A stretch of DNA of 64,000 bases from Gemmatimonadota bacterium. GTDB taxonomy: Bacteria > Gemmatimonadota > Gemmatimonadetes > Gemmatimonadales > GWC2-71-9. Positions within the stretch are counted from its first letter, which is position 1; each line of letters starts with the position of its first letter. The position numbers and the translations under genes were made by a program. The notes under the pieces are model-generated. The model was not told the origin of the DNA and searched no databases. It was given only the letters and a program-made list of their open reading frames with translations. The stretch is from assembly GCA_031400975.1 (NCBI GenBank), contig JANNQX010000131.1:761-64760 (forward strand). The letters run 5' to 3'. Below, in pieces: positions 1 through 64,000 of this stretch.

Positions 1-70
1 TGACGAAGGGACTCGAACCCCTAACCTGCTGATTACAAATCAGCTGCTCTACCAGTTGAGCTACGCCAGC
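1..70 (-). tRNA. tRNA-Thr (anticodon UGU), 3' end clipped by the window edge
   Basis: The reverse complement of 1-70 reads GCTGGCGTAGCTCAACTGGTAGAGCAGCTGATTTGTAATCAGCAGGTTAGGGGTTCGAGTCCCTTCGTCA. It has a D-arm (AGCTCAACTGGTAGAGC), an anticodon stem GCTGA/TCAGC with loop TTTGTAA (anticodon TGT), and a T-arm with loop TTCGAGT. The last nucleotides of the acceptor stem lie outside the window. Confidence 0.85.
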
Positions 71-184
71 GGAACTGGCCCGCAGAAACGACAGACCCTT
101 ATTCTACCGCAACTTAGCTCATGCGTCAACGGCCGATCCTGGACCGGATTCAGGGCCCGAACCCCACCAAGAGCGGCGCCGCCC

Positions 185-1717
185 CTAATTCGGACTCTGT
201 TCGGCCGCCGACGACCCTCGATCCACCAGCTCCGCGCTCCCATCCCGGCGATCCCGGATCTCGAACAGACCCTGAACCAGGCGGTCGCGGATTTCGTCGG
301 CGGCCGGGAAATCCCGGCGGCGCTTCGCCCCGGCGCGGCGATTCGCCCACCGGGTACCCCAGGCCAACCTCCCGGACGCCCCTGCCGGGGGGCTCTCGGC
401 CAAGGCCGAACCGTCACTGTCCTCAGCCGAGCCGGAAATCTCAGCCCGGCCCTGGGCCCGATGGGCTGCCCCAGAGACCCGCATCGCCAAGTCCCAGGAC
501 GACTTAGCGGAGGCCGATGGAACCACACCCTCGTCGAGGAGTCGGTTGGCGTCCCGAACGAAGTCGAAAACGGCGGCCAGAGCCCGAGGGCCGTTAAGGT
601 CGTCATCCAATGCCGAGCGAAAGTCGGCCTCGAGCCGTGCCGCCGGCTCGGCCCATCCCTGGACGCCGGGTCCTTTCGACACTCCGGCCAGGTCGAAACG
701 ATCGGCGCACTCCCCCAAACGGCGGGCCCCTTCGCGGGCGGCCGCGAGACCCTCATCGGTCAAGTCGAGCTGCTGGCGGTAATGGGTTTGCAACATCATC
801 AAGCGAATGGCTGCCGCTTCGACGCCGTCGGTCCGGAGGTCCCGGGGCGTCGTGATGTTGCCGAATCGTTTCGACATCTTCGAGCCGCGGATGTTCAGGA
901 ACTCGCCATGGAGCCAATAGCGCGCAAAGAGCGGCTCGCCAGTGAAGGCGCAGCTTTGGGCGATTTCGTCCTCATGGTGGGGAAAGATCAGATCCACCCC
1001 GCCGGTATGGATGTCGAGCACCTGGGCGCCGAACCGCTCGCCGATGAGGTCGAGCGCCATCGCCGAGCATTCCAGGTGCCAGCCCGGGCGTCCTCGTCCA
1101 AACGGGGCGTCCCAAGCCGCCTCTGCCTGTTCGTCCTCGGGGCGAACGGATTTCCAGAGGACGAAATCCTGAACGTTCTCTTTGGTGTATTCGTCCGCGC
1201 TGGTCCGGCCGCCGGCCCCGGCACGAAGCTCTCGCTTGGCCAGTTGCGACAACTGGCCGTAGTTGGCAAACCGATCAATCCCGAAGTAGACGGACCCGTC
1301 TTCGCCGCGATAGGCCGTGCCCTTGTCGAGCAGTCCGGCCACCAGCTTGATCATCGCCGGGATGAAATCAGTGGCCCGGGGGTACACGTGAGCGGGCACC
1401 ACGCCGAGATAGTCCCGATCTTCGAGAAAGGCTGCCGCGTACGGTTCGGTCAGTTCTCGAATCGAAACCCGCTTCTCGACCGCCGCCTTGATGATCTTGT
1501 CATCGACATCGGTGAAGTTCATGATGTGATAGACGTCGTACCCGCTGGCCTCAAGCCATCGCCGGAGCAGATCGACGAACAGAAAGGTGCGGAAGTTGCC
1601 GATGTGGGCGTAGTTGTAAACCGTCGGTCCGCACGAGTACAGGGTGACGCGGGGGGGCGCGAGCGGCTCGAACGGTTCCACCCGGCGAGTCAGGGTGTTG
1701 TACAAAGACAGTGGCAC
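185..1717 (-). CDS. cysS: cysteinyl-tRNA synthetase
   Basis: 510-aa ORF with class I aaRS motifs HIGN (YNYAHIGNFR) and KMSKR. The N-terminus MPLSLYNTLTRRVEPF is typical of CysRS. Confidence 0.95.
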   Translation of the reverse strand: MPLSLYNTLTRRVEPFEPLAPPRVTLYSCGPTVYNYAHIGNFRTFLFVDLLRRWLEASGYDVYHIMNFTDVDDKIIKAAVEKRVSIRELTEPYAAAFLEDRDYLGVVPAHVYPRATDFIPAMIKLVAGLLDKGTAYRGEDGSVYFGIDRFANYGQLSQLAKRELRAGAGGRTSADEYTKENVQDFVLWKSVRPEDEQAEAAWDAPFGRGRPGWHLECSAMALDLIGERFGAQVLDIHTGGVDLIFPHHEDEIAQSCAFTGEPLFARYWLHGEFLNIRGSKMSKRFGNITTPRDLRTDGVEAAAIRLMMLQTHYRQQLDLTDEGLAAAREGARRLGECADRFDLAGVSKGPGVQGWAEPAARLEADFRSALDDDLNGPRALAAVFDFVRDANRLLDEGVVPSASAKSSWDLAMRVSGAAHRAQGRAEISGSAEDSDGSALAESPPAGASGRLAWGTRWANRRAGAKRRRDFPAADEIRDRLVQGLFEIRDRRDGSAELVDRGSSAAEQSPN

Positions 1718-1781
1718 GAAACGGCTCCCGGCGGTTGACTCGCCAGTAAGGTAGACAGGAGCCGACTCCCGGGTCGAGGGG

Positions 1782-2660
1782 TCAGCCCCCCGGGACCGGA
1801 CCGGGCTGAATCGGCAGCGACCGCTGAACGGTTGGGATGTCGATGCCCTCTCGATCGAGCCGATTCTTGAGCCGGCGCTGGAACTCGCGCGCCGCCTCCC
1901 ACTGGTACCCCGCCACCGTGCGGACTAGGGTCCGGATGATTAAACCGCTGTCGGCGAGCCGCTCAACCCCGAGGACTTCGGAAGCCCCTTCGAGTTTCGC
2001 TGCCCAACCCGGATCGCGTTGGAACAAGCCCAATTCGTCCCGAACGACCGCGAGGGTCGCATCGAGATCCGCACGGTACCCGACGGTGACATCAACCACG
2101 GCACGGGACCATCCCCGGGTCAGGTTGCTGACCATGGCGATCGAGCCGTTCGGGATGATGTGAATCGCTCCCCGAACGTCCCTGAGAGTCACGATTCGCA
2201 ACGTCATCCGCTCCACGGCACCCGATTTGTCTCCGATCTGGATGACGTCCCCGACCACGAATTGGTTTTCAAACAGAATGAAGAAGCCAGCGATGAAGTC
2301 CTTGACGAGGCTTTGGGCTCCAAAGGAGATCGCCAGACTCAGAATCCCCACGCCGGCCAACAGCGGCTTGATGTCCACAAACAGATTGAAGCTGAGCAGT
2401 ACCACGCCGATCAGCAGCACGGCGCGACCAACACTCCGCACCAGCTGGGCGATCGTGTGGCCACGCTTCTCGACAGCCGTCAACAGAGTGTCGTCGCCGT
2501 CGTTGACCGACCGTTCGATCCGGCGGGCCACCAGTCGGACCAGCCGGTTTGCGAACCACCCGACTAACCAAATAGCGACGAGCTGGATCAGTTTCTGCCA
2601 TAAAACGGTCCGCTCGACGCCCAACAAAGCAGCAATCCACTCGACTGGGTTCATAGACAT
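1782..2660 (-). CDS. MscS-family mechanosensitive ion channel
   Basis: 292 aa. N-terminal TM helices are followed by the conserved MscS beta-domain stretch IAGFFILFENQFVVGDVIQIGDKSGAVERMTLRIVTLRD..G..HIIPNG. Confidence 0.9.
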   Translation of the reverse strand: MSMNPVEWIAALLGVERTVLWQKLIQLVAIWLVGWFANRLVRLVARRIERSVNDGDDTLLTAVEKRGHTIAQLVRSVGRAVLLIGVVLLSFNLFVDIKPLLAGVGILSLAISFGAQSLVKDFIAGFFILFENQFVVGDVIQIGDKSGAVERMTLRIVTLRDVRGAIHIIPNGSIAMVSNLTRGWSRAVVDVTVGYRADLDATLAVVRDELGLFQRDPGWAAKLEGASEVLGVERLADSGLIIRTLVRTVAGYQWEAAREFQRRLKNRLDREGIDIPTVQRSLPIQPGPVPGG

Positions 2661-2724
2661 GTCGCGAAGAGTATGGGGAGGCGGGCCCGAGGGTCAATCG
2701 GCTGCCAAGCAACGCAGGGTGGGG

Positions 2725-3144
2725 TTACTTCCGGCGGGAAGGGTGACTCAAGCTCCACACATAGGCAGAGACCGCCCGAATTTGCTGGTCGGTGATGCCG
2801 GCACCGCCCCGAGGGGGCATGATTTGACCGAGCTTGCTTTCGTCGGAGGTCACCCCGGCAAGGACGCGAGCGACGATCTCGGAAAACTTGCCGGTGCCGT
2901 GGAGCCACGTTTGGTCGGTCAGATCGGGCCCGAGCGCCCCCTTGGCATCGACCCCGTGGCAGGCCGCGCAAAGCCCCTCCCCCCCGAAGAGGGACTTGCC
3001 CTCAGCCAAGACTGCCTGGGTAACGTCAGTCGGGAGCGTGTCGGCCGACGCTTGCGCCCTGGCCGCGCTTATCGGACTGACAGCCAACAGACAGACCAGC
3101 ACTCGATATCGCCACCGCATCACCATCAGAGTCGCTCCGGCCAC
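2725..3144 (-). CDS. secreted mono-haem c-type cytochrome, CcoP-haem-domain-like
   Basis: 139 aa with a signal-peptide-like N-terminus and a single CAACH haem site. GPDLTDQTWLHG...MPP parallels GPNLTDKYWLHG...MPPWG in the CcoP gene at 14600-15208. Confidence 0.85.
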   Translation of the reverse strand: MAGATLMVMRWRYRVLVCLLAVSPISAARAQASADTLPTDVTQAVLAEGKSLFGGEGLCAACHGVDAKGALGPDLTDQTWLHGTGKFSEIVARVLAGVTSDESKLGQIMPPRGGAGITDQQIRAVSAYVWSLSHPSRRK

Positions 3145-3202
3145 CGGTCAATCCCTACCTCGGTTACGCCAAAGTAATGGGATCGCCGCGGTCTGACGAC
3201 AA

Positions 3203-4123
3203 TCAGGCCGGGGGGCGGAATACGAGCACGGGCTTCCCGGCGCCGCGCACGATCTTGTCGGCGACACTGCCGAGGAGCAGCCGGCGGAACCCGGTGTTTC
3301 CGTGAGTCGTCATCGCGACGAAATCGATTTTCCCCGCCTCGAGCTGTTCGAGAACCGTGGCGGCCACACCCAATCCGACGACAACTTTGGTGGCCACCGC
3401 CAGCCCGGCCGCCCGGAGCCGATCCGCGACCTGATCGAGATACGTCTGGGCATCGGACCGGATGGCTTGGAGGGTCTCGGCCGGCACCGGAAGCGGGTAC
3501 GGAGGCACCGCACCGGTCACGCCAAGCACCGGCTCAATCACGTGCAGCAACGTTATGTGCGCCTGGGTCAGCTTCGCCAGATCAGTCAACGGGCCCAGGA
3601 TCTTCTCGGCCTCCCCCGATCGATCCAGGGGCACGAGACAGGTCTGCATTTTGGTCTCGGGCGGCGGCACCGGGGCCCCGTCCCTGGGGTGAAGCAGCAA
3701 AACCGGTACGGCGGTGTGGCGGACCACATGATCGGCCACGCTCCCGAGCCAGAACCGGCTCAGCGGGCCCCGGCCGTGGGTGGCCATGACTAGGAGGTCG
3801 GGGGCCCGCTTCGCCAATTCGTCCACCAGGGTTGGGCCGGCCAATCCTTCAAGCAGGGAGAAACCAACCGGGCCCGCTCCGACGGTACCGAACTCCATCG
3901 CCGTGGAGGCAAGGTAGGCCTTCTCGGTCGCCCGCATGGCAACCTCGTCGGGCCCGGTAGTAATCGGGATGTCGGCGGCGGGCACGAGGGCCATCACGGG
4001 TTCGTGAGCCATCGCCAGGTGAAGGTTCGCCCCCGCGCTTCGAGCCAACCGCGCCGCGACCGGCAGGGCGGTTTCAGCGAACCGGGATCCATCGAGCGCA
4101 ACCAAGATTGAGCGGAGGGTCAT
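3203..4123 (-). CDS. tandem universal stress protein (UspA family)
   Basis: 306 aa with two USP-like halves. Each ends in a ...G(S)VA..V(V)R....PVL(L/V).. motif (MATHGRGPLSRFWLGSVADHVVRHTAVPVLLL; MTTHGNTGFRRLLLGSVADKIVRGAGKPVLVF). Confidence 0.85.
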   Translation of the reverse strand: MTLRSILVALDGSRFAETALPVAARLARSAGANLHLAMAHEPVMALVPAADIPITTGPDEVAMRATEKAYLASTAMEFGTVGAGPVGFSLLEGLAGPTLVDELAKRAPDLLVMATHGRGPLSRFWLGSVADHVVRHTAVPVLLLHPRDGAPVPPPETKMQTCLVPLDRSGEAEKILGPLTDLAKLTQAHITLLHVIEPVLGVTGAVPPYPLPVPAETLQAIRSDAQTYLDQVADRLRAAGLAVATKVVVGLGVAATVLEQLEAGKIDFVAMTTHGNTGFRRLLLGSVADKIVRGAGKPVLVFRPPA

Positions 4124-4314
4124 GACGGGCTCCTAGAGGACTTTCCCAACAGGCTGTATATGGGGCAGTTGCCCGTCAGTGCCGTGCCGACGGGAATTAG
4201 CCCCAACAAGGTGAGGTACTTCCACGGTCCGGTCAGCGCGCCAAAAAGGCCCAGGACCAGCGCCCCGAGAATGAGCCGAACAGCCCGGTCCAGGGTTCCA
4301 ATGTTTTTCGTCAT
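4120..4314 (-). CDS. DUF2892 (YgaP-like) small membrane protein
   Basis: MTKNIGTLDRAVRLILGALVLGL...GNCPIYSLLG matches the DUF2892 pattern. I chose the internal ATG at 4314 rather than the ORF-track start at 4362. The stop overlaps the downstream USP start as ATGA. Confidence 0.7.
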   Translation of the reverse strand: MTKNIGTLDRAVRLILGALVLGLFGALTGPWKYLTLLGLIPVGTALTGNCPIYSLLGKSSRSPS

Positions 4315-4398
4315 CTGGCCGTCCTGTGAGTGACAGTCGAGATCTACGGGGGTATCCCTCAAGCCATCTTGATCTCAGGATGAGGAGTTCTTTAGACA

Positions 4399-5265
4399 TC
4401 AGAGCGGGACCGTCAGAACGGCCGACGGGGCGGAGTGCAGGAGGTTGCGAGCGATGTTGGTTGGGGCGATGACCTTCGGGGGGCCACCCCGACGGTAGCC
4501 AATCACCAGAAGATCGGCCTGGGTCGCTTGCACGTGGGCCAGGATTTCCTCGATCGGGTTTCCCCGCCGGACCGTCAGCGGGGGATCTTCGCCGCCCGGC
4601 CCTCCCTTCAACAGCTCCGCGAACTGAACGGTGCGGGCCCTTGGCATCGGGCTCGGCATCCAGGGCTGGCTCTCGTCGGCGAGTTCAGGCTCGACCATCA
4701 GGGCCTCGAGGTTGGCACCCAAGCGCCCGGCGATGGCCATCGCAGCCTGAAGCACTGTACGGGCCCTTTCGGTACCGTCGAGTGCCGCCACGACTCGGCG
4801 AAAACCCGTCACCCGAGTCGGGACGAGCAACACTGGAATGTCGCTGCGCCGAACGACCGCATCGCTGGTTTCGCCCAGTTCTAGGGGCCGATCCGGTGCC
4901 CGAGCCCGGCGCCCCATGACAATCAGATTCGCTTCTCGAAGCCGAGCGAGCCGGCTGATCTCGATCCCCGGCACGCCGAAGGCGAGGGCTACCTCGGGCG
5001 GCGGCCCGACCCCACCGAGGACCTCGGCCCCCAGCCAGCCGCTGAACTGGTCAAACTCGGGAACCGGCTCCGGATCGGTCGACGAAATCAACCGCCCCGC
5101 GGAGACCGGGCCTTTGGACACGATAGGGGCGACCGTGAGCACGGTCCAGCGGGCCGAGGCGGCCCCCCCCGCGATCGCCCGAGCCACGAGGACCGCGTGG
5201 CGCCCCTCCGCCCTTTCGTCCGTCGCCGCTAAGATTAAGTCACCGATCAAACCGGACTCGCCCAA
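4399..5265 (-). CDS. tandem universal stress protein-like protein
   Basis: 288 aa with two USP-like halves (…DAVVRRSDIPVLLVP…; …IARNLLHSAPSAVLTVP). More divergent than the USP at 3203-4123. Confidence 0.7.
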   Translation of the reverse strand: MGESGLIGDLILAATDERAEGRHAVLVARAIAGGAASARWTVLTVAPIVSKGPVSAGRLISSTDPEPVPEFDQFSGWLGAEVLGGVGPPPEVALAFGVPGIEISRLARLREANLIVMGRRARAPDRPLELGETSDAVVRRSDIPVLLVPTRVTGFRRVVAALDGTERARTVLQAAMAIAGRLGANLEALMVEPELADESQPWMPSPMPRARTVQFAELLKGGPGGEDPPLTVRRGNPIEEILAHVQATQADLLVIGYRRGGPPKVIAPTNIARNLLHSAPSAVLTVPL

Positions 5266-5356
5266 TTTGGTTAGGGGCGAACCTAGCAGATTCGGGATGA
5301 AACAACTATGAAGAGACGAGTAAGTCCCGACCAGCCACTAGATTGCCCCGGAAATC

Positions 5357-6568
5357 ATGGCGAAATCCAAACCAGGTGACCGGATTGAGCGACTGGTTCG
5401 GGCCACCCCCGAACTTGTCGGGGAGTTGAACCTGGACCGGGTTCTCCAGCGCGTGGCCGATCTGGCCCGAGAGCTCCTGGAGGCCAAGTATGCGGCGGTG
5501 GGGCTGCTGGGCGCCGATGGCCGGACGCTCGAGTCCTTCACCACCTCAGGACTGTCCGAGGACGTCCGGCACCAGATCGGGAAGCTGCCCACCGGCCGTG
5601 GGGTCCTCGGGCTGGTGATCAACGAAGGCCAGGTCGTCCGGCTTCCCAGCATCGGAGCCCACTCCTCCTCCGTCGGGTTCCCGCCCAACCACCCTCCGAT
5701 GGACTCGTTTCTCGGGGTCCCGATTCGGGGGCGGGCCGGGATCCTGGGCGACCTCTACCTGACTGAAAAGGTCGGTCAGTCGGAGTTCTCCGACGAGGAC
5801 GTCCACATTGCGATGCTCCTGGCGAGCATCGTCGCGTCGGCAGTCGAGAACGCCCGCTCCCATGAGCGGACCACCCGCCTGCTCGATGAGATCCAGCAAC
5901 TCCAGCGCAGCCGGGAACGGTTCTTCGCGATGGTCAACCACGAACTCCGCAACGCCCTGGCCGCGGTATACGGATGGGCTGAGACGTTGATCCGGAAGAA
6001 GGACCCCCAAACCGTTCCCCGAGGGGCCTACGAAGTACTCGAGGCCGCCGAACAGGCCGTGGTCCTGGTGAACGACCTGCTCGACCTAAGTCGCCTCGAC
6101 GACGATCGTCTCAAGCCGGTGATCCGGGAGGTCGACTGTCGCGGCCTGGTGAGAGCGGCCATTCAGCGGTGCATTCCCCAGGCGGCCGAGAAGGGCGTGA
6201 CGCTCGAGTGCCCCGCGGACGAACCTCACTTCATCTGCCGAACCGACTCCCATCGAATCGAGCAGATCTTTGTCAACCTGTTCACCAACGCCATTCGGCA
6301 TACCCCGCGGGGAAGTGCGGTCCGGGTTTCGGTGAGCGCCAAGGGCCCGATGGTCGAGTTCCGGGTCCTCGATGAGGGTCCCGGTGTGACGGCCGACATG
6401 GTCGACCAGATCTTCGACATCTACTTCACCACCGGGGCCGCGGAAGGTGATACCGGACATGGGGTCGGCCTGGCGCTTTCCCGCCGCCTAGCCCGGCTTC
6501 TCGGTGGCGACTTGACGGCCATCCCTCAACCCGGCGGGCTGTTTGTCCTGACCGTGCCGGCTCCATGA
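5357..6568 (+). CDS. GAF-domain sensor histidine kinase
   Basis: 403 aa with an N-terminal GAF-like region (AAVGLLGADG...GFPPNHPPMDSFLGVPI), the H-box FFAMVNHELRNAL, and HATPase_c motifs (NLFTNAIRHTP, DEGPGV, GHGVGLALSRRLA). Confidence 0.9.
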   Translation: MAKSKPGDRIERLVRATPELVGELNLDRVLQRVADLARELLEAKYAAVGLLGADGRTLESFTTSGLSEDVRHQIGKLPTGRGVLGLVINEGQVVRLPSIGAHSSSVGFPPNHPPMDSFLGVPIRGRAGILGDLYLTEKVGQSEFSDEDVHIAMLLASIVASAVENARSHERTTRLLDEIQQLQRSRERFFAMVNHELRNALAAVYGWAETLIRKKDPQTVPRGAYEVLEAAEQAVVLVNDLLDLSRLDDDRLKPVIREVDCRGLVRAAIQRCIPQAAEKGVTLECPADEPHFICRTDSHRIEQIFVNLFTNAIRHTPRGSAVRVSVSAKGPMVEFRVLDEGPGVTADMVDQIFDIYFTTGAAEGDTGHGVGLALSRRLARLLGGDLTAIPQPGGLFVLTVPAP

Positions 6569-6626
6569 AGCAGTCTTCACGTTCCCTTGGCGCCACCTTC
6601 AGCCAACCAGCCATAAGCTTCGCCCC

Positions 6627-7322
6627 ATGAAACTTCTCGTCGTGGAGGACGACCGAAAGGTCGCCGGGTTCATTGAGCAGGGGCTCAAGGAAGAAGGGTT
6701 CGTCGTCGATGTGGCACCCGATGGCGAAGAGGCCACCATGTTGGCCCACATCTACGAGTACGACGTGATCCTTCTCGACGTCATGCTCCCGAAGAAGAGT
6801 GGATTCCAAGTCGCCCAGGAACTCCGGCGCGAGGGCCGAAGCACGCCGATCCTGATGCTGACCTCGCGCGACGCGGTCGAGGACATTGTCCGGGGTCTCG
6901 ATGCCGGGGCGGACGACTATCTAACCAAGCCGTTTCGATTCGAGGAGTTGCTGGCCCGGCTTCGAGCGCTTCATCGACGAGGAGGGGCGGAGCGGCTTGA
7001 GGTTCTTCGGTACGGACCCTTCGAACTGGACCGGTTGCGCCACCAGGCCACGATCGACGGGAAGGCTCTGGATCTGACCGCCAAAGAATTCCAGCTGTTT
7101 GAGTTCTTCATGCTCCACCCCGAGGAAGTGATCCGTCGGACCACTTTGTTGGAAAAGGTGTGGGACATGCACTTCGACCCCGAAAGCAACGTTGTCGATG
7201 TTCACGTCGGCAACCTCCGCCGCAAATTGCTCAAGTACGCCTCGGACCCTCATATCGAAACGGTTCGTGGGGTCGGATTCTCGCTCTGCCACGCGGGTGC
7301 ACGGTCGGCCAAGGCCGGCTAA
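6627..7322 (+). CDS. OmpR-family response regulator
   Basis: 231 aa with a receiver domain (MKLLVVEDD...DVILLDVMLP...LTSRD) and a winged-helix output domain (LTAKEFQLFEFFM...VDVHVGNLRRKL...IETVRGVGF). Confidence 0.92.
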   Translation: MKLLVVEDDRKVAGFIEQGLKEEGFVVDVAPDGEEATMLAHIYEYDVILLDVMLPKKSGFQVAQELRREGRSTPILMLTSRDAVEDIVRGLDAGADDYLTKPFRFEELLARLRALHRRGGAERLEVLRYGPFELDRLRHQATIDGKALDLTAKEFQLFEFFMLHPEEVIRRTTLLEKVWDMHFDPESNVVDVHVGNLRRKLLKYASDPHIETVRGVGFSLCHAGARSAKAG

Positions 7323-9179
7323 GTGTTCACCCCGCTCGCCGCGGTGTTGGTGTTGCTCGCGGGGCTCCTAGCCCCGCGTTTTTTTTCTACGGCTCACGCG
7401 CAACCGTTCCTGTGGCTCGGGGGGCTAGTCGTACTCGGGGTCCCGATCGTCTGGAGCAGCGTCAAGGGCATGTTCGAAGGCCGATTCGCGACCGACCTCG
7501 TCGCATCGCTGTCGATCGTCACGGCAGCTGTGTTGCAGCAACCAGTGGCCGGGCTGGTCATCGTGCTGATGCAAAGCGGCGGCGAAGCGTTGGAGCGGGC
7601 CGCGGCTCGGCGAGCGAGTCAAGCGGTCGCCGATCTGGAAGCCCAGGCCCCCCGGGTTGCCCACCGAATCCAGGCTCAGGGGGGCATCGAGGACATTGGG
7701 GTGGATCAGATCCACGTCGGGGACCGGCTGCTGGTCCGGCCCGGCGAAATGGTCCCCTGCAATAGCGTGGTCAGCTCGGGGACTTCGTCGGTCGATACTT
7801 CGCGGATCACCGGAGAACCGATGCCCCGAACGCTGGGGCCCGGCGACGCCGTCGCGAGCGGCACCGTCAATCTGGACCGGCCGCTCACCGTAGACGCCAC
7901 GGCGCGGGCCGACGCCAGTTTATACCACCAGATCGTTGAACTGGTCCGAAGCGCTCAGGCCAGCAAGGCACCGATCCAGCGGCTCGCCGACCGGGTCGCG
8001 GTCTGGTTCACGCCGGTGACGATTGCGGCCTGCCTCCTGGTCTATCTCGTGTCACGCGATCCGACCCGAGTCTTGGCCGTATTGGTGGTCGCCACACCCT
8101 GTCCACTGATCTTGGCCGCTCCGGTGGCGATGCTCGCCGGCGTCAATCGCGCGGCGCGTCACCAGATCATCGTGCGCCACGGCACCGCGCTCGAGCAGCT
8201 GGCCGCCATCAATCTGGTGTTCTTCGATAAGACGGGGACCGTGACGATCGGCCGCCCCCAAGTCGCGGCGGTCGTGCCGATGCCGCCGTTTTCAGTCACC
8301 GACCTCCTCCGGCTGGCCGGCGCGGTCGAGAACGGATCAGGCCACCTCCTGGCCCGATCGACTGTTGACGCGGCCATCGCCGCCACCGGGGCGCTCCCTC
8401 ACGCCACGGAGGTGATCGAATCAGCGGGCCGGGGGGTGACCGGGGTCGTCGAGGGCCGCCGGGTCACGATCGGCGCCTTGACGCTCCTCAACGAATGGGA
8501 GCCCGCGGCGGCGGCGGCCTTTCTCGGCGGCCAAGGTGCCTCCGAGCTGCGGGCCTACGTGGCGATCGATCGGGTGGCCGCTGGCACGATCGTCTACGCC
8601 GATGCGATCCGCCCGACGGCCAAGGCGATGATGAGAGGTCTCTGGTCGCTCGGAATTCACCGGTCGGTTCTCCTGTCCGGCGATCGAACCGTGAACGCCA
8701 GGGCCGCGGCTGCCAAGCTCCAGATTCCCGAGGCGGTCGGCGACCTGTTGCCACAGGATAAGGTCGGCTACGTCGCCCGAATGGCCAAGGCGGGGCACCG
8801 GGTCATGATGGTCGGTGACGGGGCCAACGACGCCCCTGCCCTTTCCGCTGCCTCGGTCGGGCTGGCCATCGCGGCCACGGGCGGGGGGATCAGCGCCGAG
8901 GCAGCCGATGTCGTATTGCTGAGCGACGACTTGACCCGGATTCCGGAAGCGATCGCCATTGCCCGGCGGACCATGCGAATCGCCAGACAGAGCATCGGGG
9001 TAGGCTTGGGGCTTTCGGCGGTCGCGATGATGCTGGCCGCGAGCGGCTGGATTGCGCCGACGATCGGCGCCTTGGTGCAGGAGGGAATTGACGTGGCCGT
9101 AATCCTCAATGCCCTCCGAGTGCTCACCAGCGGGCCGTTGGAGGTGGCCCTACACCGGGCCTTCAAGGCCGCCGACTAG
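7323..9179 (+). CDS. P1B-type heavy-metal ATPase with TPC transmembrane motif and no N-terminal metal-binding domain
   Basis: 618 aa. The GTG start directly abuts the TAA of the response regulator. Motifs seen: TGEPMP, ATPCPLILAAP (TPC instead of CPC), DKTGTVT, MVGDGANDAPAL, QEGIDVAVILNALR. No CxxC/HMA domain is visible. Confidence 0.9.
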   Translation: MFTPLAAVLVLLAGLLAPRFFSTAHAQPFLWLGGLVVLGVPIVWSSVKGMFEGRFATDLVASLSIVTAAVLQQPVAGLVIVLMQSGGEALERAAARRASQAVADLEAQAPRVAHRIQAQGGIEDIGVDQIHVGDRLLVRPGEMVPCNSVVSSGTSSVDTSRITGEPMPRTLGPGDAVASGTVNLDRPLTVDATARADASLYHQIVELVRSAQASKAPIQRLADRVAVWFTPVTIAACLLVYLVSRDPTRVLAVLVVATPCPLILAAPVAMLAGVNRAARHQIIVRHGTALEQLAAINLVFFDKTGTVTIGRPQVAAVVPMPPFSVTDLLRLAGAVENGSGHLLARSTVDAAIAATGALPHATEVIESAGRGVTGVVEGRRVTIGALTLLNEWEPAAAAAFLGGQGASELRAYVAIDRVAAGTIVYADAIRPTAKAMMRGLWSLGIHRSVLLSGDRTVNARAAAAKLQIPEAVGDLLPQDKVGYVARMAKAGHRVMMVGDGANDAPALSAASVGLAIAATGGGISAEAADVVLLSDDLTRIPEAIAIARRTMRIARQSIGVGLGLSAVAMMLAASGWIAPTIGALVQEGIDVAVILNALRVLTSGPLEVALHRAFKAAD

Positions 9180-9252
9180 ACCCCTCGCCTTCAAGCCCGC
9201 CGCGATTCGGCCGATAACCCCCGTAGGTCTCCAACAACGGGAAGATTCAACC

Positions 9253-9630
9253 ATGTCCGAGCCCGAATCCCGTGTCGATCCGGCCGATTCCGCGATTGAC
9301 CGGACCCGCTTGAGTGACCTCGTCGGGGGCAATCCGGACAAGATCGAGAGATACCTGACGATGTTCATCGACGTAACCGCCACCAGCCTAAGCCAACTAT
9401 CGGACGCGGTGGCCAGACGGGACACCGAGGGTGTCCGACGACTGGCGCACAAGATCAAAGGCTCATGCAGCATGGTTGGGGCCGCCGGCCTAGCCGCGAT
9501 CGCCGGGGACATGGAGCGGCTCGCTTTGGGGGGACAACTCGACGGAATCCCCCAGCTTCATGCCCGGCTTCAGACGGCCTTCGACGCGACTCGCACCGCA
9601 GTGGGTCAGGCCGAGACTGCAACCCCGTGA
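9253..9630 (+). CDS. Hpt (histidine phosphotransfer) domain protein
   Basis: The internal ATG at 9253 gives MSEPESRVD... The phosphorylatable-His motif LAHKIKGSCSMVGA is typical of Hpt domains. Confidence 0.8.
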   Translation: MSEPESRVDPADSAIDRTRLSDLVGGNPDKIERYLTMFIDVTATSLSQLSDAVARRDTEGVRRLAHKIKGSCSMVGAAGLAAIAGDMERLALGGQLDGIPQLHARLQTAFDATRTAVGQAETATP

Positions 9631-10575
9631 CGACCACGGCTCTTCAAGCGTCCCTTCCGGTCATCGTCCTGATCGACGATGACGGGTTCGGGGTCCAGAT
9701 GCTGGACGAGTTGATCCAGGGGTTCTCCGACACGACGAAGATCTGCCATACCGACCCCATCGAGGCGATGAAGTGGATCGACCGCCACGGGGCCGACGTC
9801 GTCATAACGGACTACGACATGCCGGGTGCCAACGGAATCGATCTGATCAAACACCTCCGAGGGCGGCCCGCTACCTCCGACGTCCCGATCCTGATGATCA
9901 CCTCGATCGAAGATCCAGCGATCCGACTTTCGGCGCTCGACGCCGGCGCCAGCGACTTCATTACCAAACCTTTTGAATCACCAGAAGTCCGGGCCCGGGT
10001 GCGAAACATGCTCGCGCTGCGGGCCGGCCAGAAGAGTCTGAAGCAACGGGCCGAAACCCTATCGGCGGAAGTCGCCGCGACGGTTCGATCGATTACGGCG
10101 AGGGAACAGGAAACGATCCTTCGATTGGCCCGGGCAGCCGAATACCGCGACTCCGACACTAGGGCGCATCTCCGGCGACTGGCCGAGACACCGGGGTCCT
10201 CGCCCGTGGATTGATGCTGCCACCGGCCCTGCAGGAAGCGATCTATCTGGCGGCGCCGATGCATGATGTCGGCAAGATCGGGATTCCCGACTACATCCTC
10301 AGGAAGCTTGGCTTGCTCGAGCCGCTCGAGTACGAGATCATGCAAAGCCACACCATTATCGGGCACCAAATCCTCGAGGGAAGCGGTTCGGAACTCCTCC
10401 AATTGGCCGCCGAGATCGCCCTGACCCACCATGAACGGTGGGACGGTTCCGGCTATCCCAACAACCTGACGATAGAGCGGATTCCGCTGGCCGGACGGTT
10501 CGACCGCTTTGCGTCGAGGCGTTCCTCCAGTCGCGAGACGAGCTGCTCGACGTCAGGGAGCAATTCGCGGACTAG
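9627..10575 (+). pseudogene. response regulator with HD-GYP domain (RpfG-like), disrupted by frameshifts and an internal deletion
   Basis: GTG 9627 overlaps the Hpt stop (GTGA). The receiver domain is intact (VIVLIDDD...DVVITDYDMPG...MITS...KP). The HD-GYP domain begins AAEYRDSDTRAHLRRLAE and then continues only in another frame (TGVLARGLMLPPALQEAIYLAAPMHDVGKIGIPD...HHERWDGSGYP...IPLAGR). The conserved D.FDAL..R.YK block is absent from every frame. The expected C-terminus FDP-LCVEAFLQSRDELLDVREQFAD-stop lies in a third frame, ending with TAG at 10573-10575. Confidence 0.65.
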
Positions 10576-10608
10576 CCAGGCCCGGTCCCGACCGCTATCG
10601 TCCGGCCC

Positions 10609-12144
10609 ATGTACGACTACATCGTCATCGGAGCCGGGTCGGCTGGCTGCGTCCTGGCGAGCCGGCTGTCCGAGGACCCCGCGACACGAGTGTTGCTGGT
10701 GGAGGCCGGTCCGGCAGCCGTTCCGCAACCGTCTCGAATCCCCGCCGCGTTCTCCAAGCTCTTCAAGACTCGATACGACTGGGACTACGCGACCGCACCG
10801 GAACCGGGCGCCTCCGGCCGGTCGCTCTATTGGCCTCGGGGTCGCTTGCTGGGCGGATCGAGCGCGATGAACGCGATGATTTGGACCCCACCAGCCCAAG
10901 CCGACCTCGACGGATGGGCCGCGCTTGGCAACCAGGGGTGGGCCTGGGCCGATCTGGCAGGGGCTCTTGCCCGGGCCGAGTGGCCGGCGGCAACGCCCCG
11001 CGGCCCCGGCCAAGTTGGGATCAGCATCGGCAACCTCCAGACGGTCAACCCGGTGACCAAAGCGATGCTGGAGGCGGCCCGCGGCCTTGGGATCCCCGCT
11101 AACAACGGATTCGGTGGCGGAGTGCTGGACGGGGCCGGCGAGTTCCGGGTAACCCAAGCCCGGGGGGTCCGGATCAGCTCGGCTGGCGGGTATCTCGATC
11201 CGATCCGGTCTCGTCATAACCTGACGATCTTGACGGATGCCCTGACGCTCCGGATCCGGTTCCAGGGGCGCCGGGCCACGGGCATCGACTACCTCGCTAA
11301 GGACCGGATCGGACAGGCCTCGGGCAAGGTGGTGGTGACCGCCGGGGCCATTGGGTCACCCCACCTGTTGTTGCGATCGGGCGTCGGGCCGGCCGGCCAG
11401 CTCCGGTCACATGAGATTGCGGTGATCGAAGACCTTCCCGGCGTCGGCCGGCACCTTCAGGATCACGTGGCGTGTGGGGTAGTCCATCATTGCCGCGAGC
11501 CCGTCACGCTCGCGAACGCCACCGGAGTCGGCAGTGTCCTCCGCTACCTATTGCGGCGGAACGGCCCACTCAGTTCAAACGTGGCCGAGGCCGGCGCCTT
11601 TGTTCGGATCCGCGAGAACGCCGATCGCCCTGACGTGGAGCTGCTTTTCGCGCCGACCTTCTTCGTCGATCATGGCTTCCACAACCCGCCAGGCCACGGC
11701 TATACCATCGCGAGCATCCTCCTCCACCCGGAAAGCTCCGGGTCGGTGTCCCTGGCCAGCGCCGACCCCACGATCGCCCCGCGAATCGTCGCCAATTACT
11801 ACGACGTCGGCCGCGACTTCGAGTTGATGGTCGAGGGGCTCCAGCTTGCTCAACGGCTCGCCGCCCGCGTTGAGCTCGACCGGTACCGGGGGCAGGAGCA
11901 CTTCCCTGGGCCGGAAACCGACCTTCGGCGGTTGGTCCGGGACCGGTCCGAGACTCTCTACCATCCCGTGGGCAGCTGCCGCATGGGATCGGGGCCCGAT
12001 ACTGTGGTCGACGACCGGCTCCAGGTCCATGGCCTTGATGACCTTTGGGTTGCCGATGCGTCGGTCATGCCTTCGATCACGTCGGGCCACACCCACGCCC
12101 CCACCGTCATGATCGGGGAACACGCCGCTCGGCTAATAGTCTAA
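10609..12144 (+). CDS. GMC-family FAD oxidoreductase (choline dehydrogenase-like)
   Basis: 511 aa with the N-terminal FAD fold MYDYIVIGAGSAGCVLASRLSED and GMC signatures (GGSSAMNAMIW; HPVGSCRMG...VVD..L.VHG...L.V.DASV.P). Confidence 0.92.
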   Translation: MYDYIVIGAGSAGCVLASRLSEDPATRVLLVEAGPAAVPQPSRIPAAFSKLFKTRYDWDYATAPEPGASGRSLYWPRGRLLGGSSAMNAMIWTPPAQADLDGWAALGNQGWAWADLAGALARAEWPAATPRGPGQVGISIGNLQTVNPVTKAMLEAARGLGIPANNGFGGGVLDGAGEFRVTQARGVRISSAGGYLDPIRSRHNLTILTDALTLRIRFQGRRATGIDYLAKDRIGQASGKVVVTAGAIGSPHLLLRSGVGPAGQLRSHEIAVIEDLPGVGRHLQDHVACGVVHHCREPVTLANATGVGSVLRYLLRRNGPLSSNVAEAGAFVRIRENADRPDVELLFAPTFFVDHGFHNPPGHGYTIASILLHPESSGSVSLASADPTIAPRIVANYYDVGRDFELMVEGLQLAQRLAARVELDRYRGQEHFPGPETDLRRLVRDRSETLYHPVGSCRMGSGPDTVVDDRLQVHGLDDLWVADASVMPSITSGHTHAPTVMIGEHAARLIV

Positions 12145-12226
12145 AGCGACGTTCATGATTGACTGAAGCCCTCTTCACTGTCCGTTCGCCAGGTTTCTCC
12201 GATTCCACATTTCAAGGCCTGGAGCG

Positions 12227-14401
12227 GTGATGAACGCCCAAGTTGAGTCGTTTCGCTACGACGATGATGTAGTCCGCAAATTTTTCTTCGCGACCTTCGT
12301 GTGGGGCCTGATCGGGATGTTGGTGGGTCTGATCATCGCCCTCCAGCTCGCGTACCCGGTGCTGAACTACGGGCCGCTCTTGAGTTTCGGGCGACTCCGG
12401 CCGCTCCACACCAACGCGGTGATTTTCGCCTTTGCCGGGAACGCCTTCTTCACCGGCGCCTACTACTCAACCCAGCGGCTCCTCAAGGCCCGGATGTTCA
12501 GCGACACGCTGAGCCGGGTGCATTTCTGGGGCTGGCAGCTCATCATCGTGGCCGCCGCGATCACGTTGCCGCTCGGGATGACCCAAGCCAAGGAGTACGC
12601 GGAGCTCGAGTGGCCGATCGACATCGCGATCGCCGTCATCTGGGTGACGTTCGCCGTCAATTTCTTTGGAACGATCGCCAAACGACGCGAACGGCATCTT
12701 TACGTGGCAATTTGGTTCTACATCGCCTCGATCATCACGGTCGCCATCCTCCACATCTTCAACAACCTGTCGGTGCCCGCGGGGTGGTTCAAGAGCTACT
12801 CGATCTACGCCGGCGTCCAGGACGCATTCATGCAGTGGTGGTACGGGCACAACGCCGTGGCGTTTTTCCTGACCACCCCATTCCTTGGGTTGATGTACTA
12901 TTTCATGCCGAAGGCCGTCGATCGGCCGGTGTTCAGCTACCGGCTCTCGATTCTGCATTTTTGGACCCTGGTCTTCATGTACATCTGGGCCGGTCCCCAC
13001 CACCTGCACTACACCGCTCTTCCCGAATGGGCTTCGACCGTGGGCATGCTGTTCTCGGTCATGCTCTGGGCTCCATCGTGGGGCGGCATGGTCAACGGCC
13101 TGATGACCCTCCGGGGGGCCTGGCGGAAGGTGGTGGACGATCCCATCCTCAAGTTCTTCGTGGTGGCGGTGACGGCGTACGGTATGGCCACATTCGAAGG
13201 ACCGATGCTCTCAATCAAGAGCGTCAACGCGCTGACTCACTACACCGACTGGATCATTGCCCATGTCCATACCGGGGCGTTGGGCTGGAACGGGTTCCTG
13301 ACGTTCGGGATGTTCTATTGGCTGATGCCGCGGCTGTTCCAGACCCAGCTCTACAGTGTCAAGCTCGCCGAGCGCCACTTCTGGCTGGCAACCTTCGGGA
13401 TGATCCTCTACGCCGCCGCGATCTACAGCGCGGGATTGACCCAGGGGCTGATGTGGCGGGCATTCGATGAGGTAGGCCGGCTCCAGTTTCCCGATTTCGT
13501 CGAAACCACGATGCGCTTGATGCCGATGTACCTCCTCCGCGCAGTCGGTGGTAGCCTGTACATCCTCGGCATGGGGCTGTTCGGCTACAACATCTACAAG
13601 ACTTGGGCGGCTCGCCCCGCCCGGTACGAGGAGCCGGTCATCCAAGCGGCGCCTCTGTCCCCGTCTTTCCCGAAAGACCCGGAGCCCGCGCCCGCCGGGC
13701 GGTGGGCCACCTTCACCAGGGCCCGGTGGCACCGGCGTTGGGAGGGGCTGCCCCTCACATTCACGGTGTTGACCGCCCTCGCGGTGATCGTGGCGTCGCT
13801 TTTCGAGATTATCCCCACGTTCTTGATCAAGTCGAACGTACCGACGATCGCCTCGGTCAAACCGTACACGCCGCTCGAGCTTGCCGGACGCGACCTCTAC
13901 ATCCGCGAGGGCTGTTTCAACTGCCACTCCCAGATGGTCCGTCCCTTCCGATATGAGACGGAGCGGTATGGCGAGTATTCGAAACCAGGTGAGTCGGTGT
14001 ACGATCATCCGTTTCTGTGGGGGTCCCGCCGGATCGGGCCGGACCTGGCCCGGATCGGCGGGAAGTACCCGGACCTTTGGCATCTCCGCCACCTCGACAA
14101 TCCAGCTCAGATTACGGCTCGCTCGATCATGCCGCCGTATCCGTGGCTTCACCGCAATACCCTCGACTTCGCTTCAATCCAGAAGAAGGTCGATGCCATG
14201 GCGATGCTCGGGGTCCCGTACGGCAAAGCCGTGAACGACGCTCCGGGCCAGGCCCGTGTCCAAGCGGCCCAGATCGCGGCGGGGATCGTGGCCCAGGGCG
14301 GCCCCAAGGATCTTGAAGACCGGGAAGTCGTCGCGATGATTGCCTACCTGCAGCGCCTCGGCAAGGACATCAAGCTCGCGACGGCGGGAGGGGGCCGATA
14401 A
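12227..14401 (+). CDS. ccoNO: cbb3-type cytochrome c oxidase, fused subunits I and II (CcoN-CcoO)
   Basis: 724 aa. The first ~470 aa are a multi-TM haem-copper oxidase (HTNAVIFAF..., WYGHNAV, HHLHYT, HVHTGALGW). The C-terminal ~210 aa have a TM anchor plus the CcoO haem site CFNCHSQMVRPF and YDHPFLWGSRRIGPDLARIGGKY. Confidence 0.93.
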   Translation: MMNAQVESFRYDDDVVRKFFFATFVWGLIGMLVGLIIALQLAYPVLNYGPLLSFGRLRPLHTNAVIFAFAGNAFFTGAYYSTQRLLKARMFSDTLSRVHFWGWQLIIVAAAITLPLGMTQAKEYAELEWPIDIAIAVIWVTFAVNFFGTIAKRRERHLYVAIWFYIASIITVAILHIFNNLSVPAGWFKSYSIYAGVQDAFMQWWYGHNAVAFFLTTPFLGLMYYFMPKAVDRPVFSYRLSILHFWTLVFMYIWAGPHHLHYTALPEWASTVGMLFSVMLWAPSWGGMVNGLMTLRGAWRKVVDDPILKFFVVAVTAYGMATFEGPMLSIKSVNALTHYTDWIIAHVHTGALGWNGFLTFGMFYWLMPRLFQTQLYSVKLAERHFWLATFGMILYAAAIYSAGLTQGLMWRAFDEVGRLQFPDFVETTMRLMPMYLLRAVGGSLYILGMGLFGYNIYKTWAARPARYEEPVIQAAPLSPSFPKDPEPAPAGRWATFTRARWHRRWEGLPLTFTVLTALAVIVASLFEIIPTFLIKSNVPTIASVKPYTPLELAGRDLYIREGCFNCHSQMVRPFRYETERYGEYSKPGESVYDHPFLWGSRRIGPDLARIGGKYPDLWHLRHLDNPAQITARSIMPPYPWLHRNTLDFASIQKKVDAMAMLGVPYGKAVNDAPGQARVQAAQIAAGIVAQGGPKDLEDREVVAMIAYLQRLGKDIKLATAGGGR

Positions 14402-14402
14402 C

Positions 14403-14603
14403 ATGCGCCTATCTGACATTATGAGCAACGCCGGGTTGGCGGGATACGCCGAGATCGCGTTGATCCTCTTTCTGGCGGCGTTCATCGCCATCGTCGTCGC
14501 CACGTTCCTGCCGTCTCGCAAATCCGAAATGGACCGGGTGGCGCGACTGCCGTTTGAGGACGGTTCTCAACCAAGCTCAGCCGAGAAAGGGGGTCACCCG
14601 TGA
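14403..14603 (+). CDS. ccoQ: cbb3 oxidase small subunit CcoQ/FixQ-like
   Basis: 66 aa from ATG 14403, with a single TM helix (EIALILFLAAFIAIVVATF) followed by LPSRKSEMDRVARLPFED, as in FixQ. It lies between ccoNO and ccoP. Confidence 0.65.
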   Translation: MRLSDIMSNAGLAGYAEIALILFLAAFIAIVVATFLPSRKSEMDRVARLPFEDGSQPSSAEKGGHP

Positions 14604-15208
14604 GCACCGATCCCAAAGAGGAACGGCTCCTCGATCACGAGTACGACGGCATCAAGGAGTACGATAACCCGATGCCCAGGTGGTGGTTGGCCACGTTCTG
14701 GGTGACGATCATCTTCTCCATCTTATACGTCCTCAACGTACCCATCGTCGGGATCGGCAAGGGCCGCTTGGCGGACTACGAGGCCGACATGGCCGAGGCC
14801 GCCGCCTTTGCGGCCAAGAACAACCCGCTCGCCAACGTGACCGCCGAGCAGGTGGTGACTGCCTCGACCGATCCGGCCCAGCGGGCCCTGGGATCGTCGA
14901 CGTTCGCCACGATGTGTGCCTCGTGTCACCTTGCTGACGGCGGCGGGCAAATCGGCCCGAACCTCACCGATAAATACTGGCTGCACGGCAACCAGCCGCT
15001 AGAGATTTTCAAGACGGTCGCCGAGGGCGTTCCGGCCAAGGGTATGCCCCCTTGGGGCAAGATCCTCAAACCGGCCCAGGCGATTGCCGTCTCGGGCTAC
15101 ATTCTGACCTTGCAAGGGGCGGCGCCCAAAACACCGAAGGCGCCCCAGGGCGTCAACCTAGACTCGGTGGCCACCGCGGCGGCTGCCGTGCCGCCGGGCC
15201 CGAAGTGA
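14600..15208 (+). CDS. ccoP: cbb3 oxidase subunit III (CcoP), mono-haem variant
   Basis: 202 aa. The FixP N-terminal motif DHEYDGIKEYDNPMPRWW is followed by a TM helix. Only one CxxCH is present (MCASCH). The GTG start overlaps the ccoQ stop. Confidence 0.85.
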   Translation: MSTDPKEERLLDHEYDGIKEYDNPMPRWWLATFWVTIIFSILYVLNVPIVGIGKGRLADYEADMAEAAAFAAKNNPLANVTAEQVVTASTDPAQRALGSSTFATMCASCHLADGGGQIGPNLTDKYWLHGNQPLEIFKTVAEGVPAKGMPPWGKILKPAQAIAVSGYILTLQGAAPKTPKAPQGVNLDSVATAAAAVPPGPK

Positions 15209-16605
15209 CCCACCCTTCCGATCGGGTTCTGGCAACGCTCAACGCCGACGGATCCCGGCGTTGGCTGCGCCCGAACCTTTCGGAAGGGCCGTTTTGGCGA
15301 CAGCGGCGGGTTGTCGCCTACCTGCTGATGTTCGTGTTCTTCGTCATTCCGTACCTTCGGCTCCACGACAAGCCGCTCGTGCTACTTGACCTACCGCGGC
15401 GCGAGTTCACCATACTCGGCACGACCTTTCTTCCGACCGACACCCTGCTGTTCATGTTGCTGTTCGTGATCGCCGGGATCTCGATTTTCCTGGCCACCGC
15501 GCTGTTCGGCAGAATCTGGTGCGGTTGGGGATGTCCCCAGACCGTGTACATGGAGTTCCTCTTCCGTCCGCTCGAGCGTTGGATCGAGGGAGGCCGGACC
15601 GGGAGTTTGGCGCTCGACCGACAGACCGGCCTGAAGCCTCGCCGATTGCTCAAATACGCGGTGTTCTTCGCCCTGGCCCTGTTCCTCGCCCACACCTTCT
15701 TGGCCTATTTCGTTGGGATCGAGCGGCTGGCCCTCTGGGTCCGTTCCTCCCCGGTGGAGCACCCGACCGCGTTTCTCCTGATGGCGGGGACGACCGCGGC
15801 CATCATGTTCAACTTCACCTATTTCCGGGAGCAAACCTGCTTGGTCGCCTGTCCCTATGGGCGGCTCCAGTCCGTATTGCTCGACCGCCAGTCGTTGATC
15901 GTCGGATATGACGTGAAACGGGGCGAGCCACGAGCAAAAGGCACCAAAGACCGGGCCGCCGCTCAGGGCGATTGCATCGATTGCGGGGCGTGCGTGATGA
16001 CCTGCCCCACCGGGATCGACATCCGCGACGGCCTCCAGATGGAGTGCATCCACTGTACTCAGTGTGCCGACGCCTGTGATGACATCATGGACCGGGTCGG
16101 GACCCCGCGCGGCTTGATTCGGTACACCTCGCGAGATGAGGTTGAGGGAACACCGCACACTTGGCTCCGGCCCCGGGTCATTCTCTACCCCGCCGCCCTC
16201 ACCATCGCCGTGGTGGCGTTTCTCTACTTTCTCGTGGCTCGCCGCGACACCGACATCACCATCCTCCGCGGGATCGGCGCACCGTACTCGGTCGAAGCCG
16301 ACGGACGGATCGTCAATCAAGTGCGAGTCCGAATGACCAACCGGGCGCGGGAGACTCGGGAGTACCAGATCGCCCTGGTCGGCGGCGAGGGTGCCAACCT
16401 CATCAGCCCCGAGAATCCGCTCCGGATCGGGGCCGGCGAGCGGCGCTCGACGAGCGTCTTCATCGTGGGGCCCCGGCGGATGTTCCACGACGGGGCTTGG
16501 TCGGTGCTCATCAACGTGAGCGACGGCAAAGCCTACTCGGAAACCCTGCCGTATACTTTGATCGGCCCCGAAGACGATGGCGACGACAAGGAATCGGCCC
16601 AATGA
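15205..16605 (+). CDS. ccoG: cbb3 oxidase accessory 4Fe-4S protein CcoG/FixG
   Basis: Motifs CGWGCPQTV, CIDCGACVMTCPTGIDIR and CIHCTQCADAC are present. I chose GTG 15205 as the start because it overlaps the ccoP stop (GTGA); the ORF track begins upstream at 15052. Confidence 0.88.
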   Translation: MTHPSDRVLATLNADGSRRWLRPNLSEGPFWRQRRVVAYLLMFVFFVIPYLRLHDKPLVLLDLPRREFTILGTTFLPTDTLLFMLLFVIAGISIFLATALFGRIWCGWGCPQTVYMEFLFRPLERWIEGGRTGSLALDRQTGLKPRRLLKYAVFFALALFLAHTFLAYFVGIERLALWVRSSPVEHPTAFLLMAGTTAAIMFNFTYFREQTCLVACPYGRLQSVLLDRQSLIVGYDVKRGEPRAKGTKDRAAAQGDCIDCGACVMTCPTGIDIRDGLQMECIHCTQCADACDDIMDRVGTPRGLIRYTSRDEVEGTPHTWLRPRVILYPAALTIAVVAFLYFLVARRDTDITILRGIGAPYSVEADGRIVNQVRVRMTNRARETREYQIALVGGEGANLISPENPLRIGAGERRSTSVFIVGPRRMFHDGAWSVLINVSDGKAYSETLPYTLIGPEDDGDDKESAQ

Positions 16606-17084
16606 TGACGAAAGGTTCCTGGTGGCCGATCGCGATGGGCGGCGTGCTGGCTCTGACCGTCGCGGCCAACGGCCTGCTCTTGTTCCAGGCTACCCGCGAT
16701 GGCGGCATGCCGCTCGAAGAGGACTACTATCGGAAAGCGGTCGCGTGGGACTCGACTATGGCCCAGTCTGTTGCGAACAGCGCGTTGGGTTGGCGGATTG
16801 GGGCGACGCTCGACTCGGCGGGCTCCTTATCGCTGGAACTCCTGGACCGGGCGGGCATCCCATTGTCGGGGGCGGCGGTGTGGGTGGAGGGTTTTGCGGT
16901 GGCGTTCGTTGACGGCGACTTTGCCGCCACCCTGACCTCGGATGGGGGGCGGCGGTATGGCGCCGTCGTGAGACTGAAGCACCGGGGCCTCCACGAACTC
17001 CGGGTTCGAGTCACCCGCAATGGAGACCGATTCACGGCGGTGCTCCGGGGCGCGCCAGGCGGCCTGTGGGAACTGGTCGGATGA
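16602..17084 (+). CDS. ccoH: FixH/CcoH-family protein
   Basis: 160 aa from ATG 16602, overlapping the ccoG stop. It has an N-terminal TM helix (WWPIAMGGVLALTVAANGLLL) followed by DYYRKAVAWD, and sits in the FixH position of the cluster. Confidence 0.7.
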   Translation: MMTKGSWWPIAMGGVLALTVAANGLLLFQATRDGGMPLEEDYYRKAVAWDSTMAQSVANSALGWRIGATLDSAGSLSLELLDRAGIPLSGAAVWVEGFAVAFVDGDFAATLTSDGGRRYGAVVRLKHRGLHELRVRVTRNGDRFTAVLRGAPGGLWELVG

Positions 17085-17755
17085 CCGTCTGGCCGGTGTT
17101 GGTTGCCAGCGTGGTCGGCAGTCCGCACTGCGCGGCGATGTGCGGGTTAATCGCGGCCGGGGCCGGCCGGGGCACCGGCCTCCAATCCACCTACCATCTC
17201 GGGCGATTGACCGGGTACGCCCTGATCGGCGCCGTGGCGGGTGCCGTGGGCCAAGGGTTCAACCAAGCCGGCCTTTTCGTGGGGGTCGCGGGCGCCGCCA
17301 CGCAGCTCGCCGGATGGTTGTTGGTGCTGGCCGGCGTGACGGGGATCCTGGCCGCGTTCGGCGTCAGGATCGGCCCGGGGGCAACGGCCCATCGTTGGGC
17401 GATCGACCTTGCCGCCCGGATCGGTCATATCCCGCCCGGCCGTCGAGCCTTGGCCTTGGGGTTGATCACTGCGGTACTACCCTGTGGCTGGCTGCTCGCT
17501 TTCGTGGCGACGGCGGCCGGTGCAGGCACCCCGGCACTCGGGGCGGTCACCATGGCTGTGTTCTGGCTTGGCACGGTCCCACTGCTCGTTGCGGCGGGCG
17601 GTTTTATCCGGCGAGCCAGTGGGCCGCTCCGCCGGCGGCTCCCGCTCATCTCCGCCACGGCCCTCATCGTGTTGGGCATCGTGACCGTCGTCGCCCGGCC
17701 GACTCGCCCCTCACCCAACGCCGTTTCGCCTGGCCATGGCCACCTCGATCGCTGA
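17081..17755 (+). CDS. DsbD_2/TauE-like polytopic membrane protein (HCxxMCG motif)
   Basis: 224 aa from ATG 17081 (ATGA overlap with the fixH stop). Multi-TM protein with SPHCAAMCG near the N-terminus. It lies between fixH and ccoI. Confidence 0.6.
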   Translation: MTVWPVLVASVVGSPHCAAMCGLIAAGAGRGTGLQSTYHLGRLTGYALIGAVAGAVGQGFNQAGLFVGVAGAATQLAGWLLVLAGVTGILAAFGVRIGPGATAHRWAIDLAARIGHIPPGRRALALGLITAVLPCGWLLAFVATAAGAGTPALGAVTMAVFWLGTVPLLVAAGGFIRRASGPLRRRLPLISATALIVLGIVTVVARPTRPSPNAVSPGHGHLDR

Positions 17756-20156
17756 GGCGATCGATACGACGGTGGACTGCGTCCACTGCGGCCTCCCGGT
17801 CCTCCCGGGCGACCTCAGGCCGGAGGCGGATCAGCAGTTTTGCTGCTCCGGCTGCCGGACCGCCTGGGAGCTAATCAACGCCGCCGGCCTCTCCGCCTAC
17901 TATGCCGCGGATGACCGGCGGCGTGTTCCGGTTCGGCCCTCGGGCCGGCGATACGACGAATTCGACCACCCGACATTCACCCGGCTTTACGTTCGCGATG
18001 CCGGGGGCGGGATCCAGGAGACCGAGCTCTATCTCCAAGGCGTTCACTGCGCCTCCTGCGTTTGGCTGGTGGAACAGGTGCCGTTGCTCGTTGAGGGAGC
18101 GGTCCGGGCGGAACTGAATGTCCCCCGCTCGCTCGCTCGGATTCAGTGGGACCCCGCCCACACCTCCCTGGGGGCAATTGCGCGGTCCCTGGAGGCGTTA
18201 GGATATCCATCCCAACCCTTTCGTGGAGGACGAGCCGACCATCGACGCCGGGTCGAAGATCGCGCGATGCTGGTTCGAATCGGGATCGCGGGGGCCATTG
18301 CCATTAACGTGATGACGGTGGCGCTGGCGCTGTACGCCGGCTGGTTCGGCTCCATGGAGCCGGCCTACGTTCGTTACTTCCGCTGGATCAGTCTCGGGCT
18401 GACGGTGCCGGCGATCGGGTGGCCCGGCCGGGGATTCTTCACCAGCGCCTGGGCGGCATTGCGGGCCCGGCGCCTTCACATGGATGTGCCGATCGCCCTT
18501 GCGTTAGGTGCCGGCTTCATCCGGGGCGCCGTCAACACCGTGACCGACTCGGGGCCGATCTATTTCGACGGAGTCGTCACCCTGATCTTTCTGCTGTTGG
18601 TGGGCCGTTTCCTCCAGCAACGGGCCCAGCGGGCCGCCGCGGACTCGGCCGAACTGCTCCACGGCCTGACCCCATCGACAGCCCACCTGGTGGTCGGCGA
18701 ATCGATCGAAGAGGTTCCGGCCGAGTCGCTGGTTCCCGATGCCCTCGTTCTGGTCCGGGCCGGCGACCGGTTCCCGACTGACGGCATCGTGCTCGACGGG
18801 TGCTCGGGTGTTGACATGGCGTTGTTGACCGGTGAGTCGGCCCCGGTATCGGTCCGACCGGGCTCCCCCGTCTACGCCGGTACCACCAACACGTCAGCGG
18901 CCGTGAGAGTCCGGGTCACCGAAGCTGGGGAGACCACTCGGCTCGGCCGGATTCTCCAGGAACTCGAGGCGGCGATGAGCCGCCGGGCTCCGGTGGTTCA
19001 CACGACGGACCGGTTGGCGGGTTGGTTCGTCGCCGCCGTCCTGGTGCTTTCGGCAGCCACCTACCTGATCTGGCTCCAGATTGATCCAACGGTGGCCGTC
19101 GACCATGCGATTGCCCTCTTGATCGTGACGTGTCCTTGCGCGCTCGCGTTGGCCACCCCGCTCACCATGACGGTGGCCATCGGACGGGCCGCCAAGGCGG
19201 GCATGTTGATTCGGGGCGGCGACGCACTCGAGGTGCTGGCCCGCCCGGCGACGATGCTGCTCGACAAGACCGGCACACTCACCGAAGGCCGGTTGCGCCT
19301 GACGGACTGGCATGGTGACGACGCCCTCCGCGGTGCGGTGCTCGCCCTGGAGCAACACTCCAATCACCCGCTCGGCTCCGCCTTTGCCCGGGCATGGCCC
19401 GCCAGCAACGCGGCCGAGGTATCCGAAGTGCGGCAGACCGTCGGGGGCGGGATCACGGGCCGGGTGGCGGGACAGGACGTGGTGGTCGGCTCGCCGGCTT
19501 TCGTCCTGGCCCGGGCGTTCGACCCCCACCGGTTGGCCGACTCGTTGCCTGCCCATCTCACCCCGGTGCTGGTTGCCACCGGAGGAGTGGTGCGTGGTGC
19601 AGCCGGGTTTGGCGATCCGATTCGGCCGGATAGCGCCGCCGCATTAGCGGCGTTGCGGCGGGGCGGCTGGCGGATCGGAATTCTATCGGGCGACGCACCG
19701 GGGGTGGTGGCGGCGGCCGCGGCGGCGTTAGGCGTGTCCGGGGCCGACGCGAAAGGCGGGGCGGCCCCGGAAACGAAACTCGCGGAGGTTGAACGGCATT
19801 TGGCGGCCGGCCCCGTCGTGATGGTGGGCGACGGGGTCAATGATGCCCTGGCGATCGGCCGGGCCAGCGTCGGCATCGGGGTGCGGGGAGGAGCGGAGGC
19901 CTGCTTGGCGGCCGCCGACGTGTTCTTGGCCCGCCCCGGACTGACGCCGTTGGTGGATCTGATCGAAGGAGCCGACCGAACGCTGCGGGTCATCCGGCGG
20001 AACATCGCCGTTTCGATCGGCTACAACCTGATCGGCGCCGCCCTGGCGATTTCCGGCACGATCAACCCGCTGATCGCCGCCATCATGATGCCGGTCAGCT
20101 CGTTGACGGTGACCCTGCTTGCCTGGCGGAGCCAGACCTTTCGGACCCCGGCATGA
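17736..20156 (+). CDS. ccoI: copper-translocating P1B-type ATPase CcoI/FixI
   Basis: 806 aa with N-terminal Cys pairs (CVHCGLP, CCSGC), an HMA-like CASCV, TM motif CPCALALATP, DKTGTLTEG and VGDGVNDA. It occupies the ccoI position before ccoS. Confidence 0.9.
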   Translation: MATSIAEAIDTTVDCVHCGLPVLPGDLRPEADQQFCCSGCRTAWELINAAGLSAYYAADDRRRVPVRPSGRRYDEFDHPTFTRLYVRDAGGGIQETELYLQGVHCASCVWLVEQVPLLVEGAVRAELNVPRSLARIQWDPAHTSLGAIARSLEALGYPSQPFRGGRADHRRRVEDRAMLVRIGIAGAIAINVMTVALALYAGWFGSMEPAYVRYFRWISLGLTVPAIGWPGRGFFTSAWAALRARRLHMDVPIALALGAGFIRGAVNTVTDSGPIYFDGVVTLIFLLLVGRFLQQRAQRAAADSAELLHGLTPSTAHLVVGESIEEVPAESLVPDALVLVRAGDRFPTDGIVLDGCSGVDMALLTGESAPVSVRPGSPVYAGTTNTSAAVRVRVTEAGETTRLGRILQELEAAMSRRAPVVHTTDRLAGWFVAAVLVLSAATYLIWLQIDPTVAVDHAIALLIVTCPCALALATPLTMTVAIGRAAKAGMLIRGGDALEVLARPATMLLDKTGTLTEGRLRLTDWHGDDALRGAVLALEQHSNHPLGSAFARAWPASNAAEVSEVRQTVGGGITGRVAGQDVVVGSPAFVLARAFDPHRLADSLPAHLTPVLVATGGVVRGAAGFGDPIRPDSAAALAALRRGGWRIGILSGDAPGVVAAAAAALGVSGADAKGGAAPETKLAEVERHLAAGPVVMVGDGVNDALAIGRASVGIGVRGGAEACLAAADVFLARPGLTPLVDLIEGADRTLRVIRRNIAVSIGYNLIGAALAISGTINPLIAAIMMPVSSLTVTLLAWRSQTFRTPA

Positions 20157-20338
20157 CGATCCTATTCATTTTGGTACCGGTGGCGTTGGGCATTGTGCTG
20201 ATCAGCGTGATCGGCTTCGTCTGGGCCACCCGACAAGGCCAGTTCGATGACCTCGAGACACCAGCGCTCCGGATGCTCCGCGACGAAGCGGTGAGGGCGG
20301 CCCCCGCCGCCCCCAAGGCCCCGGCGGACAGCCCTTAA
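20153..20338 (+). CDS. ccoS: cbb3 oxidase maturation protein CcoS
   Basis: 61 aa. MTILFILVPVALGIVLISVIGFVWATRQGQFDDLE matches the CcoS pattern (single TM helix plus GQ(F/Y)DD). Confidence 0.85.
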   Translation: MTILFILVPVALGIVLISVIGFVWATRQGQFDDLETPALRMLRDEAVRAAPAAPKAPADSP

Positions 20339-21414
20339 CGTACCGGCTGGCGCCGCTCGAGGTAGTTTTCCCGCTCTCGGGCGATGGCGTTGAGCAACGG
20401 GAGGGGTTCAAACCGGACCGGATCGGTGCACGGCAACCCGGTCTCCTCCGTGGCCGCACGACAGGCGGAGCGGGCCTCGTCCTCGGAGAGATCGTAGGTG
20501 TTGAGGCAGATGCCGATCACCTTCGTCGGATGGACCGCGGAACCCAGCATCTCGTACATCTCGACGTAGCGCGAGAGGGGCGGGATCTTGAGCCACGGCG
20601 CGGTCCGGTATTCGCCGATGTGTTCGCGAGTGGCCTGGTGGCAGAGGATCAGCGCATCGGGGCAACTCCCGTGGAGGAGCCCAAGCGTCACCCCGGAGTA
20701 GCCAGGGTGGTTGATGCTGCCCTGCCCCTCAACGAGCACGATATCGGCGTCTTTCGCTCCCCGCAACACAAGTTCCTCCGCCGCCCCGGCGATGAAGTCG
20801 GCGATCACGGCGTCGACCGCGGTGCCCCAGCCTTCGATGAAGATTCCGGTTTGGCCGGTGGCGACGAAGTTGGTTCGAAGCCCCCGCGCCTTGAGGCCGG
20901 TGGTCAGCTGCAGCTGGGCGGTCATCTTGCCCACGTTGCAGTCGGTCCCCACCGTCAACACCACGAACGGATCGACCAGGCGAGCCATGCCGGCGGCTAT
21001 CGGGATGTTCTTCGGCGCCTTCCGGGCGTCGGTTATCGACCGCCCGTGTTTGGCGGCCAGCGCCGCCAGTTCAGCATCGTCCGAAATAAAGGTGTGGAGG
21101 CCGCTAATGATGTCGCAGCCAGCGGCCAACCCCTTGGCCAACCATTCCCGCCAATCCTCCGGCAGCTTCCCGCCGGCCGGGGCTATCCCGATCATGATCG
21201 CGGTCGGCTTCAAGGCCAGCCCGGCCTCAATCGAACCGACCACCGGAATCGTCCCGCCAAACCCAAGAACATCCTGGACGGTTTTTCCGGCGGCCACCCG
21301 ATCAAGAACCGCCACGACCCTCGTGGGGTGGTACCGAACCACCGAGTTCGCGGTTTTCGACTCGAGGGGATGGAAGGCGCCATCAGCGAGAATGAGGAAG
21401 CGGGGGTCAGCCAT
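20335..21414 (-). CDS. DUF1611-family protein
   Basis: 359 aa. The N-terminus (ILADGAF....KTA..V.RY) and a P-loop-like core (VLTVGTDCNVGKMT) resemble DUF1611 proteins. The assignment rests on recalled family features only. Confidence 0.6.
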   Translation of the reverse strand: MADPRFLILADGAFHPLESKTANSVVRYHPTRVVAVLDRVAAGKTVQDVLGFGGTIPVVGSIEAGLALKPTAIMIGIAPAGGKLPEDWREWLAKGLAAGCDIISGLHTFISDDAELAALAAKHGRSITDARKAPKNIPIAAGMARLVDPFVVLTVGTDCNVGKMTAQLQLTTGLKARGLRTNFVATGQTGIFIEGWGTAVDAVIADFIAGAAEELVLRGAKDADIVLVEGQGSINHPGYSGVTLGLLHGSCPDALILCHQATREHIGEYRTAPWLKIPPLSRYVEMYEMLGSAVHPTKVIGICLNTYDLSEDEARSACRAATEETGLPCTDPVRFEPLPLLNAIARERENYLERRQPVR

Positions 21415-21460
21415 AGAATCCGAAAACCTGTCGGTTGATTGAACGGGCGCTGCGAATGGT

Positions 21461-21474
21461 ATACAAATTTGTAT
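21461..21474. promoter_or_regulatory. perfect 14-bp A/T-rich palindrome ATACAAATTTGTAT (candidate operator)
   Basis: The sequence at 21461-21474 is its own reverse complement. It sits 47 nt upstream of the DUF1611 start (21414) and 49 nt downstream of the pspA stop (21523), in an otherwise G+C-rich spacer. Confidence 0.4.
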
Positions 21475-21522
21475 CCGACGACCCCGCCGGTCAAGTGGCG
21501 CGCCCCCGTTCAGGGGGGATCG

Positions 21523-22281
21523 CTACTTCAAATCGTCGTCGATGACTTCGGCGTCGTGAACGGTGGTTTCGCCTTTGCCCAGCTGCTTGGTGTCGCCGGA
21601 GCCCTTCCCCAACATCCCCATCTTGGACTTGAGGTCGAGGAGCTGTTGGTCGGCAGAACCCTTGTATTCCAATTGCTTGAACTGGGCCGCCAGGTCGTCG
21701 CTTTGGAACTCCTGCTGGAGTTCGGCTGAGGCCAGGGCCTTCCGCTCGATGGCCTCGATCTTCTCGGCCATCCGGTCAAAGGATTCGAAGGCGCTCTTGT
21801 CCGACATCCCGGACATCGTTTCTTGAATCCGCTGCTGCGCCTCGGCCCGTTTGGCACGCGCCACGAGGATGTTCTTCTTCCGCTTCGCTTCCTCAATCTT
21901 TTCGTTGAGTTGGCGGAGCTGGACCTTGAGATTCTCGGTCTCGGCTTTGTGCTTGACCCACGTCTCGTGGAGTTGGGTCGCGCCCTGGAGCGCTTCGTTG
22001 TACCGGAGCAGCGCTTGCTTGGCGAGGTCGTCGCGGCCCTCCTGGACCGCGAGCATGGCCCGTCGTTCCCAGTCTTCCGACAGTTTCTTGAGCGCCTCGG
22101 CGTCAGCTCCGAGCTTCTTTTCGTCGGCGATGGCGCCGGCCGCTTCTTGCTTGGCCTTGGCCAGATTCGACTTCATGTCGAGAATCAACTGGTTCAGCAT
22201 TTTCTCGGGGTTTTCGGCCCGAGAGATGAGGTCGTTGATGTTCGACTTCAACATGGTCGAGAAGCGTTCAAACATTCCCAT
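21523..22281 (-). CDS. pspA: PspA/IM30-family protein
   Basis: 252 aa. The N-terminus MGMFERFSTMLKSNINDLISRAENPEKMLNQLILDM is the canonical PspA/IM30 start, followed by long coiled-coil sequence. Confidence 0.93.
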   Translation of the reverse strand: MGMFERFSTMLKSNINDLISRAENPEKMLNQLILDMKSNLAKAKQEAAGAIADEKKLGADAEALKKLSEDWERRAMLAVQEGRDDLAKQALLRYNEALQGATQLHETWVKHKAETENLKVQLRQLNEKIEEAKRKKNILVARAKRAEAQQRIQETMSGMSDKSAFESFDRMAEKIEAIERKALASAELQQEFQSDDLAAQFKQLEYKGSADQQLLDLKSKMGMLGKGSGDTKQLGKGETTVHDAEVIDDDLK

Positions 22282-22287
22282 TGCGTC

Positions 22288-22683
22288 TTACCTTTCCCGG
22301 TACGGCGCCAAGGCGCTCAAATGCGATGATAGCGCCAAAGTCAGCGAATCGAAACTAGCCTCAAACTCGGAAAAATCGAGATTCTCGAGTTCGAGAGCGT
22401 CGGTCAACACCACTTGATTGCCCTCAATCCCGTACGACCCATGGATGAGATCGCGAGCATTAAACTCGAGCAACTGCCGGAAGAGGCCGCCCTGGCGATC
22501 GGCCCCGGCCGGCGGTTCCATCACCCGGACTCGAAGGATGGCCACCGGCGGTGCGAACGTCACGACGACTTCGGCGCCTTCGTGGCTTTTGATGACCCAG
22601 AGTCCCGGCTCGACTTCCCGAGAGTCAGCGGTGCCGCCCTCGAGGCGGTCAATGAAGGACTGCAAATCTTCTTTGGTAACCAT
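22288..22683 (-). CDS. YbjN/CesT-like (secretion-chaperone-like) small acidic protein
   Basis: 131 aa, 6 nt upstream of pspA. The pattern (…FIDRL…WVIKSHEGAEVVVTF…LFRQLLEFNARDLIHGSYGIEGNQVVLTDALELENLD..EF) resembles the YbjN/T3SS-chaperone-like fold family. The assignment is from memory. Confidence 0.55.
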   Translation of the reverse strand: MVTKEDLQSFIDRLEGGTADSREVEPGLWVIKSHEGAEVVVTFAPPVAILRVRVMEPPAGADRQGGLFRQLLEFNARDLIHGSYGIEGNQVVLTDALELENLDFSEFEASFDSLTLALSSHLSALAPYRER

Positions 22684-22760
22684 GCGACTCCCTCTTCAAG
22701 GATCGGGCCACTCCATCGGCCGCGGGAAACTCCCGCCGCCAGGGGGCCTACCGCAACCAG

Positions 22761-23099
22761 CTATGCCGAATCGGACTCGCTCTGGCGACGTTGGGCCAGC
22801 ATCCGCTCCGAAAAATCCGTCCGCTCTTCGAGCTCGGTAATCCGAGTCCGCAGATCGTCGAGTTCGTTCAACACCTGCTCGGGCGGGAGCTCACTGCCAC
22901 CGCCGCCCCGGATTCGCTCGGCGATTGCTAGGCCGAGCGGCCCCCGAAGCACGATGGTGGCCCCGATCGCCCCGATGATCGTGACCGGGATGGCGTATCC
23001 CGGTCCGAGCGCGACCGACATGATCCCGTGAGCCACCAGGGCCGCCACCGAGCCGCCCACGATCGCTACGATCGGAAGGCTTCGCCGATCCTGATTCAT
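22761..23099 (-). CDS. PspB-like array paralog 7 (two hydrophobic segments, GPLGLAIAERIRG, EERTDFSERML)
   Basis: 112 aa. Its ATG overlaps the upstream paralog's TGA (ATGA at 23096-23099). It shares the juxtamembrane and C-terminal motifs of the array. Confidence 0.75.
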   Translation of the reverse strand: MNQDRRSLPIVAIVGGSVAALVAHGIMSVALGPGYAIPVTIIGAIGATIVLRGPLGLAIAERIRGGGGSELPPEQVLNELDDLRTRITELEERTDFSERMLAQRRQSESDSA

Positions 23100-23368
23100 C
23101 GCGGGGTATTCTCCGACATCGGTTCCGCCTCACCGCCCTTGAGGAGGACTCGCTCGGTGAAATCGAGCCGCTCCTCCATTTCCTGGACCCGGCTCTCTAA
23201 CAGCGCAATCCGCTCGGCTGCCATCTCACCGGTGGAAAGGCCGGTGCTTGGGTCTTTCTTTTCGCCGGCGATCCGCCGCCCAATTGCTTGACCCATCGGG
23301 CCGACGAACAACGCGACAACCATGGCCCCGATCGAGCCAAAGAGCGCGAAAAAACCCAACTCACCCAT
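23096..23368 (-). CDS. PspB-like array paralog 6 (GPMGQAIGRRIAG, GLSTGEMAAE, EERLDFTERVL)
   Basis: 90 aa from ATG 23368 (MGELGFFALFG...). The ORF track instead starts at TTG 23383. It has one N-terminal hydrophobic helix. Confidence 0.75.
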   Translation of the reverse strand: MGELGFFALFGSIGAMVVALFVGPMGQAIGRRIAGEKKDPSTGLSTGEMAAERIALLESRVQEMEERLDFTERVLLKGGEAEPMSENTPR

Positions 23369-23501
23369 GAGCGCGATCTCCAATCAAACGCTGCTCCATT
23401 TCACTCCAATGTGCCGCGTCCACTTGCCCCGACGAGAGGCCCGTCTCCGCCACAGCGCCCATCCGTTTGAACGCCCGATGCCGGCGCTTGAACCAACTCA
23501 T
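23361..23501 (-). CDS. 46-aa TM-less mini-paralog of the array (below the ORF-track length cutoff)
   Basis: Manual translation gives MSWFKRRHRAFKRMGAVAETGLSSGQVDAAHWSEMEQRLIGDRAHG. The start ATG 23501 overlaps the upstream TGA (ATGA). The stop at 23361-23363 overlaps the next paralog's start. Its first 12 nt are identical to the start of the 130-aa paralog. Confidence 0.45.
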   Translation of the reverse strand: MSWFKRRHRAFKRMGAVAETGLSSGQVDAAHWSEMEQRLIGDRAHG

Positions 23502-23890
23502 GGCCGCTCTCGACCGGCCGGCAAGGCCCGCTCGCCGGTGCCCTGGGCCAGCATCCGCTCAGCAAAGTCGAGACGTTCCTCGAGCTCGAGCATCCGGGCC
23601 TCGTTGGTTTCCAGTTCGGCCACCCGAGTTTCCAGTTCTTCGAGCCGGGCGGCCGCCATCTGGCCGGTGGAGAGGCCAACCGACGGATCGGAGGCCAATT
23701 GCTTCAACCCGCGCTGCCGACGCCAGGCAAGCAACGCAACCGAACTCCCCGCCACTAAGAACATCAGGCTTTCGTTCCTTGAGGAGTGGGGCAGGACCGA
23801 GGACATGAATCCCATCGCCATGCCGGTCAGCACCACATGGACGGCGAGATCAAAGAAATCGAGGCCGAGGTTCTTCCGGAACCAACTCAT
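23498..23890 (-). CDS. PspB-like array paralog 5 (two TM segments, GLSTGQMAAA, EERLDFAERML)
   Basis: 130 aa. Its ATG overlaps the upstream TGA (ATGA at 23887-23890). It lacks the GPxG..A..RI motif but keeps the C-terminal motif. Confidence 0.75.
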   Translation of the reverse strand: MSWFRKNLGLDFFDLAVHVVLTGMAMGFMSSVLPHSSRNESLMFLVAGSSVALLAWRRQRGLKQLASDPSVGLSTGQMAAARLEELETRVAELETNEARMLELEERLDFAERMLAQGTGERALPAGRERP

Positions 23891-24162
23891 CGTGGCAGCC
23901 CCTTCGAGTGGTCCTTCGCCTCGAGCACGAGGCGCTCGGCAAAGTCGAGCCGCTCGGCCAATTCCGCCCGCTCGTGCTCGCCGGCGGCCAGCCGGGCTTC
24001 GAGGTCGTTCAACCGGGCTTCGAGTTCCGGTGAGGCCCCCAGGTTGCCCTCGATCCGCCGAGCCAATGCCCGCCCGAGCGGGCCTCGGAAAATCAGCACC
24101 GCACCCGTGATCAGGGCGAACAGGGAAAACATGATCGTCGGCGCCACGTCTCCCGGATCCAT
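23887..24162 (-). CDS. PspB-like array paralog 4 (GPLGRALARRIEG, AERLDFAERLV)
   Basis: 91 aa from ATG 24162 (MDPGDVAPTIMFSLFALITGAVLIF...), 1 nt after the upstream TAG. The ORF-track start at 24240 would overlap the previous gene. Confidence 0.75.
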   Translation of the reverse strand: MDPGDVAPTIMFSLFALITGAVLIFRGPLGRALARRIEGNLGASPELEARLNDLEARLAAGEHERAELAERLDFAERLVLEAKDHSKGLPR

Positions 24163-24163
24163 G

Positions 24164-24508
24164 CTATTTCTCCCGTGCGATCGCGGCCTGTTCGCGGCCT
24201 TGCGCCAACAGCCGCTCGGAAAAGTCGACCCGTTCCTCAAGCTCGGCCATCCGGTCCTGGACCCCTTCGAGCTCGGCCACCCGAGTCCGGAGGTGATCGA
24301 TTTCGGCCGCCAGGCCGGCGTCCACGCTCTTGCCTTCGATCCGGCGGGCCAGCGCCTTGATCAGCGGCGCCAAGATCACACCCGCTAAGATCAACCCGAC
24401 GATAATCACGAGCCCGATGATCACCTTCTCCGGGGGGCCCGATTGGAACGCGTCCGGCGGCATTTGTGGCATCGGCGGCATCGGCGGCATCGGCGCTATG
24501 ACTTGCAT
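24164..24508 (-). CDS. PspB-like array paralog 3 (MPP-repeat N-terminus, APLIKALARRIEG, EERVDFSERLL)
   Basis: 114 aa. Its ATG lies 1 nt after the upstream TGA. It has one TM helix (VIIGLVIIVGLILAGVIL). Confidence 0.75.
   Translation of the reverse strand: MQVIAPMPPMPPMPQMPPDAFQSGPPEKVIIGLVIIVGLILAGVILAPLIKALARRIEGKSVDAGLAAEIDHLRTRVAELEGVQDRMAELEERVDFSERLLAQGREQAAIAREK
24456..24500 (-). repeat. imperfect 9-bp tandem repeat (GGCGGCATC-like, about 5 units) encoding (M/I)PP repeats
   Basis: The + strand reads GGCGGCATT TGTGGCATC GGCGGCATC GGCGGCATC GGCGCTATG. On the minus strand this encodes APMPPMPPMPQMPP at the N-terminus of paralog 3. Confidence 0.7.
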
Positions 24509-24509
24509 C

Positions 24510-24779
24510 TCAGCCCTCCGGCTGTTTCAGGGCACTCGGTTCGGTCCGGCTCGCCACCAAGCGTTCGGTAAAGTCGAGGCGTTCATTCACTTCAGCCAAT
24601 TCCTCACGAAGCCGGTCGATTTCCTCGAGCACCCCGGGGTCGGTTCCCTGGAGCGCCGCCATCGCCCCCGGCGTTTCGCCCCTGATCCTCGCCGCGATCG
24701 CCTTGCCGATTGGGCTATAGGCAACCAAACCCAGGGTCGCGCCCCCAAAGATGAAGATGATCGCGAGGATGTCTTCCAT
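24510..24779 (-). CDS. PspB-like array paralog 2 (SPIGKAIAARIRG, NERLDFTERLV)
   Basis: 89 aa with one N-terminal hydrophobic helix (ILAIIFIFGGATLGLVAY). It lies 20 nt downstream of paralog 1. Confidence 0.75.
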   Translation of the reverse strand: MEDILAIIFIFGGATLGLVAYSPIGKAIAARIRGETPGAMAALQGTDPGVLEEIDRLREELAEVNERLDFTERLVASRTEPSALKQPEG

Positions 24780-24799
24780 GATTCGCTACCGGCCGGCGG

Positions 24800-25096
24800 T
24801 CATGGACGTTTGGCCCCGGAGTCGGCCTCAGTCCGCTGAGCCAGGAGCCGTTCACTGAAGTCGAGCCGCTCCTCGGCCTCACCCAGACGTTGGCTGAGTT
24901 CTTCCACCTGACTCCGAAGCTCGAGGACTTCATGGAGCACTTCTGGATCCCCGCCTCCCGATTTGGCCTGAATTCGCCGGGCCAGGGCTTGGCCAACCGG
25001 GCCCTGGAACACCCGGATGACGGCCCACGCAACAAAACCGGTCCCGATGACCCCGGTGAGCATGCCGACTAATGGTATGATTGTTTCAGGGCCCAC
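24800..25096 (-). CDS. PspB-like array paralog 1 (GPVGQALARRIQA, EERLDFSERLL)
   Basis: 98 aa with a GTG start preceded by GGAAGG. It has one N-terminal hydrophobic helix (IIPLVGMLTGVIGTGFVAWAVI). Confidence 0.75.
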   Translation of the reverse strand: MGPETIIPLVGMLTGVIGTGFVAWAVIRVFQGPVGQALARRIQAKSGGGDPEVLHEVLELRSQVEELSQRLGEAEERLDFSERLLAQRTEADSGAKRP

Positions 25097-25225
25097 TTGG
25101 CTCGCCTTCCGTAACTCAATGAATAACAGCTATTTATCCGGTATGCACGCGGGGACCTGGGCCGCTCGATCGGGATTGTCCCAGCCTACGTCCCAATGTT
25201 GCAGGATGTTTCATTCCTTGCAACG

Positions 25226-25441
25226 TCAGACCAATTCAACGGCTTCAATGCTCGTCAGGCTTACCACGACCTCGGTTTCGTCGTCATCGACGGGATGGAG
25301 ATAGACCTCGAGCGCCGCCGGATGGTCGTCGACCGCAATGGGGATGCCGAGCACCGACTGGCCCTCCGTTGTGGTAATCCGGACGACCCGTTCGGCACCG
25401 ACGGCAAAGCCCAACAGCTCGATGATGGTCCGGTACTCCAC
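25226..25441 (-). CDS. hypothetical 71-aa acidic protein, coupled to the upstream kinase gene
   Basis: The GTG start shares one nucleotide with the kinase TAG stop (TAGTG). I recognise no family for it. Confidence 0.5.
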   Translation of the reverse strand: MEYRTIIELLGFAVGAERVVRITTTEGQSVLGIPIAVDDHPAALEVYLHPVDDDETEVVVSLTSIEAVELV

Positions 25442-27228
25442 TAGGTTCCCCGGTTGAGCCGGCGAGGGCCGGCACTCGGGGTACCAAACACCGCCTGCGA
25501 TCGAAAGTGGCCGCCCAGCTCCCCGAGCAACTCCGCAAGTTCTTCGGTGGCCTTCCGAAGGCTGTACCGGTAGAGCCAGCGATACCAGCCCAGTGATGCG
25601 GCCCCGAAGGCGCCCCCGACGGCGAGAGCCGGCCCCGCCGCCAGCGCCCCCAGACCCATGGCACCGACGGCGGCCGCGCCCCCGATGCCGCCGCCGAGCA
25701 TCCCTAGGACGGCAGCAATGCCTTTGCTCAGCTTCCAGTTGGCCCGCAGCCCGGGGCGGAGATCGCCATAGCAGCGGACCTCGGTACCGCCCTGGGCCAC
25801 CGGTCGAACGGTCACGTTCAGTACCCGAAGCTCGATTCCGGTCATCCGATAGGAGAACATCGACAGCCCCTGCCCGCCGACCGACGTGCCCATCTTGAGC
25901 TGGGGTACATCGAAGACCAAGACGCCGCCGTCCAGCGGGTGACCCCCCACGGTATCCCGGAGGGTGAGCCGGTAGGGGAACTGCGCAAACAACTGCCCAA
26001 TCGCCGCGAGGACCTCCTGGGGTGTACCCGCGACGTTGGTCACCGCGCTAATCGTTCGGAGTTCGGTCCCGAGCATTCGGCTCCATCGACGCTCGTCGCC
26101 GGGGGAGGCTTGAGCCGCCACGACCGAGCGGGTATCCTGGCGTTCGGCCATCGCCAGCGCGACAAACTCCGGACCGATCCCGGCTTCTTTCGCGGCACTC
26201 TCGACGTCCCGAACCCGATACCCGCCAGACGGGGTGAGGCGAACCTGATCCGGCCGGGTATCGGCCGCCCGATATCGGGCTTGGAGTCGGGTCGCCGCCT
26301 CGGCCTGGAGTTCGGCCGCCCGCTGCCAAATGGCCCGCGCTTCTTCCTCGGAGACCACCGCCGGGTTGGTTTCGGTGTCGACCCGGGGGGACTCTTCGAC
26401 GGCCTCGGTCAGCGCATCGGCCAGCGCTTCGCCGGTGGGATATCGCGCCGACGGATCCTTGGCGAGGCAGCGATCGATGACCAGGGCGAGGGCGGCCGGG
26501 ACATCCGGAGCAGCCATGCGGACCGGCGGTGCCGGCTCGACGGCATGCTGGACGATCACGGCTGATGCCTTCTCGGCATCAAAGGGAAGCCTGCCCGTTA
26601 GGCACTGATACCCGACCACGCCGAGGGTGTAGATGTCGCTTCGCCCGTCGAGGTCATCGCCGGCGATTTGTTCGGGACTCATGTAGTGCACCGAACCAAG
26701 CACGAGTCCGTCCAAGGTCAGCCGGCTGGTGCGGGTGTCTCGGGCAATCCCGAAGTCGGTAACCACAACCCGCCCCGACGCCTTCTCGATCATCAAGTTT
26801 TCGGGTTTGACATCCCGGTGGATCACGCCGCGGGCATGGGCGTAGGCAAGAGCCCACGCCGCTTCGCGAAGGACCCGGACCGTTTCGAGCGGCGAGAGCG
26901 CCCCGAGCCGCCGAAGCCGGTCGGCCAGGGACTCCCCGTCTACGAATCCCATCACGAAGAAGGCATGGCCGGCGATTTCGTCGGCCCGGTAGACGGGGAC
27001 AATATTGGGGTGCGAGAGCTTGGCGGCGGTGCGGGCCTCACGAAGGAACCGTTCGCGGTGGTCGCCGGACTCGGCCAGCAGTGGAGGCAACACTTTGATC
27101 GCGACCAAGCGATCGAGGCGGACGTCGCGAGCCAAGTAGACGACGCCCATCCCGCCGCGACCGAGTTCCCGTTCGATCAGGTATTGGCCCTCGAGCAGGG
27201 CCGAGAGCGGGCTGGGCGTCTCGGTCAT
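25441..27228 (-). CDS. Ser/Thr protein kinase with C-terminal uncharacterised domain and Gly-rich membrane segment
   Basis: I chose the start at ATG 27228 ([35 protein letters not shown]), which overlaps the uvrA TGA as ATGA. Hanks motifs are present: AIK, HRDVKPEN, DFG, SPE. The C-terminus contains GMLGGGIGGAAAVGAMGLGALAAGPALAVGGAFGAASLGWY. Confidence 0.9.
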   Translation of the reverse strand: MTETPSPLSALLEGQYLIERELGRGGMGVVYLARDVRLDRLVAIKVLPPLLAESGDHRERFLREARTAAKLSHPNIVPVYRADEIAGHAFFVMGFVDGESLADRLRRLGALSPLETVRVLREAAWALAYAHARGVIHRDVKPENLMIEKASGRVVVTDFGIARDTRTSRLTLDGLVLGSVHYMSPEQIAGDDLDGRSDIYTLGVVGYQCLTGRLPFDAEKASAVIVQHAVEPAPPVRMAAPDVPAALALVIDRCLAKDPSARYPTGEALADALTEAVEESPRVDTETNPAVVSEEEARAIWQRAAELQAEAATRLQARYRAADTRPDQVRLTPSGGYRVRDVESAAKEAGIGPEFVALAMAERQDTRSVVAAQASPGDERRWSRMLGTELRTISAVTNVAGTPQEVLAAIGQLFAQFPYRLTLRDTVGGHPLDGGVLVFDVPQLKMGTSVGGQGLSMFSYRMTGIELRVLNVTVRPVAQGGTEVRCYGDLRPGLRANWKLSKGIAAVLGMLGGGIGGAAAVGAMGLGALAAGPALAVGGAFGAASLGWYRWLYRYSLRKATEELAELLGELGGHFRSQAVFGTPSAGPRRLNRGT

Positions 27229-30083
27229 TCGAGCGAGGCGCCCTTCCCAACCAGTCGGTGGAGAAACCGGCCGGTGTGGCTTTCCTTGACGGTCGCAACG
27301 TGCTCCGGGGTACCGGCGGCCACCACCAAGCCGCCTTTGGTCCCTCCTTCGGGCCCCAAGTCGACGACCCAATCGGCCGTCTTGATCACATCGAGATTGT
27401 GCTCGATCACCAGCACACTGTTCCCCTTGTCAACGAGCCGATGGAGCACCTCGAGGAGTACCCGAACGTCCTCGAAGTGAAGGCCCGTCGTGGGCTCGTC
27501 AAGGATGTACAAGGTTCGGCCGGTGTCTCGCTTCGACAATTCAGTGGCCAGCTTGACCCGCTGGGCTTCACCCCCCGACAGGGTGGTCGCGGCCTGCCCA
27601 AGATGAAGGTAGCCCAGACCGACGTCGTTGAGGAGTTCGAGTTTTTCGCGAATCCGCCCCTGGGCGGAGAAGAACTCGAGCGCGTCCGACACGGTCAATT
27701 CGAGCACGTCGGCAATGCTCCGGCCTTTGTAACGGACCTCGAGGGTTTCGCGGTTGTACCGTTTGCCCCGGCAGACTTCGCAGGGGACGTAGACGTCGGG
27801 CAGGAAGTGCATCTCGATCTTGACCAGGCCATCGCCTTCACAGGACTCGCAGCGGCCGCCTTTGACATTGAACGAGAAACGCCCGGGGCCGTAGCCCCGC
27901 ATTTTCGCTTCCGGCAACTGGGCGAAGAGGTCGCGAATCGGGGCAAAGAGGCCGGTGTAGGTCGCCGGGTTGGAGCGGGGCGTCCGCCCGATCGGGCTTT
28001 GATCGACGTCAATGACTTTGTCGAGTTGATCGAGCCCTTCGATCGTCCGGTGCGCACCCGGCACCACCTTGGCCCGGAAGAAATGCCGAGCCAGTGAATG
28101 GTAGAGGATGTCGGTAATCAAGGTCGACTTTCCCGAGCCCGACACGCCGGTGACGGTGGTGAGGACGCCTAACGGGAACTCGACCGTGAGGTTTCGCAAA
28201 TTGTTCGCTTTGGCGCCGACGACCCGAAGGACCCGCTTGGGGTCCACCGGCCGACGCTTGACGGGCAACGGGATCCGAAGCTCGCCCCGAAGGTATCTTC
28301 CGGTCAGGGACTCGGCGTGGTCGACCACCGACTGGACCACGCCCTCCACGATGACTTCGCCGCCGAATCGGCCCGCCCTGGGCCCGAGATCGACCACGTA
28401 GTCCGCGGCCCGAATCGTGTCTTCGTCGTGCTCGACCACCAGGACCGTGTTGCCCAGATCGCGAAGTTCCTTGAGTGTCTTGAGGAGGCGGTCGTTGTCG
28501 CGCTGGTGGAGGCCGATGCTGGGCTCATCGAGGATGTAGAGTACGCCAACCAGCCGGGACCCGATCTGGGTCGCCAGCCGGATCCGTTGGGCCTCACCAC
28601 CGGAGAGCGATCCCGACCCCCGCCCTAGCGTTAGGTATTCCAGGCCCACGTCACGCAGAAACGTTAGCCGGTCGTGGACTTCTTTGAGAATTGGCCCGCC
28701 GATGTCGGGATCGATGCTCCCGACCTTGCTTCGACCGATCGCGATCCCGCTAAAGAACACCAGCGCCTCGTCCACCGAAAGGTCAACCACTTCACCGATG
28801 CTCTTGCCGGCCACCAGAACCGCGAGGCTCTCGGGTTTGAGCCGCCGGCCATGGCAGGTCCGGCAGGGCATTTCCACCATGAACTCGCCCAGTTGTTGGC
28901 GGATGGCGTCGCTTTGGGTTTCATAGAACCGGCGCTCGACGTTCTTGAGGATCCCTTCCCAGCCTGATTCGTAGTCGCCCTTGATCTTGGGACCGTCCAG
29001 CTGAAACTTGAACGTCTTCCCCGGCGCACCTCGAAGGAGCATGTCCTTCACGGTGGCACCGAGCGACCTCCATGGCGCATCCAGATCGAACTTGTAAAGC
29101 TTGGCCAAGGTCGGAAGGATCACCTTCCGGAGATAGCCGGTCGGCTCACCCCACGGCAGAATCACCCCCTCGAGGATCGAAAGACTCGGGTCTCCGACCG
29201 CGAGTTCCTGGACTGATTCTCGGCGGGTGCCGAGGCCGTGACAATCGGGGCAGACCCCAAAGGGTGAATTGAAGGAAAACTGGCGGGGCTCGAGCTCCGG
29301 CATCGAAAGCCCGCACTCCGGGCAAGCGAACCGCTCAGAGAACACCACCGATTTGCTTCCGGCTCCGTGGCGAACGACCTCGACAACCCCCTCCGCCACT
29401 TTGAGGGCGGTCTCGATCGAGTCATTGATCCGGGACCGGTCGGCCGCCCGGACCACCAGCCGATCGACCACGACGGCCACATCGTGATTCTGCCGTCGGT
29501 TGAGCTTCGGCACCGCGGTCAGGTCGTAGGTTTCGCCGTCGACCCGGACCCGGACGAATCCCCGCTTGGCCAGATCCTCGAACAGCTCGCGAAACTCGCC
29601 CTTCCGGCCCCGAACGATCGGGCCGAGGATCTCAATCCGGGTATCCGGGGGCCAGGCCGAGACCGCCTCCGCAATCTGGGCCGCACTGGAGCGGGCAACT
29701 GGCGACCCGTCGTTCGGGCAATGGGGCGTCCCGGCCCGGGCCCAGAGGAGCCGCATGTAATCGTAGATCTCGGTTACGGTCCCAACGGTCGACCGCGGAT
29801 TGTTCCCAGTGGACTTCTGCTGGATCGAAATCGCCGGGGACAGGCCTTCGATGGCGTCGACATCCGGTTTTTCCATCAGGCCAAGGAATTGCCGGGCGTA
29901 CGCCGACAGCGACTCCACATACCGACGTTGGCCTTCGGCGTAGATGGTATCAAACGCGAGCGAGGACTTACCCGAGCCCGACAAACCGGTGATGACGGTC
30001 AGTTGGTTTCGGGGAATGGTGACGTTGATGTTCTTGAGATTGTGCTCGCGGGCACCGCGGACGCGAAGGTATTCCTGGGCCAT
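27225..30083 (-). CDS. uvrA: excinuclease ABC subunit A
   Basis: 952 aa starting [55 protein letters not shown]. It has two ABC modules and Zn-finger Cys clusters. Confidence 0.97.
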
Positions 30084-30178
30084 AGCCCCTGAAGATATCC
30101 CGAAACTCGGTTGGCTTCAACCGAGGAGGGTCCGACGGCGTTTGGCACCGCGATTGGTTGGCGATACCTTCACCCCCC

Positions 30179-31390
30179 ATGACCCCACCTCGATTGACGG
30201 TCCTCTGTATCGCCAGCTACCGCAAGGGTGATGCATTCCTCCACGCGGCGAAGCGGGCCGGCGCCCGAGTGTTGTTGCTGACCTCGAAAAGCCTCGAAAC
30301 CTCTGACTGGCCCCGCGAGGCGTTGGACGACATCTACTTCGTCCCGGATGTCGACAATCAATGGAACATGACGGAGGTCATCAAAAGTGTCAGCTGGTTG
30401 GCCCGATCGACCAAGATCGACCGGATCGTCGCCCTTGACGATTTCGATGTCGAAAAGGCGGCGATGCTCCGGGAGCATCTCCGGATCCCCGGAATGGGAG
30501 ACACCACGGCGCGGTACTTCCGCGACAAGCTGGCGATGCGTTCCAAGGCGCGGGAAGCGGGGCTCGAGGTGCCCGCTTTCGTCCCCGTACTCAACTACGA
30601 TGACATTCGAACGTTCCTGGCCGCCGCCCCCGGGCCCTACGTGCTCAAGCCCCGTTCGATGGCCGCCGCGATCGGAATTCGAAAGGTCCCGACTGGAGAC
30701 GATCTCTGGCCCCTGCTCGACGAGCTCGGAGACCAGCAGGCCTTCTACGTACTGGAGCGGTTCGTCCCTGGCGACGTCTTCCATGTTGATTCGATCGTGG
30801 CGGACTACCGGGTTCGGTTTGCCATTGCCAGCCGCTACGGGACCCCGCCCCTCGAAACCGTGCAAGAGGGACGGGTCTTCACGACGAAGACCCTCCGGCG
30901 CCGGAGCCTGGACGAACGAACGCTGCTCGGCTTCAATCAGACCTTGCTCAAGGCGTTAGGCCTGAAGCAAGGGGTTTCTCACACCGAGTTCATCAAAGGA
31001 CGGCACGACGGAGTTTTCTATTTCCTGGAGACGTCCGCCCGGGTCGGCGGCGCCCACATCGTCGATCTGGTTGAAGCCGCAACCGGGCTCAACCTGTGGG
31101 CGGAATGGGCCCGGCTGGAGTGCCGGCGGGATAGCGACCCCTACCTCGTCACCGCCCCCAAGCGCCAGTATGCCGGTCTGTTGGTGTCGCTGGCCCGACA
31201 GGAGCGGCCGGACCTGTCAGGGTACGATGCCCCGGAGGTCACCTGGCGCTTGGAGAAAAAACACCACGCCGGGCTGGTGGTCGCCTCGCCGAAACTCGAG
31301 CGGGTTGACTCCTTGGTCGACCAGTATGCAGAAGGGTTCTACCGAGATTTCTTCGCGACCGCCCCAGCCAGGATGACGACAACCGACTGA
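30179..31390 (+). CDS. ATP-grasp domain protein
   Basis: About 403 aa from ATG 30179; the ORF-track TTG start is at 30158. ATP-grasp-like stretches are present: [46 protein letters not shown]. Confidence 0.8.
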
Positions 31391-31408
31391 AGGCTCTATC
31401 CTTCCCGG

Positions 31409-32203
31409 ATGCGCCGACTGATCAACTCCCGCGACAATCTGCCCGACGAGGGGGCCCTCGAGGGCTTCCCCACGCTCGCCCTCGAAGGTGACCTGCCCTC
31501 CGCGTCGCTCGATGCGATCGGATCACTCCGCCCGTTCGGGCGCGACATCACCGAACAACGGGTTGCCGCTGTCCCCGCCTCCGGTCCCGCCTCTCCCGGC
31601 GAACTCGTCCGCGCCGCGGCCCTGGCGGCCTCAGGACGGCGACTCGACGCGATCGCCTTGCTCCGCCAGGTTATTGCCGCCGACCCCAAGGCGACCGAGG
31701 CCAGGATTTCGCTGGCCAACCTCCATGGGACCGCCGGCGACTGGGACCTCGCGATCGACCAGCTGTCGGAGGCGTTGGCGCGGGGGGCGGCGAAGGCCCC
31801 AACTTTGGTCCTCCGTGGCGCATTCCATGCACAGGCGAATCAAGCCGACGCGGCGGAACGGGACTTTCGCGAGGCAGTTCAGCAGGACCCAAGCTATTGG
31901 CCTGCATATCGTTACCTCGGTGTCACCCGACTTCGGCAGGGGGCCGGCCGCGAGGCGATCAGGATCCTTCGGGACGCCCGTTCTATGGCACCTCAAGACC
32001 CCGAGTGCGCCCTGTTTCTGGGAGAGGCGTTGCTGGCCCAGGGCGAGCTCGACGAAGGACATCAGGTGTTGAGCGCCGCCCTCGACCTCGACCCCCGAGA
32101 TCCCCGGGCCTATTTGTTGCTCGGCCGGCTGCTGGACCGTTTGGGGCGAACCGATGAGGCCATGGTGATGCATCGCAAAGCGCATGATGGAACGACCGAG
32201 TGA
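31409..32203 (+). CDS. TPR-repeat protein
   Basis: 264 aa with several 34-residue A/L/Y-rich repeats (e.g. AERDFREAVQQDPSYWPAYRYLGV; LSAALDLDPRDPRAYLLLGRLL). Confidence 0.8.
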   Translation: MRRLINSRDNLPDEGALEGFPTLALEGDLPSASLDAIGSLRPFGRDITEQRVAAVPASGPASPGELVRAAALAASGRRLDAIALLRQVIAADPKATEARISLANLHGTAGDWDLAIDQLSEALARGAAKAPTLVLRGAFHAQANQADAAERDFREAVQQDPSYWPAYRYLGVTRLRQGAGREAIRILRDARSMAPQDPECALFLGEALLAQGELDEGHQVLSAALDLDPRDPRAYLLLGRLLDRLGRTDEAMVMHRKAHDGTTE

Positions 32204-33768
32204 ACGTCGGGGCCTTGAATCGTCGGACCGGCGCCCAATTCGTGATGCTTGCCTGGGCGGTCGCGCTCGGGTGGCTCGCCAGACGGGAGTTTGGGAAGAA
32301 CGAGGCGGAGACGATTATCGAAGCCACGGTTCGGCTCAGCCCCGAGGCCCATTTCTACTCGGTCAGCGCGTCCAATCGCCAGATCGGATATGCTAGCGTG
32401 ACGATCGATACCCTGGCCGCCGGCTTTGCCTTATCGGAAGTGCTGGCCCTCGATGTGCCCGAGGCCGACTCGATCCGGCGGGTAACCCGACGGACCGAAT
32501 TGATTCTGTCCCGAAGCCTCCGGTTGCGATCATTTACCCGAACCGTCACCGGCAGCGGGCTGTTCGAGGAATTCACGGGGCGAGTCGAAGGGGATACGGT
32601 GCTTCACATGGGGCAACGCGATAGCCGCGATCGGCCGGCGGCCGAGTGGGTCGTTCCGGTCCCCGGCGATGTGGTGCTCCCGCAAGTCTTGCCCTACCGA
32701 TTGGCGTTCGGGAAACGCCTCGAGGTCGGCCGCTCGGTGTCGGTCAACGTGCTCGACCTGACCACCGGCACGATCGGACCAGTGGCGTTCGCCGCGACCG
32801 CCGAGTCGACCTTCATCGTCGCGGATAGCGCCGTCGAGCAGCGGCAGACGCACCGATGGCGCCCGGTCACCTACGACACGGTCAAGGCCTGGCGAATCGA
32901 GCATGCCGCGTCCGGCACGCCGATGGTCACCTGGGTCGACGCGCAAGGTGGCCTGATTCAAACCGAGGCAGCGTTAGGCGTCCGGCTGCAGCGGTCGGCC
33001 TTCGAATTGGTCAGCTTCAACTACCGGAACGCGCTGGAGCGGGCCGGCCCCGAGGGCCACCGAGCGGTTCCGGCGATGGCGACGGCCCTTGAGTCCAGGG
33101 CAACCCTGGGGCCGACCACGGACGGCGACAGCTCCCGAACCTACCAGATCGCCAGCGAACCGATCGAACGGTTTCTGGTCCCGCGAGTGGCCTGGCTGGC
33201 AGGCGGACGGCAGACCGCGTCCGGTGATCAGGTCATGATCGGGGCCCCGGGGGCTACCCGGAGCGATTCAGCCAAATCCGAGTATCTCGACCCGAGTCCG
33301 TCCCGCCGGCCGGTGGCGGCGGCCGTTGCCGCCGAAGCCGCCCGGCTGACGTCGACCACGAAGGCCGACCCGATCGGCTCGGTCCGGTTGTTGGCCCGGT
33401 GGATCGCGAACCAGATCAAGGTCGACCCCCGGCAAGATGCCCCTCGGATGGCCGACCACGTGTTGGAGGCGCGGCGGGCCGGCGCGGAGGGAAAGGCCGC
33501 CCTCATGGTGGACTTTGCCCGGGCCCTCGACCTCCCCGCCCGGACCGTCGGCGGGGTGGCGCTCGTTGCCGGCCGGGCCGTGGGTCACGCCTGGGCCGAA
33601 GTCCGGATCGACGGCGTCTGGATCGCGGTCGACCCCACTTTCGGCCAAGTCCCCGCGTCTGCGCGGCTGATCCGGATCGGCGTCGGGATCAGCGGGCAAG
33701 CGATCGACCTGGTTCCTCTCTTTGGATCGGCCCGAATCACGCCGGTCGAACCAACGGCTCAACGATGA
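32200..33768 (+). CDS. membrane-anchored transglutaminase-like domain protein
   Basis: 522 aa. The GTG start overlaps the TPR gene stop (GTGA). It has an N-terminal TM helix. The C-terminal transglutaminase-core pattern reads ...AALMVDFARALDLPARTV.G...GHAWAEVRIDGVWIAVDPTFGQ. Confidence 0.8.
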   Translation: MNVGALNRRTGAQFVMLAWAVALGWLARREFGKNEAETIIEATVRLSPEAHFYSVSASNRQIGYASVTIDTLAAGFALSEVLALDVPEADSIRRVTRRTELILSRSLRLRSFTRTVTGSGLFEEFTGRVEGDTVLHMGQRDSRDRPAAEWVVPVPGDVVLPQVLPYRLAFGKRLEVGRSVSVNVLDLTTGTIGPVAFAATAESTFIVADSAVEQRQTHRWRPVTYDTVKAWRIEHAASGTPMVTWVDAQGGLIQTEAALGVRLQRSAFELVSFNYRNALERAGPEGHRAVPAMATALESRATLGPTTDGDSSRTYQIASEPIERFLVPRVAWLAGGRQTASGDQVMIGAPGATRSDSAKSEYLDPSPSRRPVAAAVAAEAARLTSTTKADPIGSVRLLARWIANQIKVDPRQDAPRMADHVLEARRAGAEGKAALMVDFARALDLPARTVGGVALVAGRAVGHAWAEVRIDGVWIAVDPTFGQVPASARLIRIGVGISGQAIDLVPLFGSARITPVEPTAQR

Positions 33769-34523
33769 TCGAACTGAAGCAGCTGACGAAGCGGTATGGA
33801 GGATTCACCGCGGTGAACGGGATCTCAATTGAGATCCCGAAAGGCACGCTGTACGGCCTGTTGGGGCCGAACGGCGCCGGGAAAACGACGACGATGCGGA
33901 TGATCGCCGGCATCCTCCGGCCGACGTCTGGCACGGCGGCTGTTGCGGGCTTCGATGTCGTGCGCCAGCCGGTCGAGGCCAAGCGTCGGCTTGGCTTCAT
34001 CCCCGACCGTCCGTTCGTCTACGACAAATTGACCGGGAGCGAGTTTCTCCGATTTGTGGCCGGCCTCTATGGCCAAAGCGGCCTCGAAATCGAGAAGCGG
34101 GCCGATGAGCTACTCGAGTTGTTCGAACTCGCCGCGTGGAAGCATGAACTGACCGAGTCGTATAGCCACGGGATGCGCCAGAAACTGATCATCTCGAGCG
34201 CGTTGGTCCATCGGCCCGAGGTGATCGTCGTCGACGAACCGATGGTCGGACTCGACCCGAAGAGCGCCCGGCTCCTCAAGGACATCTTTCGCCATTTCGT
34301 TGATCGGGGCGGTACGGTCTTGATGAGCACGCACACCCTGGAAATCGCCGAAGTCATGTGCGACCAGATCGGGATCGTCTACGGCGGCCAGGTCGTCGCC
34401 GCGGGGACCATGGCGGAGATTCGCGACCAGACCAGCTCCGGCAACGCGAGTCTCGAGGAAGTGTTTCTCAAACTCACCGGTGGACTGGCTGCCCGAGAAT
34501 TGAGCGCCGTTTTCGGTGACTGA
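33765..34523 (+). CDS. ABC transporter ATP-binding protein
   Basis: 252 aa from ATG 33765 (ATGA overlap). It has Walker A GPNGAGKTT, an ABC-signature-like YSHGMRQKL and Walker B VIVVDEP. Confidence 0.92.
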   Translation: MIELKQLTKRYGGFTAVNGISIEIPKGTLYGLLGPNGAGKTTTMRMIAGILRPTSGTAAVAGFDVVRQPVEAKRRLGFIPDRPFVYDKLTGSEFLRFVAGLYGQSGLEIEKRADELLELFELAAWKHELTESYSHGMRQKLIISSALVHRPEVIVVDEPMVGLDPKSARLLKDIFRHFVDRGGTVLMSTHTLEIAEVMCDQIGIVYGGQVVAAGTMAEIRDQTSSGNASLEEVFLKLTGGLAARELSAVFGD

Positions 34524-36222
34524 GGTTACCGGTGGAGGCGCCAGCATCGCCCAGATCATGTTCCCGAAATGGCGAAGCGTCTCGGCCCGGATGGCCAAGG
34601 GCCGAAACGAAGCCACGGGGCGAATCGCCCTGCTGCTTGTCATCGGGAGCGCCTTTTGGCTGGGGGCCTTCCTGGTCTTCCACCGCGTCCTCCGATACCT
34701 CGGCACCACGCCGGAAATCGGCGGATTACTCGCGGGCAGGATCCTCAGCATGCTCCTGTTGGCCTTTGCCTCGATCCTTCTCCTCTCCAACTTGGTCACG
34801 TCGCTGTCGACGTTTTTCCTGGCCAAAGACCTCGACATGCTGGTGTCGGCGCCGGTCGATTGGGGCCGCCTGTACCTGGCGAAGATTTTCGAGACACTGG
34901 TGCACTCATCGTGGATGGTCGCGCTGATCCTGGTGCCGATCTTGACGGCATACGGGGTGGTCTACCAGGGGGGGTGGTTCTTCCCGTTGGCTGCTATCGG
35001 CGCGTTGGTCCCGTTTTTCCTGCTCCCGACCATTATTGGGTCGGCGATCACGTTGTCGCTCGTGAATGTCTTTCCGGCTCGCCGAGCCCGGGACTTCCTG
35101 ACCCTGATCGCGATTGGGGCGGCCGGCGCTGTCGTCTTGGCGCTGCGCTTCATGCGCCCCGAACAGCTATCCCGCCCCGAGGGGTTTCGAAGCCTGGTGG
35201 ATTTCGTCGCCGATCTCCAGACCCCAAGTCATCCGCTGATGCCGAGCGAATGGGTGACGAACGCGATCATGAACTGGCTCGAGCGGGTCCGGGATCCCCT
35301 GCCCCTGGTGTTGCTGTGGTCGACCGCGGGAGCCTTTGTCGTCCTCGGCGGGGCGCTCCACAGCCGGCTCTATCCTGGCGCCTTTTCGAAAGCCCAGGAA
35401 GGGGTCGAGAAACACGGGGCGGGACTGCTGTGGCAAAAGTGGGTCGCGGGCGCGCTTGGTTTTCTGCCGGTGACCCGCCGTGAATTCATCATGAAAGACC
35501 TTCGGGTCTTCTTCCGCGATACCACCCAATGGAGCCAACTGATTCTGTTGGCGGTCTTGCTGATCGTGTACGTCTTCAACATCCAGGCCCTCCCGCTGTT
35601 TACCGGCGAGAAGGTGCCGTATTTGTTGATCACCCTCGTGGTTTTCTTGAATCAAGGCCTGGCCGGATTCGTCTTAGCCGCGATCGCGGCCCGTTTCATT
35701 TTTCCATCGGTGTCGCTCGAGGGGCGTCAATTGTGGCTCCTCAAGTCGAGCCCGCTCGACCTCCGAGCCATGCTGTGGAGTAAGTACTGGGTCGGGACCG
35801 CTCCGCTCCTGGTGGTCGCCCTGACGATCACCGTCGTGACCAACGAGATCCTCCGGGCCTCTCCGTTCATGATGTTCTTGAGCGTGATGACGATCGCCTG
35901 CTTTACCATGGCCGCCGGCGCGTTGGCCCTCTCCTTGGGGGTGCTGTTCCCACAATTCGAAACCGAGAATGCCGCCCAAATTCCAACCAGTTTCGGCGGG
36001 CTGGTGTTCATGATGGGCGCCATCCTCCTGCTGGCGGGGATCATCATCGTCGAGGCCCGCCCGGTCGCCGCCCATTTGCAGGCGTACCAGGAGGGCGTCG
36101 CCACGAATGGCTTTACCGGTGACCTTTGGTGGGCGATGGCCAAGGTGTTCCTGCTCTGCGCGGCCGCCACGATCATTCCCTTGCACCAGAGCATCAAACG
36201 ATTGGAGTCCCTCGAGGTCTAA
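34516..36222 (+). CDS. polytopic membrane protein, putative ABC exporter permease
   Basis: 568 aa with many hydrophobic helices. It overlaps the 3' end of the ATPase gene by 8 nt. Confidence 0.7.
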   Translation: MTEVTGGGASIAQIMFPKWRSVSARMAKGRNEATGRIALLLVIGSAFWLGAFLVFHRVLRYLGTTPEIGGLLAGRILSMLLLAFASILLLSNLVTSLSTFFLAKDLDMLVSAPVDWGRLYLAKIFETLVHSSWMVALILVPILTAYGVVYQGGWFFPLAAIGALVPFFLLPTIIGSAITLSLVNVFPARRARDFLTLIAIGAAGAVVLALRFMRPEQLSRPEGFRSLVDFVADLQTPSHPLMPSEWVTNAIMNWLERVRDPLPLVLLWSTAGAFVVLGGALHSRLYPGAFSKAQEGVEKHGAGLLWQKWVAGALGFLPVTRREFIMKDLRVFFRDTTQWSQLILLAVLLIVYVFNIQALPLFTGEKVPYLLITLVVFLNQGLAGFVLAAIAARFIFPSVSLEGRQLWLLKSSPLDLRAMLWSKYWVGTAPLLVVALTITVVTNEILRASPFMMFLSVMTIACFTMAAGALALSLGVLFPQFETENAAQIPTSFGGLVFMMGAILLLAGIIIVEARPVAAHLQAYQEGVATNGFTGDLWWAMAKVFLLCAAATIIPLHQSIKRLESLEV

Positions 36223-36348
36223 GACCCACGCTCGCGTTTTTCCTGCCTAGGCCCCCGATTTCTTGGTTGACGGTCGGTCCGCACCTCCCCCTACCATGGT
36301 CAGCGTGTCGCGGACGATCCGCGACTCACCACCACAAGGAGGGGGAGA

Positions 36349-37599
36349 ATGACGCACCACCGCTTGTTACAGGGAGCGCTGTTCGGTCTGCTACTGGCCG
36401 CCTGTGCTTCGCCGGACGAGTCCGGCCCCAGCACGCCAAGCCTGTCACCCGACGGGCTCTCCAACCAGGAGGGGCCGGCAGCGGCGCACCAGAACGATCC
36501 CGAGCGGAGTCGGCACGACCGGCTGGCTCGGCGGGTGGCCCGGGCCCTCCGAGACTCCGACTTTCGCCAGGCCGTGTTCCAGGAAATCGCGACGTCCGGG
36601 TTCGCGGAAAAGAAGGTCCATCTCCAGGCGTTTATGGCCAAGGATGGAGGCCGCTCGCGGCGGCGGATGGCCGAGTTGGCCGGCGACGCCGACCAGGCGG
36701 TTCAGGCCGACCTCGATCAGGGACCAGCGATCGAGATGTATTTCCCGGTCGCCAGTCACCGTCAGCAATGGGCCGGCGGTTCGAACCTCGTCGTCGCCAC
36801 CGCGGAGCGGGATGGTGAATCACCGGTCGCGTACGACCTCCAGGGCCGACGATTCCAGCTCAGCCCAACCACCCCCCCGACGGGCCCGGTGCTCATGGTC
36901 GAGCGGGCCGAGCTCCGATTCGACCGCGGGCCGGCGGCGATCGGGGAGTGCATCATTGATTGCGGTGGTGGCACCGGTGGCGGCACCGGTGCCGGTGGAA
37001 CCACAACCCCAGGTGTTTACATGACGGCCGCGAAGTTCTCCGGCACCTTCGAGAGCTGGTTCAAGGGCAACCCTGAGTTCGAGGTTCATGTCCTGGGGCA
37101 AGCCGGGACGACCAACACCATGACCACGCACCAGTGCGCCGGTGAGCGGGCCCTCGGAGCGAATCATTTCGATCAAAACTCTACCAGCTGGACTGGGAGC
37201 GTGCTCCTGTTCAGCTCGGCTCAGTTCGATCAATACCGAGCCCAACATCCGGGGCAGAATCTCCGGGTCTTCGTCGTCGAAGACGATGACACGGCGTGCG
37301 AAATCAAGATCGACTCGACCAGAACCTCCAACCTGTTCAAAGCCGTCAAGGCGGTCTACGGCGATTGGACCGGGGCCCACGACACAACCACAGCCTCGGG
37401 CATACGGCTCGTGAAGACTGCCCCGAACCTCCTGACTTTTATCAAGGCGATCTTGTCGTGGTTCAAGACGAACGACGACCCCGTGGGCAACGCGGTCGAG
37501 GATCCGATCCAGGCCGGTGCCATTCTGACGGGAGCCAACTGGGTGGTGAAGGGCGAGAGCGCAACAACCAACGGCGCAATCAAACTAGAATACCGTTAG
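36349..37599 (+). CDS. hypothetical lipoprotein
   Basis: 416 aa with a signal peptide and lipobox (LLLAAC). It has a Gly/Thr linker (GGGTGGGTGAGGTT). I recognise no family. Confidence 0.6.
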   Translation: MTHHRLLQGALFGLLLAACASPDESGPSTPSLSPDGLSNQEGPAAAHQNDPERSRHDRLARRVARALRDSDFRQAVFQEIATSGFAEKKVHLQAFMAKDGGRSRRRMAELAGDADQAVQADLDQGPAIEMYFPVASHRQQWAGGSNLVVATAERDGESPVAYDLQGRRFQLSPTTPPTGPVLMVERAELRFDRGPAAIGECIIDCGGGTGGGTGAGGTTTPGVYMTAAKFSGTFESWFKGNPEFEVHVLGQAGTTNTMTTHQCAGERALGANHFDQNSTSWTGSVLLFSSAQFDQYRAQHPGQNLRVFVVEDDDTACEIKIDSTRTSNLFKAVKAVYGDWTGAHDTTTASGIRLVKTAPNLLTFIKAILSWFKTNDDPVGNAVEDPIQAGAILTGANWVVKGESATTNGAIKLEYR

Positions 37600-37610
37600 G
37601 CAGGCCACCT

Positions 37611-37640
37611 GGAGCGGGTTCCGGCCCGCTCCATTCGTTT
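37611..37640. terminator. stem-loop between convergent genes (likely bidirectional terminator)
   Basis: GGAGCGGG (37611-37618) and CCCGCTCC (37625-37632) form a perfect 8-bp G+C-rich stem with loop TTCCGG, followed by ATTCGTTTG. It lies between the lipoprotein stop (37599) and the ccmE stop (37644). Confidence 0.6.
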
Positions 37641-37643
37641 GCC

Positions 37644-38081
37644 TCAGGTCTGGGCTTTGATCTGCTTGGAGAGCTTCGACAACTCCGACTCGTACTTCGA
37701 TCCGCACTTCGCCAGGACCTCGGTCGCGTGGAACACGCCGTCGCGGCCCAGTTTCCCGGCCATGATCACTTCAATTTCGTTTTCGTCGGTGAAGGTATCC
37801 GGAACGATTCCTTGGTAGGTGACCGGAAACCGCCCATTGCTGTCGGAGACCACGAAGGTAATCCGCTGATTCTGGCGATCGCGCTCGATCGAGCCTCGAA
37901 CCACGTTCGCGCCGACTTTGAGCCCGACATCGTGGAATGAGGGGTCGGTTTCGGTTCGGGCCAGCAACTCGGACGGACTCAAGAAATAGACGCCCGTTTG
38001 GCTGACGCCAGTGTAGATCAGCATGACAATGGCGGCGACAATGACCGTCGCGCCGACGGCGAATTTGGTTCCGGGTTTCAT
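37644..38081 (-). CDS. ccmE: cytochrome c maturation haem chaperone CcmE, Cys (CxxxY) variant
   Basis: 145 aa from ATG 38081 (MKPGTKFAVGATVIVAAIVMLIY...). CcmE core: YFLSPSEL, ITFVVSD...VTYQGIVPDTF. The sequence VLAKCGSKYE stands where canonical CcmE has LAKHDENY. Confidence 0.85.
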   Translation of the reverse strand: MKPGTKFAVGATVIVAAIVMLIYTGVSQTGVYFLSPSELLARTETDPSFHDVGLKVGANVVRGSIERDRQNQRITFVVSDSNGRFPVTYQGIVPDTFTDENEIEVIMAGKLGRDGVFHATEVLAKCGSKYESELSKLSKQIKAQT

Positions 38082-38103
38082 AGTATCTAAGGTAGCAAGA
38101 ATG

Positions 38104-39579
38104 TCAGGTCCGTGCCCAGTGCAAGGCCGCCGAGACCGCCCGATCCCATGAACGGAGGATGAAGGTGCGTTCAGAGTCCGCCATCTGCGGGAAGAACGAC
38201 CGGTAGCGCCGGGTCGACCCAAACTCGGCCGTTCCGGGCCAGACCCCTACGGCCAGGCCGGCCAGGGCCGCCGCCCCAAGCGCGGTGGTTTCGGCCAGAT
38301 CGGGCCGTTCAACCGGGACCCCCAGGACATCAGCCTGAAACTGCATCAGCCAGTCATTGGCGGCCGCCCCGCCGTCAACTCGAAGCCGAGGTACGTCGAG
38401 ACCGGTCCCGCCAACCATCGCCTCCAGGAGCTCTCGGCTGGAGAGGGCGATGCTCTCCAAAGCGGCCCGCACCAGGTGGGCTTGGGTCGTTCCTCGGGTG
38501 AGGCCGGTGATCATCCCCCGCGCCGCCGGCTCCCAATGGGGCGAGCCAAGGCCGACGAAGGCGGGGACGAACGCGACCCCGCCGGTATCAGGGATCGATC
38601 GAGCCAGCGCTTCCGACTCAGCCGCGGTGTCAAACAGGCCAAGCCCGTCCCGGAGCCACTGGATCGCGGCGCGCCAGCGATAAAGACGCTCCCCTCCAGC
38701 GCATACCCCACGCCGCCCGAGTCGGTGCACGCAACGGTCGCGAGCAGACCCGGCGGAGGGTCGGGGATCGAGTCGCCGGCATACACCAGAAGAAAGGCGC
38801 TGGTACCGTAGGTGTTCTGCCATTCCGGCCTGCACGCATCCTTGGCCGAAGAGAGCGGCCTGTTGGTCACCGGCGATCCCCGCGATCGGGATCGACGTCC
38901 CCAATAGGCCCGGACGCGACTCGCCGAGGATGCCGCTCGACCGGACGATGTCAGGGAGGATTTCAACCGGAATGTCGAACAGGGCCAGTAACTCGGGGTC
39001 GAATTGGCCGGTGGGGAGCGAGTACAGCAGGGTCCGGGATGCGTTGGTCGGATCGGTGACGTGGCAGATGCCTCCAGTCAGATTGGCGACGATCCACGAA
39101 TCGACCGTCCCAAATGCCAACTCGCCTCGGCCGGCCCGGCGGCGGACGACCGGATCGCGGAGCATGGCCTCGAGTTTGGCGGCTGAAAAATACGGGTCGA
39201 GCAGCAGTCCGGTTTTCTCGCGGACCACCGGTTCGACCCCTAGAGCTCTGAGTTCGCTACAGCGCTGAGCGGTCCGCCGATCCTGCCAGACAATGGCGGG
39301 CCCCACCGGTTCGAGGGTTCGCCGGTCCCAGAGGACGATGGTCTCCCGCTGGTTGGTGATTCCGATCGCGGCCGGCTGCTCACCGGCCGCGGCGATGGCT
39401 TCACGAGCCGACCGGAGCAGACTGTCGATCAGGTCTCGGGGGTCATGCTCCACCTGGCCGGGTTCGGGGAAATGCTGGGGGAACTCGTGCTGGGCTTGGG
39501 CAAGCACTCGACCGTCTTGGTGCACCATGATGGCCCGAGAACTGGTGGTGCCCTGATCGAGGGCGAGAATGCTTGTCAT
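38104..39579 (-). CDS. glpK: glycerol kinase; ORF is open but about 47 internal codons are read outside the conserved frame (compensated double frameshift)
   Basis: The N-terminus (LALDQGTTSSRAI) and C-terminal half (IQWLRDGL...VPAFVGLGSPHW...LRVDGGAAANDWLMQFQADVLG) are canonical FGGY kinase sequence. The conserved block NTYGTSAFLLV...GLLATVAC...YALEGSVFIAGA is encoded only in the alternative frame (ORF-track entry 38511..38966). Confidence 0.85.
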   Translation of the reverse strand: MTSILALDQGTTSSRAIMVHQDGRVLAQAQHEFPQHFPEPGQVEHDPRDLIDSLLRSAREAIAAAGEQPAAIGITNQRETIVLWDRRTLEPVGPAIVWQDRRTAQRCSELRALGVEPVVREKTGLLLDPYFSAAKLEAMLRDPVVRRRAGRGELAFGTVDSWIVANLTGGICHVTDPTNASRTLLYSLPTGQFDPELLALFDIPVEILPDIVRSSGILGESRPGLLGTSIPIAGIAGDQQAALFGQGCVQAGMAEHLRYQRLSSGVCRRLDPRPSAGSARDRCVHRLGRRGVCAGGERLYRWRAAIQWLRDGLGLFDTAAESEALARSIPDTGGVAFVPAFVGLGSPHWEPAARGMITGLTRGTTQAHLVRAALESIALSSRELLEAMVGGTGLDVPRLRVDGGAAANDWLMQFQADVLGVPVERPDLAETTALGAAALAGLAVGVWPGTAEFGSTRRYRSFFPQMADSERTFILRSWDRAVSAALHWART

Positions 39580-40730
39580 GACAGATCCGGGTAGGCCCGC
39601 GCCAACGGGAAGGAACTCGGGGCCATTTCGTGGACCGCCCAGGCTCCAACCCGCCGGCGCACGTCGGCCGGCACGTCGCCGTGGCGGTCGGCCGTTCCGC
39701 GGACGAACAACTCCGCGTCAACCTGAAGGAGGTGCGGCGGATGCATTTCGAACAGTCCCTGATGCGTCTGCATGTAGGCAAATCCGCATTTTTCAACGAC
39801 CAGCGAGATTTCCGGCTCCGACAACGGCGCCATCCCGAGGAACGCCGCGACTTGCCTCACGATGCTGGGAAGATCCCGCTTCATGTCCTCGAACAGGACC
39901 ACCAGCACGTTGCCGTCGCGAGCCGAACGCTCCCACCACCCGGCGACGTGCTGAGGCCAGGTGCCCCACCACATCTGATTCGGATCGGTGAACCAGGCCT
40001 CGAACGCGGGCAGGGCCGGCGCCAAGGCCCCCACGTTGGTGGTCACAAAATCGACGCAACTGGCAAAGCACGCGACGGGATGCCGGGCGACGTAAATGAA
40101 GCGAGCGGCCGCGTCGCGGGGGCACAACGCGGCCGGCAGGTGGGTCTTGATGACCCGGGCGGCCCGTTCCCGGCCGAGGAGCGGTGCGCGGTCGATCGGA
40201 ACACTCTTGCGGCCCTCAAGCCAGCAGGATTGCGAGTACAGTGTCGTGCCGGTGGCGACGAGATCGCCACGACCGCGGTTGACCACTTCATACACAACGT
40301 GCTGCATCCAGGTCGTGCCACACTTCATTTGGGTCACCACGAAGACGTCTTCGGGTCGGGGCCGGTAGGCGGCGGCCGCCGCGAAAGTCTCCGCCGAGCA
40401 ACTTCCCGACGGCCCGGCCATGCCGCGATACTGGAAACCGGCCGTCCGAAAGTCGAGCCGCATCCACCGTCTGGCCAGGCGGAGGATCGGGGCCAAGAGC
40501 CGAGCCTGAATGCGGAGCGTCCGCTTGAACCGGTTCCGTTCCGCGGTGGAAAGGCCGTAGTAGCGAAGTCCCACCGTTCGCTCGTCCCCCCACCGGAGAA
40601 CGATGGAGAGAGAGAGGACCTGGAGGACCGCGAATCCGCCGGCGCCGGCCGCCAGCCAGCCCAAGGGCCCCATCGAGCAACGTCTCCGGGAGAGAGTCCT
40701 GGAATGATAGCCTCCACAGAGGTGATCCAA
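39576..40730 (-). CDS. membrane-anchored sulfotransferase-domain protein
   Basis: It has the PAPS-binding 5'-PSB-like motif VVTQMKCGTTWMQHVVYEV and an N-terminal TM helix. An alternative start is ATG 40673. The stop overlaps the glpK start (ATGA). Confidence 0.75.
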   Translation of the reverse strand: MDHLCGGYHSRTLSRRRCSMGPLGWLAAGAGGFAVLQVLSLSIVLRWGDERTVGLRYYGLSTAERNRFKRTLRIQARLLAPILRLARRWMRLDFRTAGFQYRGMAGPSGSCSAETFAAAAAYRPRPEDVFVVTQMKCGTTWMQHVVYEVVNRGRGDLVATGTTLYSQSCWLEGRKSVPIDRAPLLGRERAARVIKTHLPAALCPRDAAARFIYVARHPVACFASCVDFVTTNVGALAPALPAFEAWFTDPNQMWWGTWPQHVAGWWERSARDGNVLVVLFEDMKRDLPSIVRQVAAFLGMAPLSEPEISLVVEKCGFAYMQTHQGLFEMHPPHLLQVDAELFVRGTADRHGDVPADVRRRVGAWAVHEMAPSSFPLARAYPDLS

Positions 40731-40743
40731 CTACTTTTCCCCA

Positions 40744-41526
40744 ATGACCTACCCCACCATTCTTTTCGAGATCCGGGACGGCATTGCCGTCATCACGATC
40801 AACCGCCCCGACAAGCTCAACGCCCTCAACGCTCAGGTCATCTCCGATCTCGGCGGGGCGATCGACCGGGTTCGCCAACTCCCGGAAATCCGGGCGGCCA
40901 TCATCACGGGGGCTGGGCCGAAGGCCTTCGTGGCCGGCGCCGACATCGCGGAGTTTCGGGACCTCAAGGGCATCGCCGCCAGGCGGCTTTCCGCCAAGGG
41001 ATCGGGAATCTTCCGGAGCATTGAGAAGAGCTCCAAGCCCTATCTCGCGGCGGTCAACGGATTCGCCCTCGGCGGCGGGTGCGAATTGGCGATGGCCTGC
41101 CACATCCGGTTGGCTTCCGAGAACGCCCGATTCGGCCAGCCGGAGGTGAAGCTTGGGATCCCGCCCGGCTACGGCGGGACGATCCGGCTCGGTCGATTGA
41201 TCGGCAAGGGTCGGGCGCTCGAGCTGTTGACCAGCGGCGGCATGATCGACGCCCATGAGGCCGACCGGATCGGCCTCGTCAATCGGGTCTACCCGGCCGA
41301 CCAACTGCTGGCCGAGACCGAAAAGCTGGCCCGCACGATCATCGCCAATGCCCCGCTCGCGGTCGCCGCGTGTATCGAACTGGCCAACCTGTCGGAAACC
41401 ATGTCGATCGATGACGCGCTGACCCTGGAGACGACCATGTTCGGCGTCCTGTTCGAAACCGACGACGCCTCCGAGGGAGCCCGGGCGTTCCTCGAAAAGC
41501 GGCCCCCGAAGTTCGAGGGCAAATAG
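40744..41526 (+). CDS. enoyl-CoA hydratase/isomerase (crotonase) family protein
   Basis: 260 aa with crotonase patterns: ITINRPDKLNAL, FVAGADI.EF, AAVNGFALGGGCELAMACHIR, FGQPEVKLGI.PG.GGT. Confidence 0.92.
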   Translation: MTYPTILFEIRDGIAVITINRPDKLNALNAQVISDLGGAIDRVRQLPEIRAAIITGAGPKAFVAGADIAEFRDLKGIAARRLSAKGSGIFRSIEKSSKPYLAAVNGFALGGGCELAMACHIRLASENARFGQPEVKLGIPPGYGGTIRLGRLIGKGRALELLTSGGMIDAHEADRIGLVNRVYPADQLLAETEKLARTIIANAPLAVAACIELANLSETMSIDDALTLETTMFGVLFETDDASEGARAFLEKRPPKFEGK

Positions 41527-41566
41527 GGTAGAATCCACGCCGCCGCCCGGCTAAATTTCCGGTTCT

Positions 41567-42660
41567 ATGCGGGCAGTCCGAATCGAGGCCAGCGGCTTCA
41601 GAAACTTGGCGCGCCTCGACCTCGCGCTGCCCCCGGGCGGAGCGGTTTTCCTGGGTCATAACGGCCACGGCAAAACCAATCTGTTGGAATTGCTTTATTA
41701 CCCTGTGTTGTACCGAAGCGTGCGGGGCGCCCGCGATGCCGACCTCGTCCAGTTCGGTGAACCGGGTTTCCACGTGGCCATCGAGTTCGAGCGGCACCAC
41801 CGAGCGGTACGGCTCGAGGCTGGCTATCTCACCGCCGGCCGGCGGAAGCGGTTGGTCGCCGACGGGGCCGAGGCCGAACGGGTCAGTCAGTCGCTTGGGG
41901 AGTGGTTGGCGGTGGCGTTTCTCCCCGGCGACGTCAGCCTCGTTTCCGGCGGAGCCAGCGAACGGCGCCAGTTTCTCGACCGAACGCTCGCCCTAGCCGA
42001 TCCGGGCTACCTCCGGGCCCTCCGCCAATACCGCGGGGCGTTGATGCAACGGAACGCCGCGCTGAAGCGGCAGGAGGCCGATACGGCAGCGGCCTTCGAT
42101 CCGGCGTTGGCGCGCTTTGGGTCGGCCGTGGTCACCGCCAGGATGGCCTGGTGTGAACAGTACGGGCCGAGTTGGACGGATACGTGCAACGCCCTCGGGG
42201 AGTCGATGCCGGTGAAATTGCAGTATCGGGGTCGAGCGGAGCTGGCGTCGCCGGAGGGCTGGGCCGGGGCGCTGGCGGCCAATCGGAGGCGGGATCTCGC
42301 GCTCGGGATGACGCATGCCGGGCCGCACCGAGACGACCTAACGCTGGCGCTCGGGGCAGCCCCGCTTCGGGTGGCGGGGTCGACCGGGCAGCAACGCACG
42401 GCGGCCATCGCGCTCAAGCTGTGCGAGCGCGACACCTTCGAGGCCGCTCATGGCGACGCGCCGGCCCTGCTGCTCGACGACGTGTTCGCGGAGCTCGACA
42501 GCGAGCGTCAGGACCGGCTGGCGGCCCGGCTCCGGCTGGGATCGGCACCCCAGGTGTTCGTGACGGCCCCGCGGCCCGAAGAGCTTCCGGCCGCTCTCGA
42601 CCTGCCGATCTATCGGGTCATCCAAGGCTCGGTGGCGCCCCAACGGGAATGGGAACCGGT

Positions 42661-42664
<4 letters not shown>
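41567..42664 (+). CDS. recF: DNA replication/repair protein RecF
   Basis: 365 aa with Walker A GHNGHGKTNLLE, the signature GSTGQQRTAAIALKL and Walker B LLLDDVFAELD. Synteny is recF-DUF721-gyrB. Confidence 0.92.
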
Positions 42665-44935
<2,271 letters not shown>

Positions 44936-44958
44936 GGACGGCAGAGGGGCGGCCTAGC

Positions 44959-45741
44959 CTACGACCTACCCCCTTTGGTCAACTGGCGTTCGAAGCACCG
45001 CAGCACCCATCCGAACCCCCCGGTCGCCCGAATCGTCTGAGGGGGTTCGTTGGCGCAGCGCTTGAGCAGACGGCGAAGGGCCGATCCCGAGGAGAATCCG
45101 AGCGACCGCGCAATGACGGCCACGGTTTCAGTCGTTTTCTCGAGCCGATACGCCGCGACCAGGGCCTTGCTCCACATCACCAGCGAGCTGACGGGCGGGA
45201 GACCGGCCCGCTTGAGTTGAGCGGCAAGGGCCTTGCTGGTGAGCCCGACAACGCGAGCCACCACCTCAACGCGCGGCGCGCTGGCGGCGTGATCAAGACA
45301 GAAGCGAACCACCGGAATGAACGGAACCGGAACCCGCCGATGGAGGGCCTGGTCGGTAAGTTGTTGGAAGGCCACGTCGCTGGCCCGAGAAACCGCCGAT
45401 AGCAGCCGTCGCTCAAAGTCGGTCTCGCCTCGGACAATGATCGCCGACAGGCCGGCCTCCATCATCGCGGTTAAGGTTGCCCCATCCAGACCGGCCCGAT
45501 CACACCAGAGGATGATCGGAAGATCGGGTCGTCGCTCCCGAATCCGAGCCATGGCGGGCACCGATGACACGCCCGACCGGTCAATGACATCGACGATGAC
45601 CGCGAGCGCTTCGCGCGCCGAGGCCCGAATCATCAAGTCGTCCAAATCATCACACCAGACAATGTCGCCGAAGGCCTTGCAGGCCTCCGCAAACCGAGGC
45701 CGAAGGGCGACGTGTTCGAGCTGGACCAGCAAATGATGCAT
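44959..45741 (-). CDS. transcriptional regulator with receiver-like N-terminal region and AraC-type HTH C-terminus
   Basis: The C-terminus (VARVVGLTSKALAAQLKRAGLP...VIARSLGFSSGSALRRLLKR) looks like a double HTH of AraC type. I chose ATG 45741 (MHHLLVQ...) as the start; the ORF track extends to 45906. Confidence 0.55.
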   Translation of the reverse strand: MHHLLVQLEHVALRPRFAEACKAFGDIVWCDDLDDLMIRASAREALAVIVDVIDRSGVSSVPAMARIRERRPDLPIILWCDRAGLDGATLTAMMEAGLSAIIVRGETDFERRLLSAVSRASDVAFQQLTDQALHRRVPVPFIPVVRFCLDHAASAPRVEVVARVVGLTSKALAAQLKRAGLPPVSSLVMWSKALVAAYRLEKTTETVAVIARSLGFSSGSALRRLLKRCANEPPQTIRATGGFGWVLRCFERQLTKGGRS

Positions 45742-46316
45742 GGTGGCCAGACCCCGAGCATCGAGCGCGCGGGGCCCTTGGCTCACGAGCCGAGCCGTGG
45801 GACCCGACGCCTTGGCCGGCGCCGTATACCAAGCGGCCGCGGAACCTACCGTCATTGTCGCGCCCCCTCTGAGTGCAGTTGTTCGCATCGCCGCGGATCG
45901 ACCCACTCGCAGAACTCGGGCGATTTGCCCCTGGCGGCGACGACGCCGATTGGGACGGGGTACCGCCGAAGCCGTGAGCCGCCATGCGGATGGCCCCCGG
46001 CAATGGGGGCCCCACTACTCCGAGTGAAGGCAAAGGGTACGCCACCGGTTGGGTTCCGGGGAGGCAGTCTCACTGCATTGAGTTGCGTGACCGAGGATCA
46101 GTCGTTGCGGAGCAAATTCCTGAGGTAGGCACGCCAGCGATCGCTGGTCCGCTGCCCGATCTCGTTGCGATCGGGACCCTGGTTCGGAGAGTGTCCGGGC
46201 CGACCGCTCTGACGACTGGGTTGGGGCTCGGCGGTCGATTCCAGGGCGGGATCGGGAGGATGAGATGAATCCATAACAAAAAAGTGGCGTGGAATCCGCC
46301 TAACCGCAACCCCCCG

Positions 46317-47666
46317 TTAGGCGAGGGCCTCGAGGCCGGCCCGGGTTACCCGATGACTGACGAGCGGCAATGGGTCGGGGCCCGGGCCGAACCTGCAGGC
46401 CGCCCGGACGGCGGCCACCGCCGAATCCGCCATCGCCGCGGTTCGGGCATGGACCGTGGCAAGCAGCTCACCGGGCCCCAACTGGGCGCCGGGCTTCACG
46501 AGAAATCGGACTCCCACCACCGGATCGATGAGGGCGTCGGTCCGCGACCGGCCACCGCCGAGCGCCACCACCACATGGCCGATCGCCCGGGGATCCACCT
46601 GAGCCAATCGCCCCCCGGCCTCGGCCACAACCGCCCGGACCACCGGAGCGACCGGCAACCGGGATGGATCGTCGACGACCCGTCGGTCGCCGCCTTGGGC
46701 TTCGATCAGGAGCCCAAAGCGCTCGAGCGCGGCCCCGCTCGCCACAACGGCTTCGACCTGGGCCCGGGCCACGCCCCGCTCCGAGGCCAATCCCGCCGCC
46801 ACCAGCATCTCAGTACCTAACGCGAACGTCACCTCCATGAGATCGGCAGGCCCCCGGCCGGTTAAGCCCAGCAGTGCCTCCTCGACCTCGAGGGCGTTGC
46901 CGCAGGCAATCCCGAGCGGGCGGTCCATCGCGGTCAGCAAGCCGACGGTCCGACACCCGCTCGCCTCGCCCAGCTCGATCATCGTGGCGGCGAGGACCTG
47001 GGAGTCGGCCGGGTCGCGGATGAAGGCCCCGTCGCCGGTCTTGATGTCGAGGACGAGTCCGGTCAACGACTCGGCCAATTTCTTGGACATGATGCTGGCG
47101 GCGATCAGGGGAATCGACTCGACCGTCCCGGTTACGTCTCGGAGGGCGTACAACTTCCGGTCGGCCGGGACCAGTTCCGGCGTCTGACCAACCATCACCA
47201 CGCCGATTCGCTCCAGTTGCCGCCGGGCATCAGCCAGGGTCAGCCGGGTCCGGAACCCCGGAATGGCCTCCAACTTGTCGAGGGTGCCGCCAGTGTGTCC
47301 GAGCCCCCGGCCCGAGATCATCGGAACGGCCGCCCCCAGGCACGCCAACATCGGGGCCAGCAGGAGCGACGTCTTGTCCCCGACCCCGCCGATCGAGTGT
47401 TTGTCCACCCGGGGCCGGTCAAAGTCTCCCAGGTCAAACTGTTCGCCCGACTCCCGCATGGCCTGGGTCAAGGCAACCAGTTCGTCCTTACCGAGGCCCC
47501 GGAACAACACGGCCATGGCCATGGCGGCCATCTGATAGTCGGGAACCTGCTCGGCGACATAGCCGTCGATCAAGCCGCGCCACTCAGCGGCCGACAGGGC
47601 ACCCCCGTCCCGCTTCCGCTCAATCAGCCGTGGTACCGCGAGAAGCGCTTCGCTCATATGATTCAC
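46317..47666 (-). CDS. deoA: thymidine/pyrimidine-nucleoside phosphorylase
   Basis: 449 aa with characteristic stretches: IERKRDGG.LS..EW..LI.GY, QMAAMAMAVLFRGL, DKHSIGGVGDKTSLLLAPMLA, ISGRGLGHTGGTLDKLE. Confidence 0.93.
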   Translation of the reverse strand: MNHMSEALLAVPRLIERKRDGGALSAAEWRGLIDGYVAEQVPDYQMAAMAMAVLFRGLGKDELVALTQAMRESGEQFDLGDFDRPRVDKHSIGGVGDKTSLLLAPMLACLGAAVPMISGRGLGHTGGTLDKLEAIPGFRTRLTLADARRQLERIGVVMVGQTPELVPADRKLYALRDVTGTVESIPLIAASIMSKKLAESLTGLVLDIKTGDGAFIRDPADSQVLAATMIELGEASGCRTVGLLTAMDRPLGIACGNALEVEEALLGLTGRGPADLMEVTFALGTEMLVAAGLASERGVARAQVEAVVASGAALERFGLLIEAQGGDRRVVDDPSRLPVAPVVRAVVAEAGGRLAQVDPRAIGHVVVALGGGRSRTDALIDPVVGVRFLVKPGAQLGPGELLATVHARTAAMADSAVAAVRAACRFGPGPDPLPLVSHRVTRAGLEALA

Positions 47667-47668
47667 CG

Positions 47669-48451
47669 ATGCGAATGGGAGTGTGGCTGGGGTTGGGTTG
47701 GTGGGCGATCACGTCGCTCCAGGCTCAGACCGACCCGAGGCTCGGAGCCGAGGGACGGGTTCTGGACGACCGAGCCCCGGACGCCGTCCTCCGGCTGTTC
47801 GGCCCCATCCTGGCGGACGACTCGCTTCACTTCGAAGCCAATTGGCGAAGCGCCATGGCCTGGATCGACATCGGCCAGGCAACCCCCGATTCGATCCCGA
47901 ACCAGACTCGGGACTCGGCCTACCGATCGGCGGAGCGGTTCGCCCGGCGAGCGATCGCGGCGGATCAGACCCAACCGGAAGGGTATTTCGCGTTGGCGGC
48001 CGCCCTCGGCCGGGTGGCGCTGACCCGAAGCAAGAAAGACCGGGTTCGATACGCGGTCGGGATCTACGAAGCGGCGACCCGTGCCCTGGACATCGCTCCC
48101 GATCATGATGGGGCTCACCACGTGTTAGGCCTCTGGCATGCGGAAACGATGCGAACGTCCGGGTTCAACCGTTTTATGGCCAAGAAGTTGTTGGGTGGAA
48201 AGTTGTTAGGCAAAGCCAACTGGGCCGCCGCCATCGGCCATCTGGAATCGGCCGTCCGGATCGATTCGACCCGAATCTTCCACCGATTGGACTTGGCCAG
48301 GATCTACGTGGACCGGCACCGGTACTCAGAGGCCCGGCGGGAATTGGACCGGATTGGCGAGCTGCCCGATCGGGAGATGTTCGATGCCCGTGATCGAATC
48401 GAGGCGGCCCGGCTTCTGGTCCGAATCGCCGACAAGTCAGACCGGCCCTAA
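47669..48451 (+). CDS. secreted TPR-like hypothetical protein
   Basis: 260 aa from ATG 47669 with a signal peptide (MRMGVWLGLGWWAITSLQAQ). It is helical-repeat-like. No specific family is recognised. Confidence 0.55.
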   Translation: MRMGVWLGLGWWAITSLQAQTDPRLGAEGRVLDDRAPDAVLRLFGPILADDSLHFEANWRSAMAWIDIGQATPDSIPNQTRDSAYRSAERFARRAIAADQTQPEGYFALAAALGRVALTRSKKDRVRYAVGIYEAATRALDIAPDHDGAHHVLGLWHAETMRTSGFNRFMAKKLLGGKLLGKANWAAAIGHLESAVRIDSTRIFHRLDLARIYVDRHRYSEARRELDRIGELPDREMFDARDRIEAARLLVRIADKSDRP

Positions 48452-48693
48452 CGGCGGCGACGGATCTCGTGGCGGACCCGATCATCGAGGTCTTCGATCC
48501 CCTCGCCGACCCGCTCCCGGGCGGCCGCCAACCGGTCTCGAAGTCGGCGCCGGGTGACCCGCCCTGGCTCCGGCGCCATGAGGAGCGCCACCACGGCGCC
48601 GATCACCGCCCCAACCAAGAGGCCCAGGCCAAAGCCGCCGCTCCGGCGTGGCCGGGCCTCGTCGGGCGGTTCGAGTGCTGGCGGGGTTTCCAT
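48448..48693 (-). CDS. YtxH-like small membrane-associated protein
   Basis: 81 aa. GLLVGAVIGAVVALLMAPEPGRVTRRRLRD matches the YtxH pattern (G..GA....L.AP.SG..TR..L). Confidence 0.65.
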   Translation of the reverse strand: METPPALEPPDEARPRRSGGFGLGLLVGAVIGAVVALLMAPEPGRVTRRRLRDRLAAARERVGEGIEDLDDRVRHEIRRRR

Positions 48694-48751
48694 TTTTCAA
48701 AGCTAGCGGCCCGGGCAGCCGGGTTCAACCAACGTTGCTAATTTACCGGTC

Positions 48752-51549
<2,798 letters not shown>

Positions 51550-51558
51550 CTTCAACTC

Positions 51559-52113
51559 ATGGCCTCTGTCGCTACATCTCCCCGCCTTGCCCTCGGCCGT
51601 GCCGCGGTCGAGCAGCTCCGATCGGTGTTGGAACGCGAACTGCCCGAACAAGCCGCTGGACTGCTTCGGGAAATCGGTTTTGCGGCCGGCGACGGCGCCT
51701 ATGACGGCTTCGTCGGATCGGTGTCGAACCGCTACGGCGTGGAGACCCCGCAGTCGCTTGATGCCCGGTATCTCGGCGATGCGCTCGCCGGCTTTTTCCG
51801 CGAGGAGGGCTGGGGGTCGGTCTCGATCGAGACCCTTGCTCCAGGGCTCCTCGGCCTCGACAGTGGCGACTGGGCGTTGGCGGAGCCGCGGGGGACGGTG
51901 GTGCCGTCGTGCCATTTCACCTGCGGCATGCTCTCAGACTTCTTCACCCGGTTGGGCGGCTATCCGGCCGCGGTCATGGAAGTCGACTGTCGAAGCCGGG
52001 GTGACGCTCGGTGCCGGTTCTTGGTGGGGAGCCCCGACTTGCTGACCTGGTTGTATGAGGGGTTGGTCGGCGGAAAGAGCTACGAGAGCCTGGTGGCCGA
52101 GCTCCGGAACTGA
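51559..52113 (+). CDS. V4R (4-vinyl reductase-like) domain protein
   Basis: 184 aa. The C-terminal pattern C.FTCGMLSDFF..L.G....VMEVDCRSRGDARCRFLV is typical of V4R small-molecule-binding domains. Confidence 0.65.
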   Translation: MASVATSPRLALGRAAVEQLRSVLERELPEQAAGLLREIGFAAGDGAYDGFVGSVSNRYGVETPQSLDARYLGDALAGFFREEGWGSVSIETLAPGLLGLDSGDWALAEPRGTVVPSCHFTCGMLSDFFTRLGGYPAAVMEVDCRSRGDARCRFLVGSPDLLTWLYEGLVGGKSYESLVAELRN

Positions 52114-52114
52114 C

Positions 52115-53377
52115 CTAACGAAGGGATACCAGAACCCCTTCGAGGACCAGCGAGCGGAGCCGGATCGCACCATACCATGCGGCATCGGCACCGATCGCCG
52201 CCACCCGCTCGAGCAGCCGGATCGCATCGCCGGCGAGCACGACACCCGCCACCCGGCCGACCACTCGCCCGCCGACAATCCGATAGCACCAGGGCACGGC
52301 CACCCGGAACACCCCGCGATCCTGACTCGGTGCCGGTCCAATCTCGAATTCGGAGACCAAGAGTCCGTCGCCGACCGCCGCCGCGAGCTCCAACGTTCCC
52401 GGCTCGTCCGACTCGAGGCTCAGGTTGGAAAACGCGGCCCGGGGCCCTCGGTAGCCCCGCCGAACCCCATGGCCAGTCGCCGGCAACCGATGGCGCGACG
52501 CGGTCCGGAGATCGAGCAGCGACCTACTGGGTCTCCCGGCTTGAATCAACGCCAGCCGCTGGGTTGGGACCCCGTCGTCGCAAATGGGTCGGCTGCCCGG
52601 CCGGCCGTCGACCAACGGGTCGTCGTAGAGCGAGAGCCGGGAATCGATCGTCCATCTCCCGCCCTGAGTCCCAAGCCCCCCGTCGCCGAGCTGGCGACTC
52701 AGCAAGGGGGCCACCAGGCCTCGTACCGCGCCGGGCGCAAACCAAATCGGTCCGGCCGGCGGCGCCGTCAGCTCGAGGACGGGGGGAGTAAATCGGCGTT
52801 CGACCTCGTCGACCAGCCGATCGAGGTCCGTTTCGTCCGGCGGTGCCACGCCCGCGAGGTGGAGCCGGCAAGGCGCCGGGCCCGCGCCGACCGACACCCC
52901 GACGCCAACGACGGTCAGGTCGTAAGACGCCAGGACGCCCCGACTGTTCCCGACTTCGACCCCCCCCGACGAGCGCTCGGCCCAGGTTTCGATCGGGAGG
53001 TTGAGCCGCCGGAGGCGATTGGCCAGCTGGCCGGAGATTCCCACAAGGTCGCGCGCGGTCAGCGCCGCGGCCGGCGGAGACCGAGTCACGACCACCGGCA
53101 GAGCGGCCGGCGCGGGAAGAAACAACTCAGCGGGATCGCCGGCGGCAGCCGAATCGACGGCCCGATCGGCCACCGCGCGGATCGACGAGCTGTCCCCCCC
53201 TGCCCACCCGAGTCGGCCGTCGGCAACGACCCGGATCTGGACCGTATCGCTCTGGTCGACCGACACCAGGGCATGGGACTGCCCGGAGAGAGTGGCGGTG
53301 ATGGTCTCGTCGCGGGCCCTGACCGAGTCGGCGTGGGTTGTCCGCGACCGAAGGTCAGCGAGGACTTCGGCGATCAT
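52115..53377 (-). CDS. TldD/PmbA-family (peptidase U62) protein
   Basis: 420 aa. It is paired with, and overlaps by 4 nt, a second family member upstream. The C-terminal half resembles PmbA/TldD (…GVRRGYRGPR.AFSNL.L...). Confidence 0.75.
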   Translation of the reverse strand: MIAEVLADLRSRTTHADSVRARDETITATLSGQSHALVSVDQSDTVQIRVVADGRLGWAGGDSSSIRAVADRAVDSAAAGDPAELFLPAPAALPVVVTRSPPAAALTARDLVGISGQLANRLRRLNLPIETWAERSSGGVEVGNSRGVLASYDLTVVGVGVSVGAGPAPCRLHLAGVAPPDETDLDRLVDEVERRFTPPVLELTAPPAGPIWFAPGAVRGLVAPLLSRQLGDGGLGTQGGRWTIDSRLSLYDDPLVDGRPGSRPICDDGVPTQRLALIQAGRPSRSLLDLRTASRHRLPATGHGVRRGYRGPRAAFSNLSLESDEPGTLELAAAVGDGLLVSEFEIGPAPSQDRGVFRVAVPWCYRIVGGRVVGRVAGVVLAGDAIRLLERVAAIGADAAWYGAIRLRSLVLEGVLVSLR

Positions 53378-54735
53378 GCGTAGAGCGCGCCGATGTCGAG
53401 GTCGACAAACCGAGTGTGGGGCGCTCCGGTGGTGATCGGCCGGAGCGGGCCTGAGTCATGCAGGGTGGCGGCACTCGGATCCCAGGCGAAGTCACCGCCG
53501 ACCCGATCGAGCCGGCCGAACAGCGTGAACAGGTCGGCGCTGATCGGTGCGCACTTGACCGATTCGGCGAGAACGCCGTCGCGGATCATCCGGGTCGAGG
53601 CGGGGGTCACGGTGACCTGATGACCCTCGACCGCCACCCCGATCACGTCGGCGACATAGACCCCCAACGGCATGTCGGCCAACAGGGCCAGGAGATCGCC
53701 TTCGCCCTTGGCGACATAGCTGTTCGTGGGCCGCGCCGCGGGAATCGACCGAAGGCTCGGCGCCAGGGCATGTCCCGTCGGGCCAACGGCGGCGCGGGCC
53801 GCGGTCTCCCTGGTGTGGAGATGGGCCACGACCACGCCGTTCTGGACGAGGTGGGTGTGGCTGGCCGGCGTCCCCTCGTCATCAAGCGACAAGCTCGTGC
53901 GAAGACCTAACGCGGTCGGGTCGTCCCCGACCGTCAGCATTTCCGGACCGATCCGGGTTCCGAGCGGCAGGAGCGCCCGTTCGATGCCCCGTGACGGCGA
54001 CCGGCAGAGATTGGTGATCGTTTGCAACACCAGCGCGCCGGTCGCCCGGGGGTCAAACACGATCGGATAACGGCCGGCCGGGACCGGGACGGCATGGAGT
54101 CGCCCGACCGCCCGCTCGCCAACCTCCCGGAACAGCGGCGCCCGGCCGGCCACGGCCCCCCAGCCTCCGAGCACCGCGACCGACTCCAGGGCCCGTTCCT
54201 GCGCCCCGTCTTCGCCGGCCACGGCGAGGGCCCCGAGACTGGCCTCGCTCCGGAGTTCGTGGAGCCAGACACCCTCGCTGGTGGCCAGCCAGGTTTCGAA
54301 AACCGAGTCGCCGTAGCTGGTCCTCGAGTCGATCACCCGGCGGTCGGCCGCCAGGAGCTCGGCGGTGAGACCTTCGAGGAGCTGGCGCTTCGCCGACAGC
54401 GAGATCAGCCGGGGATCGTCGACCAGCAGGTCGGCCTGATCGACCTGCCGAATCGGGATCGGCGCCAACGCGATCGGCGTTTCGGGTCGGGTTTCGAGGG
54501 ACAACTCATGGGCTCGAAGTACCGCCGACCCCGCTCGGTCGGGATCGGTAAAGGCGCAAGCACCCCAGCCGTGCCCCACCACCAGACACCGGGCCACGCC
54601 ACCGAACGCGTGGTACTCGGTGGCGACTTCCAGGCGTTGCTTCCGAAACACCACCGCAGTCGACCACCGCCGCCGGAGCCGGATTTCGACGTAGCCGGAG
54701 ACCCCGCGCATGGCTTCCGCGAGCACGTCACGCAT
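53374..54735 (-). CDS. TldD/PmbA-family (peptidase U62) protein
   Basis: About 453 aa from ATG 54735 (MRDVLAEAMRGVSGYVEIRL...). Family-typical stretches: DDEG...H.LV.NGV, GHA........P..RPTN.Y...G. Confidence 0.75.
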   Translation of the reverse strand: MRDVLAEAMRGVSGYVEIRLRRRWSTAVVFRKQRLEVATEYHAFGGVARCLVVGHGWGACAFTDPDRAGSAVLRAHELSLETRPETPIALAPIPIRQVDQADLLVDDPRLISLSAKRQLLEGLTAELLAADRRVIDSRTSYGDSVFETWLATSEGVWLHELRSEASLGALAVAGEDGAQERALESVAVLGGWGAVAGRAPLFREVGERAVGRLHAVPVPAGRYPIVFDPRATGALVLQTITNLCRSPSRGIERALLPLGTRIGPEMLTVGDDPTALGLRTSLSLDDEGTPASHTHLVQNGVVVAHLHTRETAARAAVGPTGHALAPSLRSIPAARPTNSYVAKGEGDLLALLADMPLGVYVADVIGVAVEGHQVTVTPASTRMIRDGVLAESVKCAPISADLFTLFGRLDRVGGDFAWDPSAATLHDSGPLRPITTGAPHTRFVDLDIGALYA

Positions 54736-55243
54736 TCGGGCCGGTTCCCGCAATCCAGTCGGCCCGTCGGATGAGTTCGCCATCCCGAACCACATCTCGG
54801 TCCCAGGGCAGCACGATCGACTTGTCGGTTTCAAACGAGAAGAAATCCGGTTGGTATCCGCCGGTCTTGAACGAGACCGCGGTTCGGACTTCCGCCGGCG
54901 CCAAGGCCCGGATTTCGTTGAGGGCCAGTTTGAGGGTGTGACCGGAGTCGCAGGTCTCATCCACCAGCAGCACCCGCCGCCCCCGGATCGAGGCCGGGGG
55001 CCCGCTCACGAGCACCGGCTTCGCACCGGCTCTTTTTCGGGTCAAGGTCATCGAAGCAAACTCGCGCTCCAAAATTGAGGCGACCACCGCCGCCGGGATC
55101 ACTCCTGCCTTCGCGACCCCCAAAACGATCTCGGGATCGTAAGCCCGGGCCACCTTGAGGGCCAACGCCCGACAAAGTTCCCCAAACAGGGGCCAATCGA
55201 TCTCGAGGACTTCCCGAGTGGGTTCCAAGGGGCGCCGCGGCAT
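54728..55243 (-). CDS. phosphoribosyltransferase-domain protein
   Basis: 171 aa from ATG 55243 with the PRPP-binding motif RVLLVDETCDSGHTL. Confidence 0.8.
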   Translation of the reverse strand: MPRRPLEPTREVLEIDWPLFGELCRALALKVARAYDPEIVLGVAKAGVIPAAVVASILEREFASMTLTRKRAGAKPVLVSGPPASIRGRRVLLVDETCDSGHTLKLALNEIRALAPAEVRTAVSFKTGGYQPDFFSFETDKSIVLPWDRDVVRDGELIRRADWIAGTGPNA

Positions 55244-55436
55244 GGTTGCTCCCGGTCGGTGCTGATGGTGAGGGTGACACCCAAAGATAGGCCCCCGCCA
55301 AGTGGTCCGAAAGTCAGCCGCAAGGTGGAGCGGATCGAGTCTGTGGCACAACGACTTGTATTGCAACGGGTAAACAACTTTCTTATGTTGTAGCAGCGAT
55401 GCAGCGCCCCCCCGGAAACGGAGACGACCCGAACTC

Positions 55437-55886
55437 ATGAGTTTTTTTCGACGCGTCCTGGATCGGTTAAGTACGGCCCCGAGCGAGCCCCAGCGCCTCG
55501 ACTATCTCAACGAGGCTCTAGCGCTGGAGCGGCTGGGGGATTTTGTCGCCGCCCTGACCAGCTATCGACTCGGACTTCGGGATAACCCCAACGACCCCCG
55601 GATTCTCCAGAACATGGCCATTGCCTTCACCAAGACAGGCCAGCCCGACGAAGCGATCCGTCACTACCGCCGAGCCTTGGAACTGGACGATTCGCTCTCG
55701 GGAGCCCATTATGGTCTAGCGTTCCTGCACCTGAAACGCGGGGAACCCGATCGAGCTGCGGAACATCTCCGTGCGTTCCTTGCCAAACCCCCTCGAGGAT
55801 CGGACGCCGACCGGTGGATTCAGCACGCCAGCACCGCCCTGCGGGATCTCGAAGAATCACCTACCGCCGCCGTCAGTTCGGCCTGA
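55437..55886 (+). CDS. TPR-repeat protein
   Basis: 149 aa with TPR-like repeats (ALTSYRLGLRDNPNDPRILQNMAIAFTKTGQPDEAIRHYRRALELDDSLSGAHYGLAFLHLKRGEPDRA). Confidence 0.75.
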   Translation: MSFFRRVLDRLSTAPSEPQRLDYLNEALALERLGDFVAALTSYRLGLRDNPNDPRILQNMAIAFTKTGQPDEAIRHYRRALELDDSLSGAHYGLAFLHLKRGEPDRAAEHLRAFLAKPPRGSDADRWIQHASTALRDLEESPTAAVSSA

Positions 55887-56584
55887 TCGTCGGCGTCGTC
55901 ACAGCCGGGATGGTCGGCTGCAGCGGCGCCTTCGAGAACGCCGACCAGATTTCGTTTCTGGAAATCACCCTCCCGGTCAATTCCTTTCTCGAGCTAGGCC
56001 GGTCGGTCACCATTCGAGCGGTGGCCCGCAACGGGGCCGGAGACAGCGTCCCAGCCACCCTCAGCTGGCGAACCGTCGATACGGCCGCCATTGCGGTCGA
56101 TACCATCAAGGGCATCGTGACGGCCAAGCTGGCGACCGGCACCGCCGACCTCCAGATCGGCGTCCTCGGCAAGGACACGCTGATCTCGACCCAGTCCGCC
56201 ATCAAATTCACCCTAACGGCACCCGCCGACACGTTGCGGCTGGTCGGAAGCGACTCGCTCGATGTTTCGATCGACGCCAATGGGGCCCAAGTTGGGATGG
56301 CCCTTGAAGGTGGCGCGACGCGGGTCGGCGTCGTCGGCCGGCCGGTCGGGTTTCGCATTGTTGAGCCTGCCGCGGTCGATTCCCCGGCGGTAACATTCAG
56401 CTCGGGACGCACCGTGGATTCCCTGACCACCGGCCCCAATGGGCTCGTCACGGCCACCGTTCGCGGCGTTGCTGGACGACCAGTACCCGACCGCGCCGTC
56501 GTCGAAATCAATGCCTATCGGGCGTCCGGGCAGCTTATTCCCGGCTCCGGCCGCCGCGTGGTGATTCGGTTCCGTCACCAGTGA
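55814..56584 (+). CDS. hypothetical lipoprotein with Ig-like (Big-type) repeats
   Basis: The lipobox-like GMVGCSG follows a hydrophobic stretch. The rest is beta-rich repeats (SWRTVDTAAIAVDTIKGIVTAKLATGTADLQI). The GTG start overlaps the upstream gene by 73 nt, so the start is uncertain. Confidence 0.5.
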   Translation: MDSARQHRPAGSRRITYRRRQFGLIVGVVTAGMVGCSGAFENADQISFLEITLPVNSFLELGRSVTIRAVARNGAGDSVPATLSWRTVDTAAIAVDTIKGIVTAKLATGTADLQIGVLGKDTLISTQSAIKFTLTAPADTLRLVGSDSLDVSIDANGAQVGMALEGGATRVGVVGRPVGFRIVEPAAVDSPAVTFSSGRTVDSLTTGPNGLVTATVRGVAGRPVPDRAVVEINAYRASGQLIPGSGRRVVIRFRHQ

Positions 56585-58389
56585 CGCTGACCCGGCTCTA
56601 TTTCGACGTGCTCGACCGGCGTCCCGCCGAACGAGTTGCGCTTCGCGCCAAGCAAGCCGGCCGATGGCGCGAGTACTCCTATGCCGAGGTGGCCGACACC
56701 GTTGAATCGATCAGCAAAGGGCTCTTGGCCCTCGGCATCGTTCCCGGGGATCGGGTCGCGATCCTCTCGGAAAACCGCCCAGAATGGGCCTTCGCCGACT
56801 TCGCCTGTCTCACTGCCCGCGCCGCCGACGTTCCGATCTACCCGACCCTAACCGCCAACCAAATCCAGTACCTCGTGGCCGATTCCGGGGCCCGGCTGGT
56901 GTTTGTCTCGACCGGCCCCCAGTTCGCCAAGCTGGCCTCGGTCCTGCCCGCGCTCCCCGCCGTCGAATGGGTCGTCGCGTTCGATCCGGCCATCGTGGGC
57001 GAAAAGGTGCAATCGCTCGATGCCCTCATTGCGACGGGGCGGGCAGCGGCCGACCGGTATCCAAACTGGCGGGCAGACGCCGATCGGGTCACCGCTTCGG
57101 ACCTCGCCACGATCATCTACACCTCCGGGACGACGGGCGACCCGAAGGGCGTCATGCTCACCCACGGCAACATCGCGTCGAACATCGAAGCAGCCCGGTC
57201 CGTCCTTCCGGTCGCCGAGCGCGACGAATGCCTTTCGCTACTGCCCCTGTCCCACATCTTCGAGCGGATGACCGGCCACTACAGCATGTTCGGGAGCGGC
57301 GTGATCATTAATTACGCCGAGAGCATCGAGGCCGTGACCGCGAACCTCCTGGAGATCCGGCCGTCAGTGGTCGCAGCGGTGCCCCGGCTCTACGAGAAAA
57401 TGTACGCCCGGGCCCTCGAAACCGCCCTCCGCGGGTCAGCGCTCAAACGGATCGTGTTCTTCTGGGCCAAACGAGTCGGGGAACGGGCCGCCGACTTGGC
57501 GCTCACCGGGCGACCGATCGCCTTGGGTCTCCGACTCCAAAAAGTCCTCGCCGACCTCCTGGTGTTTCGAACGATCCGGGCCCGGGTCGGCGGCCGGCTC
57601 AAGTTCTTCCTGTCCGGCGGGGCCCCGCTCTCGGCCGAGATTGCGAGGTTCTTCTATGCCGCTGGGCTTCCCATCCTCGAAGGCTACGGTCTCACTGAGA
57701 CGTCGCCGGTGATCACGGTCAACACTCTCGATCACCTCCGGTTTGGAACGGTTGGCCGGGCGATTCCCGGCGTGGAGCTCCAGATTGCGGCCGACGGCGA
57801 GATCCTGACCCGCGGACCCGGCGTGATGAAGGGGTATTTCGGGAAGCCGGCTGAGACTGCGGAGGCCATTAGCCCCGACGGTTGGTTCCACACTGGAGAC
57901 ATCGGCGAGATCGACGCCGAGGGCTATCTCAAGATCACCGATCGAAAGAAGGATTTGATCGCGACGGCCGGTGGCAAGAAAATCGCGCCCCAACCGATCG
58001 AAGGGATGCTCCGGCAAAACCCCTTTATCGCCAATGCCGTGTTGTTAGGCGACCGCCGGAAGTTCCCGATCGCGCTCCTGGCCCCGGACTTCGCAACCCT
58101 CGAGGCCTGGGCCGGCAGCCAAGGGCTGGCTTGGGGAAGCCATTCCGAACTGATCGCCCTCGAACCGGTCGTCAAACATCTCGAGGCCGAGGCGATGAAG
58201 CACCTCCGCGACTTGGCCAGATTTGAAGTCCCGAAGCGGTTTTTGATCGTCGCTCGGGAGTTCTCCATCGACACTGGGGAGCTGACCCCGAAGCTGTCAG
58301 TCCGGCGCCGGGTCGTCGAGGCCCACTACCGTGAAGCGATCGAGGCGGTCTACCTTGAGGCCGAGATGGGGGGCCACTCGGACCGCTAG
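56581..58389 (+). CDS. long-chain fatty-acid-CoA ligase (AMP-dependent synthetase)
   Basis: 602 aa with the AMP-binding motif IIYTSGTTGDPKGVMLTHGN and later GYGLTETSP, TGDIGE.D.EGYL.ITDRKKD. Confidence 0.92.
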   Translation: MTLTRLYFDVLDRRPAERVALRAKQAGRWREYSYAEVADTVESISKGLLALGIVPGDRVAILSENRPEWAFADFACLTARAADVPIYPTLTANQIQYLVADSGARLVFVSTGPQFAKLASVLPALPAVEWVVAFDPAIVGEKVQSLDALIATGRAAADRYPNWRADADRVTASDLATIIYTSGTTGDPKGVMLTHGNIASNIEAARSVLPVAERDECLSLLPLSHIFERMTGHYSMFGSGVIINYAESIEAVTANLLEIRPSVVAAVPRLYEKMYARALETALRGSALKRIVFFWAKRVGERAADLALTGRPIALGLRLQKVLADLLVFRTIRARVGGRLKFFLSGGAPLSAEIARFFYAAGLPILEGYGLTETSPVITVNTLDHLRFGTVGRAIPGVELQIAADGEILTRGPGVMKGYFGKPAETAEAISPDGWFHTGDIGEIDAEGYLKITDRKKDLIATAGGKKIAPQPIEGMLRQNPFIANAVLLGDRRKFPIALLAPDFATLEAWAGSQGLAWGSHSELIALEPVVKHLEAEAMKHLRDLARFEVPKRFLIVAREFSIDTGELTPKLSVRRRVVEAHYREAIEAVYLEAEMGGHSDR

Positions 58390-58531
58390 GCGGCAGGAAC
58401 GCCGGGTTGAAGCGGCAACGCTATCCGGCCCCGGCCGATCGCCCCCCCACCCCTCCGTGTCGCAACTGTTTCAATACCAATGGATTACACACCGGGCTCT
58501 CGCGGGCGCGCGACCTGCTTCAGTCCCGAGC

Positions 58532-59584
58532 ATGACCCTCCCTCGCTTGATCGGTATCGTCCTGATGGCGGCCGGACTGACCCCGGCGCTTCGAGGCCAA
58601 GATTCGACCGGCCAGAGCGCCTTTGCCGGCCTCGAGAGCCGTCCTGAGGTCGATCGGTACTTGACCTACTTCACCGGACCCGCCCGGGCTCGGATGGCCG
58701 AGTGGCTGGCACGGAGCTCCCAATACCGACCGGGCATCGAATCCAAGTTGACCGGGGCTGGGCTCCCGTCGGAGTTTTCATATCTGCCGCTGATCGAGAG
58801 CGGATTCTCCAACGCCGCCGTCAGCCGGAAAGGCGCCGTCGGGATGTGGCAGCTCATGCCCGCGACGGCCCGCGAGCTCGGCCTTCGGGTCGACCCGTGG
58901 GTCGATGAACGCCGGGATGCCAATCGGGCCACCGATGCGGCCGTTCGTCACATCGGGGGCCTGACCCGAACCTTTGGATCACCCCTCTTGGCGGCCGCGG
59001 CGTACAACAGCGGGGCCGGCCGGGTGAGCCGGGGCCTCGGCCAGATACCCGGGGGCGAAGCCGGTTTTTTCGACTTGGCCAATCGCGGGCTCCTCCCGAA
59101 AGAGACCCGCAACTATGTCCCGCAACTGCTCGCGGCGGCTGCCATCGGGCGCGACCCCGGCCGGTTCGGATTTTCGGTACCGGCGCGGGGAGTGGCCCGA
59201 GTCGACTCGATCTTGATTGACCGCCCGATTCGGCTGTCGACGGCCGACCGCGCGCTAGGACTGAGCCAGTCGACCCTGGCGGAACTCAACCCCCAGCTGA
59301 TCCGCGGTGTCACGCCACCGGGCGGATCATGGCTCAAGGTCCCGCCCGGACTGACCGACGAGGTCGCCATCCGGCTTGGCAATTTGCCCGCCATCGCCGT
59401 TGATCCTAAACCGGCGGCCCAGGGAGACCGCTGGGGGCCGATTGTCTGGGTCAAGCGAGGCGACACCATCAGTGATCTCGCCGTCCGCCACGGAGTCAGC
59501 GAAGCCCGTCTCCGCCGCATGAACGCGATCCCCACCTGGTATCGCCTCCGGCCCGGCCAAGCGCTGCGACTCCCGGCGACCTAA
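58532..59584 (+). CDS. lytic transglycosylase (SLT domain) with C-terminal LysM
   Basis: 350 aa from ATG 58532 with a signal peptide. It has the SLT catalytic region LIESGFSNAAVSRKGAVGMWQLMPATA...AAAYNSG and a LysM-like C-terminus VKRGDTISDLAVRHGVSEARLRRMN. Confidence 0.88.
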   Translation: MTLPRLIGIVLMAAGLTPALRGQDSTGQSAFAGLESRPEVDRYLTYFTGPARARMAEWLARSSQYRPGIESKLTGAGLPSEFSYLPLIESGFSNAAVSRKGAVGMWQLMPATARELGLRVDPWVDERRDANRATDAAVRHIGGLTRTFGSPLLAAAAYNSGAGRVSRGLGQIPGGEAGFFDLANRGLLPKETRNYVPQLLAAAAIGRDPGRFGFSVPARGVARVDSILIDRPIRLSTADRALGLSQSTLAELNPQLIRGVTPPGGSWLKVPPGLTDEVAIRLGNLPAIAVDPKPAAQGDRWGPIVWVKRGDTISDLAVRHGVSEARLRRMNAIPTWYRLRPGQALRLPAT

Positions 59585-60183
59585 CGCCGCAGCGTGGCAA
59601 CCGGCTTCCGCGCCACCCAGAGGTGATCAGTGCGGGCCAGGACTTCCAGATGATCCGGGGGACTCAGGGTGCTTTCAACGACGACTCGGTTCCCGGGTAA
59701 GCCAGCTTCGACTGCGGCGGTCACCCACGCCGGGTCGGCCCCGTGATCGGCCGAGACCACGACGCCCCGCATGCTGGATGCCTTGATCGGTAGGCGTCCG
59801 GCCCGAACGACGCTCGTAGTTTCCGACCCCGTTACGCCCGGCGGGGGGTTCACTAACACGAGGCGAGCGCCCGGCATCAGGGACGAGACCCCGGCGGCGG
59901 ACTCTCCGGCCCCACCCACGATCGCGATGAAACCGCCGGGTCCATCGAGCCCGAGAAACGTCACGATTGTCTCAGCCGTGAGCGAGGTCTGGCCGGCCAT
60001 CGGAGCGATCGGACCGCCGAAGTCCATCTCGCCCTCGACCACCGGCACCACGGTGCCGCAGACCGGGCACCCCACCGTGCCGGCCATGACCCGGCGGCCG
60101 TCCATCCGGTCGGGAAGGAGCACGACGAACTGCTCAGCGTGATCCGCGATGCATTTCAGGTGGTCGGTGAGCTCGATGAACAT
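59581..60183 (-). CDS. hypothetical protein with Zn-ribbon-like N-terminus and Rossmann-like C-terminal half
   Basis: 200 aa from ATG 60183 (TGATG junction with the SDR gene). It has LKCIADH...GCPVCG cysteine/histidine pairs and a GGFIAIVGGAG glycine-rich loop. The function is not assignable. Confidence 0.4.
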   Translation of the reverse strand: MFIELTDHLKCIADHAEQFVVLLPDRMDGRRVMAGTVGCPVCGTVVPVVEGEMDFGGPIAPMAGQTSLTAETIVTFLGLDGPGGFIAIVGGAGESAAGVSSLMPGARLVLVNPPPGVTGSETTSVVRAGRLPIKASSMRGVVVSADHGADPAWVTAAVEAGLPGNRVVVESTLSPPDHLEVLARTDHLWVARKPVATLRR

Positions 60184-60878
60184 CACGAAGCCGGGCCGAG
60201 TTGCACCGACCCGACGTCCACGTGCCGCGGCCGGGTCGCGATCCACTGGACCGCGGCCGCGACATCCTCGGCGCGCAGCATCGACGCCCGGGGCGGAAGA
60301 TCGGTTCGGCGATCGGGATCGAACGGGTCCCACAGCGGCGTATCGACCGGACCTGGGCTCACCAGGGTGCAGAGCACCCCGGTGCCCCGATACTCTTCGC
60401 GGAGCACCTCGTGGAGACCGCGGGCCCCGAACTTGGTCGCGGCATAGGCGGCGTTGCCGGCCAGGGCCAGGTGATCGGCAATGCTCCCGATCAGCAGGTG
60501 CCGCCCGGAGCCTCTGGCTCGCATCATTGGGAGCAGGCGCCGAGCCAGCTCGTAGGGGGCCCTGAGGTTGATGGCGTAGAGCCGATCGAGGGTGCTCGCG
60601 GGCGTGGCCTCAAAGGGGCCGAGGTCGAACGCACCAGCATTGCTGACGACAAGATCGGGAACCCCGAGCGGCACGACCGCCGCGACGAGGGCATCGAGCC
60701 CCTCATCGGTGGCCAAGTCGGCGACAACATCAATGACCCCCGGGGAAGTCGGCCCAGGCAAGTGACGGGCGGTCCGTACCACCGTCGCACCCTCTCGGGC
60801 GAGAGCGGCTGCGACAGCGGCGCCAATGCCCTTCGAGGCGCCGGTAACAACGGCGAGGTGGCCAGCCAGCGCCGTCAC
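60183..60878 (-). CDS. short-chain dehydrogenase/reductase (SDR)
   Basis: 231 aa with cofactor motif VVTGASKGIGAAVA, catalytic Y...K (AAYAATKFG) and NAG. Confidence 0.9.
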   Translation of the reverse strand: MTALAGHLAVVTGASKGIGAAVAAALAREGATVVRTARHLPGPTSPGVIDVVADLATDEGLDALVAAVVPLGVPDLVVSNAGAFDLGPFEATPASTLDRLYAINLRAPYELARRLLPMMRARGSGRHLLIGSIADHLALAGNAAYAATKFGARGLHEVLREEYRGTGVLCTLVSPGPVDTPLWDPFDPDRRTDLPPRASMLRAEDVAAAVQWIATRPRHVDVGSVQLGPAS

Positions 60879-60881
60879 CGC

Positions 60882-61466
60882 CTACATCCGCCCGATTCGG
60901 GGGCCGTGTACGAGGCGAAGGAACTCTTCTCGGGTTCGGGCGTCCTCTTTGAAGACACCCCGCAGAGCGCTCGTCACCGTGGTCGAGTTCTGTTTCTCGA
61001 CGCCGCGCATCATCATGCACAGGTGGGAGGCTTCAATCACCACGCCCACGCCCGCCGGCTCCAGCACCTCCATGACGGCATCGGCCACCTGGTCGGTCAG
61101 TCGCTCTTGAACCTGCAAACGCCGCGAGAAGATCTCGACGATCCGCGGTAGTTTGGACAAGCCGATGATCCGACCCATCGGCAGGTAGGCCACATGGGCC
61201 CGGCCGAAGAACGGCAGCATGTGGTGTTCGCACATGGAGTAGAGTTCGATGTCGCGGACCAGAATCATGTTCTCGTGCGATTCGTCGAAGACACCCCCGC
61301 CGACGACATCGGCCACCGACATTTCGTAGCCGCGGGTCATCCAGCGATAGGCCTTCTCGACCCGTTCGGGGGTCCGTTGGAGTCCCGGGCGGTCGGGATC
61401 CTCGCCCATCGCCTCGATGATGGCACGGACCTGCGGTTTGATGCTAGTCGCCTCGGTATTCGACAT
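60882..61466 (-). CDS. folE: GTP cyclohydrolase I
   Basis: 194 aa with the FolE motifs [21 protein letters not shown] and QVQERLT. Confidence 0.95.
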
Positions 61467-61857
61467 AGTTCCTCGGAGTTTCCCAGAGTCGGATCAGAGC
61501 CAATTTGCCGGCCGGGAGACAAGGGCCGATCTGCTCCCAACAATAGACCGCGATGTTCTCGGCCGATGGCATTCGGTCGCGAAACCACGGGACGTCCAGA
61601 TTCAAATTCCGGTGATCGAGATGACTGATCACGACCTCTTCCGCGATCCGCTTCACGACACCGACGTCGACCACGTACCCCGTGTCGGGGTGAATGGGTC
61701 CTTCGACGAGGATCTCAAGCTCGTAGTTGTGACCGTGATAGTTCGGATTGTTACACGGACCAAAGGTGGTCCGATTCCACTCGTCCGACTTGGCCGGGTT
61801 GTGGAGCCGGTGCGCGGCGTTGAAGTGCAGCCGCCGGGCGACGACACACGTTGGCAT
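61444..61857 (-). CDS. 6-pyruvoyl-tetrahydropterin synthase (PTPS/QueD superfamily, eukaryote-like CNNPN.HGHNY type)
   Basis: 137 aa from ATG 61857, preceded by GGAG; the ORF track starts at 61869. [10 protein letters not shown]....[22 protein letters not shown]...[13 protein letters not shown]...ENIAVYCW...VEYRGD parallels animal PTPS almost motif for motif. Confidence 0.88.
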
Positions 61858-61874
61858 GGCGGACTCCATTCAGG

Positions 61875-61914
61875 AAAAAGAGAGGCGCCGCCCCGACAAT
61901 CGTCGGGCAGCGCC
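61875..61914 (-). promoter_or_regulatory. terminator-like hairpin plus U5 tract in the 5' leader of the PTPS-folE operon (candidate attenuator/riboswitch expression platform)
   Basis: The minus strand reads GGCGC-UG-CCCGAC-GAUU-GUCGGG-GCG-GCGCC-UCUC-UUUUU. That is a 5+6 bp G+C-rich stem followed by a U-run, ending 18 nt before ATG 61857. Confidence 0.45.
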
Positions 61915-62060
61915 CCAACATCGGATGATACCCGAGAGGTTTATTGAAGCCCGAAGTGGAATGTTCGGCGCCCTCACCGTGAGCATCTGCCTTCCCCGAG
62001 GGGCATGGCATCAGCTACAGTATGTGGGCCCAGCTACGGACCTGTTGGCTCAAAAACTGG

Positions 62061-62090
62061 TTCCCAGATACCACCCGACAACACTATAAT
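62061..62090 (+). promoter_or_regulatory. sigma-70-like promoter candidate (TTCCCA-18 nt-TATAAT)
   Basis: A perfect TATAAT at 62085-62090 has TTCCCA 18 nt upstream. It lies 45 nt before the small-membrane-protein ATG at 62135. Confidence 0.4.
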
Positions 62091-62134
62091 AGGAACTCGG
62101 ACCGAGGCCGTCAACGCGACCAGGGAGCGGACCC

Positions 62135-62293
62135 ATGATAAATCTGATTGGCGCAATCATTGCTCTGGTTTTGTGGCTCGTCGGCACTTTCCTCGTGCCG
62201 GTTGGGCTGGGCCTGATTCACATCTTCCTCGCGGCGGGCGTTGTCCTCTTGATTCGGTGGTGGGCGTTGCGGCCGATCGGCGGCCAGGCCTAG
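62135..62293 (+). CDS. lmo0937-family small membrane protein (52 aa; below the ORF-track cutoff)
   Basis: Manual translation gives MINLIGAIIALVLWLVGTFLVPVGLGLIHIFLAAGVVLLIRWWALRPIGGQA. Two TM helices with the LWL.G....G.IHI.L....V.LIR pattern recalled for this family. Confidence 0.65.
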   Translation: MINLIGAIIALVLWLVGTFLVPVGLGLIHIFLAAGVVLLIRWWALRPIGGQA

Positions 62294-63243
62294 ATCTCCC
62301 AGTTCGAAAAGACGACGCCGACCCGAGGCACGATCTCGGGATGGTCGGCCAGGACCATCCGCAAGTCCGTCCAGTGGACTCGAAACCCGAGTGCCATCAG
62401 GTCGCCATAGGCCTCGCGAAACCCGGTTTGGCAACGAATCGTCACTCGGGCCAGCCGGCGGGCGGCTGCCTCGGCAACGAGCCCCTGTACGAGGAGGCGG
62501 AACGCCCCCGAATCGGCCGCCACCAGCTTCAGCACCCGCAATTCGCTCGCGGGCCTGGACTCCGCCAGGGCGGCCGAGTGCCAGAGCGCCGCGGCCCGCC
62601 AGCGCCCGCCTTCGCGAACCACGGTGAGATCGCCTAACGACTGCTCGACGGTGAGGGCGGCTTCTCGGCTGACGTCCAGCCCCGGCATGATCGCGGTCAC
62701 GAGGCCCTGAAGGTCGCCGATCCAAACGGCCGGGGGACCCAACCGCGAGGCCAATTCGGCCAACGGCCCGCCGGCCACCTCGGTGTCACGGGCCACCGAG
62801 ACCGTCAGGTGGGCGGGCCGGAAGCCGAGTCGGCTGTAGAATCCGATGTTGTCGACCGTCCGCGGCATGGTCTCCAACCCAATGACTCGACAGCCCTTCG
62901 CTTTCAGGAAGTCGATGCCGGCCTGAACGATTCGGCGGCCCAGGCCACGTCCTTGGCAGTCCGGTCGGACCGCGAGTGGCCCCATCCATCCCTCATGACC
63001 CAGGGCATGGACCACGTTGAACGCCGCCAAGTGGCCCTGCCCATCGCGCCAATGCAGCGCCCCGTCGCCGGCGGCGGCGATGGCAAACCGCCAGATCGCC
63101 GGGCTCAACGGCGGGACTCGAACGCCGGTCATGCCATCGCGATGGTACCGCTCCGTGAACGCATCGGAAAAGACCCGATTGACCTCATCGACATCGGCCG
63201 GAGAAAGCCGGAGCGGCCCGCGGATTTCGTTAGGCTGCGGCAC
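62290..63243 (-). CDS. GNAT-family N-acetyltransferase (two-domain)
   Basis: The acetyl-CoA-binding pattern LAVRPDCQGRGLGRRIV is present. I chose GTG 63243 as the start (14-nt overlap with the upstream gene). The ORF-track ATG at 63312 would overlap it by 83 nt. Confidence 0.75.
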   Translation of the reverse strand: MPQPNEIRGPLRLSPADVDEVNRVFSDAFTERYHRDGMTGVRVPPLSPAIWRFAIAAAGDGALHWRDGQGHLAAFNVVHALGHEGWMGPLAVRPDCQGRGLGRRIVQAGIDFLKAKGCRVIGLETMPRTVDNIGFYSRLGFRPAHLTVSVARDTEVAGGPLAELASRLGPPAVWIGDLQGLVTAIMPGLDVSREAALTVEQSLGDLTVVREGGRWRAAALWHSAALAESRPASELRVLKLVAADSGAFRLLVQGLVAEAAARRLARVTIRCQTGFREAYGDLMALGFRVHWTDLRMVLADHPEIVPRVGVVFSNWEI

Positions 63244-64000
63244 CAGGTAACTCCAAAGTCCCAAGAGGTTCGTCGTGGGCGGTCGCGACGCCCCGTTCGA
63301 GGTCGTAGGCAATCCGCACGATCCGGTCGAATCCGTCGCGGACCGACTCGACGTGGGTAATCAACACGACTTGCGGGAACCGATCCGCCAGACCACGGAG
63401 CAAATCGACCACCGCATTCCGGCGTTCTTCATCGAGTGACCCAAAGACCTCGTCAAGCACCAACATCGAAAACGGTTGCCCGGCTCGGTCGGCGATCATC
63501 TGGCTGATCGCGAGCCGGAGGGCCAAGTTCACGACGTCTTCTTCGCCGCCGGAGATGACCGTCTTGACTTCACCATCGTCCACAATCGAGGCCACGTAGT
63601 CCTCGTCGAGGTCAAGGTCCGAGTAGCGACCGCTCGTCAATTCACGAAGCAGCCCCGACGCGGCGGCGGCCAGCTCAGGCCGGAGGTCCGCGTTGAGCTC
63701 ATCGCGCAGGTCGGAAAATGCCCGATCAAGCTCTTGATTCAAGAGGAGGTCACCCTTCAGTCGGTCGACCTCAGCCAGCCGCCGGGTCCGGTCCGCCCGG
63801 CGACGGGCGACCGCGGCCTGGTGCTCGATCGCCCCGGTCCGCTCGCCGGCGGCCCGTACCGCCGCCACCACCGCCGCCTCCCGCTCTCGGTCGGCGGTCG
63901 CGAACGCCACCCGCACTTGCTCATAGACCTCGGCCGACCAACCTAACGCGACCAACCGGCCCGCCAGCTCCACCACCCTGACCTCGATCCGGGTCAGGGC
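63230..64000 (-). CDS. SbcC/Rad50-like ATPase, C-terminal part (5' end outside the window)
   Basis: The frame stays open to the window edge. Coiled-coil sequence is followed by the signature SGGEEDVVNLALRLAIS, Walker B MLVLDEVFGSLD and H-loop VVLITH. Confidence 0.75.
   Translation of the reverse strand, partial: ALTRIEVRVVELAGRLVALGWSAEVYEQVRVAFATADREREAAVVAAVRAAGERTGAIEHQAAVARRRADRTRRLAEVDRLKGDLLLNQELDRAFSDLRDELNADLRPELAAAASGLLRELTSGRYSDLDLDEDYVASIVDDGEVKTVISGGEEDVVNLALRLAISQMIADRAGQPFSMLVLDEVFGSLDEERRNAVVDLLRGLADRFPQVVLITHVESVRDGFDRIVRIAYDLERGVATAHDEPLGTLELPGAAA

Follow-up and report, generated by a model that had tools for sequence, protein, structure and literature searches.

A tandem array of small membrane-protein genes directly upstream of a CesT-like gene and pspA was found in the window (the whole 64-kb stretch of Gemmatimonadota DNA analysed here), and we consider it somewhat probable that these genes make up an ECF-controlled Psp-type operon, in which coiled-coil mini-proteins would serve as the membrane partner set of PspA, as anchor or sensor. 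The array occupies positions 25096–22761 of the minus strand, where seven full-length paralogs (89–130 aa) lie head to tail together with a 46-aa remnant, followed on the same strand by a CesT_Tir_1 gene and then by pspA. The features, in transcription order, are:

25187–25213, minus strand: predicted ECF-sigma-type promoter, TGAAACATCCTGCAACATTGGGACGTA, ~90 nt upstream of g1
24800–25096, minus strand: g1, 98 aa, single TM helix, class G, GTG start; family HMM 2.9e-33
24510–24779, minus strand: g2, 89 aa, single TM helix, class C, a class within the minimal C-B-A core
24164–24508, minus strand: g3, 114 aa, class B, its N-terminus extended by a Pro-rich (periplasmic) stretch
23887–24162, minus strand: g4, 91 aa, single TM helix, class D
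23498–23890, minus strand: g5, 130 aa, two TM helices, class F; GLSTGQMAA motif, without the GPxG motif
23361–23501, minus strand: 46-aa ORF without TM helix or ERxDFxER motif, probable remnant of a g5 duplicate
23096–23368, minus strand: g7, 90 aa, single TM helix, class A; alternative TTG start at 23383
22761–23099, minus strand: g8, 112 aa, two TM helices, class A, last gene of the array
22288–22683, minus strand: CesT/Tir-like chaperone-fold protein, 131 aa, PF22550 CesT_Tir_1
21523–22281, minus strand: PspA/IM30 family protein, 252 aa, PF04012

All of these minus-strand ORFs had been listed in a preliminary description of the locus and were recovered where it had placed them. Its series of junctions was identical when reread from the sequence, being, in transcription order, 20 nt, 1 nt, 1 nt, ATGA, ATGA, an 8-nt overlap and ATGA, with gaps of 77 nt between the array and the CesT-like gene and of 6 nt between the latter and pspA; the translational coupling proposed for the paralogs is supported. 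Of the eight tandem genes originally counted, however, seven stand, as the 46-aa ORF does not count as a further member. Its best matches lie in the middle of class F orthologs, and a DNA alignment with g5 revealed a common start, ATGAGTTGGTT, together with the ancestral g5/g7 junction; it is probably a decayed, internally deleted g5 duplicate. With the TM helices and C-terminal motif missing, and no counterpart in L001, the closest relative, it was rejected as an eighth array member.

No family in Pfam, NCBIfam, PHROG or PADLOC matched the paralogs. They belong instead to an unannotated family of 3106 clusters at 50 % identity (877 with E ≤ 1e-10), and every member with a name or location comes from Gemmatimonadota. 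Their common plan starts with an outside N-terminus and one TM helix (two in class F and in the last class A gene); a juxtamembrane helix of basic character (GPxGxAxARRIxG) comes next, and a short linker joins it to a coiled coil. As previously noticed, the juxtamembrane motif (GPxGxAxxRRI) is present in six of the seven full-length paralogs and missing from the 130-aa g5, and two hydrophobic segments each were found in g5 and in the 112-aa g8. Residues invariant across all seven include E..ER.DF.ER, and the recurring C-terminal 27-mer was retrieved with the back-translated motif GARCGNNTNGAYTTYNNNGARCG, which gave seven matches (at 22804, 23151, 23556, 23933, 24213, 24562 and 24849) where none is expected by chance (100 shuffles). 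Counted from the invariant R, hydrophobic residues occupy −13, −10, −6, −3, +1, +4 and +8 and form a heptad a/d pattern, in which this R takes position g and, five residues further on, the invariant E takes position e; the predicted coiled coil is ~3.5 heptads long and ends in the invariant E-R-x-D-F-x-E-R-L-L. The AF2 model of g4 (pLDDT 86.8) contains a TM helix at 3–26, a juxtamembrane helix at 28–38 and a long helix at 45–87. K/R counts rise from 0.30 ahead of the last TM helix to 2.63 behind it, a positive-inside bias that places the C-terminus in the cytoplasm. Model, heptad pattern and charge bias together support the view that the paralogs are N-out/C-in inner-membrane mini-proteins with a TM helix and a cytoplasmic coiled coil.

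Seven paralog classes recur in conserved order across genomes around the minimal core C-B-A. Reciprocal best hits between genomes are collinear (those of g1 lie in L002, L004–L007 and L011), and the Pro-rich N-terminus of g3 is conserved in its orthologs. For six ortholog pairs dN/dS ranged from 0.07 to 0.27 (g2, against its L001 ortholog, 0.07; g3, 0.17; g4, 0.25; g5, 0.27; g7, 0.14; g8, 0.18). Judged from these comparisons, the classes are ancient and distinct, and represent real genes under purifying selection.

The gene downstream of the array had been labelled YbjN/CesT-like, of which the second half holds: the protein matched CesT_Tir_1 (PF22550) at E = 4.5e-24 and 85 bits, whereas YbjN (PF10722) fell below the cut-off. 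The identity of pspA was confirmed by PF04012 (E = 4.1e-46), with TIGR02977 at 7.8e-41, under its equivalog cut-off, and PspA identity across loci is 62–96 %. This CesT/Tir–PspA pair is itself known; the neighbourhood, in which a PF22550 gene directly precedes a PspA-family gene (6 nt apart in this locus), has been described both alone and in band-7/flotillin, AAA+ ATPase, YqiJ/YuaF and spermine-synthase operons (Ravi et al., 2024, mSystems, PMC11237479). Here, by contrast, the pair is combined with a tandem array of TM–coiled-coil mini-proteins; neither such an array nor Gemmatimonadota are mentioned in Ravi et al. (2024; PMC11237479) or Popp et al. (2022).

Linkage of the array to pspA in related genomes, along with variation in copy number, was borne out in a comparison of 79 loci: in 73, an array of 2–14 copies immediately precedes CesT-pspA or pspA in the same orientation, at a distance of ≤ 198 nt. 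The gene directly downstream is cesT in 63 of the 79, and in 24 of these 63, about one-third, the last array gene overlaps it (gap ≤ 0), 21 times via ATGA. ATGA is also the commonest junction within arrays (151 of 347, with start codons in other loci assigned heuristically), the cesT-pspA gap is 6 nt as a rule, and independent gene calls for L080 gave an identical layout. The array-cesT-pspA layout is, on this sampling, typical of Gemmatimonadales.

It is conceivable, though unlikely, that the array works on its own as a membrane coiled-coil system, for example as a scaffold like GspM, FtsB or ATP-synthase b, with a function unrelated to PspA, and adjoins cesT-pspA only through synteny inherited within Gemmatimonadales. 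The neighbourhood is indeed syntenic as a whole across genomes (uvrA ... array-cesT-pspA-DUF1611 ... fixS/ATPase), so that inherited synteny in a single order accounts for part of the array-pspA adjacency; moreover, a gap of 33–198 nt separates array and cesT in most loci (~60 %), L039 and L060 contain solo family members in unrelated contexts, at a distance from pspA, and every sampled locus comes from one phylum. Arguing against this reading are the overlaps, mostly ATGA, between the last array gene and cesT, as well as the persistence of the array-pspA adjacency where cesT has been lost or the upstream side carries insertions; in cesT-less lineages the array still adjoins pspA, with the motif retained. 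Terminator-like sites inside the operon show no excess over chance, nor does a promoter of the type predicted upstream of g1 lie between array and cesT, except in the case of L022 and L042, where a second copy of the motif immediately before pspA implies co-regulation of pspA with the array.

The predicted promoter consists of a −35 TGAAAC (25213–25208) and a −10 CGTA (25190–25187), and is the single match to TGAAAC-N17-CGTA within the window. Of 65 loci, 60 carry this motif no more than 300 nt ahead of the opening gene of the array (background rate, 0.0014 per 330 nt), and the elements of the motif are those of B. subtilis sigmaW-type promoters (PMC5758882); we thus predict a sigmaW-like ECF promoter. 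While the preliminary description noted that pspF is absent, it missed this conserved ECF-sigma-type promoter, which is the likely source of the operon's regulation. A promoter of this type is typical of autoregulated stress circuits and would suit mini-proteins that are mainly regulators rather than anchors, namely membrane-tethered modulators of an ECF sigma/anti-sigma pathway or of PspA polymerisation, in the manner of PspB/C feedback on PspA-PspF. Such a role could also draw on the charged epitope of the cytoplasmic helix (E, R, D, F, E, R), which is invariant and suggests a specific soluble partner, and has dual-role precedent in PspB/C and LiaF (PMC11237479). We nevertheless regard it as improbable: a crude regex search found no ECF sigma gene in the 64-kb window and no sigma/anti-sigma gene in operon or window, no zinc-finger or anti-sigma domain was found, and seven to fourteen paralogs would be unusual for a regulator.

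That the paralogs are true, highly divergent PspB homologs and the locus an expanded classical PspB-PspA system, a reading close to the PspB-like label of the preliminary description, is very doubtful. PspB of E. coli and Yersinia (PF06667, TIGR02976), whose gene shares an operon with pspA, is likewise small and bitopic: its N-terminal TM helix spans the inner membrane, and a leucine-zipper-like helix lies in the cytoplasm. The paralogs have this same plan (~75–130 aa for PspB and paralogs together), and duplicated PspB genes are on record from psp operons (PMC11237479). TIGR02976 is also the NCBIfam model that matches the largest number of members (49 of 119, best E 4.8e-4); three paralogs in the window matched it at E = 0.006–0.14, and hhalign pairs paralog RVAELEERLD with PspB RIQALESILD. 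However, none of the 119 members reached the TIGR02976 cut-off of 51.7 bits; GspM was matched as often as PspB (48 of 119, best 3e-5), and CcmI, RacA and MtrG were also matched, pointing to generic TM-plus-coiled-coil matches. PF06667 was not among the 25 most frequent of 129 Pfam families matched at E ≤ 1, and the hhalign probability for PspB was 6 % over 22 columns, with a shallow PspB profile (Enterobacteriaceae only, Neff 1.45). The conserved motifs differ, as neither GPxGxAxARRI nor ERxDFxER occurs in PspB; the operon is without pspC and pspF, and its promoter is ECF-type, not sigma-54; and where the PspB system has one gene, downstream of pspA, here arrays of 2–14 ancient paralog classes lie upstream. 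Likeness to PspB is, on this evidence, architectural only, and homology is not supported.

Parallels in organization are also offered by the B. subtilis pspA-ydjGHI operon, also under an ECF-type promoter (TGAAAC/CGTA; PMC5758882), and by LiaI-LiaH. Both include small integral membrane proteins that are needed to bring PspA to the membrane, and in the sigmaW-controlled pspA-ydjGHI operon membrane anchors are required for PspA recruitment (PMC8581546). YdjG (zinc ribbon + TM), YdjH (TPM domain) and LiaI (LiaI-LiaF-TM domain) are, however, unrelated to the paralogs in sequence and domains; no SPFH/flotillin partner is present here, and a paralog array preceding pspA takes the place of single genes. 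Any function shared with E. coli PspB/PspC, B. subtilis LiaI or YdjG/YdjH would be analogous, not homologous.

Under the reading that we favour, a single envelope-stress operon would run from the promoter through g1–g8 and the cesT-like gene to pspA, switched on as a whole during stress by an ECF sigma factor rather than by PspF/sigma-54. Most likely, their common coiled coil would let the paralogs assemble into membrane-anchored bundles, either homo- or hetero-oligomeric, although the copy number of 2–14 speaks against a complex of fixed stoichiometry. These bundles may bind PspA as its membrane-embedded partner, in which role they would anchor it, provide a platform for its recruitment and possibly sense stress, perhaps with several sensors in one set; the CesT/Tir-like protein, which they may also bind, would be a chaperone for assembly in the cytoplasm. 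As the preliminary description had suspected, no described family or paper covering such an array was found, and the layout appears undescribed. Conserved across the order, the array-CesT-pspA arrangement seems to represent a novel type of membrane partner set for PspA.

All genes that a preliminary description had assigned to the minus strand between 25096 and 21523 were recovered, both from an ORF listing and by direct reading of the strand. They are listed below together with the predicted promoter; g1–g5, g7 and g8 denote the seven full-length paralogs, which are small membrane proteins, and the class letters denote paralog lineages.

Features of the array operon, in transcription order (positions in the window)
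25213–25187, minus strand: predicted ECF-type promoter, the sole match in the 64-kb window
Minus strand: g1, full-length paralog, 98 aa, class G
Minus strand: g2, full-length paralog, 89 aa, class C
Minus strand: g3, full-length paralog, 114 aa, class B
Minus strand: g4, full-length paralog, 91 aa, class D
Minus strand: g5, full-length paralog, 130 aa, class F
Minus strand: 46-aa ORF, between g5 and g7
Minus strand: g7, full-length paralog, 90 aa, class A
Minus strand: g8, full-length paralog, 112 aa, class A
22683–22288, minus strand: CesT-like gene, 131 aa
22281–21523, minus strand: pspA, 252 aa

The junctions within the array are, by sequence, those originally claimed (20 nt, 1 nt, 1 nt, ATGA, ATGA, an 8-nt overlap and ATGA), as are the gaps that follow it (77 nt, then 6 nt). 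Back-translation of the C-terminal motif shared by the paralogs, ERxDFxERLL, likewise gave exactly seven sites in the 64-kb window, where the repeats had been described and where none would be expected by chance. As the DNA repeats of the array share just 60–77 % identity, the duplications must be old, and dN/dS values of 0.07–0.27 were obtained for six ortholog pairs between the window and its closest relative, locus L001. The count of eight members held for seven full-length genes only, the 46-aa ORF being, from its sequence, a remnant: its first 11 nt are common with g5, as is the ancestral g5/g7 junction, its alignment to class F orthologs covers their central part, neither TM helix nor the C-terminal motif is retained, and L001 has no such ORF. 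In g3, an 18-nt tandem DNA repeat (24455–24490) codes for the Pro-rich N-terminus (PMPPMPPMPQMPP), and class B orthologs keep Pro-rich periplasmic extensions.

The final gene of the operon encodes a full-length member of the PspA_IM30 family (PF04012; 157.8 bits, E = 4.1e-46), with residues 2–219 aligned to model positions 1–216 of 220. Its upstream neighbour had been called YbjN-like; at 19.6 bits it falls under the 22-bit cut-off of YbjN (PF10722), and it is instead a clear member of CesT_Tir_1 (PF22550; 85.3 bits, cut-off 27; E = 4.5e-24). With cesT directly upstream of pspA, on the same strand and 6 nt away, the pair forms a CesT–PspA dyad, an arrangement already described, as are PspB duplications (PMC11237479). 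Within the CesT-like gene, a strongly conserved LELENLDFSEFEASF segment (22351–22395, minus strand) resembles the ELEERLDFSERLL motif of the paralogs, a likeness that may reflect either the CesT fold itself or mimicry.

For the seven paralogs, searches of Pfam, NCBIfam, PHROGs and PADLOC returned nothing above threshold, just generic coiled-coil and TM noise. A profile of the seven matched more than 3279 proteins in a set of 5.8 billion sequences; no Pfam domain was present in any of the 120 matches listed, among which the organism-named entries are hypothetical proteins of Gemmatimonadales or Gemmatimonadetes and a few JGI entries bear generic function names, e.g. PilO. Searched exhaustively with an HMM, 1.84 billion cluster representatives (clusters at 50 % identity) gave 3106 matches at E ≤ 1e-3, 877 of them at E ≤ 1e-10, and nearly all of the best 150 of the 3106 are 77–136 aa in length. 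Two longer chains, P0266 (262 aa, three matched stretches) and P0329 (182 aa, two stretches), contain two or three family units each. Either natural fusion or frameshifts in gene calling could account for them; if real, they would support hetero-oligomerization. The family has so far been met in Gemmatimonadota only. A tblastn search of phage and plasmid collections yielded no match to the paralogs, so that an origin from a mobile element or holin is unsupported.

In order to examine protein architecture we used an AF2 model of g4, built with 119 homologs (pLDDT 86.8), which comprises a TM helix (residues 3–26), a short juxtamembrane helix (28–38; GPLGRALARRIEG) and a single long helix (45–87). 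No match to this model was found in the PDB with Foldseek, and the only matches from a sequence-profile search of the PDB were coiled coils of the GCN4/SYNZIP type, with E ≥ 0.04. In 443 family segments anchored on the motif (window plus 79 loci), the hydrophobic positions, counted from the invariant Arg, are −13, −10, −6, −3, +1, +4 and +8, which is the canonical a/d heptad; the hydrophobic share is ≥ 95 % at −13, −6, −3, +1 and +8 and 79 % at −10, and +4 carries small residues. Position g is occupied by the invariant R and position e, five residues on, by the invariant E, whilst the invariant D and F point outward from the coiled coil. R–E pairing between g and e' is what classically joins the helices of parallel coiled coils, and the combination of a/d periodicity with complementary e/g charges predicts, at the sequence level, a parallel coiled-coil oligomer. 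The mean number of K/R residues is 0.30 ahead of the last TM helix versus 2.63 behind it, which argues for a cytoplasmic coiled coil; on this predicted topology it shares its compartment with PspA and the CesT-like protein. A reading of the C-terminal motif as ESCRT-III MIM1-like was rejected as a poor fit by eye.

Scanning one genome per species identified 79 loci, all in Gemmatimonadota. In 73 of these the array lies on the same strand as, and ≤ 198 nt upstream of, the CesT-like gene or pspA; of the other six, two are truncated at a contig boundary and four consist of a solo copy. Family copy number per locus ranges from 1 to 14 (median 5). Of 347 intra-array junctions, 151 are ATGA overlaps (starts in related loci were set by a heuristic), cesT and the last gene of the array overlap (gap ≤ 0) in 24 of 63 loci, by ATGA in 21 of those, and the cesT–pspA gap is almost always 3–9 nt, being 6 nt in most loci. 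Independent gene calls for one locus, L080, give the same layout as in the window. Judged by reciprocal best hits, the arrays of the window and of related loci are collinear, and community clustering of the reciprocal-best-hit graph resolved seven classes, which run G-C-B-D-F-A-A in the window and in the same order in close relatives; the smallest arrays consist of C-B-A. Given this collinearity and recurring class order, the paralogs are ancient lineages, each conserved in its own right, rather than products of recent amplification. The array is real and conserved.

Synteny also extends to the flanks, with uvrA upstream and DUF1611, fixS and P-type ATPase genes downstream, so that part of the array–pspA adjacency is inherited synteny within one order. 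This speaks for a function independent of PspA, with the adjacency merely syntenic, a reading we nevertheless regard as unlikely; in a deep lineage devoid of cesT, whose PspA is 62–71 % identical to that of the window, the array still adjoins pspA and the invariant motif is kept. The flanks themselves (17736–21414 and 27225–30083) are broadly syntenic across Gemmatimonadales, and the ATPase in the window looks heavy-metal/CcoI-type by sequence. Two solo members (L039, 9986–10273; L060, 9911–10246) lie far from any pspA; judged by eye from sequence, one sits beside SpmA/B-like nucleoside-recognition membrane genes and the other beside an MgtC-like gene, and no context common to the two was found.

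When upstream regions were aligned at the first array gene, a shared TGAAAC-N17-CGTA element became apparent. A slightly relaxed form of this motif occurs in 60 of the 65 loci whose upstream sequence is long enough, where 0.0014 would be expected per 330 nt, and at least two of the five loci without it (L055 and L077) reflect over-extended start calls. At the sequence level this corresponds to a σW-like promoter, i.e. −35 TGAAAC and −10 CGTA, 16–17 nt apart and upstream of the operon, as in the σW-type ECF promoters of Bacillus subtilis (PMC5758882). In that species the pspA-ydjGHI operon is under σW, and the membrane proteins YdjG/H are needed for PspA recruitment (PMC8581546). Control of the array operon by an ECF sigma factor is therefore predicted from its promoter sequence. 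In two loci of a lineage without cesT, a second TGAAAC-N17-CGTA directly precedes pspA (L022, 11441–11467; L042, 2030–2056), such that array and pspA would be co-regulated even if transcribed separately. A crude regex detected no ECF sigma gene in the window, an Rfam scan of 20000–28000 returned nothing, and a scan for generic sigma-70 promoters and terminators yielded no more than chance would. Alongside this predicted control of the operon we also weighed a mainly regulatory role for the mini-proteins themselves, which seems rather improbable.

Upstream of the promoter lies an acidic 71-aa ORF (25226–25441, minus strand) that belongs to no Pfam family, has three homologs from a word-indexed search and gave an all-beta AF2 model of low confidence (pLDDT 52.5). 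It is kept in 51 of 79 loci, usually 21–305 nt upstream of the array. We rejected it as a module member: in some genomes it stays by uvrA and serine dehydratase genes intervene before the array, and it is probably outside the operon because the ECF-type promoter lies downstream of it. Its start is overlapped by 1 nt (TAGTG) by the stop of a Ser/Thr protein kinase gene (25441–27372, minus strand; Pkinase, 1e-46), the sequence of which suggests a C-terminal membrane region. The kinase was also rejected as a conserved part of the module, since a comparable kinase is found upstream of the array in just three loci (L028, L047 and L052).

The proposed likeness to PspB is upheld in architecture but not in homology. 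The PspB plan, ∼75 aa with a TM helix at the N-terminus and a helical domain in the cytoplasm, is matched by the AF2 helices, the positive-inside bias and the heptad pattern. The best score of the window paralogs against the PspB model TIGR02976 is, however, 16.9 bits versus a cut-off of 51.7; 49 of 119 family members give weak matches (best E 4.8e-4), none reaching that cut-off, and among the same 119 GspM is matched equally often (48), with CcmI (29) and RacA (28) after it. The TIGR02976 matches are real but non-specific. At E ≤ 1 the members matched 129 Pfam families, and PF06667 is missing from the 25 listed as most often matched; hhalign of the family (119 sequences) against PspB (21 sequences; shallow, Neff 1.45) gave a probability of 6 % over 22 columns. 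Nor did we find a PspB-type context, with pspC and PspF/sigma-54 control, the promoter here being ECF-type: no PspC model reaches cut-off for any operon protein, the 12-kb gene calls of L080 contain no PspC or LiaF domains, a crude regex found no GAFTGA enhancer-binding protein in the window, and no sigma-54 −24/−12 element was seen by eye upstream of g1. The likeness is architectural, common ancestry is not demonstrable from these sequences, and it is very unlikely that the paralogs are true divergent PspB proteins.

An ECF-controlled Psp-type operon is the best-supported model, its function being one that we infer from context. The known PspA membrane partners (PspB/C, LiaI, YdjG/H and PspM) differ by model organism and are mutually unrelated, and the array mini-proteins would be analogous, not homologous, to PspB/C, LiaI and YdjG/H. 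The ordered set of N-out/C-in coiled-coil mini-proteins would provide the membrane partner of PspA, with the CesT-like protein as a putative assembly chaperone. More tentatively, the mini-proteins might be combinatorial membrane-anchored adaptors, controlled by an ECF sigma factor, whose hetero-oligomers serve at the inner membrane as template or nucleus for the ESCRT-III-like PspA polymer. They would then be a new class of ESCRT-III/PspA membrane receptor, with paralog number (2–14) tuning the type of membrane damage recognized. The model predicts a transcription start near 25180, induction of the operon by envelope stress, and contacts of the paralogs with PspA or CesT via the invariant ERxDFxERLL epitope.

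To our knowledge, the targeting of PspA/IM30/Vipp1 polymers to damaged membrane is understood in few model organisms only, and we know of very little experimental cell biology in Gemmatimonadota. The array locus is a variant of a known Psp type and not a categorically new system, and it is apparently undescribed: Gemmatimonadota and arrays of this kind are both absent from the PMC11237479 survey and from Popp et al. 2022 (PMC9239133), and a full-text literature search combining Gemmatimonad with phage shock protein returned nothing relevant. Its genetic form is unusual: ancient paralogs stand in ordered arrays, an ECF-type promoter that is nearly universal precedes them, and translational coupling links them to PspA and a CesT-like chaperone. 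This locus adds a large unannotated family of candidate PspA partners (3106 clusters at 50 % identity), for which a new family definition for Gemmatimonadota would be justified.
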